From: Eledone cirrhosa
Taxonomy: Eukaryota
Direction of reading: 5' to 3'
NCBI GenBank assembly: GCA_964016885.1
Contig: OZ024743.1
Span: 90,830,001 to 90,894,000, forward strand
Length of the DNA: 64,000 nt
Numbering within the stretch: position 1 is the stretch's first letter; every line of letters begins with the position of its first letter. Both the position numbers and the translations under genes were made by a program. The notes beneath the pieces were generated by a model. The model was not told the DNA's origin and made no database searches. It saw only the letters and a list, made by a program, of their open reading frames with translations. Positions 1-64,000 of the stretch are shown here, piece after piece.

Positions 1-1675
1 AAACTCCATGTCGGATTCCGTGGCGTCTGGGAGGGGTATGTGCTCCACGGCTGTTGGTGGTGGTAGTGGAGCCCTCTTCGGCAATTTTGTTGCTGGTGTA
101 GCTACTTCAAATGTAGCTATTGGTGTTGCCGCCACTGATGCTGCTGCTTTAGTTGTCCGTGGCCTTGGTACGGGTGCCACGGACGTTGCCCTGCTACTCA
201 CCGTGGAAGAGGCTTCTGCGTTTGTTGCCTGCCCTGCTCTTGGTAGCAGCGGACCAGGTATTGGAAGGAGAGGGGCCTTCTTCTTCGCTGTCTTCTGCGG
301 GCAAAAGGCCCTGAGGTGACCCTTCGACCCACAGAGATAACATTTTGGCCGTATTCCTTCTACGCTAATAGGGAGTTGGAGTCCTTCCTCGATGTCTCTG
401 ATATCGGGGATAGCGTCGATACATTCCTGGTCAGTTTGTATAACCATTTGCAGGCCTATACCTGACCAGTTCTCTCTCCCTATTTTCTCTACTTGCAGCA
501 TGGTCGTCCTGTCCTTGATTCCAGCAAGGACTGACGCGGCCAGCCAAGCTATGGGCACGTTGGGTGGGACCTGGGTCACTTTGACCCTCACAATTTTCTG
601 CCCGCAGTAGGAGGGCACCAAGACTATCTCCTCACTCTTTAGGGTTTCCAAAGAGTGAGACTTTGTTTCCTGAGGGGTGGCGAAAAGTACGTCTACTGTG
701 GCGTACTTTCTGCCTCGAATGATGTGGGTTTTGCGTGCCCAGACGCACCCCAAGGCCTTTTGGATTTGAGCCTCCGTGAGATTTTGCTTACGGTGCGGTA
801 AGTCACCATCCGTAGCTGCTGGTCCTTGAAACAATAGGGTGGAGGTTTCAAGGAGACTCTATTGGCGCTTCTTGTCACCATGGCCCTTGCGACTACCATC
901 TCCTCCTCTGTGACTAACACTGTCTCGATATTTCGGGCGACACCTGCAAAAGAAGTGGCCCCTTTTTCAGCAGCACCACTATTGCTGCCGCTACTGGTCT
1001 TACTGGTGGTGCTGAGATCGCTGTTACAGGTATCGATGTCATTGTTGATGTTTTCGTTGGTACAGTTGTTGTTGTTGTTGTTGTTTTCATTGATACTGTT
1101 GCTGTTGTTACTGTTATTGTGGCTGTTGTTATTATTGTTGTTTTTGTTGATACTGTTCCTACTATTATTGTTTTTGTGGCTGTTGTTATTGTCATTGTTA
1201 TTGTCGTTCTCGACCTTTCCGCTGTTATTTTTGTTATTGTCGTTCTCGACTTTACCGCTGTTATTTTTGTTGTTGCTGTTGTTATTGTTGGTGTTGTTTG
1301 TGTTAGAAATATTTGTTAATTTTAAATCTGTAACAATCTTCTTTTCCTTTGTAATATTTTCGTTTATATTTACCTCCGCTAGAACGCTGTCTTGTTGATA
1401 TGTTGACAAAGTCTCCCTCTCTCTGTGTTGTCTGACAGCGCTCTCTCTGTTTCTTGTGTTATCCATGTTGAAATTTTTTTTTCAAAAATATTTTTACACA
1501 AATACTAATACGACACCCCGTAAAGGGGTGCCGTATTATTTACGAGTGAACCCCTGTATTAGGTGGGTCACTTCTAAACTTTTATCAAATTTAAAACTTG
1601 AATAAAAGGTTTAGAACGGTTGAAAACGAGGTAAAACGTTGAAAAAAACTGGAGGCGATAAGAAGCGTGGCTTCA
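1..1675 (-). mobile_element. Tx1/L1-type LINE, 5' UTR and frameshifted ORF1 (continues out of the window)
   Basis: ORF 693-1466 has an Asn-rich N-terminus. After a frameshift it continues to a zinc knuckle (RPKCYLCGSKGHLRAFC), colinear with ORF1 at 38329-39615 (RPQCFVCGEKTHLRAFC). The 5' end abuts (AAT)n. Confidence 0.85.
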
Positions 1676-1677
1676 CC

Positions 1678-2098
1678 AACAATAATAGTTTCTATTTTAG
1701 GCACAAGGCCAGAAATTACCAAGTACATTACTGGTACTTTATTTTATCGACCCCGTAAGGGTGAAAGGCAAAGTTAACCTCGGCGGGATTTGAACTCAGA
1801 TCATAAAGGGACGTAACTCTATGCTTCAAAGCATGGTGTCCGACTCTCTACCGACACTGCCAATCCACCACCAACAATAATAATAATAGTTTCTTATATA
1901 GGCACAAGGCCAGTAATTTGGGGGAGGGGAAAGTCGATTAAATCGACCCCAGTGCGTGACTAGTACTTTATTTTATCGACCCCATAAGGATGAAAGGCAA
2001 AGTTAACCTCGGCGGGATTTGAACTCAGAATGGCAAGGGCCGTAACTCTATGCGTCAAAGCATGGCGTCCGACCCTCTACCGGTACTACCAATCCACC
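1678..2098 (-). mobile_element. Two head-to-tail tRNA-derived SINEs (about 1678-1870 and 1873-2098)
   Basis: Minus strand shows an A-box-like TGGTAGTACCGGTAGAG, B-box GAGTTCAAATCC, body GCCTTTCATCCTTAyGGGGTCGATAAAATAAAGTAC and an (ATT)n tail. Many related copies occur in the window. Confidence 0.85.
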
Positions 2099-2109
2099 GA
2101 TAATAATAA

Positions 2110-2505
2110 CAAGAATGTATCGATAAAAACATTTGAAAAATTGACCTGGAGATAAAAATTTGAAAAATGTGGAAATTGAGAACTAAAACAATACCAGTGG
2201 TTGTAGGCGCTCTAGGAATGATACCTAAGGGGTCTAATGATTACTTAACGCAAATCCCAGGAAACCCGCGTATAGGAGAAATACAAAAGATAGTACTAAT
2301 GGGAACTGCCCATATACTAAGGAAGATTCTGTCAATATAAGTACATCACAAGTCTAAACACCTAAAGATGCATGTGTGAATATGTATGTTCTTTCTTGAA
2401 CATGGCGGACCTTGTTGTCTCTTGAGGTCACTGGTTGTGACTTGGTGATAACTCGTATGAACATAAAGCAAGATAAATGCAACTATAATAATAATAATAA
2501 TAATG
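2110..2505 (+). mobile_element. R4/Dong-clade non-LTR retrotransposon 3' fragment
   Basis: Hand translation gives KMWKLRTKTIPVVVGALGMIPKG...IQKIVLMGTAHILRKILSI*, typical of the R4/Dong restriction-like endonuclease C-terminus. It ends in (TAA)n, the known Dong target. Confidence 0.8.
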
Positions 2506-2530
2506 CTTTCTTTATTATTTATTTATTTAT

Positions 2531-2562
<32 letters not shown>

Positions 2563-2803
2563 TTAATAATGATTAGGGAACAAAGAATCACTGTTGCATC
2601 ATATGCATATTTAATCACATACTACATATGTTTCATTGTCGATCAGCTCGAGGAACGATCGATTATGTTCATTCCTGATGCTGGAATCGAAAGCTCCTCA
2701 GATATGTGTTCTCACATGTAGTTTTACATCCAAATGTTGCTGAATTATTAGGTACCCGATTGTGTGTGTGTGTGGGGTGTGTGGGGGTGTGGGGGTGTGT
2801 GTA

Positions 2804-2926
<123 letters not shown>

Positions 2927-3007
2927 ATTCTTTACTTTATTCTTTCACGTCTTTTCAAAGTATTCAAACATCGGTATGACGTATGTTGAACAGACCAGAA
3001 TTTTTAT

Positions 3008-3219
3008 TTAAATTTTTTTCGTACCTGTCAGTTTATAATCTTTATCACTCCAAAATATTGTATCTGTACAAATTTGAATGTTGTAGTCTTCCGCCCAAAC
3101 AGTATATATTATATGGAAGCATAGTCGTAAATTTGTTTTCTCAAAATACTTCAATTTCATAAAGAAATGGAATTTGCGAAACTGTAGGTATAAGGACATT
3201 CTCCTCATCTCTCCAGGAT
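3008..3219 (-). CDS. Gene A probable terminal exon 4 (secreted Cys-containing protein)
   Basis: Acceptor ttttccattcattcacag|AT is phase 1, matching exon 3. Open frame [10 protein letters not shown]...[38 protein letters not shown], with AATAAA downstream. An alternative phase-1 donor exists at 3025|3024. Confidence 0.6.
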
Positions 3220-3240
3220 CTGTGAATGAATGGAAAATAA

Positions 3241-3257
3241 TTATATATATATATAAA

Positions 3258-3314
<57 letters not shown>

Positions 3315-3581
3315 GTATGTATATATATATATTTATATGTGTATATATATATATATATATAAATGTATGTATATATATATATTTATATGTGTATATATAT
3401 ATATATATAAATGTATGTATATATATATTTATATGTGTATATATATATATATATGCATGTATATGTATATATATATATGTATATATATATATATGCATGT
3501 ATATGTATATATATATGTATATATATATATATATGCATGTATATGTATATATATATATATGTATATATATGTATATATATG

Positions 3582-3614
<33 letters not shown>

Positions 3615-3619
3615 GTATA

Positions 3620-3676
<57 letters not shown>

Positions 3677-3679
3677 ATA

Positions 3680-3735
<56 letters not shown>
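3241..3735. repeat. (TA)n/(TATG)n microsatellite
   Basis: Seen directly. Confidence 0.95.
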
Positions 3736-3737
<2 letters not shown>

Positions 3738-3834
3738 TATATCAGTACATGTATATATATATAAATATATCAGTACATGTAGATGGCGTAGGACAGAACA
3801 AAGGAGAGGCACAAAACAAAGAAAAGAATCTCCA

Positions 3835-3877
3835 GTCACTGAAGAGGTCACAGAATGTGTGACGAAAGAACTTTGAC
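3835..3877 (+). ncRNA. Minimal type I hammerhead ribozyme in a short dispersed element (3781-4065)
   Basis: gtca-CTGAAGA-g-gtcaca/tgtgac-GAAA-gaac-TT-tgac. A second copy of the element lies at about 47007-47270. Confidence 0.7.
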
Positions 3878-4091
3878 AATATATGAACAACCGTCCGGTT
3901 GTGGAACCAACCAACCAACCGGAAATTTATAAATATTTAAAAAATAAAAAAAAACATTAAAAAAATTTTTTTTTTGAAAAGATTTTTGATTTATAATAAA
4001 TTGAAGTGAAAGTAACTGGTGCGTGTGTTTCTTATTGGCAACATGACCCTCTCAAAGTATAACAATATATATATAAATATAAATATATCAG

Positions 4092-4138
<47 letters not shown>

Positions 4139-4144
<6 letters not shown>

Positions 4145-4978
4145 TATAAAGTATGTCCATAGAATCATTTGATAATATATATACACCATTTCCTCACCCA
4201 ATTAGCATAATTAACCGCACAAAACATCAATTAGACCAGGCTATAAGATTAAAAGGCACCTATGAAGAAATAGTAGATAAATAAACGACAGCAATCTCTT
4301 CGCGACCAACCGCTATAGAATATTTACCCAACATTTCAATAGCACGTGGAAATCGATTAAATATACCGTCAACCACACACAATTAGGTATAAAATTAAAG
4401 TTAGAAGAAAAAATGCATATACACATACCAGGGTTACGTTTCTACCCTTAGGGTTTCGTTCGCTCTTGGAAATATCCTATTAAGGATAAAATCCCGAGCT
4501 TCGAACTCATCAGGAAACAAACTCATTTGGACAAAGAATTTTCATAAGTAATTCCCGCCAGAAACGAATTCAAAATGGCTAAGAACTGTGACGTGGCAGT
4601 GGTAAAGTCAGAAAGAATGTGATTGGTTGCTTACGGCGAGTGGGCTGGTTGCTAGAAAGCGCAGCCCAATATTGCCTAAATTGCATCTCAACCTTATGGA
4701 AGATTATTAAATATAAAGATTTACATATACACAAACTAGACAAACTCAGATATATATGTTTTGGCAACCATTCACGATGTGGCTCAATGATGAATTAATA
4801 AATTAAATAATCAGAGCAATATACTATAAAGTATGTCCATAGAATCATTTGATGATATATATACACCATTTCCTCTCGCAATTAGCATAATTAACCACAC
4901 AAAAAAATCAATTAGACCAGGCTATAAGATTAAAAGGCACCTATGAAGAAATAGTAGATAAATAAACGACAGCAATCT
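4139..4978 (-). mobile_element. Non-autonomous hammerhead element with about 160-bp terminal direct repeats (period about 680 bp), PLE pseudo-LTR or retrozyme-like
   Basis: 4139-4297 is repeated at 4819-4978. It is flanked by (TA)n and (TG)n, contains an internal hammerhead and has no ORF. Confidence 0.7.
4438..4518 (-). ncRNA. Type I hammerhead ribozyme
   Basis: Minus strand: gtttc-CTGATGA-long stem II (gttcg...cgaac)-GAAA-ccctaaggg-TA-gaaac. Confidence 0.85.
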
Positions 4979-4985
4979 AGTGTGT

Positions 4986-5081
<96 letters not shown>

Positions 5082-5383
5082 CGACAGCAATCTAGTGTGT
5101 GTGTGTGTGTGTGTAGCGTTCTCCAGATAAAGGGAAGTAGCTGGAGTTAATTCCCGTTGAATTCTAGAGGATTCCTTGAACTTCCATCTAGGGATTATAA
5201 AGGAGGGAGAAAAGAAGCATCTTGGCTTTTTTGGCAACCGGCTCTCGGACAGTTCACTCACGAGCGAGTTTGTTATAATCTTGTTATATCTATATCGAAT
5301 TAAATTAGTGGTTGGCCTGCAGTGGTGTTTACCAAAGTAAATAAGCCTGTGACCAACTCACTAAGTATGTATATATATATATA

Positions 5384-5414
<31 letters not shown>

Positions 5415-5423
5415 GTACATATA

Positions 5424-5471
<48 letters not shown>

Positions 5472-5547
5472 TATATATATGTATATATATATAGAGAGAG
5501 ATAGAGTGTATATATGTATATATATACATATATATATATATAGTATA

Positions 5548-5970
5548 CTAGCAGTGATACCAGGCGTTGCACGGGATAAGGTATTTTGGAACACGGGCCG
5601 CCAACAGACCTAATCGTGGAAAAACTGCATGCCTGGACAATATGTAAAGTAAATAAACCGAATACTCGGATGGCAGGATAATCTTTAAGATTTTACTCGA
5701 TGAAGCATGAAAAATGCAGGATTTCACCTAATGCAGGCCCTAGGGGATGTGTATAATATGCCTTGAAATTTCGGGAAAAATCGGCTAGACTTAACGCCTC
5801 AAAAAAGCCCTAAAAAGCTGAAAAAAAATGAAGTGTTTCACCTAATGCGGGCCCTAGGCCATAACAAAGTTGGATTTTCTTTGCTTACGGTATGAAGAAG
5901 AGACTGACTAATACATAGTTACAATTTCAAGGAAATCGGTCTGACGTAACGCCTCAAAAAACTCTTACTT
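5548..5970 (-). mobile_element. Non-autonomous Helitron 3' end (the 5970 boundary is uncertain)
   Basis: Minus strand ends cccgtgcaacgcctgg...CTAG|T, similar to the Helitron end at 27687. Confidence 0.55.
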
Positions 5971-6108
5971 TAGTCCAGAAATAGCCGTCGAAACAGCTTG
6001 AGCTCTGCCGTCGGGGTCATACTCTCTCCTATTACCCACTCTACTACCCTAAGTATTGAGTACTCTGGTGCGTTATGGTCCATCTGGTTCCTTACCACAA
6101 CTCCTCCG

Positions 6109-6179
<71 letters not shown>

Positions 6180-6251
6180 TAAATATATATATATATAAAT
6201 CAAGAAAGAAGAATGACATGGTTTGCTATACAATAAGGGCTTTATTCACAT

Positions 6252-6359
6252 TGCTGACAATTGTTTCTCTGAACTGGTAGGTCTAGAGATCGCTACCCGC
6301 CTGTTTTTGCGTCAATCGATCACCAATACTTTGTTATAACCAGTCTATTCATCAGAGCA
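6252..6359 (-). ncRNA. Hammerhead ribozyme with extended stem II, in dispersed element about 6200-6580
   Basis: tgct-CTGATGA-..actggt..accagt..-GAAA-caattg-TC-agca. Homolog at 52975-53080. Confidence 0.7.
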
Positions 6360-6599
6360 TGCGAGAATGAAGGAAATACACAGGCATGGCTTCTATATAT
6401 AATAGTGGCATTAAATCAGAACAATAATAACAATACTCAAATAAATTAGCTAGATAGTAAATAGTTAAAATAATCACAACATCAATCTAAGTAAGAAATA
6501 GAGTATACTGATGACTTTAGCATGTAAAACGAGCTGATACGAAACAGATGTATGAAATTGACATGTAAAAGCTGTCATGGGGTATATTATAGAGTAGAG

Positions 6600-7758
6600 T
6601 AGGAATACAGACAGGGTAGGAGACACCAGACAGAAGAGACAGAGAGGCACCCAAGGCAAGTGCTTCCTTAAAATGCCACACCTGGGCGAGAATACCACCA
6701 ACGCTATCCGCAAGGCTATACGGAGGGAGGGCCTCGAGATCGACCTGGCCCACTTGAGCCCCTCCCTGCGAATATGCCTCTCCAAGAAACCCGACAAATC
6801 AACTGACGCGTGCTCCCTCAGAGACTGCCCGATGCGCCATGCGAACTGTTGCCTACGCACATACGTCGTGTATAAGATATAATGTAACAAGTGCAACCAA
6901 TACTATATAGGTAGCACAATCCGGCCGCTGCACATCCGGATCAAGGAGCACACTAACACCAGGGCCTCGTCTTTCCGGAAACACATAGCCAAATGCGGAA
7001 ACAGAGACGGAAGGCCCATTGTCACAATTCTAGCGACAGAAAGAAACGTCGGCACATTACGTATCAAGGAAGCACTTTGGATCAAACGCCTAGGGCCACA
7101 ATTAAACAACCGATCCGAGAGAAGCGAAATGAGGTGGTTGGTTTAAGTAAACAAACGATGCAGCAACACACGCACACACATACACAAGCGAGACAGCAAC
7201 ACACGCACACACACAGTAGCATTCCACCACACGAACATACTACACTGCCAATACAGAGGAACAAGGCAACAACACACGCACAGACACACACACAGTAACA
7301 TTCACCAAACAGGCAGATAATACTATGGACTGACAGCTAGCGCCATCCCACTCCCACAATTGAAAGAACTATTTCGGCCGCCGTCCTCTGCTTAACCGAC
7401 CCCATTTCACGTGCACGCGCGCTCTGCTGAATACCTCAGATATTCAAAACAACGAACAGCGGATGACACGTTTCGCACCTTTCCTACAGACACCCCCCCT
7501 CCCCTCGGAAAAACCCCAGTTGATGGATGTGAATCCGAAATATATAGGGACAATTAAATCTCTCCCAAGGTAACTCTATCTCGTGTTATTTTTTTTATTT
7601 TTATCCTTTACGCTCTTTCCTACATTCTTCTACACGCTACAGTCTTCTACACGCCATGCATCTCAACGTACACCCACTTACATCTCTCTCTCCACGACCG
7701 GATCTTGTTACCCGGAGATTTACCCATCTGCATTGTCGAGGCTTCCAAACGACTTAAA
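6600..7758 (+). mobile_element. 5'-truncated Penelope-like element (GIY-YIG endonuclease and 3' UTR)
   Basis: LKMPHLGENTTNAIRKAIRREGL...VVYKI*CNKCNQYYIGSTIRPLHIRIKEH. A degenerate hammerhead lies near 7514-7550 and the element ends at (TA)n. Confidence 0.85.
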
Positions 7759-7934
7759 GATATATATATATATATATTGGAATAAATGCTCTGAAATAGC
7801 GATATATATGTGAATATAGACATAGAATATTCGAAAATATTCTGTATGTTTATAATAAACATTTTGAAGACCTAATCGCTATAGAATAGAATACGTCACG
7901 TATTACAATTAGATTCTCGATAAAAGCAAGGGAA

Positions 7935-7977
7935 GTAATCTACGCGTTTCATTCTTGTTAGAAATCATCAGGACTAC
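7935..7977 (-). ncRNA. Minimal type I hammerhead (also at 8245-8287 and 8555-8597)
   Basis: Reverse complement of the motif at 9115-9157. Confidence 0.85.
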
Positions 7978-9114
7978 ATATCCAGTGCTTTTATCGAGAA
8001 TGACACAGCTAGAGACTTATAGAATACTTAGCTGTGTACAGGAACTGGTTTGAAAGAGCGGTTGCCGGTCCGGCAGAAATTAGAAATTGGAATAAATGCT
8101 CTGAAATAGCGATATATATGTGAATATAGACATAGAATATTCGAAAATATTCTGTATGTTTATAATAAACATTTTGAAGACCTAATCGCTATAGAATAGA
8201 ATACGTCACGTATTACAATTAGATTCTCGATAAAAGCAAGGGAAGTAATCTACGCGTTTCATTCTTGTTAGAAATCATCAGGACTACATATCCAGTGCTT
8301 TTATCGAGAATGACACAGCTAGAGACTTATAGAATACTTAGCTGTGTACAGGAACTGGTTTGAAAGAGCGGTTGCCGGTCCGGCAGAAATTAGAAATTGG
8401 AATAAATGCTCTGAAATAGCGATATATATGTGAATATAGACATAGAATATTCGAAAATATTCTGTATGTTTATAATAAACATTTTGAAGACCTAATCGCT
8501 ATAGAATAGAATACGTCACGTATTACAATTAGATTCTCGATAAAAGCAAGGGAAGTAATCTACGCGTTTCATTCTTGTTAGAAATCATCAGGACTACATA
8601 TCCAGTGCTTTTATCGAGAATGACACAGCTAGAGACTTATAGAATACTTAGCTGTGTACAGGAACTGGTTTGAAAGAGCGGTTGCCGGTCCGGCAGAAAT
8701 TAGAAATTGGAATAAATGCTCTGAAATAGCGATATATATGTGAATATAGACATAGAATATTCGAAAATATTCTGTATGTTTATAATAAACATTTTGAAGA
8801 CCTAATCGCTATAGAATAGAATACGTCACGTATTACAATTAGATTCTCGATAAAAGCAAGGGAAGTAATCTAATTGTAATACGTGACGTATTCTATTCTA
8901 TAGCGATTAGGTCTTCAAAATGTTTATTATAAACATACAGAATATTTTCGAATATTCTATGTCTATATTCACATATATATCGCTATTTCAGAGCATTTAT
9001 TCCAATTTCTAATTTCTGCCGGACCGGCAACCGCTCTTTCAAACCAGTTCCTGTACACAGCTAAGTATTCTATAAGTCTCTAGCTGTGTCATTCTCGATA
9101 AAAGCACTGGATAT

Positions 9115-9157
9115 GTAGTCCTGATGATTTCTAACAAGAATGAAACGCGTAGATTAC
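9115..9157 (+). ncRNA. Minimal type I hammerhead (also at 9425-9467, 9735-9777, 10045-10087)
   Basis: gtagtc-CTGATGA-tttctaacaagaat-GAAA-cgcg-TA-gattac. Stem III is palindromic and stem I is extended by a 16-bp helix (attctcgataaaagca/tgcttttatcgagaat). Confidence 0.85.
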
Positions 9158-10207
9158 TTCCCTTGCTTTTATCGAGAATCTAATTGTAATACGTGACGTA
9201 TTCTATTCTATAGCGATTAGGTCTTCAAAATGTTTATTATAAACATACAGAATATTTTCGAATATTCTATGTCTATATTCACATATATATCGCTATTTCA
9301 GAGCATTTATTCCAATTTCTAATTTCTGCCGGACCGGCAACCGCTCTTTCAAACCAGTTCCTGTACACAGCTAAGTATTCTATAAGTCTCTAGCTGTGTC
9401 ATTCTCGATAAAAGCACTGGATATGTAGTCCTGATGATTTCTAACAAGAATGAAACGCGTAGATTACTTCCCTTGCTTTTATCGAGAATCTAATTGTAAT
9501 ACGTGACGTATTCTATTCTATAGCGATTAGGTCTTCAAAATGTTTATTATAAACATACAGAATATTTTCGAATATTCTATGTCTATATTCACATATATAT
9601 CGCTATTTCAGAGCATTTATTCCAATTTCTAATTTCTGCCGGACCGGCAACCGCTCTTTCAAACCAGTTCCTGTACACAGCTAAGTATTCTATAAGTCTC
9701 TAGCTGTGTCATTCTCGATAAAAGCACTGGATATGTAGTCCTGATGATTTCTAACAAGAATGAAACGCGTAGATTACTTCCCTTGCTTTTATCGAGAATC
9801 TAATTGTAATACGTGACGTATTCTATTCTATAGCGATTAGGTCTTCAAAATGTTTATTATAAACATACAGAATATTTTCGAATATTCTATGTCTATATTC
9901 ACATATATATCGCTATTTCAGAGCATTTATTCCAATTTCTAATTTCTGCCGGACCGGCAACCGCTCTTTCAAACCAGTTCCTGTACACAGCTAAGTATTC
10001 TATAAGTCTCTAGCTGTGTCATTCTCGATAAAAGCACTGGATATGTAGTCCTGATGATTTCTAACAAGAATGAAACGCGTAGATTACTTCCCTTGCTTTT
10101 ATCGAGAATCTAATTGTAATACGTGACGTATTCTATTCTATAGCGATTAGGTCTTCAAAATGTTTATTATAAACATACAGAATATTTTCGAATATTCTAT
10201 GTCTATA

Positions 10208-10244
<37 letters not shown>

Positions 10245-10310
10245 GTTATTCCGGGTTGAATCGGAGGTAACCACAGTAAGTAAGGTACTCAATACATAGC
10301 AGAGTATAAA

Positions 10311-10433
10311 AGTTTTAATATAGATGAGATTCTACAGGACTAGAACTGTTTCATTCATTAGAAATCATCAGGAATCCTGATGATTTCTAATGAATGAAAC
10401 AGTTCTAGTCCTGTAGAATCTCATCTATATTAA

Positions 10434-10437
<4 letters not shown>
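10311..10437. repeat. Fold-back palindrome centred on a hammerhead core (element 10244-10437)
   Basis: Arms of about 62 bp surround caggaatcctg. CTGATGA...GAAAC is present on both strands and the element is flanked by (TA)n. Confidence 0.85.
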
Positions 10438-10490
<53 letters not shown>

Positions 10491-10665
10491 ATAGATATCC
10501 CAGTAGGTACTAGGTACACACGGAAATATATATGGTGTCTATAATAGTGGTTGTTCTATGGTACTAATTTGAGATACCAGAACTGTAAATATGAGCGGAA
10601 CAAGTAAACATTAAATAATCTTTTAAATAAATTAAAATACGATTTAAATATTTACCTCTTCTAGT

Positions 10666-10745
10666 GCCATGACCGACGGTTTCGCTTATCAAAAGATTGG
10701 AAATTCAGAGAATTTCCAATGGAAAGATATAGCTCTTCAGATAGC
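10666..10745 (-). ncRNA. Type I hammerhead ribozyme
   Basis: gctat-CTGAAGA-gct..ttggaaatt/aatttccaa..agc-GAAA-ccgtcgg-TC-atggc. Confidence 0.85.
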
Positions 10746-10869
10746 TTTTCCAAATCTACTAGACATAAATCCGTATAGATGTAGATATATCACCCTCTGC
10801 CCAGTGAATGAATCAAGCCGTTAAAATGACCCACACACTTATTAGACCGTTAGAAAAAGCGGGAATTAT

Positions 10870-13010
10870 AGACTCGCTGATATTTCAGGCCCCGACAAAC
10901 AACACACCTGATGCAAAACACCTCGTCACAGACTTGACTGGATCCGTCTCCCGAGAGGAATTAGACCTCCTCAGCCTGGGTCCCAAGTTCATATTGAAAC
11001 AGCGACTGGACGACAAATTATGGCTCGACATAGAAACGAATTTCTGACGGGCTGCCTACCAACTAAAACGGATATCGACTCTCGGTAACAACACCACGGA
11101 ATCTAACACACCCAGATTCCCGATATACCAACTGGATCGCCCACTCTGTCCAGCGTCTGCCAACCGCGAGCTTGAAGAAAAACTCTCGAGGCTAAAACAT
11201 TCCGTATTTAACATCTTACGGAAACAGAATAAGATAGTCCCAAACCTCTCCAGGACACAAGAACTCTCCCTGAAGAACCTGCGGAATAGGGAACTTATAT
11301 ACTTACCATCCGACAAAGGTAAAGAGTTTTGCGTCATCTCTCAAGCCACATACAACAACCTAGCCTTTGAACACCTAAGCGACAACGAACTATATACAGA
11401 GATCCCGGACATGACTGCAGTCCAGATCGAAAAACAGGCCAACTCCATCTGGTTCGACATCTGTAGGAGAAGACAACTCCCAAATAAAGTTAAGTTCAAC
11501 TACACCACTAGAAATAGCAGACTGCCCACTTTCTATCACCTCATCAAGACTCACAAGAATAGTATTAAGACACAAATAAGACCCATCGTCTCTAGCATAG
11601 ATGGACCCCTATACAAAATCTCCTGGCTCCTCTCCCAGGTCCTCAAGCCTCTACTCTCCACCTTTCCCGGGCATGTCAGTAGCTCCAACGAGGTCATACG
11701 TAGACTACACCAACTCCAGCCAGAACAACTTAAACTAAATAGATACGCCTTTAGCCTCTACACTACAGTCCCCGCTCATCCAGCTGTCGATTTATTGACA
11801 GACTGCGTGGTCGTAGAGGACATCCACTGCTACGGCCTCCATCTGACGGACATACACCAGCTTTTGTCCTTCACAGTGGACACCACGTACTTCACCTTCC
11901 ACCACCACACATACAGACAGACAACAGGATTACCCATGGGATCCAGCCTATCGGGCCTGCTGGCCATCACCTATATGAACCAGCTAGAATGCCGAGCCCT
12001 CAACACCTGCCATTCCCATACCTTCTTCACCCGATATGTAGATGACATACTCATCCTTACATCATCCCGTGAGGAGGCGGATAAAATATACACGACATTC
12101 TCCAGCATGGACGTCAGTATAAAGTTCAGCATGAAACACCCGATGACCGCGGATCCCTATACCTACTGGACTTCCAACTCAAGGTAACAGAGGAAGGCAA
12201 CATCCACACCTGCTTCTATAAAAAAGCCGCTAGCAGGGACCTGTTCGTACATTTCAGATCGGCCCTCCCAGCCGGCGCTAAGTTCGGATACATAAAGAAC
12301 GAACTAACACGTATCTGGAACAAATGCACCGACGCAAGAGACCGAGACACACACACCACACATTTCTTGGAAGTACTCAAACTGAACGGATACCCGACGT
12401 CCATCACGAACCGTACCAGAAAGAACAGAGGACACCACACCCGAGGCACTAACACCTGCTTCCTGAAGCTCCCACACTTCAGTGACGAAACAACAACAGC
12501 CATCCGCAGAGCTATCAGACGAGAGGGACTAGATATCCAACTAGCCGACTCAGGACCTTTTCTACGCGGACAGCTAACCCAAAGACACTCCACATGACAG
12601 CCGCTGCAGGCTAGCGAACTACCCCATCAACGACACAGACCTATGCCACTAGGTTTACGTCATATACAGATTAGAGTGCGACAAATGCAGCAATTTCTAC
12701 GTAGGTAGCACCACCAGACCATTTCACATAAGAATAAAAGAACACCTCAATACTAACGCTACCTCATTTAAGAAACACCTAGTGAAATGCAACAACACCG
12801 ACAAAAACATAATAGTTAGGATAGAAGCTAAGGAAAGAAACCTCGGCAATCTTAGAATTAAGGAAGCACTGATTATAGACAAAACACAACCACCAATCAA
12901 TAACAGACTAGAACTCAACACCCAATGTTTAACATGATAGAGCACCTAGCCCCACACTTACACCCCTTCTCACACTCACACGCACACGCACACACACGCA
13001 CACGCACACG

Positions 13011-13041
<31 letters not shown>

Positions 13042-13542
13042 GCTTACACCTCCACTTATTCTCTCTCACACACACACATACACACACAAAGACCAGTTTT
13101 AACATGATAGAGCATCTAGCCCCCACATTTACATATAGACATATCTTCTCACACTCACACACACACGCATACTTACGCCTTCACGTATTCTCCCAAACAC
13201 TTAAACATACATGTACAAAACCCCTTTTAAAGGGAGACTACTCTTTATCCACCTAACCTTCACTCTTTGACATTAGATATAGAATGGAATCTCTATACCA
13301 TTTCCTGTCAGCATGACTTGGCAAGCTAATTAGAACACTGGATTAACCCCTTTACTTCCCTCCGAAGAAGAGATATTTTCTCGAAAATTAAGGATATTCA
13401 AATAAATTTAAGGTAAAAGACTAATTGTCAACAATATCTTTTGCATTTTAATTTATATTCTATGTCCATACCTGCATTGTCTTGGCCTTACAACTCCAAA
13501 TACAACTCATCATACAATGCTTCAAGTGAACTACAACCTCCT

Positions 13543-13545
<3 letters not shown>
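10870..13545 (+). mobile_element. Penelope-like element, decayed RT plus C-terminal GIY-YIG
   Basis: LLSLGPKF, LIKTHK, IRPIVSS, GLPMGSSLS, RYVDD, VIYRLECDKCSNFYVGSTTRPFHIRIKEH, with stops and frameshifts. Degenerate hammerhead at 13358-13394 (core CCGAAGA). Same family as 6600-7758. Confidence 0.92.
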
Positions 13546-13594
<49 letters not shown>

Positions 13595-16500
13595 GGAAAA
13601 ATTTGAACAGGGACAAAACAGAGAGGCAGTACAACAAATGTTTATTAATTTCACGCTCTGGAGAGTGGGGTGTTGGTGGGGGACGACGTTTCGGGCATAA
13701 GCCCTTCCTCAGGTGAGAAGTGTGTGGGAACAGAGTTCAAAGGGTGTGTAGGGGCGTGGTGGAGAGACATATAGCGAAAGGAAACGGTGCGAATGAAAAA
13801 ATAAAAAATAAAGATAAAAATAAAAATAAAGCATGATCAAAATACAAGGAATGAGATAAATTTAAAAATAAAGGCATGATCAAAATAAACAGAAATTAAA
13901 AGGGGGGGGTAAACAGGTGGTGGAAGGGTGTGGGGTGTGTAGGGGTGGTGGCGGGTGGAGTGGGGAGAGGGAGACGGGGTGTCCGAGCGGGGAGGGCTGA
14001 AGGTGGTGTGTGTAGGTGTGCGTGTGTGTGTGTGTGTGTGTATGTGAAAGTAAGGGTTGGGGGAAGAACGGGGTTGCATGTTCAGGAAGAGGTGTGTGTG
14101 GGGGGGGGATCGGAGTGTCTGTGCGTGTGTGGATAGAGGGGTGGGGGGAGAGGAATCAGGAGGCTGAGGGTGTAAATATGTGGTGGAAAGCACGTGTGTG
14201 TGGGGTTTAAGCGTGTTGTGGGTGTGGGTGGCGTGTGGGGGAAAAAAAATTTTGGGGGTGTGTGTGTGGGTGAGTTATATAGGTGATTACGTAAGAAGAT
14301 GGTTGAAAAGTTGGTAAATTCCGAAGATGTTTAGTGGATTGGTTGTAGGTCAATTTCTGCGTGTGGGTATTCCATGAAGCGGTGGTCGGAAGAGGAGAGA
14401 TGTGGGGTGCGCGCGCAACAGGAAGTGGTCAGCAGTGGGAGTGCTGTGGTCTGTTAGTGCTGGGAGGTGGTCAGAGGGCATAGCAGCAGTCGGTGGAATG
14501 GTAAGGGGGCGAGGATGGGTAGGTGTGAAAGTTGGAGTGAGGAGGGTGTGTGTGTGTGTGTGTGTATTAGTAGGGGTGTTAGTGGGATGAGTGAGTGTGG
14601 AGCGAGGGTGTGGGTGGAGCGGGGAGAGAAGGGTGTGTGTGGTTCTATGGAGGGAGTGTGGTGTACTGGTGTGTGTGTAGTTTGATGAAGAGGTGTTAGT
14701 GGGTGTTAGTATACGGGAGGTGGGGAAGGGTTGAATGCAGGTGTGAGTGGGGGTTAGTGGTGGTAGGGTGTGTAGAGTTGGTGGTGTACGAGGGTGTGTG
14801 GGTACGTGTGCGTGGGGTTGGGGGGTGTTAGTAATGTTAGTTGCGTGTGGGGTGGGTGGTGTAAGTGGGTGCGTGTGTTCGTGTGCTTGGGGTTAGGGGG
14901 TGTTAGTGAGGTTAGTTGCGGGGTGTGGGATGGAGGTGTGGGGGTGAGAATGTGGGGGTGAGGGTTAGTGGTGGTAGTAGGGTGTGTGTTTAGTGTGAGC
15001 GCGTGTATATATGTGCCGGTGGGTGTGTGCGTGTGATAAGGAGGGAGGAGGAGGAGAAGAGGGGAGGGAAGGGATGTTAGTATGTTAGTTGGGGAAGGGT
15101 TGTCAGATGAGGGGTGGAGTGGAGGTGTTAGTATTGTTAGTTGTGGGGTGGGCGGTGAAAAGGAGGGGTGTGTTAGTGGTGTTAGTGGGGGATAAGTGTT
15201 GGGGGGGGGGGTCGAAGGCTAAAGGAATAACGGTGGGGAGTTTAGGCTGGGGGGAGTGTGGGTCTGTAAGATGAAGATAGTTCGTTGTTCGACCGTAAGG
15301 TGATTGGCGGGTGTTCCGTGGCACTGGAGTAGGCCACAGACTGTGAGATGGCGTGCGGAATGTCCAGGGCCACCAAAGTGGCGGGCGATGGGGGAACTGC
15401 CCCCGAGACGAATATCCCGGAGGTGCTCCGTGACTCGGTCCGCCAGGCGACGTCCCATCTGTCCGACATAAGTCGTAGACTAGGTTGGAGGAGGTGCAGC
15501 GGAAGGCATGCCGGACCGACAGAGAGTGGCCGTTGGGACCCTGGAAGGTGGTGGTGTTGGTGATGTGGGGACAGGTGTTGCAGCGGGGCCTAGAACAGGG
15601 AAAGGAACCGGGGGGGGGGGGAACAGAGCGTGGGTTGGGGGTAGGGAGCTGTGGACGAGGAGGGTGCGGAGATTGCGTGCGATTTGAAGGAGGGGAGTGG
15701 TGGGGTTGGGAAGATGTGGGAGGTGGAGGGGTCGGACTGGAGGCGTCGGAAGAGGCGGCGGATGGTGCGGTGGAGGGGTAAGGTGGAGGGGTGGTAGGTG
15801 ATGGGGAAGGGGAGACGGTGGGTGGGTGTGCGGTGGCGTGGGGTGAGGGTGGTGGAGCGGGTGAGAGCGGTGTAGACGAGAGAGGGGGGGGGGGAACCTC
15901 TGCGGATGAAATGGCTGACTAGGGAAAGGGCCTGGGACTCGAAGTCAGCATCACGGCTACAGAGGCGGCAGATCCTGAGAAGTTGGGAGTAGGGAATGGA
16001 GTGTTTAGTGTGGGTGGGGTGGGAAGAGGTGAAGTCGAGGTAAGAGTGGGAGTCGGTGGGTTTGAAGAAGGCGGAGGTGACGAGGGAGTGGTGGGAGGGG
16101 TCGAAGGCGACGGAGATGTCTAAGAAGTGGACGTGGGTGGTGGAGATAGAGGTGGTGAAGTGGAGGGAGGGGTGGAAGGAGCAGAAGAAGGAGAGAAAGG
16201 AGTCGAGCTGTACTCGGGTGAGGGTCGTGGCTCCGATACAGTCGTCAATGTAACGACCGTACAGTTCGGGCGTGGGGCCGGTGTACTGGGCAAAGATTTG
16301 GGCCTCAACATGGCCAACAAAAAGGTTGGCATAGTTCGGGCCCATTCTTGTGCCCATGGCTACCCCCGTGACCTGTTGGTAAAACTCACCCGAGAAGGAG
16401 AAACAATTTAGGGTGAGGACCAGCTCGGCGAGGCGAAGGAGGGTGGGGGTGGAGGGAATGGGGGAGGGGCGAAGGTCGAGGTAGTGTTTGAGGGCGCGAA

Positions 16501-17955
16501 GGCCGTCGGCGTGGGGGATGACTGTATAGAGGGACTTGATGTCTAGGGTGAAGAGGAAGGGCTGTGGGCCGGGTAGGTGAAGGAGTCGAAAAGGCGCAGG
16601 GCGTGGTTGGTGTCGGAGATGTGGGAGGGGAGGGTGGTGACAAGGGGGGCGAGGAGGGAGTCGAGAAAGGCGGAGATGAGTTCGGTGGGGCAGTTGCAAG
16701 CGGAGACGATGGGGCGGTCGGGGTTGTCGGGTTTGTGGAGTTTGGGGAGGAAGTAGATGGTGGGGGTGCGGGTGGTGCGGACGATGAGGTGGGAAGCGGT
16801 GGGAAGCGGTGGGGGGAGGAAGGAGGAGGCGATAAGGTCTTTGATGGTGGAGGAGACTTGTTGTTGGTAGAGGGGGGTGGGATCCGAGGGTAGAGGGTGG
16901 TAAAAGAGGGGGTTACAGAGCTGCCTGAGGGCTTCGGCCGTGTAGAGGTCCGCGCGCCATACCACTACGGCGCCTCCCTTGTCCGCCGGTTTGATGACGA
17001 TGTCATCTCGGCTACGAGGAGTTCGCCCCGTGAGATATTGTGCCGTTTGGAACGGTGGCGGAAGTCGAAACGATTTACTGCGCTACGGCTGGCATCGACG
17101 AAGGCGTCCAGGGTGCTAAATTGCCCTGGGGCCGGCGTCCAAGAAGATGGTAGTCGGCCCAGGGCGAGAAACGGGTCTGGGGCGTCCGGAGCCGGTGGCG
17201 TTCGGCCGAAATGTGCCTGTAGCTTAGTGCGTCGCACGAATCGCTCGACTTCCGTTCGGGTGCGGAACTCGTCGCTGTGCGGAGTGTGGGGTATGAAGCG
17301 AAGGCCTCTACTAAGGAGTGAGCGCTCAGGTGCGGAGAGGGGGGAGGTCAGGGGGTATGGTGACAACAAGGGGTGGGGTTTGGGTGTTTGGGGGGAAGGG
17401 AGGGTGTGGGTCGAGGGAGAGGTGGAGAGTGGTGGGCGTATGGGGATGGGCGGGTGGTGGTGGATGGGGGGGGGAGTGAGTGTAGCTTGCGGGCTTTGGT
17501 GGAGCTGAGGAACGAGAAGAGGTTGTGGTTGAGATTTTGGATGAAGGAGAGGATGGCTTGCGCGAGGAGGGGGTGGCAGGTGGAGTTAAGGCGGAGGAGG
17601 GTGGGGGTCAGTTGGTGGTCAAGTTGGCGGAGGGTGGAACGGGAGGCGCGGATGGAGTTGCGCATCAGGAGGCGTGAGGATCGGGTGAGGATACGTTGCG
17701 TGGAGGGGGAAGCGGCGGGGGAGGGGTGAAAGTGTAGACGGAAGCCGAGGGGGATAAGGTGGAGGCGGAGGCAGTGGCTGAGGAAATGGATGTGGCTGGA
17801 GTGCCGGGTTTTGGCGAAGAGAAGGTAGGAGAGTTGAAGGGCAAAGGGGAGATAGCAGGGTGGGAGGAGGGGGTGAGGAAAAGTTTGAGGCGATTATGTA
17901 GTTGGTGGAGAAAGGATCTCAGGTTGGGCATGATGGGCGTTGGGTGAAAGCAGGG
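13595..17955 (-). mobile_element. Near full-length Penelope-like element, Neptune-like, frameshifted
   Basis: LLSRGLRFIP, YFLPKLHKPDNPDRPIVS, LDIKSLYT, GVAMGTRMGPNYAN, RYIDD, FKPTDSHSYL, RCNTCPHI linker, YVGQMGRRLADRVTEH. It has a long AC-rich 3' UTR and (TA)n on both sides. Confidence 0.93.
13681..13716 (-). ncRNA. Minimal hammerhead in the PLE 3' terminus
   Basis: ac-CTGAGGA-agggcttatgccc-GAAA-cg-TC-gt; stem I is weak. Confidence 0.65.
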
Positions 17956-17965
17956 GATATATATA

Positions 17966-18064
<99 letters not shown>

Positions 18065-18069
18065 TATAT

Positions 18070-18535
18070 GGAAAGTTATATTTAAATTGTTGGGTTACAA
18101 CGAGTAAATATTTATAACTGATATAAAAGCACTCAACAAGTATTTGGAGTATATTTACGATATTAAATAAATGGAAATTATATTTATAAAACCATATTTA
18201 TTTCATTATATATATTTCAGGGATATCATATTAAAAATATGTTATGCCTTCTTCAGACAAAATACAATATAGACAGTCTTATAAATAAATAGATTCGACA
18301 TACCTTTCAACATCGACTTGCATTTGAAAAGTTGATTTGGCAGATCACTGCCAAATCAACTTTTCAAATGCAAGTCGATGTTGAAAGGTATGTCGAATCT
18401 ATTTATTTATAAGACTGTCTATATTGTATTTTGTCTGAAGAAGGCATAACATATTTTTAATATGATATCCCTGAAATATATATAATGAAATAAATATGGT
18501 TTTATAAATATAATTTCCATTTATTTAATATCGTA
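18070..18535. mobile_element. PLE 3'-end fragment with fold-back (inverted repeat 18156-18535)
   Basis: Arms of about 188 bp with loop ATCA at about 18344-18347. Homologous to 22680-22872 and flanked by (TA)n. Confidence 0.88.
18427..18492 (+). ncRNA. Hammerhead ribozyme (mirror copy at 18199-18264, minus strand)
   Basis: tattttgt-CTGAAGA-agg..catatt/aatatg..cct-GAAA-tatata-TA-atgaaata. Confidence 0.8.
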
Positions 18536-18551
18536 TATAAATATATATATA

Positions 18552-18597
<46 letters not shown>

Positions 18598-18639
18598 TAT
18601 ATATATATATAGTATATATATATATATATATATATATAG

Positions 18640-18670
<31 letters not shown>

Positions 18671-18783
18671 TATATATATATATATAGTATATATATATAT
18701 ATATATATATAGTATATATATATATATATATATATAGTATATATATATATATATATATATAGTATATATATATATATATATAG

Positions 18784-18814
<31 letters not shown>

Positions 18815-18916
18815 TATATATATATATAGTATATATATAGTATATATATATATATAGTATATATATATATATAGTATATATATATAGTATATATATATAT
18901 AGTATATATATATATA

Positions 18917-18964
<48 letters not shown>

Positions 18965-19025
18965 TATATAAATATATATATATATAGTATATATATATAT
19001 ATATATATAAATATATATATATATA

Positions 19026-19088
<63 letters not shown>

Positions 19089-19101
19089 GTATATATATAT
19101 A
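18536..19101. repeat. (TA)n with interspersed TAG
   Basis: Seen directly. Confidence 0.95.
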
Positions 19102-19951
19102 TGCCTACGTATATAATTACATACATATATGTATTTATTTTCTTTTATTAATTGAGTTCTTTACACGAGGAATTGATATTGGTTTTGAAAGAACTAATTA
19201 ACCCGCGTGTGTTTTATATTTTACTCTTAATAATTCGGCCGGAGAATTATATTCCCATTTGCCCTTTATAGCATAACTTTCTGCATTTACTGCGGTTATG
19301 AGAAGCGGTTCTTATTCGGGTACAACTTCTGATTTAGCCCAAGAAAATATCTATATGCGTGTGTAATGTATACAAACATATATTTATTTTTTTTATTTTC
19401 AATTGAGTTCTTAAACACGTTGGATTGATAATGTTTTCAAAAAAACTAATTAACCCGCGTGTATATTATTTTTTTCCCCTCATTTCGTGAGTTGTCTCCT
19501 CTTCCCGCCGCTATGATACTTCCTCAGTAAAAAACTCCTGGAATTTCAAATTGGGCGGTCATTCGAGGCGAGAGAGAGCTACTTTACGGACATGATTTTT
19601 GACAGCGGTAAGAAATTGTTTTCTTATATCAATGTTTAATGGGCTTCCACTGATGATTTATAAGTGCCCACCTTAATATATTCTTACATGAATATATATT
19701 AGGCTTCTACATAAACTGGAAACATTCTCCCAAACTTGTAGAAAACTTATAATGAAACAATTGTTTGGAAAGAGAGATATACTTTAACTTTAATTATATC
19801 TCATAAAATAATACAACTGGTTTTTCCACATTATACATATTGTTAGCACCCCAAACACTTAAATTGGGTTTATATTTTAATATAACCTAATGTTTGTTGA
19901 GTGAGATGGTTACCAGTCAAAGTTTAGCTTTAAACTATCTCTGTTATTGTA

Positions 19952-20018
<67 letters not shown>

Positions 20019-20104
20019 TATATATATATATAAATATATATATATAGTATATATATAGCATATATATATATATAGTATATATATATCTATATCTATCTAT
20101 ATAT

Positions 20105-22869
20105 ATCTAATCACCCCAGATCTGTTAAAAATACTATAGTGAACTCTGTTCAAGAACGTATCTCAAGAATTTCATCTAATAAAAATATTTTCGACGAAAA
20201 AGCGCAGTATTACAATGAAGCGTTAGCTAGAGCAGGATATAGTGATAAAATTAAGTACATCGATAATAATAGGCAAACTAACCAAAATAATAACAATTTT
20301 AATTACGGTAACAACTTTAACAACTATAATAGAAAACATTACAATAATTCCAAAAGCCAGAAAAGAAATAGAACTAGAAATATAATATGGTTTGCCCCCC
20401 TTTCTCACTAAATATTAAAACCCACATTGCTAAACTATTTTTTAATGCTCTTGACAAACGCTTCCCTAGAACACATAAATATCACTCAATTTTTAATAGA
20501 CATACTATAAAATTAACTTACTCGTCCACCAAAAATTTAGCACAAAATATTAACAGAATAAATAATAGGAATCTAAAACCTAGCCAAAATACCGATAATA
20601 GCCTAAACAATATTCAATTAAACAACTGTAACTGTAGAAATAAATCTAAATGTCCGTTAAATAACAATTGCTTAGTTAAAAATATAATATACAATTGTAA
20701 TGTTAAAACTAACTTAAATTCTTTTAACTATGTTGGTTCCACCTCGACAGAATTTAAACTTCGCTATAATAATCATAAGAATTCTTTCACAGATCCAAAC
20801 AAAAAATCTTCAACTTCACTATCAGGCTTATTCTGGCAACTTAAACATGATAACGTTGGATATTCGATGTTTTGGAATATTGTCTCAAGAGGGATTCCTT
20901 TTAATTCCTCATCTGAGACATGTGACCTCTGTGTGGAGGAGATATTCTTTATATTAAAATCTAAAAATTCCCTTAATTTAAGGAGCAATTTATTCAGTTG
21001 CTGCAGACATAGATTGAACTCAACGTTTAAATATAAATATAAATTTAAAATGTAGTATAATTAGTTAAGATATTTAATTAATGTATGAAACCTGACGATA
21101 AATCTTTCGATTCCTTCAACTTTTCTTTTAAACCTTCTTCATAAATATATACTAATGATGTAATTAAACTACCCTAAAATGTAGATGCTCCCAATCTATT
21201 GAATACATTTTAAGCTAGATAAACTTCTATACTAAATATAAGAGCATCTGTAGAACAACAGGGTCTCCTAAATCTTTTAAATGATTTCTGCTAAATAAGT
21301 TTTGTTGAATAATTTTTGGTTTTTTTGTTTGCTTTTTGATTCTGATTGCTTCTAATGAACTTGACAATATATTGTCAGATAAATTGGAAGGGTAGATTTC
21401 TGTGGGTGATATGGGGGGCATACTGTGTTTTTTATGGCCCGAGATACTCTGGTGAGTGATGAAAATATTTTTAACGTTTTGATATCTCTGTGCTGATATA
21501 TTAATATCTGGTTGTCTCTGTACAAAGGCCATATGTATTAATATGAATATGGAATGATTACAGAGTATATTTTATTTTATCTGTTTATTTTATCTGTCCA
21601 TGTACATATATGTGCGCACGCATATATATATATATGTATGTGTGGCTATGGTTCTGGATATGTTACAGATATGCATAATATTCTATACATGAACGATAAT
21701 CATGTATGTGAGGGCAGGAATATTAATATATATTTTTATGCATATATATATATAATAAAATCTTTTATAACACAAGGGAAAATTTTTTCTGTGAAACAAG
21801 AAATTACAGAGTTGATCACGTAAGATCACGGGTATGTCTATAGTATCAACTAGAACTTGAGATGACCTTCTCTTTTTCTCTTTCTTTCCTTTTCCGGAAA
21901 GTACATATATACTTATGTATTTCCGTATTTTTTGAAGTTTTATCTCAGTTTTTGGTACACCGACCTAAGAATTTTTAAACTAAACATATGGTCATTATTT
22001 TTCACACATTATATATCTACGTCTCATTCATGAATATTGATATTTACATTATAATACCCAATTCACATGAATTGATAATTCAAATTGATAGGACATAACG
22101 TAAACATGTAAATCTATCATCCTTCCCTCTAGATATAGCTCTTTCTTCTCCTCCCTCTTTATACATGATGAAATTTAAGTATCGGTTATTTTAACTTTGC
22201 CTCTCGAGCTTCTCTCTTGTTTTCTCTCTTACTTCTCTCCTATTTCTCTCACCTCCCCATATATAATTATTATTATTTGATCTACCTCTTTCCCCCCCCC
22301 CCCCCCCCCCCACCTCTATCTTTCTCTATCTCTCTGTTTTCTCTTTATTTTTTATTTTTTATTTCTCTCCGTCTCCTTAACACTATAACTAAATAATTAC
22401 AGTACTCCCTCCCTCCTAAATATCTCAATTTGTATGATGAATTGTTATTATTCATCTGTTGCCTCAGCTGCATCTCTTTTTTCACCTCCTCACTATTTAT
22501 CTCTCCCCTATCTCTCTCTATTTCTCTCTGTTTTTCTTTACATACATTTCTTCTTTTTCTCCGTCTTTCTTTTTAACTGTGCTTAACACTAAATATTTAT
22601 AAACATCTCACTACCAAACCAACTTCTTACATGAAAGTTGATCAATATTTATGGTACGTCAAAATTATTTATAAAACTGCTTATATATTGTATTTTATCT
22701 GAAGAAGGCATGCCATATTTGTAATATGGTATCCCCGAAATATGTATAATGAAATAAATATAGTTTCCATTTGTTTAATATCGTATATCTACTCCAAAAC
22801 TTGTTGAGTGCTTTATATCAGTTATAAAATATTTACTTGTTGTAACCCAACAATTTTAAATAAAACTTT

Positions 22870-22872
<3 letters not shown>
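20105..22872 (+). mobile_element. 5'-truncated Penelope-like element resembling the Hydra clade (RT thumb, GIY-YIG, about 1.8 kb 3' region)
   Basis: SNHP..., IWFAPPFSLNIKT, CNCRNKSKCPLNNNCLVKNIIY, YVGSTSTEFKLRYNNH, CDLCVEE, CRH. One frameshift near 20400, a terminal hammerhead and (TA)n flanks. Confidence 0.85.
22691..22756 (+). ncRNA. Hammerhead ribozyme at the PLE 3' end
   Basis: tattttat-CTGAAGA-stem II-GAAA-tatgta-TA-atgaaata. Confidence 0.8.
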
Positions 22873-22928
<56 letters not shown>

Positions 22929-23065
22929 TATATATAGTATATATATAGTATATATATATATATAGTATATATATAGTATATATATATAGTATATATATAT
23001 AGTATATATATATAGTATATATATATAGTATATATATATAGTATATATATATAGTATATATATAG

Positions 23066-23096
<31 letters not shown>

Positions 23097-23104
23097 TATA
23101 TATA

Positions 23105-23142
<38 letters not shown>

Positions 23143-23150
23143 TATATATA

Positions 23151-23218
<68 letters not shown>

Positions 23219-23376
23219 TACAGTAAGAAACACACTAAACCGTGTGTCTAATATTACAAGGGTTGAAAAACCACATTTGTTTGAAATATTTAACCAAGAA
23301 GCAGACAGAATGATAAAATAACAATATATTATTATACAAACCGCCTCAATAACCATTATATCTCTCGGACAGATTA

Positions 23377-23439
23377 TCCCTAATCTGTTTCGCCCTGAGT
23401 GTGTTTGTAACAGATAATCCTTAGGCATCATCAGCGAGA
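23377..23439 (-). ncRNA. Degenerate hammerhead in a short (TA)n-adjacent element
   Basis: tctcg-CTGATGA-tgcct..gggc-GAAA-caga-TT-aggga; stem I is imperfect. Confidence 0.5.
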
Positions 23440-23449
23440 GAATCAGATT

Positions 23450-24794
23450 AAATGCATGGCATTGTCTTGGAGTGTGCCATTTTTATCAACTAGGGCGCCA
23501 ACAGTGGAGACGGTGACCTTGTGTTTTTTAGCAAATGAAAAGAACACTTTGGGGTTGAGTTTGGTTTTCTCAATGGCCCACCTCTCTTCAGCTATTCTCT
23601 GGTTATTGATGATGGTCATCATGCATTGTTGGAGGTTATATTTGTTTTATTCAAGCAGGGCGATAGCCATTGAATGTGTGTGTTACTGTTGGCAGTATTT
23701 TAGTGTGTTAATTTTTTTGTTTGTTCTTTTTATTTTTCTGATAATCGTTCTTCTGTTTTGGGGGATACTGCACTTAGTTTTGTTCACAAGTTTTGGTGGG
23801 GTGTGTTTTGGACATATATTTGTGTCAGTGTCTACAAAGATCTGCCAAGATGTTTTGATGTTGGTGGAAATGTGTGCGTGTGTAAAAGACCAGTCAACAT
23901 GTGATAGTTCGTTCATAATTACATTCCAGTTGGCATTGTAGAGATCCATGTTATGAAATGGGTGGGCTGGAAAGAGGTCCCTGGGATTAGCTTTCGGCTG
24001 GTGGAATCTCAGGTTACAAAGACCCATGTCATGGTCTAGGAGAAGGGATTTTTCCACTGTAAAATTATGGATAGTGTTATTGTGATTACTAAACACTAAA
24101 TCCAGAATATTCTTCTGATGCCTTGTTGGTGCAAGGACAAGTTGGGACAAGAAAAACTCATTCATGAAGTCAAGAAGTGACTCGACTGCTTCTTTGTCAG
24201 TGGTTAAGGCTGTGGAGCCTGGTTTCAAACTACATGTAGACCAATCGACACAGGGTAGATTAAAGTCTCCCATCAAAAGTATGTTGCTAGAATGGCACTG
24301 TTTAATAAAGCATTTAATACTGTTGAGGCATTCTTTGAAGCATATTATGGGTGTTTGTGGTGGCCTATAGAGCCCAACTAATGTCAGGTCATTGGCTTTA
24401 TTGTGCACAGTGACTGATTCACAGTATCCATTAGAGAATGTTGTGTTGCCATCTGCCGTAAAGGAATCATGCAGGAAAATGGCAGTTCCACCCTTCCTTC
24501 TGCCAACGCGATCCGCACGGATGGTTGTGAAATTTCTCACTCTTACTTCGGCCTCCAAGTGGGAGTTGTCAAGGTGGGTCTCAGTAAGAATGAAGAAGGG
24601 GATGTGAAATGGATGGTTACCAATCCAATCCTCAATGAATTGGATCTTCCATTTCTGTGCATTGATGGATGGGCTGATACCTTGTGTATTGAGTAAGAAT
24701 GTGGAGGCTGGTGTGGTGGCTGGTTTTGACTGTTGCAGAGGGGCTTGTTTTGTGATTGTGTGTTAGTGACAGCAAGGTTGGTGTTGGGTGATGG

Positions 24795-24795
<1 letters not shown>
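23450..24795 (-). mobile_element. LINE fragment encoding an APE endonuclease (CR1/Jockey group)
   Basis: LTETHL, RADRVGRRKGGTA, LYRPP, MGDFNLP, PTR..NILDLVF, DH motifs (ORF 23683-24558). Confidence 0.85.
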
Positions 24796-26200
<1,405 letters not shown>

Positions 26201-27237
26201 TAAGAAAAACGTGCTGCGGGGTTGCTAATGGGTTACATATGAATAAAGTTAGTCCTTCATCAGTGATCTTCCAACCATCATTGGTATTTCATCGCTTTAA
26301 AGACCATATACCTCCGGTTGGTGCGAGCAACGGCTAAAAAAAGTCGTTGGGACACGTAAATAAAGGGAACACGAGTGTAAACAAACAAAAATGGTGAAGC
26401 AACGAAAAGTGAGGAAGAAGGAGTCAAGTCCCAAATTTCTATGAATTTAAATTCGGTGAAATCGTGAACGAGAGAGAATAAAGACCATCAAACCTGGTTG
26501 GAATGTAAGCAAGGAAGGAATTCCGTACAGGTCTAACGGGAGAAAGAAGGGATCTAGTCTGTGATTTCGGTGAACGTAAGTTCTGTGAAATCGTAGACGA
26601 GAGAGAGAAAAAAAGCGACCTGCCAGACCAAGAGTGCGAAAGAAAAGAATTACGCACAGGTCAAACGGGAAGAAGGAGGAGGAGGAGAGGTAGTTTCGCA
26701 CCCTTGGTCTGGCAACCGAAGGAAAACAGGAAGACAATACTTTGGTTCGTGAAGACGTTCCCTGGCAATGAACGGATAATAGCGAAAATAATGCCGAACA
26801 CTATGCGGCTAATAATTCGGGTTGCGCCCATGGCCTTTTATCCATTAAAAGGACATGAGGGAAAGAAGTGATAGTGAAGAGAAAGAAGAAAGAAAAAGGG
26901 AAGAAGGAAAAAAGGAAAAAAGGAAGCAAACATATCGATAGAAGGGGGAACACAGGAGAATGGCACATGTATGTAAGTAACCGATGAGAAAATAGATCAA
27001 GTTATACCAAGCCGATGGGTATAAGCCCGGTGGCCGTAATAACCGAGGAGCAAGATTTTTCTGTGGCGATTCTCAGTAAAGTGAATGTAGAGAGAGAGAG
27101 AAAACGGAGAAACCGGAAGTGAGAGGGGTAGAGGACAGAGGGGTGAGTAAGAAGGAAAGAGTGAGAGGGAGGAGAAGGGAAAGGTGGTTAATCCAAAACG
27201 GGTTTACGACGCACGTGCGACCAGGCCGAAAACAAGC

Positions 27238-27416
<179 letters not shown>

Positions 27417-27686
27417 AAGGAGGGAGTCGATCCGAAAGCGTGGTGGGACATAAGTCCGGCCTGACAATAAATCGAGCAAGACAGGTGGAGAGGAGGTCAC
27501 AGCAGTAAATACAAAAATACAGGTAAAGAGGCGAGGCTGTATGGTTACTGAAAACGAAGTGTTAGAAGGTAATCGGGACATAAAGAAGAGAAGAAAAGTT
27601 TCCCTTCGTCAGCTGTTTACTACGGATCTTAGATGTTTTGGCGTTCATATAATTAATTAATTAACCAATAAGCGCTTATATATATA

Positions 27687-28540
27687 CTAGCAGAAGTACC
27701 CGGCGTTGCCCGGGTGTAAGTCGACCTTTGCTCTGTTGTTAAAATGTGTGAAAGTTACTTCCCGCGCATCACGGGTGCAACGTCGTTGTTGGGGTTCACG
27801 CTGTTGTTGGTGTTGTTATTGTCTACACCAAAGGAGGTCATCATGAAACAGGAGTTGTATTTCCACATGTTACGGCAGAACGTTGTAGCCGTAGTGTCGT
27901 CACCTGTAAGTAGATTCAGAAGAGCGTCTGGCGGGTCAGCCAACGCCTCTAGCTGCACCTTACCTCCTGCACAGCACATAGAAGCCGCCTCGCCTGGCCA
28001 CTTCATTGCCTTGCAGGATGTACAGACATTATCCATTTTGCCAATAGAAACTGTAGGCAGAAGTCCGTAATCCTCAGAGGGGTTATATCTGAAGGCTGCT
28101 TTTAACCAGCCTGAGCTCTTGGCAGCAGTAGGTAATGTATGCCGGGAACGCTTAGCAGCAAGCCTGTTGTCTCTATCTGCCCTGAACTCCTCTGCAAGCG
28201 CTTGTTGACGACAAAGGCGAACCCCAGCAAGCCTCGTCTGACGGGATGTTCGTGACTCCTCTGCAAGCGTTTGTTGGTGACGAAGGCGAACGCCAGCAAG
28301 CCGCGTTGTACGGGATGTTGGTGACTCCTCTGCAAGCGCTTGTTGGCGAGGAAGGCGAACACCAGCAAGCCTCGTCGTACGGGATGTTGGTGACTCCTCC
28401 GCAAGCGCTTGTTGGCGACGAAGGCGAACATCAGCAAGTCTTGTCGTACGAGATGTTGGTGACTCAACCAGCCGGGAAAGACGTCTATCAGCGAGTCGAG
28501 ATTCGCGCTCAGCAGGTGTTTCCTAGAGAAAGTTAATTAA
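27687..28540 (-). mobile_element. Internally deleted Helitron: RepHel N-terminal zinc region joined to the 3' terminus
   Basis: AAFRYNP...SIGKMDNVCTSCKAMKWPGEAASMCCAGGKV...YNSCFMMTSFG. A coding 69-bp tandem repeat lies at about 28185-28466, and the 3' hairpin acccgggcaacgccgggt is followed by CTAG|T. Confidence 0.85.
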
Positions 28541-28948
28541 TGCTACTGGCACTGTGCCAATAGTAAATGAGAAAAGTGTAATATGAACAAAAAGGAATCA
28601 AGGTAAGACAATAAATTTAATATAACTACGATTAGAATGTTGTAGTTGCTTAAAAGTGGTGACAGTTAGGATAAACGCAGTGCTTGCTAACATTAAAGGA
28701 GAATATTGCATAAAGGATTAACCAATTGTGAATGAACGCATACCTGAGAACGCCTAATTCGTCGTCTCAAAGCAGTAGCTGTATCTTTTATGGAGGTAAA
28801 TCTTAAACGTTTCCGTGTGGGCATAACGACGTGTAACGAAGCTGTTAGGTTAGATAGGGGTGATTAAGTACAGAGAGACGTGATACCAGATTCGCTAGCA
28901 TGGTTACTGGTGAATGGGAAGGTTTGGAAATATGATTATAATAACTTA

Positions 28949-29204
28949 CAGAATTTTCCGGCCTATAAAGTGCACTTAAAATACCTAAAGTTCATAAAAA
29001 AACAGCTCTGCGCTCTATACTACGGTGAGCCTTATGTATAAATAATAATATGGTAATCAATCACGGCTCTAACAGAAGTAATAGATCTAGACTAAAAGTA
29101 AAGAAGATAGCATTTTCCTGCTTGGCCTTACACGCCGTTGCGCGGACGTGATTTTAAATGATACGCCTTATATCCCGGTGAGCCTTATAGAGCGGAAAAT
29201 ACGG
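28949..29204. mobile_element. Tc1/mariner-pogo-type MITE
   Basis: Imperfect TIRs cagaattttccggcctataa / ttatagagcggaaaatacgg, with TA on both sides. Confidence 0.7.
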
Positions 29205-30668
29205 TATCTATTGAAAAAGAATACGAATTCATGACCAAGGTGTGACAAAATTGGCGTCTATACAGTGCCTGAAACAAACTTGTCCAAAACCCTGGGATCT
29301 TTCTCGTTAAGTATCCACCCAAAAGGAACCGTTTCTTAGTTACAAAAAATAACCAAAATGAATAGTAGCTATATTTCTGACATATCATGCCAAAAAGAAC
29401 AATATATTCAAAAAATGTTCTAAAGTACATTCAATCTCTCTTTTTGACCGATGTCTTAATAAGCAAATTATCGATTTTTTATTAGCTGTCAGTGTTTATC
29501 TGCATGCAGGTGTGTACGTGTGCGCAATCAATTGCACTGCATGCATATGGTCTATGACAACTAATTAAAAAATTAAAGAACAATAGCAATTTGCAAATAC
29601 GCTCATAACATTTAGTCGTAAACAGAACAAAAAATGCCATTAGAGGTGGGCTAATAATGGAAAAGACACAAACCCTGGTGAACTTACGTTTAAAAACTCG
29701 AAAACTTACTCACTTCCTGTGCAAAAGGCTGTGACAGTAGTGTTATGAATTAAGTAATTTTTAGAACCTTTTGTTTAAAAAAGGAAAAAATTGGTACGGA
29801 CGTAACATTTTTTACAACTTTGTATATGTCCAATACAACTTGGTCAAAGTATTATTTAGTAAATTCTTTTCAAAAAGCATGATTATTTAAGACTCTTTGA
29901 AAATTTACTCACCGCTTTTACCTTTTGGCATCACAAAATACACCATTAAATTTGGTTTCCTTTCAGATAGGGATAATACTGTATTTGCACTTGAATAAGG
30001 GGGAATATGAAAAGTTTCACGCTAAGATGTCGACAATCCCCTAGTCTCAATGGATTTTTAACTTTAAGGAAGGCGAAAAATGAATTAAATTTAACTGAAA
30101 TGGCATGCAAGTAGTCTAAATAAAGAAGCACTAACTCACCGATAAGTAAGTGGGCAAATTCTGTAAAGGTCCGTTTAGTGAGACGGCCGGATTTATTGTT
30201 GTTCACAAAAAGCGGATACACACAAAGAGAAAAAGGCGGTTCGCACGTGCGTGCATACCTGTTTGTGTATCTATCGTTGAGAAAACATACTGCTCGTGGT
30301 ATAGACAGACCGTCCAATTAATAACGCGCGTGAGTCACAGTGTGTGCGTGCTTATATGGGCATATGAAATTGATTTTGTTTGCGCCAGGAGTAAACTAAA
30401 ATTGCTTGTGTTCGAATACATACACATTAAATTTCATTGAAATCGAAAGATTTTTGAAAAAAATATGAAAAACATTCTGTCATATATTTTGTTGACTATA
30501 CAATTATTTAAGAATTAAGAATTCTACTCAAAGAACCCTGAATATCTGTTTGTAAAGCCTTCCATTTCCCATAAAGAAAGGCGTAGATTTGCATATTTCC
30601 ACAATATTGCGCCATTGATAATTAAATTATGAATAATTGTCTGCCTTAACTTTTAAAAGTCTTTTAAC

Positions 30669-30735
30669 AGTACGGCTGTTACTTAAATATAAGTATATAT
30701 ACGTACATACATATATGTATACATACGTACAGTAG

Positions 30736-30773
<38 letters not shown>

Positions 30774-31187
30774 CACATATATATATGTACGTATGGATTC
30801 ACCGAACTTTTATTATAATGCTCGGTGTGTTTGTAAACAAACATCCCGAAATAAGCCGTACAGTGTCTAGCAACCATCGTTGCTCATTTGTTCAACACTG
30901 ACAAAGGAAGGTATACGTTGCTGACGATAGCTAATAAGCTTGAAACTAGTACAGCGTTCCTTTGTCAGTGTTAAACAAATGAGCAACGATGGTTGCTAGA
31001 CACTGTACGGCTTAATTCGGGATGTTTGTTTACAAACACACCGAGCATTATAATAAAAGTTCGGTGAATCCATACGTACATATATATATGTGTACATGTA
31101 TATATATATATATATACATACTACTGTACGTATGTATACATATATGTATGTACGTATATATACTTATATTTAAGTAACAGCCGTACT
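30669..31187. repeat. 519-bp fold-back element with arms of about 235 bp
   Basis: 30669-30909 is the near-perfect reverse complement of 30957-31187. A related arm lies at about 62262-62463. Confidence 0.92.
30915..30957 (+). ncRNA. Minimal type I hammerhead forming the loop of the fold-back
   Basis: acgttg-CTGACGA-t-agct aata agct-t-GAAA-ctag-TA-cagcgt. Confidence 0.85.
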
Positions 31188-31560
31188 AAGAGTGAGAAAT
31201 GAAATTTCGTTTCATTTTTTCCGTATATATATACACACATATACATATATACACGTATATACATCTTTGCACATTTTTAGATGGCCATTGACTGTTATGA
31301 GTTCTTCCACCCTTTGTCAGGATTTCTTTTTTGTCCTGCGGGGTTTCCAAAATCACCCTCCTCACCAAGTAAACTTGGTGGGGTTGCTGGTTTAGTCACC
31401 GATGACCCGACCATGCGACAGGTTGTACTGGTTACATGTTACCAGTAGCACTCATGAGTGACCCGACAAATATACATACACACACATACGCGCGCGCGCG
31501 CGCACACATATATGTATATATATTTATATATATATATGTATAAATATATATATATATATA

Positions 31561-31645
<85 letters not shown>

Positions 31646-31929
31646 TTATATATATATATATTCAATACATAAACAGAAAAAGCCTTAAGCGATACTCCGG
31701 CCAACTCCATCTCACTCAACAAACATTAGGATATACTTAAGTATTATCCCAATTTAGTGTTTGGGGTGCTAACTAATCAGTATATATTAGTATTGGTGCT
31801 CTGAAATAGCGATGTATATATGTATATTATATTTGATAATATACTGCATGCTTAATTTAAAACATGAATTTAAAGTACAGTCGACTGACTTTCGTCAAAT
31901 CGGACCGATGAAACAATGCTTACATTAGT

Positions 31930-32078
31930 CTTTCCCATTGCTAATACTATCTATCGGTCGCATCTCCAGGTACAAGGAGCAATGTGAAATAAAGTGTCTT
32001 GTTGAAGGACAATGCATTATCCGGTCGAACTAACAACCTCACGATTGCGAATCCTATTCTCTAACCATTCAGCCACAC
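31930..32078 (-). mobile_element. Decayed CORE-like tRNA SINE
   Basis: The minus strand begins gtggctgaatggttagag. The plus strand has the CORE-like ggagcaatgtgaaataaagtgtcttg. Confidence 0.5.
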
Positions 32079-33142
32079 GGTCTGGGTACAAACAAAAAAA
32101 GAGCTGTCAACACACGCTGTGAAAAGGGGTAGCACTTACGTTATCAATTTACCTTTTTTTTTTATCAACATGTCACCATCATTAAAATGGTGGCTAGTAT
32201 TAAAAAAAAAAAAAAGGAAGTCAAGGAAATGATTATCGATTAAACCGGACTCACTGAACGGCAAGTATTTAATTTCCTTGTCTTTGGAAGGATGAAAAGC
32301 AAAACTGACTGACTTCGACAGGATTTAAACTTGTGAAAATACTGAAAAGTATTTTGTGCAGCACTCTAACGATTCTGCTTCTGTGTAGTTAAAATAATTA
32401 CCACTTAAGTATACCAACGACAAAGATGTGTGGTCTTGCGCACATGCAAGAGATACTTTGTATTAATATTTCACGAATGGAAGCAGTGGATTGGCAGTAT
32501 CGGTAGAGCGTCGGACAACATGCTTTGCGGCATATTGTTACGTCTCTTTACATTCTGAGTTTAAATTCCGCCACTGTCAGCTTTGCCTTTACTGACCTTC
32601 TACCTATTTTTTTTACTGTTTACATTAAAAAAGTTATAATTCACAGTTGTATAAATAACATTACAAATATTCACAAAGTTGGCTTTAAAACCATTGATAA
32701 TTAAATAGATATGAAAAAGAAAGATAGAAGCAAAATTAAGTAAAGAGAAAATGGGGGAGGTGTAAAGAAGAGCAGATGGAGCTGTATGGTAAAGTAGAGG
32801 AAAGGAATATGAATGCCATAAATGAGAGGAAAAAGTGGAGGAAAGGACTCTTGGGCCACAGAAGAAAAGGGGAGCAGAGGGTGATGAGATTAGGGCGCGG
32901 CGGTGTTGACGTTGCACCCCGCGGACAAAATTGCAAAAGCATTTCCGCGGACAATGACCAACGACACCCGCTGCAACAGCGACCCCACATCGCGCGGCTC
33001 CTTCCTCCGACGGGCTGCTGACGTTCCGAGCTTGCGAAGGAGCACGGCAGTACGGGGTTCGATTACGCCTGAGGTGTTGACGGTAACCGGTGCGAAGAGG
33101 AAGCGTTCGGATAATTCCCGGTATTTTACGAATGATACTTAC

Positions 33143-33226
33143 ATAAAGTTAGATGAAATATTTCCATGTTAGCATAATGCAGCGTACACAATAGTGTCGG
33201 ATACCTGGCACGCATTCTTATACACA
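33143..33226 (-). CDS. Gene A exon 3
   Basis: tttattttcag|TG ... T|gtaagt, 84 nt, phase 1-1, open frame (L)CIRMRARYPTLLCTLHYANMEIFHLTL. Confidence 0.75.
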
Positions 33227-33302
33227 CTGAAAATAAATGGAATATTGGAATCAGCTATAGCAATGGCAAAAACAAACAGACAAATCATGACTCTATATAT
33301 TA

Positions 33303-33450
33303 ATATTAGTTTCAGATTTAGGCACTAGGCCAACAATTTTGGAGGAGGGGAAAGTCGATTAAATCGACTCCAGTGTGTTACTGGTACTTTATGTTATCGA
33401 CCCCGTAAGGACGAAAGGTAACGCTAACGTTGGCGGGATTTGAACTCAAT
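33303..33450 (-). mobile_element. tRNA SINE, 5'-truncated (family of 1678-2098)
   Basis: Sequence similarity to the other copies. Confidence 0.75.
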
Positions 33451-33741
33451 ATACTTAACTATTGAATAATAGTTAAGACTCTTTTCTTACTATATCAAGC
33501 GTTAAACTAATATATTTTCATTGTACTGTATTATTTGCTTTGTTATTTTTCGTTTATTTTTAACACACACACAAACATAGGGTCATACAAGGGCTGGCCG
33601 TCGAAGAAACAACACTACGCGTTCGGCCGTCCCCTTATACCAAGAAAAGAAAATTATTTTTCAAAGACGTTTTAGGATTTCTTTTAATTTAAGTATTTTT
33701 TTTTAGGAACTTTCAATGTTTTCAAGTTTTTATAGGTTTTG

Positions 33742-33799
33742 CCGCCTGAAGAACTCATGCTACCATAACCGATAGTCCTCAGTGAAATATGTATAACGG
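33742..33799 (+). ncRNA. Degenerate hammerhead
   Basis: ccgc-CTGAAGA-act..agt-GAAA-tatgta-TA-acgg. Confidence 0.5.
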
Positions 33800-34099
33800 A
33801 GTTTTAAGTAAACTTGAATTAACTGATTATGGTCTCCGATCTTTTAATAATAATAATAATAATAATAATGATTTCATTTATTGGCCACAAGGGCCGACAT
33901 ATAGGGGACAATACAAAAGACTGGGACAGTGGGGTTTTACAGAAAAATCGAGTAAACAATATGAATAAAAATAACAAAGTAACAATAACAAAGTAATAAT
34001 AAAGTAACAATAAAATTACAAGAAAAAATTCCCCAATAGCGGGGATGACCACCTAGCGTTCGCTCAGGTACCCCACCAGTCCTGAACGACCCGACGCTT

Positions 34100-37000
34100 C
34101 GAGAGCACCCTGGAAGGGCACCCCTGTCCTCTTCAAATTTACCTACCTACAGCCGCATGACCAGAGTAGGCCCACTCACATGGGCCATTCTCGCCACATT
34201 CACCCACCTTTCAGAAAATGTACTAGGGGGGGGGGGGGGGGGGGGGCAGCACTTCTCTCTCCACCCTCACCTTCCTTTCCAAGTGAAACTTGAAAAAGTT
34301 GATGAGGGATTGGCCGAAGAGAAAAGTGTCTGTCTTCAGTCTTTTCAACCTCGTCCACCATACAACCTCTTTCGCTACTGCCACCAGACAGAGGAAAATT
34401 GCCTGCCCTTCCTGGCCAAAAGAAGGCGGCGGGTCGATCTTCACTATGGACTCGGCCGATAGCCGGATCCGTTCTACACGCGACAACAGCTGTTCAACAT
34501 AACTCCACAAGTCAGTAATGCACGGACACTGGACGAGTGCGTGCAGAACGGTTTCGTCGCTCTGCGCGCATCTCGGGCAGGTCGGTCTGACAGCACTACC
34601 GTGCCTATAGAGTTTATCTCGAACCGGCAGTGCACCCCCCCCCCCCCCCACCTCGGTAGCACTGCCAAGCGAGGGATTTTTCGAAATTATCCATCGTCCC
34701 CGGCTCGAAAGTCCTCCGGTACAGACTGGTTAGTTCGACTTCGTTGACTCCCAGAACCTCTCCGAGTGCGTCGTCGCATTTGCACACCACTAATCCTCTA
34801 TAGAACTCGAGAGTGGAAGTTACACTGACCGCATTGCCCGCCTGGTAGAGGGCAGTGAGTGCCTGGCAACATTGCAGATGCCAGTCACCCAGTTTCGGTC
34901 TCTTCTTGACCCAGAACTGCAGCTCAGTCAAAGAAACGAGCTACGGAAAAGCCCGTCTGACAAACGACGATCACATCTGTTCATTGTTTAGGCAGAATAT
35001 CTGGAGATGCCGCAGCCTCAGCGCGTGCCTGCGCATCATTAGCCACGGCATGCCCAGCCCCCCACGTAGAGAGTGCTGGAAGCAGATGGACCGCCTCACC
35101 CGCGGAACCTGACCCCTCCACAAGAATTTGAAGAGGATCCGCTCCAAGATGACAAGGCGCGAACGGGGGCAAGGGACGACGGTCAGACGGTAGTAGATGA
35201 CTGACGCGATGTACGCGTTCGCCACCTCCGCCCGACGTCTCAGTGATAGCTTCATCCCAGTTTATTTCTGGGTGAGACTGGCTACCCTGCCGTCACCTCG
35301 TCCCAATTCTTATCCACCTGGAGGTCTGGCCCGAACCAAACCCCTAGCCACTTTACCGGTCCGTCCGTCCAGCACCTAACGACGCTGTGGGACGGCATGG
35401 ACTTGACTATCCAGGTGCCGAGTTGCAAGCCCACCGACTTTTCCGAGTTAAGTTTTGCTCCCGTCAACCTTTCATATTCCTCCAATAAGTTGCCGACCAC
35501 CTCGATATCTGAGGTGTCCGACACCATCACGTTGATGTCGTCCGCATCAGCCGACACAGCCTTTCCGCGTCCCGGTTCGAGCGGGATGCCCTGCAACAGC
35601 TCCAGTTTCCGCAGTAAAGGCTCGAGAGTCAATATGTACAGAAGGAAAGAGAGAGGGCACCCTTGACGGACCGACCGGGAGACCTGAAACGGTTCCGAGA
35701 GGTAGCCATTAATTTTGACCATCGAGCAGGTGTCGCTGTGCATTGCAGCGATCCAGCTTCTGAAGACGGGGCCGAAGCCAGCCGCCTTGAGGTCAGCCTC
35801 CAGGTACCGATGGTCAACCCTATCGAATGCTTTCGATTGATCTAAATTGATCAGAGCCCCACCGAAGCCAGGTTTACACCCTACCCTCTCTATGATGTAT
35901 CGCATTAGGTGGATGTTGTTGTGTATGGACCTGGTTGGGATTGCGCAAGTTTGCGCCTCCCCAACCAAATCCCCGACGACAAGCGCCAACCTCTTCGCTA
36001 ACACTCTGGCCAAAATCTTAAACTCTGTGTTGAGCAGAGTTATGGACCTGAAATTGTCTAATGTGTCCCTCTTGTTCTCGTCTTTCCTTATCAGCGTCAC
36101 TACGCCCCGGCTCACAGAACTGGGAATACTCTCGTTTTGCTGCCAGTTGCAGTAGAGAGCTTCGAGGAGATTGGAGAACAAGTCTGGCATATTTACGTAA
36201 AGCTCGTAGGGCAGACCATCCAAACCGGGTGACTTGCGCCTCATGCAGCCGACAAGGGCATCCTGAATCTCGGCTGAAGTAATTGGCCTTTCGCAGCGCC
36301 CAGCGTCAGCCGTCGAGAGTTGCGGCAAGCCATCGAGGTAGGGACTGAAGTCCGCCACCATCTCTGACCCGCCACTTCCCCCGAACAACCGAGCAAAATG
36401 TTGGCGAAAGGCCTCACACATCCTCTTGGAATCGCTCAGCTCGTGCCCGTTTCGGTCCGTCAAAGACCGAATCGTGGTTTTATTACCACGCCGCACCTCT
36501 GCCACGCGGGCCCATCGAACAGCTTTGGTTCCCTCGTTTCTCAGAGCACGCACCTTAGCTTTGACAATGCAACCTTCGTGTTTCGCATTGAAGAAATGGT
36601 CAAATGCCATTCTCGCCGCTAGCACGTCAGTTGCAATGCCACTACCAATAGCCTCATCTAACTTATCTACCAACTACCCCTACTTTCTATTTTTCTCTAA
36701 CGCTACTTCTTTGCTAAACTCTATCGACATTACTCTAATCTCTCTTTTGAGAGCCCCCCCCCCCACATCTATTGTTGACGACTCCCCCTGTCAACTTTTT
36801 CTTAACTAAATTGTTGACCTGGTCCCTGTAAGCCTTACGTGCCGGAAATGACATGTTTAGCTTCCAGTAACCAGGTCCTAACCTACGCGTCTTATCTAGG
36901 TCGACCATACAGATCACAAACTTGTGATCTGAATAGGCGACCGTTTCAAAACGTGGACAGCTTACACTATTTCTGTCTATTATCCTAATGAATATCCTGT

Positions 37001-37604
37001 CTATATACGATCTAGATGACCCTATGCGATTAGCCCAGGTCCACACTGGCGCATTAGGGAAATCTAGTCGGTACCTGTCAGACAGTTGGAACTGGCTGAT
37101 CAGGTTCTTGAGGCTTTTGCACCCCCCACTCCTATCAGATACTCCCACACAGTCCCTGCGTGCGTCTAAGATGCCGTTCCAGTCCCCCGCTAACAGTAAA
37201 GGGCGAGACGTACCCAGAAAGGCTTCCAGGCGTCTAAAGAAGTCCGGCCGTCCTGCCCCAGTAGGAGCATAGACGGCCACCAGTCTAAAGGCACCACCTT
37301 CGTTATTGTTCACGTCCAGGACCACCAACTTCTCGTCCGGGTCTCGGAAGATCGACCTTACCTCGAGATCCAGGCCTTTCCTAAACAGCACTGCCACCCC
37401 GCCTCCCATTCCCGGCCGGCTAACAGATGCAAAGATCTGATAGTCGTCGAAAATGGGGGCTAGTGCGCGCGTGTCGGAAATCCTGGTCTCGCTGACGGCA
37501 ATTACATCCATTTCTATAGACCTGAGGTCGTTGAGCAGGTGACCCTGCTTCCAGGACGATCCCAGGCCTCGAACATTTAAACATCCTACTCTTAATACGG
37601 CCAT
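34100..37604 (-). pseudogene. Tx1 ORF2 (APE endonuclease, RT, zinc finger), frameshifted
   Basis: LNVRGL, SET, VYAP, GDWN, SDH; SPGLDGLP, DQSKAFDRVDH, VRQGCPLS, DADD; CPRCAQSDETVLHALVQC. Confidence 0.9.
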
Positions 37605-37635
37605 GTTGGCAGGTTTAAAAGAGAGAGAGGAAGGT

Positions 37636-39615
37636 TTACTTACCTTCCGGGCTCTTGTGAAGGTCGGGTTGTTCGACCTCCATAGTTGGTGGGGTTTCTT
37701 TTGGGAACCCCTTTAAAAGTCTTGAAGTGGGTTTTACGTTCGGGGTTCCCACGTCCCGAGGAAAGCTGTCTCGTATTTCTTTGAATATATCGAGCGACAT
37801 TCGCACCAGAACCAAATCTTCCGGCACGCGAAATGTGCTCGATTTTAAAATGTCCCCCTCTTTTTGTATATTTTCACTTCGTGCTACGAGGGCCATCAGT
37901 TCCTTGTTGGCCCTCCTGACGAGCACGAAGTTTTGTATGTTTTGTTGGTGTGATTTTATTTGTTTGCGTGGCTGTGGTGGTGATGGTTTTGGTGGTGTTA
38001 TTTCGGTTGTATCTGTGTTTGTTGTGAGTGCGGTGTCTGTGGTTTCAGATGTTTGTGTGTATATTTGTTCTTGCGTCTGTTTAGGTTGTTTGCGTTTGGG
38101 GGATTCTGGTGATGGTGATGGTGGTGTTGATGTTGGTGTTATTGGAGAGATGTTTGCGTGGGTGGTTTCTCCGATTTTTATTGTGGGTGATTTTGTGCTT
38201 TGTTGAGTTTTCTTTTCTTTTTGTGTTTCCTTTTTTGTATTTTGGGGGATTTTGGTTTTCCCTCATCTTCACTACTGGTAGATGAGGGGTCTGTGTCTGT
38301 AAGTGTGTCTGTATGTATGTTTATGGTTTTATTGGTGTGTGTATTTTTTTTTGGGGGGGGGGATTTGACAGCTTTCCTCGTTTCCCCCCTGGGTGGTCAA
38401 TGTTGGTGGTGGTCTTTCTATTGGTGTTGTTGTTGGTGGTTTTGCCGGTGCTGGTGTTGGTTGTGGTCCTCGCCCTGGATTCGGCAGCAGTGGAGCCTTT
38501 CGACCCCTTGCCTCTTTCAGCAGTTGAGGGCAGAAGGCTCGCAAATGGGTTTTTTCCCCACAAACAAAACACTGCGGCCTTTTGCCTTCGGTCATAATGT
38601 GAATGACCGTTCCATTCTGAAGGCGGATGTGGTCCGGGATTGTTTTCACATTCTCGGGTCTGATCTGGAGAAGGATCTCCAGGTCAACCCCGGACCAGTC
38701 CTCTCTGGCCGTTCTGGTCACTTCTATAGGGACGGTATCCGTCCCCTCCACAATCACACATCCCAGAAGCCACCACATGTCAAGTCCTGGTGGGATTCTG
38801 GGAATGCGGAGACGGGCCGTTCTTTTTCCGATGTGGGAGGGGTACATTATGACCATGCTGGTTTTGCAAGGAGTCATAGCGTGTTTCATAGCGAGGGCTT
38901 CTGACTTGAACAACACCGAAATGGTGCCGTACTGTCTGCCCCTCGCTATGTATTCGGTGTCTTCTCTGATGCACCTCAGCGCGACTTCGACATCTTCTTG
39001 TGGGATTAAAGCTGCCCCTTTGGTTTGTGCTGAGATGCATCTATAATGCACCGTTCTGCGCTCCACTGCCTCAATAGCTTCTACCGGGACAGTTAAGTTG
39101 GCCCAGGTTTGCTCTTGCTTGATGAGCTTCCATGCCTGGGCCAACTTTTCATCTTTGTTTGAGTGGTCCATGTTGAAGCATGGCCTCTTTTTTGCTGCTG
39201 CCGCAGCGAAAGTGTTCTTCTTGTTTTCGTTGGGGGTGTTGTCGTTGTTCTTGTTGGTGTTGTTGTTAGCACTGTCGCTGTTATCATTGTTGTCTTTGTT
39301 GTCACCGTTGTTCTCGGTGCAGTTGGTATTGTTGCTGTTGGTGTTGTCGCTATTTGTTTTCATGTTAGTGGTGTTGATATTGTTGTTGCATTTGTTATTT
39401 TTTCTTTTGTTATCTGTATTTTCATTGTCGCTGTTACTGTCATCTTTTTCAAAATTAGAGTTCTCAGTGTTGTTATCATTGGTGTCTTTGTTTACATTGT
39501 TTGTGGTGGTGTTTGTGTTATCAATTTGTGTTAATTTCGCTGTAGCGCTCCTCTCAACCTCTACGTCGTTGTCGCACGACAGCCGACATATCGCTGAGGG
39601 GCGTGGCTCAGCCAT
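37636..39615 (-). pseudogene. Tx1 ORF1, frameshifted near 38350
   Basis: Asn-rich N-terminus, an RRM-like middle region, CFVCGEKTHLRAFC knuckle and a Thr/Pro-rich tail. Confidence 0.85.
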
Positions 39616-39802
39616 GTTTTTTTTTCTCCGTAAAAAAGTTCAAATATTTGGGCCAAAAGGCCCAAATATTATACTTTCCCCTTCACAGGGCAAAGTCTAA
39701 GGGCTTATATCCCTTACACAACAAGAACTATTTAACAACAAATAATTTTAACAGGCAAATAAAGCGACTTACTGGGAGCGAGAAAAATACGTCCGCTTAG
39801 AC

Positions 39803-40598
39803 CAATAATAATAATAATAATAATAACGATGATTTCTTTATTAGCCACACAGGGCGCACATTAAGGAAATATTAAATATGATACAGGACGATACAGTGTG
39901 GGTTTTTCTTTGTTTAAAATAAAATTTATAAAAGAGACTAAGAAAATAAACATTTAAAACAAACATAACTTCCCTAAAGTTGAGGAGACTCTAAGGGTCA
40001 TTCGTGTAGATATCCCACAAAAATCCCACGGTCACCGAGGCTTTCTAATCCAATCTACAGGCGTATGCTCAAGGCAAGCCATTCACACTCACCCACCTTT
40101 CACAAACTGGTTGAAAGGCAACACTTCCTTTTTCCTCTTGAAGTGAAATCTGAAAAAGTTAATTAGGGCTTCGCCAAAGAGGAAGATGGCTGTCTTCAAC
40201 CCTTTCAAACGCGTCCACTACACGACTTCTTTCACCATGGCCACCAGGCAGATAAAAACTGCCTCTCCTTCCCCTCTAAAGGAGGACGGTGGGGCGATCT
40301 TCACGATGGACTCAGTTGATAGTAGGATTCGTCCTACACGTGCTCGACATAAACCCACAGGTCAGCAATACCCGGACACTCGACGAGTGCGTGCAGAACG
40401 GTTTCTTCGCCCTGTGCACACCTCGGACAGGCCCGGTTGACGGCACTTCCATGCCTGTAGAGTTTATCCCGAACTGGCAAAGCTCCTCGGTAGCACTGCA
40501 AGGCCAGGGATTTCTGGAAGTTTTCCATGGGCCCTGGGCCCAAAGTTCTCCCGAAGAGATTGGCTAGTTGATTTTCATCGACGTCCAAAGACGTCGTC
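39803..40598 (-). mobile_element. 5'-truncated Tx1 3' fragment in tandem with the full-length copy
   Basis: ALPVRDKLYRHGSAVNRACPRCAQGEETVLHALVEC; same type of 3' end with an (ATT)n tail. Confidence 0.88.
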
Positions 40599-40602
40599 GC
40601 TC

Positions 40603-40715
<113 letters not shown>

Positions 40716-40896
40716 GTGAGAAAAACCACAAACCCCCCCATCCCAATTCTTCTTTTAAAAAGTATAAGAACTATGAAACCGGTAAAGGAAACAAATAAAT
40801 ATTCTTACAAAGACTCCAGTTGCATTTTCGATTTCTTTTCCTTATATTTTCGCTCGTGTAGGACATCTCGTTTTTTATTTAAAAAAACCCTCATTT

Positions 40897-40961
<65 letters not shown>

Positions 40962-40962
<1 letters not shown>

Positions 40963-41466
40963 GAGTGGGCTTCAAAAAGCTCGTGGAAAAAGAACAGTTG
41001 GAAAAAACGGTTTAAGTTATGATGTTTATTTTTCAACGTATGCTCCATCTAGGCCAATACACTTCTGCAAGCATTGATACCAGCTTTAAGTTCATCTGTG
41101 TAAAACTGAGGGCCATGCAATTTAAACTATGTCAGAGCAGCTTTTTTTTACATCTTCAATTAGGGATCATCTTCAACTTCATCTCTTCCACTTCTAAAAT
41201 GACATCCATTTGTATGTTGTTGATTTTTTGTGGGGCATTGCCCCAATAAACTTGCTCCAGAGCGTCAATGGTTTGGCTGCTCTTCCACCCTAGCTTCACC
41301 ATGAATTTAATGTTTTGATGGAGGCCATGCTGCTCGAGCGTTTAAGGGTTCATGTTAGAACAATTTATGGCACATTAGTACGAGAAATACAGGTGCATTG
41401 AGATCAAAATCCCTGCACATGATTTTTAGCTATGTAATTTTTCCACGAATTTTTGAAGCCCCCTCG
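40962..41466 (-). mobile_element. Internally deleted mariner (irritans/Hsmar2-like)
   Basis: TIRs cgagtgggcttcaaaaagctcgtggaaaaa / tttttccacgaatttttgaagccccctcg inside (TA)n. Remnant peptide NIKFMVKLGWKSSQTIDALEQVY. Confidence 0.85.
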
Positions 41467-41524
41467 TATATATATATATATATATATATTATCAGACAGA
41501 AAGATAGAAAGATTAAATACATAC

Positions 41525-41719
41525 AAGGTCCAGTAATAATAGAAGTTTCAAAACAACAGCGTCCAAGAGTATTTGACCAGTGACAGTGCATTGTTAGTGC
41601 TTTTGTATCCTCCAGAGTTAAATTTACTTCGCTACTCTTAAGGTTGTTTGACAGATATGGTTCAATCTGGAGTTTATCTATAATTTCCTTTTGTTGATCT
41701 GTCACATCACCAGCTTTGG
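41525..41719 (-). CDS. Gene A exon 2
   Basis: Long pyrimidine tract, ttttcag|CC ... CCT T|gtatgt, 195 nt, phase 1-1. Encodes ...MHCHWSNTLGRCCFETSIITGP, matching gene B exon 2 (CSWRKNIGDCC). Confidence 0.82.
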
Positions 41720-42907
41720 CTGAAAATAAAGTAAAAAGAAAAAAATAAAGAAGAAAATATGAAAGTAAGGGGAAGGTTGGCGAACAGTATATATTTGTCT
41801 ATGCGGTATATCTCAGCTGCGCTCCGCGGACAAAATGGCGGGGAAGGGTACCGGACAATATATATTTGTCAAGATGGTATATCTCAGCTGCATAGACAAA
41901 ATGGCGAAAGCATTTCCATGGAGAAGAGCCAGCGGCATTCGCTGCATTAGCCATTCCACATCACAGGGTTACTTTCTCAGGCAGAATACACTCCTCGTGA
42001 TTTTGCAAAGGAGCAATGACATCGGAAGTCTCGATGGCGACTGGCAAGAAAATTGAAATATGGTGCATCGTTTTGTGCCTTTATTTGGCTCTTCGTTCTT
42101 AGTAACCACACGGCCTTGTCCCTGTCAATTCATATTTATGTATTGTTGTGACCTCCGTTTTATCATCTCTTCTCGCTTGTTGTTGTTATTCCGGTCAGAC
42201 TTACGTCTTACCATTTTTTGGATTAACTCTTTTCCCTCCCTCTTTCTTTCTCTCCCCTTTCTCTCTCTCTCACTTACTCTTTCCATCTCTCTTTCTCACC
42301 CTCTCTCTCTCTGCGCCCTTACTACTTCCGTTTCCTTCTCTCTTTACGCCCGTTCTTACTGAGAACAGACGTGTCTCTCTTAGCTCTCTCGCTGTTAATA
42401 AGGTCTCTGGGGTTAAACCCAGTTGCCTTTATTAACTTCGTTCTCTCTCCGCTTAGTTACTCTACATACATATACCACTGATGTGTATCTCCCCCTCTCT
42501 ATCGATATGTTTTTTCTCTTTTCTTTCTTTTCTTTCTTTCTCTCTCTCTCTCTCTCCCACTCTCTCTCTTCGCTATCGTCTCTTTTTCATCTTTTCTTTC
42601 CCTAATAACTTTCTAAGTTATTATCGCACTGCAGATAGATGTATTGTCTTTAATGCGCCGAAACATCTGAGACCCACAGCAGACAACTTATGAGGGGAAA
42701 TGACTATCTCTATGTTTGTACTTCCTTTACTTTCAAAATGCTCGTTACTCCCCTTTGTTTTTGCCAAGAATAAGTGACAGCCACTACTTTAAAACTAATA
42801 GCGAATGGTCTTCAAAACGTTTTTAATTAAACATACAGTATATTATCAAATATACTATACATACATTCTTATATACATCGCTATTTCAGAGCACCAATGC
42901 TAATACC

Positions 42908-42961
<54 letters not shown>

Positions 42962-42962
42962 T

Positions 42963-43091
<129 letters not shown>

Positions 43092-43130
43092 AGTATGTTT
43101 TGAAACAGTGAGCAGGTTTGAAATTAGAAA

Positions 43131-43472
43131 ATAGAATAGCTTTCACCGTATTTTTGACTAAAGAAATTTTAGCCTGATAATGGGGTTTAGAACCCTCAGA
43201 TAAGTGGAAAAAGATGAGTATTGACGTACATGGGAGTCGAACCCACATCTTTGGTTATCCAGACCACTCGCTAAGAATGTAGCTTCTAATTTGAATGGAA
43301 GGAGATGGGTGATGTGTTGGTGTAATGGTAGCACAGTGGTCTGGAAAACCAAAGATGTCGGTTCGACTCCCATGTACGTCAATACTCATCTTTTCCCATT
43401 TATCTGAGGGTTCTAAACCCCATTATCAGGCTAAAATTTCTTTAGTAAAAAATACGGTGAAAGCTATTCTAT
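43131..43472. repeat. Fold-back element (arms about 138 bp) containing a tRNA-like head
   Basis: 43131-43268 is the reverse complement of 43335-43472 with several mismatches; (TA)n on both sides. Confidence 0.85.
43311..43381 (+). pseudogene. tRNA-like sequence (anticodon position GGA, short variable loop); SINE head or tRNA pseudogene
   Basis: Cloverleaf: GATGTGT/GTACGTC acceptor stem, GTGT-AATGGTA-GCAC D arm, TGGT-CTGGAAA-ACCA anticodon arm, GGTTCGACTCC T loop. Confidence 0.6.
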
Positions 43473-43547
43473 ATATATATATATGTGTATATATATATAT
43501 ATATGTATATATATATGTATATATATATATATATGTATATATATATG

Positions 43548-43585
<38 letters not shown>

Positions 43586-43661
43586 TGTATATATATGTAT
43601 ATATATATATATGTGTGTATATATATATGTATATATATATATATGTGTGTATATATATATG

Positions 43662-43693
<32 letters not shown>

Positions 43694-43787
43694 TATATGA
43701 TTATATATATATGTGTATATATATATATATGTATATGTATATATATATATATGTATATATGTATATATATGTATATATATATATATC

Positions 43788-43821
<34 letters not shown>

Positions 43822-43897
43822 TGTATGTATATATATATATATATATATATGTGTGTATATATATATGTATATATATATATATGTGTGTGTATATATG
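43473..43897. repeat. (TA)n/(TATG)n microsatellite
   Basis: Seen directly. Confidence 0.95.
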
Positions 43898-44022
43898 TAG
43901 GAGATGAGTTTTATTGTAGTACAATAAAGCAATGCAGATATCGGATAAGTAGCACTCTACAGTTTGTAGGACTGGAGTATAAATAATATATAAGATCAAA
44001 AGATGGTTAAAAGAGTTCCATG

Positions 44023-44093
44023 TATTTTATTATGCGCATTTCAAAAACAAATATTATCATGCAATAACATTTCCGTTTTCGTCAGATAAAATA
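44023..44093 (-). ncRNA. Type I hammerhead ribozyme
   Basis: tattttat-CTGACGA-aaac..aaatgttatt/gataatattt..gttt-t-GAAA-tgcgca-TA-ataaaata; perfect 8-bp stem I and palindromic stem III. Confidence 0.88.
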
Positions 44094-44171
44094 GGGAGAC
44101 ATGATATGAAGGTTAAAACACACTTGTGAATAGTGCAGTTTTAAATCAACATATATATATGTGTATATATA

Positions 44172-44223
<52 letters not shown>

Positions 44224-44256
44224 TATGTATGTACATACATACATATATATATGTAT

Positions 44257-44297
<41 letters not shown>

Positions 44298-44328
44298 CGT
44301 GCGTGTGTATATATATATCTGTGTGTGT

Positions 44329-44402
<74 letters not shown>

Positions 44403-44630
44403 ATGGCGAACGAAAACACTTCAGCTCAGACTATCCTCGCATTTTCAAAACCGCGACTTCTAGGTGTGTTCAAGTATATATATATATATATATATTCGAA
44501 TGTGGCTGACGGTTGACAGAAAGGAGTACTCAATACTGTAGTACAGTTTTAATATTAATTTATATTAAGGCTAAAAGTGAGTCATATTACTCTGCAATTT
44601 CACAGACTCACTTTTTAGCCTTAATATAAA

Positions 44631-44664
<34 letters not shown>

Positions 44665-44666
<2 letters not shown>

Positions 44667-44932
44667 AATTGGTGCTCTGAAATAGTTATATATATATGAA
44701 TGTATATATAGTGTATTTTGCAATACTCTGTATGCTTAATTAAAAGCATTTCGAAGACCTTATGCTATTGTTTTAGAGTAGTGACAGACTCACTTACGTG
44801 TAAGTGAGTCTGTCACTACTCTAAAACAATAGCATAAGGTCTTCGAAATGCTTTTAATTAAGCATACAGAGTATTGCAAAATACACTATATATACATTCA
44901 TATATATATAACTATTTCAGAGCACCAATTCT
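44665..44932. repeat. Palindrome with 133-bp arms, a diverged relative of the 310-bp unit
   Basis: Centre cacttac-gt-gtaagtg. Shares gctctgaaatag...gaagacct and the downstream gaccggcaaccgctct with the array. Confidence 0.9.
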
Positions 44933-45118
44933 AATTTTCAATTTCTGATTGACCGGCAACCGCTCTGTATAATCAGTTCCTGATTATTTAGGAACTGGAA
45001 CATATGATTCCAGTTCCTCAGTGAAATAACAACCCAACCAGGAACTGGGCATATCAGAGTATTGACAAAATTATACACCTCAACAACATATGTACTTGTC
45101 TATACCACACTAATTCGG

Positions 45119-45173
45119 ACTGCCTGAAGAGGTCACAGCCAAAGATGGCTGTCACCGAAATATATATAGCAGT
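45119..45173 (+). ncRNA. Type I hammerhead ribozyme
   Basis: actgc-CTGAAGA-ggt-c-acagcca/tggctgt-c-acc-GAAA-tatata-TA-gcagt. Confidence 0.88.
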
Positions 45174-45316
45174 AATAAACGAAGGTAAATTTGAAACATT
45201 TGACTTTTTATTTTACTTTATTTTACATTACTCCGGAGTAACCAAACCAACCTGCGCACTTCGTCGAGTGCTCCAGCCTGCATTCTGAGGTGTTGGTATA
45301 CAACCAACATATACTC

Positions 45317-45391
<75 letters not shown>

Positions 45392-45993
45392 CTCTCTCTA
45401 TATATATATATACATTTAAAGTATATGATAAACACGAAATGTGTTTACATTGCAACAGACAAAGTTAGCTATTAATGAAATAAACTAATAAAAGTGAATA
45501 CAATTTGTCTGTCTCGATACAAGTCAATAAAGACAAGGTTATATTGGCAACTGCCATGATTCCTGGACATATTTAAATTTCAAAATTCAAACCTGTTCTG
45601 TAGACGAATTTGAACCTCGAAACCCAAATAAGTTTCGTAACGGTGGAATGTGAATTGAAAAATAAAGAGAATCGAAATGGAATAGAAATAAAAGAGTGAA
45701 ATATCCAAATCATCTGTGCATATCAACAGGAATCCAGTAAGATTAGTCTATCACACATCAAAAATTTTGCAGGACTGACTACACGTGGGTAGGCAGGCCA
45801 AAACTAGCTATCCCACATTCACGGTGCTAGAAATAACAGCCGCTTATGCAGGATTAAGGATCAGCTCTTACAATAAAGGAGCTATACATTATATTATATT
45901 TTGAGAATAAACTCTCAGTCGTTTACAATAATTAAGCTCCAGGAAGGGGCTCTTCCGAGCAGTTAAATACATTTAAAGTATATATTAAACACG

Positions 45994-46057
<64 letters not shown>

Positions 46058-46207
46058 TGTATATTCATTTATATATTCATATAAATGAATATATATATAT
46101 ATCTGAGTCCAGAATTAGCCGTCGAAACGGCTTGAGCTCAGCCGTCGGGGTCCTACTCGTTCCTATATATATAAATATAAATATTCACTTATATATTTAT
46201 ATATAAT

Positions 46208-46503
46208 GGAGGCACATGGCTTAGTGGTTAGAGCATTGACCTTGCAATCGAAAGGTTGTGAGTTCAATTCTCAGACCGTGTTATTTCACATTGATCCAGT
46301 TTACTCCGCTGTAGAAATGAGATGATAGGGACTGGGGTCCACTGCAAAGTGGTCGTGGAGGTGCCACGGGAAAAAAGCACCCAGCACTCACTGTAAATGA
46401 GGTTGGTGTTAGGAAGGCATCCAGCTGTAGAAATCAAGCCAGAATCAGTTCCCGTCCCCCTTTGCAAGCAGGGAGAAGCGGGCGTAGAATGATGATGATG
46501 ATG
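46208..46503 (+). mobile_element. tRNA-derived SINE with an (ATG)n tail (second family)
   Basis: A box TGGCTTAGTGG, B box GAGTTCAATTC, 3' (ATG)n. Confidence 0.8.
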
Positions 46504-46539
<36 letters not shown>

Positions 46540-47060
46540 TTATATATTCATATATATATATATATATATATAGTTGTAGTTCCTGTCTGTTTGTTTGTTT
46601 GTTCACGAACTTCTCCTATGGATTGAAAGATAGACCCCCATAACCATATATATTCTGAAACTACATTGCCCAGGGTACTTGGATAAGTATATTTTATATT
46701 AATCAAAGCGTTCCCGGGGGGCACAAACCCCCGCTGAAAATGTTTTCCTTTCGATTTATATGAAATTTAAACCATAGGTAAATGACAAGATATGATGCCT
46801 ATTCACAAAATTTCAGCAAGTTTAAATAATATTAAGACACCCTAATGGCGGTTAAATCCCCTATAGTGAACATTTTGGAAGCCCTTAACTTGAGTATTGG
46901 AACCTCTATTATCACGGGGGTTTTCTATTAATTAAACCTAAATCAACAAAAAAAGCACCTCACTTTTATAGTAAAATTTGGCTAATTTAGGCATTTTATC
47001 TTGTTTGATGGCGTAGGACAGAACAAAGGAGAGGCACAAAAACAAAGAAAAGAATCCCCA

Positions 47061-47103
47061 GTCACTGAAGAGGTCACAGAATGTGTGACGAAAGAACTTT
47101 GAC
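47061..47103 (+). ncRNA. Minimal hammerhead, copy of 3835-3877
   Basis: Same motif within the repeated element. Confidence 0.7.
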
Positions 47104-47385
47104 AATATATAAACAACCATCTGGTTGTGGAACCAACCAACCAACCAACCGGAAATTTATAAATACCTAAATTTATAAATTTATTATAATAAATTGAAGT
47201 GAAACAACTGGTGCGTGTGTTTCTTATTGGCAACATGACCCTCCCAAAGTATAACAATATCGGTTTCAACACACGTTTTCAGATAAAGAATCTTGCTAAA
47301 CAAATTCAGAAACGAAATATATATATATATATATCATCAAAGTTGTGGCTATGTATATGTTATTTAGAAATAAAGCATCATTTAC

Positions 47386-47476
47386 CTTCAGTTGAGTGAA
47401 ACTTCATATTCACAACAGCACATCTTCCCAGATAGAACATTAAAGTCAGGTAAAAGATTGCATCCATCATCTTCAT
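47386..47476 (-). CDS. Gene A exon 1 (signal-peptide-like)
   Basis: MKMMDAIFYLTLMFYLGRCAVVNMKFHSTE G|gtaaat, 91 nt. Same length and phase as the paralog at 56362-56452. Confidence 0.82.
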
Positions 47477-47601
47477 CTTGTTATTTCTCAAAACTGGACA
47501 GAGGTTCGCTTGCTAGTAAGAAAAGAATCTTGACAAAATGTTGATGGCTAGGATGTTGATGACTAGGATGTTGATGGCTAGGATGTTTATGAAGTACTCG
47601 A

Positions 47602-47631
47602 TATTTATAACATCTATCTACTTCCGTTTAT
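47602..47631 (-). promoter_or_regulatory. Candidate core promoter of gene A (ATAAACGGAA motif and TATAAATA)
   Basis: Both motifs and their spacing are conserved upstream of gene B. Confidence 0.55.
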
Positions 47632-47856
47632 ATCATTGAAAACAAAGCTTTATAATCAAAAACAACTAGAGCTAGAGAAAGAAACATAATATATTAGTTG
47701 TTTTTTTAAAGTTTTTAAAGTTATTTCCGAAAATACTTACTACTTCAACGCTTAAAAGCATATTAAGGATACTGAAAAATATTCAGAGTAAAATGTATTC
47801 TTTTTTATCGTTTCTTTTTTTTCCGATTTGTGAATCATATTGCTTTATATTAATAA

Positions 47857-48185
47857 CTAGCTAGCCCATGCCGTCAAAAATGACGGCTAATTGTAATATC
47901 TATACATAATATAAAAAAGAGATGTTTGTTTGTTTGTTAGTTGGTTGGTACCTTCATACGCAAGTAATACAAACACACAGTTGTGACGAATCTTAGAACG
48001 TTGGACTTCTATAGTTTAACCCCCCCTTCCTCATTCATCAAATAGATGTGTGTGTATTAGACCCCCCGTACTTCCTCAGTTGACGTAATCACGCCTTCCT
48101 TCCTCAATCGACATAATCACTCATTCCTTCCTCAGTCATCTCTAGTGTGCGACGGACAAATACACAAGGCTATTATATTAGTAGA
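47857..48185 (-). mobile_element. Short non-autonomous Helitron-like element
   Basis: Minus strand 5' A|TCTACTAATATAAT; 3' hairpin gccgtca/tgacggc followed by CTAG|T. Confidence 0.55.
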
Positions 48186-48186
48186 T

Positions 48187-48622
48187 TGTTTCTACTTTTG
48201 ACAATAGGCCAGCAATTTGAAGGGAATGGGAATGTCGATTAATTCGACACCATTACAGGCACCTTTACTCCATTACAGGTACTTTATTTCATCGACATCT
48301 TAATGATAAAAGGCAAAGCTAACCTCAGAACGCAAAGAGGGCCGTAACTAAGTGCTGCTAAGCATGTTTCCCGACGCTCTAGCGATTCTGTCAATAATGA
48401 TAATAATGATTCTACTATAGGCATAAGGCCAGCAATTTTGAGGGAGGGGAAAGTCGATTAAATCGACCCCAGTACTTACTGTTACTTTATTTTATCGACC
48501 CCGTAAGGATGAAAGGCAAAGCTAACCTCGGCTGTCTTTGAACTCAGAACGTAAAGGGCCGTAACTCTATGACGCGAAGCATGTTTTCCGGCGCTCTACC
48601 GATACTGCCAACCCCCCTCCCA
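48187..48622 (-). mobile_element. Two head-to-tail tRNA SINEs
   Basis: Family of 1678-2098, joined through (ATT)n. Confidence 0.8.
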
Positions 48623-48960
48623 CAATAATAATTGATAATAATAATAATTTCTTTATTAGCCACACAGAGCTCACATTAAAGAAAGATTAATGACAGTAGG
48701 GGACGATATAGTGTGGGGTTTTGTGTAAAATAAATTTATAACAGAAACTAATAATAATAATAAGTATAACAGTAATAATAATGTTATTATTAAGCACAAA
48801 AGGCACACTAAGGACGGTACGATACGATAGTGTGGTTTTCTGTAAACATGTAAAAAATGGAAATAGCGATAACAAAAACAAAATTAGTAAGAATAAAATG
48901 AAACAAATGAAATTCCCCAAATAAGGGAAGACTTCCTAGTAGTATTTCCACTGACCACAT
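48623..48960 (-). mobile_element. Tx1 3' UTR fragment
   Basis: tttctttattagccacacag...gtgtggggtttt matches 39833-39907. Confidence 0.7.
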
Positions 48961-50029
48961 TACCCAGACCTGCCAACCTCTAAAAACCTAAACGGGGAGC
49001 ACCACGAAAAAAAGTGCCTCAAAACGGAAAGAAATGAGGCAAAATGGGAAGATTTTACATAATGAAAGCTATACCCATTTTCACAAGAGAAGACATTTCT
49101 CACCCATCCCAAAGTGGGTGGGAGATCTCCCCGTCCGACGGGGAGAGTTGATAGGTCTGCATTACCCGACTTGCTTATAATAGTGAGAGATGGAGAGACG
49201 GAGGCAGTAAACATATCAGCAATGCTGAAGTACTTTTTAAATTTTGTTTCTTGTCCCAGTTACCAAGCGCTCCCTCTCGGTCCTCGCTTAACCCAAGATC
49301 AACTCTGAGTTGTCGGGTCCAGAAAGATGGTCCATCCCGTGAGATCCAAACCTTTCCGAAACACCGCAACGTCGTCTCCGTCTCCTGATCCTAATTGACT
49401 TGGAGATACATCTCGTTGCTGCAAAGGGACGTGTCTGTGAAATCTTTGTTTCAATGATGGCCACCACATTTATTATTTATTTATTTAATCAATTTAAACG
49501 TCCGTATAGAACTAGTAAGCAATGACTGTCTAGGGGAAATATCGAATACTCCTTCCAATTGGTAATGAAAAATAGCTTGTGAGACTAATAATAAAATAAT
49601 AAAAAAGGAAAAAAAAAACAGAAAAGAAAAATTTCAAATATATATATTTAGGGATCTGGTGTCGTTCAACAGTAGGTAGCTTTGCTTTCAATGCCACCCC
49701 AGGTCACGTGTATTTTAAGGACCTTGTGTCGTTCAACAGTAAGTAGCTTTGCTTTCAATGCCACTCCAGGTCACGTGTATCCGTTATGCTTATTCTGAGT
49801 ACGGCCATGTTGGGTAAAGAGGAGGGAAGTGAGAAGGGCTACATATTCTTGTGGAATGACGACTGATTCGTCCTTCCGGCTAAATGTGGGTCTTCAACGA
49901 GCAAATCTCTATATATTCTTTTAGAGATCTTTCCACGGATGTCACCGACTCCATCGGGGAAATTTATATTAAGTTCTGTGCAAATGACGTGTGTAGTTTA
50001 GATAATTTTTATGCGTGCAGGTAGATAAT

Positions 50030-50570
50030 TGTTGGTGTGATGATAATGTGGTGGTGGTGGTAGTGTTGATGGTGGTAGTAGTGGTGGTGGTGGTGGCGAT
50101 GATGATGGTGGTAGTGAGGATGATGGTGGTGGTAGTGTTGATGATGATGGTAATGGTGATGCTGGTGATGGTGATGAAGATGGTGGTGGTGGTAGTGATG
50201 ATGGTAGTGGTAGTGGTGATGATGATGGTGGTGATGATGATGATGGTGGTGATGATGATGATGATGATGGTGGTGATGATGGTGGTAGTGAGAATGATAG
50301 CGGTGGTGATGGTGGTGATGATGGTGCTGGTGGTGGTAATAGTAGTGAGGGTGGTAGTAGTGATGATGATGGTGGTGGTGGTAGTAGTAGTAGTGATGGT
50401 GGTGGTGGTAGTAGTGATGGCAGTGATAGTTGTGATGGTGGTGATGATGATAGCGGCGGTAGTGGTGGCGGTGGTGGTGATGGTGGTGTTAGTTGTGTTG
50501 GTGATGATAGTGGTAATGGTGATAATGATGGAGGTGGTGGTGATGTTGAAGTTGGTGTTGGTATTGTTGT
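50030..50570. repeat. (GGT/GAT/AGT)n trinucleotide mosaic
   Basis: Seen directly. Confidence 0.95.
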
Positions 50571-50821
50571 TTGCTGTGTGGCTTTTAATATTCTCCTCTC
50601 CACTTTCTGTATGGATAGAGTTTGTTCGTTTTTCCTTTTTTTACTTTCTACCCCCTCCCTCCCCACCTCTTTTCTTGTTTGGGAAATAATTTGCCTCTCT
50701 CCATTTTCGTTTCCTTCGACATACGACGTGTCCGAGTGATCGGAATTAAGGAGTCGCATGTCGTGAAGTTTGGTGTTGTGGTTAGGACGCGGGGAGGGGG
50801 TGATTCTATTGCTCTTATGCA

Positions 50822-50882
<61 letters not shown>

Positions 50883-51479
50883 GAGTTGATTAATTAGTAC
50901 TGTGTATCTCACCACATATAAGCTGGTGAATTGGCAGAACTGTTAGAATGTCTGATAGAATGCTTTATGGTATTCGTTCCGGTTCTCTGTTCTCTTAGTT
51001 CAAATCCTACCGAGGGCAATTTTCATTCATAAGAGGTCGATAAAAAAAGTATCAGTCTAATACTGGGGTTGATTCTTCCTCTATGTCTCTTTCTCATTTA
51101 CTCTCTCTTACTTTCTATCTTTCTCTGGAAGAAATCTGCTGTACTCAGGCCTGGAGAGGGGTGAGCTCTATCAGTCTTTAACAAATGCCCAAGAAACGGC
51201 GTGTGCCCTTACGACTCTATCGGGAGTTACGGGACCATAAATACATACATACATGTCACCACGTAAATTACGTTGGGGATATGAGAAAATTCAATGCCCT
51301 GGAAAGTTAAATGGGACAATCTGACTTAGCAATCCTTGACTTGAAGTTTCCTAAAGGTATCCTTCAAACATCAAGAACTTCAATTCAAATATCTACATTT
51401 TATGATTATTTCTGGTTAGCCTCATCACCAGGGTTAGGAATATTAAATACTTCGACTTATATTAAATAAATACCATAGT

Positions 51480-51825
51480 GCCTTGCCCTAGGACCACTTC
51501 CCTTCTCACCACAATCGCTACCCCGTAGCAGTGGAGATTTCTGGTGTCCTTGGCCCTAGGACCATCTCCCTACTCACCACAATCGGTACAGAGTTGGCTA
51601 CCAGCAGGCGGGAGCCTCGCGAGCTGGAATGGCTCTTCCAACACGTCTCCCTCACCATCCTCCTGGAAAACGACTTCTCTATTCTGTCCATCGGGCTATG
51701 GGGTGGTCAGTGCGTGGGCCCCCATTTGCTTATAATAATGAGAGCTTAGCGGGACGAGAGTGGCGGAGGTAGTGACCATACCATCATTGCTGAAGTATTT
51801 TGTAAACCTTGTTTCTTGTCTTCAT
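51480..51825 (+). mobile_element. CRE-clade-like non-LTR retrotransposon 3' fragment
   Basis: AVEISGVLGPRTISLL..IG..EPRELEWLFQHVSLTILLENDFSIL resembles the CRE endonuclease C-terminus. Its 3' UTR also matches about 49170-49256. Confidence 0.6.
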
Positions 51826-51972
51826 ACACCTTATAACTATCATAGTTCAGGATGTATGGATCATACTACAAGAAAACTTTTTTAATAAACCCTTTTAAAA
51901 CATCTCAACGAATTATCCTGAACTTGGTATTCTTGTTTCCCCTTTAGCAAACACTTAATAGAAATTAGTCTT

Positions 51973-52113
<141 letters not shown>

Positions 52114-52365
52114 CGTTTAAATTTGGTGGTTTACCACTGGTCATTCTGCAGTGTTAATCTTGACGTAATAGGAGAAAAGCACTCGAAGTTATGCAACGCA
52201 TCCATCTTTAAATTTGAATCATGTTGGTAGTGTGGGAACGGAGTAAATGTATTATAAAGTGAAATGACAGGAGGCCAAGTATGTTTAATTTCCTTAGTTT
52301 TTTATTACTGTAATAAAAAAATTAACGAAATTCAACATATTTGGCCTCCTGTCATTTCTCTTTAC

Positions 52366-52561
<196 letters not shown>

Positions 52562-52693
52562 TGCGGTGCTGAGACCGAGGAGACCACTAATCATGTGAGC
52601 ACTCGATACATGGGGAGATGTAGAGTGGGGATAGAGATATGTTAAATCCCGATACACAAGCCAAAACCGCTTGGCGCCGCGGTTGGGATTTTA

Positions 52694-52747
<54 letters not shown>

Positions 52748-52974
52748 CGGGGTAACAAATAATAGTTAAATGCAGTCCACTTAGGTGAAGTCCAGTTATG
52801 GTATTCCAGGTAGTGGATGATATTAACGCTTGGCTTGGTTTGACTCAACAAGGCGTTTTCATAGTGATGCTGCGGGTATGCCGTAATTCCTATGTTGTAA
52901 ACACTTGGAGTAATAATAGATCAGGAAAGAAGGTTGACATGGTTTGCTATACAAAAAAGGTTTTTAATCTCATA

Positions 52975-53080
52975 GCTGACATTTGTTTCTCTGAACTGGT
53001 AGGTCTAGAGATCGTTATTCGCTTGTTTTCGCGTTACTCGATCGCCAATACAAAATTATAACCAGTCAGATCTTCGGAGC
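52975..53080 (-). ncRNA. Hammerhead with a core mutation (CCGAAGA), homolog of 6252-6359
   Basis: gct-CCGAAGA-tctgactggt..accagttcaga-GAAA-caaatg-TC-agc. Confidence 0.6.
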
Positions 53081-53477
53081 ATGCGAGAATGAAGAAAATA
53101 CACAGGCAAGAAAAGAATATACAGGCTACTATATGAAGTAGTAATGGCATTCAATTAGAACAATAACAACAATTACAACAATGCTATTAATAAATTATTT
53201 AAGGAGATCCTGACATTACTTAGGTGGGGGTATATAATGTATCGAACGTTACGGCGTGTAAAACTAGCTGTCATGAGGGAAAAGTAAGCGTTTGGCATGT
53301 ACAGAGTATCGAAGTGTATATCAATTTTAAATTATAAAGATAAGCTAGTGTTTACAGTCTTTCTCTTCATCTTCAATAGTATACATGAGTGGGACAACAC
53401 TGTCAAAGCTAAATAGTTGTTGAGTTAATACAGAGGTTAACGAAGTAATATACGCATATATTTACGCCCCCCCCCCC

Positions 53478-53543
<66 letters not shown>

Positions 53544-54175
53544 GCATGTGTACATAGACACATACATACACATCAATATACACTCGTACAAAAATATACA
53601 TACATGCAAAGAGATAAGCGTGCTAATTGTAATTATGGCAAAAGGAAGGTAAAGTTACATTGTAGTAGTGATTTAAGAAAAACTAGGATTTAGGATCAAA
53701 TGATGGCAGCAGCTGAGAAGTTTGTGGGTAGATGAGGTACTTACAGACAATTGTGTGGCGAATTGTAATAATCAAAATCCCCAATCAAAATTTTTGACAA
53801 CATTCAAAAATGAGTTCCTATTGTATTGACGAAAGATAACTCTTGTCTTACTTAATCACGAAAATTGACACAAATAACCGAAACTGTTTTAATGTCTCCA
53901 AAGGCCCCAATACCGGTTTTTTAAAGCCTTTGTAGATCATTTACAGGTTTTTTGCAAGGAGAAGCTCTGTAAAAAATTTCAAAGAAATCGCATTAATGGT
54001 TTAGAATATATGAGCCCTCATTAAAAATTGTCCACACACACATACACACACATACAGAAAACTAGATTTGTATATATATATATACAGATAATTAAGATTG
54101 GTGTGGTCATACACGGAGATGTTATAAAATAGGATGAAGACCCTTAAAGACGGAAAAACAAGTTGCCATCAGCCA

Positions 54176-54519
54176 TTCCCGCCGAGGTTAACTTTGCCGA
54201 TAAAATAAAGCACCAGTAACGTACTGAGGTCAATTTAATCGACTTTCCCCTCCTCCAAATCACTGGCCTTGTGCCTATAGTAGAAATCATTATTATTATT
54301 TCGATTGGAAGTATGGGTAGAGCGTCGGACACCTTGCTTCGTGGCATAGAATTACGGCCCTTTACGTTCTGAGTTCAAATCCTGCCGAAGTTAGCTTTGC
54401 CTTTCATCCTTACGGGGTCGATAACATAAAGCACCAGTAATACACTGGGGTCGATCTAATCGACTTTCCCCTTCACCCAAAATTATTGGCTTTGTGCCTA
54501 AATCAGAAATCATTATTAC
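54176..54519 (+). mobile_element. Two head-to-tail tRNA SINEs
   Basis: Same family; both end gaaatc(att)n. Confidence 0.85.
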
Positions 54520-54524
54520 TGTAG

Positions 54525-54672
54525 TGTGTAGTGTGCATATTGGTATTATACGCACATATTGCATGTGTAGTGTGCATATTGGTATTATACGCACATATTG
54601 CATATGTAGTGTGTATATTGATATTATACGCACATATTGCATATGTAGTGTGCATATTGATATTATACGCAA
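54525..54672. repeat. 39-bp minisatellite, about 3.7 copies
   Basis: Unit gtagtgtgcatattggtattatacgcacatattgcatgt. Confidence 0.9.
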
Positions 54673-55349
54673 GTATATATGCATGTAGATATGATACATC
54701 AAATATAATCGTAATTGACAATATACACAGAAATTGAACGAAGACTGCGTTACACTGTCTTATGTAATCAGTAACGTAATCCATGATACATTAAAAAAAG
54801 ACGATATTATATATAAACTGCATTAGGAGAAAATTAGTGACGGAAATATATGAATGTTTATTTAAGCGATCGCTAACCGTAAGTGTTGACATTTGAAAAT
54901 TTTAAAGAAGTGAATCTTTAACTAAGCAATAAAATATATTTAATCAAAAGCTACGAAATTTGGTAGATAAATTATGTAATATTCATTCATTATTTATTCA
55001 AAATAATCAAACTTATTTTACTAATGGGATAACAAATTATATTCTGGATGCAGTCCCACACTCCTTACTTCATTAAAGTTTAGATCCTACACTTCACTCC
55101 ATGCTCTACTGCTCACTGTGCTCTATTTAGGTGTGTCTCTGATCATTCCTTTATCGATCGCCTCCAGCCCTATCTGAGTCCTTGCAATATCATTTCTGCA
55201 AATGATTTCCAATGACTGCCATAACACAGATAGGGATTCATTTAAAATAACTTCTTTGTTATGTAGGGGAGGGCATGTTTTTTTTTTGAAAAACAAGCAA
55301 GTGACTATGACGTGTGGCGAATTGGCTGAGTCGTTAGAACGTTCTATAG

Positions 55350-55642
55350 CAGTGGTTCCCAACTTCTTGTGCACCATGCCCCACCCAACATCTAAAAAAT
55401 TGTTATCTCCCCCTTTGACATGAAAACAGCAATAATCAACTGCAAAGTGTAAACAAATTGGTATAAGTGGTGCCAAATACAAAATAACATGGAGGTGAGA
55501 CAGGGAGTTTCTGACAGTAATGTGTACCAAAGTTGCCTTGGTATAAAAGTAATAAAGTAAAACCTGAAGTTTTTTCTCATTGACATCATTTTCAAATGGT
55601 CCCCTTAAATATTCAAATTGCCATATTGGGAATCACTCACTG
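55350..55642. mobile_element. hAT-type MITE inserted into a tRNA SINE (about 55315-55770)
   Basis: TIR cagtggttcccaa / ttgggaatcact(cactg); 8-bp TSD ttctatag/atctatag. Confidence 0.75.
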
Positions 55643-55807
55643 ATCTATAGATTACTTAGAGGTATTCGTTCCGGCTCTCTGTATTCTTTGAGTTCATTTC
55701 CTGCAGAGGTCAGTCAACTTTGTCTTTCAGCCTTTCGATGTCGAAAGAATAAATGTACTGGGGTAGATACTTCCTCTATATCTCTTTCTCACTTCTTCAC
55801 TGTTACC

Positions 55808-55874
<67 letters not shown>

Positions 55875-56235
55875 TCTGGAGAGAGTGTATGGACTCTGCT
55901 GTGTTTAACGTGCCTATGACGCGCCGTATATCACGATGGATCCCCTACGATTATATCAAGGATTACGGGTACAAGAAAGAAGAGAAAAGGACCCTGAGCG
56001 AGAAAAATGAAAGAAAAGAAGAAAAGAAAAGAAAAAAAAAACGTTATGACGACAATCCTCCAAAAGCAAAGAAAAATTTGAAAATAATTATATTTAAACA
56101 AATAACTGTTCCTTCTAAATATGATCCTGCATATTTTCAATGCTATTTTAATTAAGTAATTTCCTATAATACCTATCCTGAAGAAAGTGTTTCTGTTACT
56201 CCGTTTCCAATGTTATATCTCTGAAACCACAGCAC

Positions 56236-56265
56236 ATAAACGGAAATAAATAAATACTATAAATA
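56236..56265 (+). promoter_or_regulatory. Candidate core promoter of gene B
   Basis: ATAAACGGAA followed by TATAAATA, conserved with gene A. Confidence 0.55.
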
Positions 56266-56361
56266 CTTCATACAAATTTTACCGATTCACTTTCTACATT
56301 TTGATTCTTTTCTTGCTAACAAGCAAACCTCTGTCGAGTTTTGAAGAAAATACAAATCAAG

Positions 56362-56452
56362 ATGAAGGTGATGAATGTAATATTTTACCTGGCTCTAATG
56401 TTCTATCTAGGAAGATGTGTCGTTGTGAAAATGGAGTCTCACTTAACTGAAG
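56362..56452 (+). CDS. Gene B exon 1 (signal-peptide-like)
   Basis: MKVMNVIFYLALMFYLGRCVVVKMESHLTE G|gtaagt. Confidence 0.82.
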
Positions 56453-56762
56453 GTAAGTAATGCTTAACCCCCATACAGAAGATACGAAGGTCAGTTCAAA
56501 TGCTCATAAGTTGACTAAGGCACTCTCATGGAATGACCAAATAAGGTTTATTTTTCAACATTGTCCCTAGAAAGAAATAATGCCAATATTAATAGGAAGA
56601 ATTGAAATTAATGCATGCAAGGTTTCACAGCTCTAGCATCACTCCTTCATAGTCAGCCTATGAACCTTTCAGCCCTCTATCGTAAGTGCTGCTTGACACA
56701 AACAGACACGGACACCCACTCACGGCGAGATGCACGCACACACGCACTCACAGGGAATCGCA

Positions 56763-56833
<71 letters not shown>

Positions 56834-57002
56834 GGACACACACACACACACATACGGACACATACTCACATCGGACAAAACTTTTTGCGGTTTGATAAAA
56901 TAAAGTACCAGTTAAGTACTGGGGGTCAGTATAATCAACTTTTCCCACCCCAACCCTAACTTGTTGAACTTATAACTAAATCAGAAACAATTATATTTAC
57001 AG

Positions 57003-57221
57003 ACGAAACTGCTGCAGTTAAAAATATGTTGGATGAAATGTTTGAAAAGATCCAGGTTAAACGAATGATCGAGAATAACATAGCAGATATCGAACCTCAA
57101 AGCGAACAATTGATTACCGAAGATCCCGAAAATAGTGAATTACAAAATGCAGGCAGAATGAGCTGTAGTTGGAGGAAAAATATAGGAGATTGTTGTGTAT
57201 ATCTAACAAATTTGCCGAAAA
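57003..57221 (+). CDS. Gene B exon 2
   Basis: tatatttacag|AC ... AAA A|gtaagt, 219 nt, phase 1-1. Acidic region followed by SCSWRKNIGDCCVYLTNLPK. Confidence 0.82.
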
Positions 57222-57521
57222 GTAAGTGGTATTTGTTATATTTGCCTTCTCAATATATTTTCGAACATCGAAATCATATAGCAGTATAAATATGTCAGTG
57301 AACAGGTCGCTGGTAGTGCGACGAAAATTTTGACATTAAAACATAAATAATATATATGTATAAAGTAAAGTTGACAGTTTTTGTGTGTTTTTAAATGAGT
57401 AGAATGATGACTCTTCCGCGCAGGAAATATTTTAGTTTCAACACTCGGTCTCAGATGAAGCCACTTGCCAGACAAATACAACTCCGAAATTATATTTAAG
57501 TATAAGAATGAAGATGGTAAT

Positions 57522-57772
57522 TGTGGTTAGAAAAAGCTATCTCACTTACCGCTTTTCATAGGCGCCGCTAAATTCCACTGCTGGTCTCTCCTCTTCCACG
57601 TGCGTCCAACTGCTTAACGCCGGGAGCTGCCAAAACTCGCGTCCACACCGTTGCTGGTCACCACTAGAGAGCCCCTCTGCTGGCCGTTCCGGTCGAGTAT
57701 CCTTCCGGCCAAGCACCCTTCCGGTCGAGCACTCCCCCGCTTCCGGCCACCGCACGCCACACCATACCCCCC
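57522..57772 (-). repeat. 3' LTR
   Basis: Two substitutions versus the 5' LTR; the inner end merges with a C-run. Confidence 0.9.
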
Positions 57773-57785
57773 CCCCCCCCTGATC

Positions 57786-60573
57786 TCAAGGATCAATTTC
57801 CCCCTCGTCCTTCTGCATATGAAGGTCTACTGTCCAGGTTGGTGGTTTACGACTTCTTTGCGTTCTCCGCAGTGTTGGGACAGCACTTTGGGTTTCCTCT
57901 TCCTCGGAGTCCGTTGACACAGTGATTCTACGGACATCCAGGACATGACGTGGTACTCCGTCCACGGACACATTGTTCTGGGAATTTACGGCCGTCACCG
58001 TTCCCCTTACCCATTGAGATGTGCAACGTGCGTCTGGGGGCTTAACCCAGACTTCTTCGCCCACCTGCACGAATGCACTCTCTCTCCCCACTGGCCGTTG
58101 TGGTGGCGTGCACGGGTGCCGCCACTCGTTACTGAATACTGCTCTGTGTGGCACCGATTCCTCGACCTGTCCCACCCGAGGGGACATGTTGTACCAGAAC
58201 ACTGCCTCCATTAGTGAGATATGGCCCCACTCCGCCATTGCCTTGATCGTCCGGTGGTGTCGCTCCACAATTCCATTCCCGCTCGGCCTGTGCGCTGCTC
58301 TGAAGAAACGGTCCCCCTTCCATCCATCGAGCATCTCCCTCAGCGCCTCCGAGCGGAATGCTGCGCTGTTGTCCATCAGCAGTTCGTCCACAGGGCTCCG
58401 CTCCAAGAACACCTCTCTCAACGTCCGCATGATTTCCTCGGCCGTTCCAGTCTTCATCTCCCTCCATATTGCCATCCGTCCTGGTCCACAGTCGACCATC
58501 GAGAGGTACGTTCCCTGTCGGTAGTGCGTTACATCCACCGCCAATCGCTTCCAGTCGCGATCCACCGGGAGACTTCCCGTTTCGTGTACACCCGGGGAGG
58601 GATCAATGGACTGACATCGGATGCAGCCTCTAACCACCCTTTGAACACTGTGTCTGTTAACGTCCGAGTCGATTCTCCTGGCTAGGAACAGGCTCCTATC
58701 CACGCCTATGTGGTGCATGTCATGCAACCCTTTCAGATCTGACTCGGTCAGCCGACACACGGCAGCTATCTCATCTTCTACCTCCTCCGGCGCTTCCATC
58801 CAGGCTTTCTTCACCCTAGTTAAGACGTCCGCCCTATTTTTCTCTGAGGGCACGAAAACTACGCTCAGCCTCAGGTCGAACTCGGTGGCCAGCTCTCCTA
58901 AAGTTCCCAGGCCGCGCTTTATCAGCATCTCCGCCGCCCCTCTCGTTCGCACTCTCTTCTCACTGGTGAGCACTGATCTCACCCATCCGAGTACAGTAGC
59001 CGAGTCGGTGCGTATCTCGATGGTGCGCAGTCCCCACCTCAGGGCGAGGTTCACCCCTCTCAACACTGCGTCCAGTTCGGCCACATTGATGTGGCTGCAG
59101 TCGTCCTTCTTTCTAAGCCAGGCTGCATCCTCGACCTCAACACCTCCTATCTCCAACGTGACACCCAGCGCTATGCTGCTGGCATCGCACCATACGGTCC
59201 CGCTCTGTGATTTGGGAACATACCAGTGTCCCCGCACTGGGTCGTCGGCCTTCACCCTCCCCACGATCTCCTGCATCATGGCCACCGTCCTCTCTCCCAC
59301 TCTGTCACTCCAAGTCACTCCTCCCGCTCGTCTCTTGACATAGCTGCATGCTGTCCGAAGCCACCCAGCAATCGGGTGGTGACCCACCAACTTTCCACAC
59401 ACCGAGAAAAGCTCCCGCCTACTCATACTTGGGCCCAGTTCTGGAACTTCATTTCCCCTCTGGAATACCAAGACGCCCGTCTTGTCTCGCCGTAGCCTAA
59501 GTCCCAGCGCGGCTCCTCCCTCCAAGCTTCTGACGGCTTCGCAGCCAGTCCATACCCCTGTAAATGGCTCGTGACCTCCGCCGCCGACACCACAGACTCG
59601 TCCACTAGGATGTCGTCAATATAGGAGTTAGTGGCCATCTTCATCTTGTCGGCCTTTCCCAGAATGGTCTTGAGGACCACCGCCATGATCTTCGGTGCGG
59701 AGCTCAGCCCGAAACCGAGCCTGGTCAGGCAATATGTCCGGACCTTATACCTGACCAGCTGATACTGCCAGAGCTTCTCATCTATATGCAATTGCAAGTA
59801 TGCTGACTTTAGATCTACGATTGCTGCAGTCATGCGTCTCCACTCACGCAGGGTTTCCCCACAGACATCCGTGACCTCGCCACTCGTGTGGCATGACACG
59901 TGCTCGTTCAGCTCCTGAAAGTCCAGCACCGGCTTCACCTTGTTCTTCGTGGGTTGCGCCACCGCCATTAACGGCAATACTCCGCACTTCACCTCCTCTT
60001 TCCAGGGAAACAGTATGCCCTCCTCAATCCATCTCTCTACCTCTAGCTCGAACTCGCTCCTAATGTTTCCCTTCAATGTGTGTTGATAGCAGCCCGCTTT
60101 GGTTTTCAGTGTTGGTGTTTCTCCCTTCCAGTACCACTCAACAACCCATCGCTGCCCATCGAACACGGCCTTGAAGTCTTTGTCCTGCACAGTGTAAGCG
60201 GGGTATTTCTCCTCGTGGGCCTTCTGGTTCTCGTACTCACAGCGCATACCCATGCAGCGGCGCCAAACGACACACCGACGTTGTTCACTGTGACGCCTCC
60301 TAGACGGCCAATTGCGTCCATGCCCATAACCACGCCGATCCCATCCAACTCGTTGTCAACTACAATGGCAGAAAGCCTTATTTTCCTTCCCCGTACCGCT
60401 ATTTCTATCTCACTGCGACCTCGGCATTCAATTTTCCTGCCGTCGACTGCCCTTACGCTGCTCTTCCCTCTCCACCTCTGCGCGACCCCCGCGGTCACCA
60501 GTGTCGTCGTACAGTCCGTGTCCACGAGGGCTCGCTGTGGCTTTCCCTTCACGAAGACTTCCACCACGGGCAC
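57786..60573 (-). pseudogene. Gypsy pol (protease, RT, RNase H, integrase), two frameshifts
   Basis: ALVDTDC; VDLKSAY, LGFGL, YIDD; WCDAS, NVAELDAV, TDS; HHCC; AVDVT, MDN, NGIVER. Confidence 0.9.
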
Positions 60574-60578
60574 CGCCT

Positions 60579-61319
60579 CTACTCGTAAGGGGCAACTACC
60601 GGCGCAGTAGTTCCCCTTGGATCATTTCTCTGGTCGCAGTTAATAGCGATGTGGCCTGGTCGCTTACACCGGTAGCATATTATTTCCGGCCTTGACTCTC
60701 TGCAGTCTCTAGCCATGTGCGGGCCCTGGCACCGAAAACAGCGACCGCGTGCCGTGGTTGCCTCCCTTTCACCATTTCGCTGCCAGCTGTCTTGAGCCTC
60801 TGTAGTTGCTATCGCCGCGACACTCTTCTTGGCAGCTTCTGCTATGATCCGGGCTTGTTCCACCAGTGAACGCATTTCCATTTCTTTGTAACCCGGGACT
60901 TGCTGCAGTTTCACCGCTATGTCGTCTGGAAATCCATTTATGAACGCCAACCGCACCGTGCGTTCGCATTCCACCTGATATCCAGCCAACATAGCCAATC
61001 GCCGTATTTCCGTTGCGAAAATGTCAACACGTTCACCGTTCCATCTAATTCTTGCCAGCTTAGCGAAAGCGGCTAACGGTCCTTCTGCGAATGCTTCTAT
61101 CATGCGCCTCTCAATCTTTTGCGCATCTCTTTGGCTGTGTTCGTCCAACTCAAGGAAGAGTACCAACGCGTCCCCCTCGAGGTACAGTGCCATGAGGTCA
61201 GCCACATCTTCTATCTTCTGCAAGCTTGCGACCAGCCGGACTTTTCGCAGCCAAGCGACAACATCACCTTCCCCGGTAAATGCCCTGATAGCTTCGCTTG
61301 TTCGTAGTCTTGTCGCCAT
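60579..61319 (-). CDS. Gypsy gag with two CCHC zinc knuckles
   Basis: CFRCQGPHMARDC and CYRCKRPGHIAINC. Confidence 0.9.
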   Translation of the reverse strand: MATRLRTSEAIRAFTGEGDVVAWLRKVRLVASLQKIEDVADLMALYLEGDALVLFLELDEHSQRDAQKIERRMIEAFAEGPLAAFAKLARIRWNGERVDIFATEIRRLAMLAGYQVECERTVRLAFINGFPDDIAVKLQQVPGYKEMEMRSLVEQARIIAEAAKKSVAAIATTEAQDSWQRNGEREATTARGRCFRCQGPHMARDCRESRPEIICYRCKRPGHIAINCDQRNDPRGTTAPVVAPYE

Positions 61320-61430
61320 CTTCTAATTTGTCTTGCGGTACGTGATAAAAAAACAAAACAACAGACTCCTCTCTGTTTTTCCAGTAGCTTTTTTAAAAAT
61401 CAGATCTCAGTTTCCAGTGGCGAAATAGCT

Positions 61431-61681
61431 TGTGGTTAGAAAAAGCTATCTCACTTACCGCTTTTCATAGGCGCCGCTAAATTCCACTGCTGGTCTCTCC
61501 TCTTCCACGTGCGTCCAACTGCTTAACGCCGGGACCTGCCAAAACTCGCGTCCACACCGTTGCTGGTCACCACTAGAGAGCCCCTCTGCTGGCCGTTCCG
61601 GTCGAGCATCCTTCCGGCCAAGCACCCTTCCGGTCGAGCACTCCCCCGCTTCCGGCCACCGCACGCCACACCATACCCACA
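61431..61681 (-). repeat. 5' LTR
   Basis: Direct repeat of 57522-57772. Confidence 0.92.
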
Positions 61682-61802
61682 GTAATCACGGGGCGGATGT
61701 TGGACCTGCTAGAAATAGCAGCTAAACCCCCTTTAAGTTACACATTATCCCCTCAAAAATCGGATGGTCAAGATAGAAGTCATATATATATATATATATA
61801 CA

Positions 61803-61843
<41 letters not shown>

Positions 61844-62515
61844 TATATACATATATATATATTTATTAAAATAACAGATTAAAGTTTAAGCAAAGAATCG
61901 TTGCTTTCACCCTTAACGGGATCTTCTGAAACTAACAAAGTCAATCTGTAAACGCAGAAGTGGATATTTTAAAAAACGTTGCAACCGGAGGAAGACAGGA
62001 AGACGATACTTTGGTCCGTTTTAGGTATGTTTTCCTGCTTGGTACGGGTATGTTCTTTGTAGAAATATTCAGATGTTGTTTCTGCATGATGAATATAAGT
62101 CAATAGAGTGCTCAACCGAGGGAGCCAAATAGTAATAATAATAAATTTGAAGACTAAAATCCAAAGAGGCCTCGATAAGGATAAATATATATCAAATATA
62201 TAAGAACCGTAGAGCAAATATTTATTATTATTACTATATATTATTATTATTACTATATATATATATAAGTATGTATAAGTATGTATACGTACATACATAT
62301 ATGTGTACAGACGCACAGTAGTATGTATATATATACATACATGCACACATATATATATATATATATATATGTACATATTGGTTTATCGAACATTTATTAT
62401 AATGTTCGGTTTGTTTGTAAACAAACAGCCCGAATTACGCCGTACAGTGCTCGGCAACCATCGCATTCTTATGCATATTAACGGTGAGCAACCTAATTTG
62501 CATATCGAGTGAGTT

Positions 62516-64000
62516 AGTCGCCTGGTTTGGATGGTCTGCCCTATGAACTTTACGTACAGATGCCAGACTTGTTCGGAGGCCTCTTGGCGGACGCCTACTG
62601 CAACTGGCAACAGAACGGGAGAATTCCCAGCTCTGTGAGCCGAAGAGCGGTGGCGCTGCTGAGAAAGGATCCGAACAAGGGGGATAACATAGATAATTTC
62701 AGGCCCATAACTCTGCTAAACACAGAGTTCAAGATTTTGGGCAAGGTGCTAGCAAAGAGGTTGGCGCTTGTTGTTGGTGGTCTGGTGGGAGAGGCGCAGA
62801 CATGCGCCATTCCCGACAGATCCATCCACGACAATCTCCACCTCATGCGATACATCGTGGAGAGGGTAGCTAGGGAACCTAGCACGGGTGGGTCCTTGAT
62901 CAATTTAGATCAGTCGAAGGCTTTCGATAGGGTCGACCATCGTTACCTAGCGGCAGTCCTGAGGGCGGCTGGCTTTGGGCCCGTCTTCAGAGGCTGGATC
63001 GCTGCCATGCACAGCGACATCTGCTCTGTGGTGAGAGTGAACGGTCACCTTTCGGAACCGTTCAACATTATGCGCTCGGTCCGCCAAGGATGTTCCCTCT
63101 CGTCCCTCTTGTACGTATTGACTCTCGAGTCATTACTGCACAAACTGGAGACGTTGAGGGGGATCCCGCGCGAACTAGGATGCGGAAGATCCGTGTCCGC
63201 ATATGCGGACGATGACACCGTAGTGGTGTCGAACGCCAAACACATCGAGGCGATCGGCACTACACTAAGAGAATACGAAGCGGTGACAGGAGCAATGATC
63301 AACCAGGAAAAGTCAGTGGGCCTGCAGCTCGGCACCCGGAGAGGCAGGTCCATGTCGTCCAACAGCATCGTCGGGCGCTGGACGGACGGACCGGTTAAAT
63401 TGCTAGGGGTCTGGTTCGGTCCGGACCTCCAGACGGACAAAAACTGGGACAAGGTGACGAGCAGGGTGGCTTCTCTCACCCAAAAATGGACGGAGAATAA
63501 GCTATCCCTGAAAGGTCAAGTGGAGGTGGCTAACGAGTACATCGCGTTCGTCATCTACTACCGCCTGACCGTCGTACCTTGTCCTAAGCCCCGCCTGACT
63601 GCGCTGGAGCGTTTGCTCTTTCGCTTTTTGTGGAAGGGACGCGCTCCGATGGTCAGGCGGTCCATCTGCTATCAACACCCGCTACGTGGGGGCTGGGCAT
63701 TCCGTGGCTGATGATGCGCAGACACGCGCTCAGGCTACGAGATCTCCACCTCTTCCTCGACGGTGATCAGGTGTGGTCGCCGTTTGCTAGATGCGTCTTT
63801 CCTCAGCTCGTCTCCTTGACGGAACTGCAGTCCTGGGTCAAGCGAAGACCGAGGGGGAGCGCTTGGAGACTGGAATGTCTTCAGGCGCTCACAGCCCTCG
63901 ACCAATCGGGCAATGTGATCGGTGGAAACTCCACCTTGGCGTTCTATAGAGGATTAGTGGAGGGGAAGAGCGACGACGTACTTGGGGAGACTCGAGGCGT
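62516..64000 (+). mobile_element. 5'-truncated Tx1-type LINE RT region (runs off the window)
   Basis: SPGLDGLPYE, DQSKAFDRVDH, VRQGC, YADD; closely related to ORF2 at 35282-36673. Confidence 0.92.

Follow-up and report, generated by a model that had tools for sequence, protein, structure and literature searches.

A hairpin enclosing a hammerhead motif in Eledone cirrhosa, very probably an inverted copy of a high-copy tandem repeat

The hairpin at 30669-31187 of the 64,000-nucleotide stretch of Eledone cirrhosa DNA analysed here (the window; all positions are counted from its first letter unless given in unit numbering) is very probably an inverted, partly deleted copy of a high-copy hammerhead tandem repeat of ~430 bases, likely inserted as RNA into a TA run by a Penelope-type reverse transcriptase. 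On this view we are dealing with a routine by-product and not with a novel DNA transposon that bears a ribozyme; within its family the hairpin is a rare junction variant of the usual inverted insertion.

Table 1. Parts of the hairpin, its flanks and a second family copy in the window. Unit numbering takes as position 1 the first base 3' of the predicted hammerhead cut.
Positions	Strand	Feature	Evidence
29000..30668	.	Unrelated young repeat, its last ~300 or more bases missing at 30668	92-97% identity to 7/7 fetched copies
30669..30909	-	Left arm, inverted copy of unit 6-236; its outer end marks a breakpoint and no terminus of the family	Alignment, family comparison
30905..30909	.	Inversion junction, where the inverted arm and the native sequence upstream (unit 378-382) match over 5 nt	Family comparison
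30910..30914	+	Native bulge, from stem I to the imperfect stem I extension	Family comparison
30915..30957	+	Type I hammerhead motif	Letters against hammerhead consensus; family majority at all positions
30952..31228	+	Right part, unit 1-277; the left arm matches 30957-31187 only	Family comparison
31173..31228	+	Tail of ~56 nt, bounded by the family's two fixed 3' ends (unit 221, 277)	Family comparison
31223..31265	.	TA-rich run 3' of the tail; usual target of the family	Letters, other loci
62274..62525	-	Older family copy, unit 36-217 joined to 292-350, hammerhead deleted	Alignment, family comparison

The hairpin and its hammerhead motif

The sequence-only reading had described a giant hairpin whose near-perfect arms surround ~47 nt that are filled by a minimal hammerhead, and both features are borne out. 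The arms, of 241 and 231 nt (30669-30909 against 30957-31187), align with 229 identities, two mismatches and one 10-nt gap within a TA run and enclose a loop of 47 nt, with a predicted stability of -391 kcal/mol across 519 nt. Read in unit numbering, the hairpin runs from minus-strand 6-236 through plus-strand 378-424 to plus-strand 1-277 and on into a TA-rich run. It lacks unit 278-377, carries one hammerhead and amounts to less than one unit, and no open reading frame of 70 codons or more inside 30669-31170 passed the filter; this copy is probably passive. Four minority variants, present at frequencies of 4/79, 8/73, 8/78 and 14/79 among copies, are common to both arms and occur all together in only 2 of 195 other copies, so that the two arms derive from one template or source.

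Hammerhead ribozymes share the motifs CUGANGA and GAAA, NUH before the cut and three stems, I to III. Set against this consensus, the letters of the plus strand give a type I motif in which stem I pairs 30915-20 with 30952-57 (6 bp), the CUGANGA-type core lies at 30921-27 and GAAA at 30942-45, stem II pairs 30929-31 with 30938-40 (3 bp, with U-U at the base) and stem III is of 1-2 bp with the palindromic loop CUAG; the predicted cut falls after 30951. The Rfam hammerhead models gave no match at E up to 1 across the window, nor up to 10 in 30905-30965, and were likewise blind to the other hammerhead-like motifs in the window. Rfam microRNA matches, which were below gathering scores and due to the hairpin or to TA runs, were rejected.

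The core in the window has the family majority base at every position, and the core is intact in 66 and broken in 17 of 83 copies that were picked by core likeness. Across 182 copies the base before the cut is A in 160, T in 20, C in 1 and G in 1, so that 181 fit the NUH rule, and the stem I pair 30918/30954 is U-G in 96, G-U in 41, A-U in 28, C-G in 6, U-A in 2 and unpaired in 9, that is, paired in 173 with five pair types. A covariation run on 30 hand-picked sequences, out of 122 distinct ones from related copies selected by core likeness, found 96.4% of cells paired, with none of 500 shuffles as high. The covariation score was above all 500 shuffles, but only one pair had changed on both sides, a value reached by 487 of the 500. 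Covariation is confined to one stem I pair, stems II and III hardly varying. These patterns suggest selection on source copies.

With stem III open, the ribozyme fold lies 2.0 kcal/mol above the best local fold, the figure for a native copy being 1.4; even in the native unit an imperfect stem encloses the hammerhead. The window motif resembles that of axolotl HHR_Amex1 in its weak helix III and palindromic tetraloop and that of HHR_Amex2 in the U-U at the helix II base. In the available text of PMC7229834, axolotl hammerheads with a weak helix III or the helix II U-U are described as cleaving weakly as monomers and more strongly as dimers, and the available text of PMC11167929 reports one Penelope hammerhead that cuts with protein only, uncut RNA being the main insertion substrate. 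In a plus-strand read-through transcript, cutting by the ribozyme in the window would probably be weak without dimerisation or the help of a protein.

The repeat family and its insertion ends

A search of the 3.0-Gb genome with one arm and the loop returned 504 candidates, of which 40 were scored. In loci from this same genome the family unit is 424-433 nt long and is arranged in head-to-tail arrays with one hammerhead per unit. The family is dispersed and of high copy number, with no match to a Penelope-like protein within units. A 24-mer of the hammerhead core has 12,306 exact genome matches, against 0 for the control, which settles that the hammerhead is more than the one-off chimera that had been envisaged as a possibility. 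The hammerhead, with unit sequence close to it, is also present in contigs from four of six public sequencing runs, which are coded as four organisms; these contigs show presence only, and one of the runs may stem from the source of the window itself. At G000:C1:51773369-51792154 family units recur every 428 nt, or at multiples of this distance, over ~19 kb, a satellite-like expansion.

Two further observations concern the unit itself. Matches in unit 278-377 are most often to one octamer-like 8-mer, with 45 hits against 4 for the variant that comes next. Newt satellite 2 has an snRNA-type promoter, and by this analogy the conserved octamer-like motif may be part of a promoter of the family. 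In one subfamily (L106-L135) the cut is preceded by GUU, stem I shows U-A or G-U/A-U changes and stem II has C-A at its base. A base other than A precedes unit position 1 in 1,947 genome matches, mostly T among the first 100 listed; all 30 such matches that were fetched are hammerhead variants, mostly of the GUU subfamily, and none is a junction, so that cDNAs with an end at the cut site were not in evidence in this test, which is a weak one.

A diverged copy of the arm near 62.3 kb, reported with a different inner sequence, is half upheld: 62274-62463 is indeed a copy (164 identities over 189 aligned positions), and the inner sequence is not different, 62468-62525 being unit 292-350 of the same family. 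This copy is followed, at 62518, by a reverse transcriptase frame. Short sequences in 61860-62260 are common to the flanks of L015, L055 and other loci, beside the same TA runs; from these sequences a second family appears to use the same TA-run targets.

The family has two fixed ends. Where the end is tailed (unit 277), a TA run comes next in 46 cases against 10 others; the tail-less end at unit 221 gave 59 calls into a TA run, with 60 calls unclassified. Among 115 loci scanned, 27 have TA-run ends on both strands, and 24 of the 27 have exactly one 221 end and one 277 end, the remaining three being L085 (3+3), L087 (2+1) and L111 (two 221 ends). The left end in the window, at unit 236, matches neither fixed end.

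These ends bear on the proposal that the hairpin is a MITE, mobile as DNA and bounded by 235-bp terminal inverted repeats and a TA duplication, which has taken up a hammerhead. MITEs of the Tc1/mariner type are short and non-coding, with long inverted arms and a TA duplication. The hairpin resembles them in being a short non-coding element with long inverted arms; it differs in having no target duplication or fixed arm-end termini, and in carrying tandem units and a hammerhead rather than transposase-binding ends. The long near-perfect arms, the TA near each end and a central junction common to five copies would fit a MITE. On the right, however, family sequence continues ~40 nt past the supposed end, to ~31228, into a (TA)n run; the paired stretch extends 2 nt beyond the supposed TA ends, and the right TA (31184-85) falls within the unit. 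On the left, the supposed end cuts another repeat, all seven fetched copies of which go on into sequence that is absent from the window, and the missing part was not found on the right. Since the neighbouring repeat is broken off at 30668, position 30669 is a breakpoint and the arm length an accident, and with differing flanks and the left end a breakpoint within another repeat there is no target duplication. This neighbour, which we take to resemble Helentron-type non-autonomous elements, ends in a CAAA-repeat and a TA run in two of its fetched copies.

The genome-wide counts point the same way as the ends. The fold-back junction of the window has five exact matches, the window included, against 5,476 for the native sequence just before the hammerhead; the native, non-hairpin junction is thus ~1,000 times commoner. 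As a count of one exact junction sequence, five is a minimum for stem I fold-backs. Flanks, outer ends and arm lengths differ among the five fold-back copies, each of which lies at a place of its own. A MITE is therefore almost certainly the wrong explanation, and the TA ends fail as MITE termini. Between the two origins first offered, a MITE-ribozyme hybrid or a Penelope-like fold-back product, the latter is favoured by the inversions, the (TA)n runs and the fixed ends; the former falls with its missing target-site duplication, its internal ends and the imbalance in junctions.

Inverted insertions and their origin

Head-to-head inversion was found in 15 of 23 distinct insertions, with junction positions scattered over the unit. 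The sample consisted of the first 30 native-junction matches minus 7 overlapping loci, on one contig and with an exact native junction required; L051 was read from its twin locus L013, and L056 is a complex double inversion. Within its family the hairpin is thus not the 'extreme' fold-back product that it had been called. Its junction is a 5-nt match of unit 378-382 to the complement of 6-10, inside the native imperfect stem I extension; a join within this extension explains why the hammerhead forms the loop. Of the other copies with the same fold-back junction, three (L002, L003 and L005) end regularly, at 221 and 277 in TA runs, and the fourth (L004) is a long inverted array with its right end beyond the fetched stretch. 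Regular ends or a long array in all four imply that the hairpin is not itself a travelling unit.

Other palindromes occur in the window as well. An inverted array of 310-nt units of another family, at 7771-10220, has three hammerhead-like cores on the minus strand and four on the plus strand, with arms 100% complementary over 1,075 nt and TA runs at both ends; going by its sequence, it would represent the same anatomy in a second retrozyme family. At 10300-10440 a short palindrome has a hammerhead-like core on either side of its centre at ~10374. At 18152-18539, 192-nt arms, 99% complementary and 4 nt apart, each contain a loose hammerhead-like motif, and a related motif lies at 22699.

It is improbable that the palindrome arose only after insertion, with stem I folding back during DNA repair or replication, or with the imperfect native arms converting each other. 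The imperfect stem that the native unit provides and the rearrangement breakpoint at the left end would both suit such an origin. Against it stand the regular 221/277 ends in TA runs of L002, L003 and L005, three of the four other junction copies, and the frequency of inversions throughout the family. The mirror-image junction, moreover, has 0 exact genome matches against 5, although these are small numbers.

Insertion of family RNA in inverted form thus remains the preferred reading, and its steps may be pictured as follows. A Penelope-type enzyme would nick a TA run, and priming on family RNA would take place at unit 277 on one DNA strand and at unit 221 on the other; two cDNAs, or one cDNA snapped back, would then join via a short match. 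A join inside the closing stem would turn the hammerhead into the loop and the imperfect native stem into a perfect one. A later deletion, which we infer, no empty allele having been seen, likely took the outer left arm together with the end of the neighbouring repeat. Two-strand priming at fixed sites with short-match joining is the most likely course, snap-back of one cDNA being the alternative. As the first cDNA crossed the cut site, the template RNA would have been uncut or re-ligated.

On a wider reading the find is the family and not this hairpin: its inverted insertions, which nearly always pair a tail-less with a tailed end, would be genomic evidence that a Penelope enzyme integrates retrozymes by priming once on each DNA strand, at two fixed sites of an RNA that is uncut or circular, and not by generic reverse transcription of rolling-circle products. 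This is a serious possibility that falls a little short of probable. If true, counts over the thousands of young junctions could put the unexplained tandem and inverted structure of Penelope insertions to the test.

A tblastn search with eight Penelope-like fragments of the window against 105 loci (L001-L105) yielded neighbours only, and no autonomous element sharing the unit or a pseudo-LTR. At L023 and L080 a 5'-truncated unit stands head to head with fragments of two different Penelope-like families, the truncated units (L080:1500-4400 and L023:1-1500) being joined to the 3' part of autonomous Penelope-like elements. These possible chimeric insertions could point to the mobilising enzyme, as a lead only.

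Host context, known relatives and significance

The window is dense in transposon fragments, reverse transcriptase and GIY-YIG frames included. Four fragments are Penelope-like (10808-12934, 6598-7143 and 20378-21052 on the plus strand and 15222-17082 on the minus strand); Pfam confirmed reverse transcriptase and GIY-YIG in 10808-12934 and gave a sub-threshold GIY-YIG match in 6598-7143. A tRNA match above the Rfam gathering score at 43311-43381 (+) could reflect either a tRNA gene or a repeat derived from tRNA. The hairpin had been placed in an intron of a host gene, gene A, and neither the gene nor the intron was confirmed: a Pfam search for a host gene among 80 non-transposon frames gave one sub-threshold match only, and a rough exon scan, which exons of fewer than 52 codons could escape, gave one candidate outside transposons (41525-41719, minus strand, with splice-site-like ends), for which no homolog was found.

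Whether long double-stranded RNA released from this copy by self-cleavage could serve the host, for small RNAs or for editing, has to be weighed against this background. The hairpin is very stable, its hammerhead fold lies, like that of a native copy, no more than 2 kcal/mol from the best local fold and its core is that of the family majority, all of which would suit such a use. The copy is young, however, so that selection is not required to account for its intact core; the family has many inverted insertions like it, and palindromes of other hammerhead families lie in the same window. The duplex is, besides, independent of cleavage, since it would form in a transcript of either strand without it, and the ribozyme could act in a plus-strand transcript only. 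With the host gene unconfirmed as well, host use is very improbable.

The repeat family is a new family of the non-LTR retrozyme (non-autonomous Penelope-like) kind; the kind itself is known, and kin may stand in preprint supplements. In the available text of PMC7229834 and bioRxiv 10.64898/2026.07.22.740005, animal non-LTR retrozymes are, as here, non-coding, low in GC and present in thousands of copies, as tandem repeats whose units measure a few hundred bases and each contain a type I hammerhead. [quoted passage not shown] Inverted insertions and two fixed ends are not described in the available text of either source. With one hammerhead and less than one unit, the window copy also falls short of the 'active' dimer as it appears in the available part of the preprint.

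For Penelope-like elements, the accessible portion of PMC8557442 describes (TA)n targets, a tail confined to one end and a 5'-truncated copy in inverted orientation, and that of PMC11167929 a tail bounded by two reverse transcriptase start sites. As far as these portions go, the insertions described here share with them partial tandems, a head-to-head inverted copy, a one-sided tail, two start sites, AT-rich or (TA)n targets and a hammerhead upstream of the start sites. They differ in the length of the tail (~56 nt against 30-40 bp in PMC8557442), in a unit without an open reading frame and in a cut site 221-277 nt before the start sites. No published account of this family or of a hammerhead MITE was found in the literature on hammerheads, Penelope, MITEs and cephalopods, as judged from listings.

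The locus is of little consequence in itself, being a rare junction form of a widespread retroposed repeat. The value of the family is modest and lies in joining the literatures on retrozymes and on the anatomy of Penelope insertions through countable young copies, the pairing of 221 and 277 ends being the one result worth genome-wide follow-up. For annotation a caution applies, as folded-back retrozyme copies mimic MITEs or microRNA precursors (hence the sub-threshold Rfam microRNA matches). For the genome that carries it, the family is a large potential source of hairpins.
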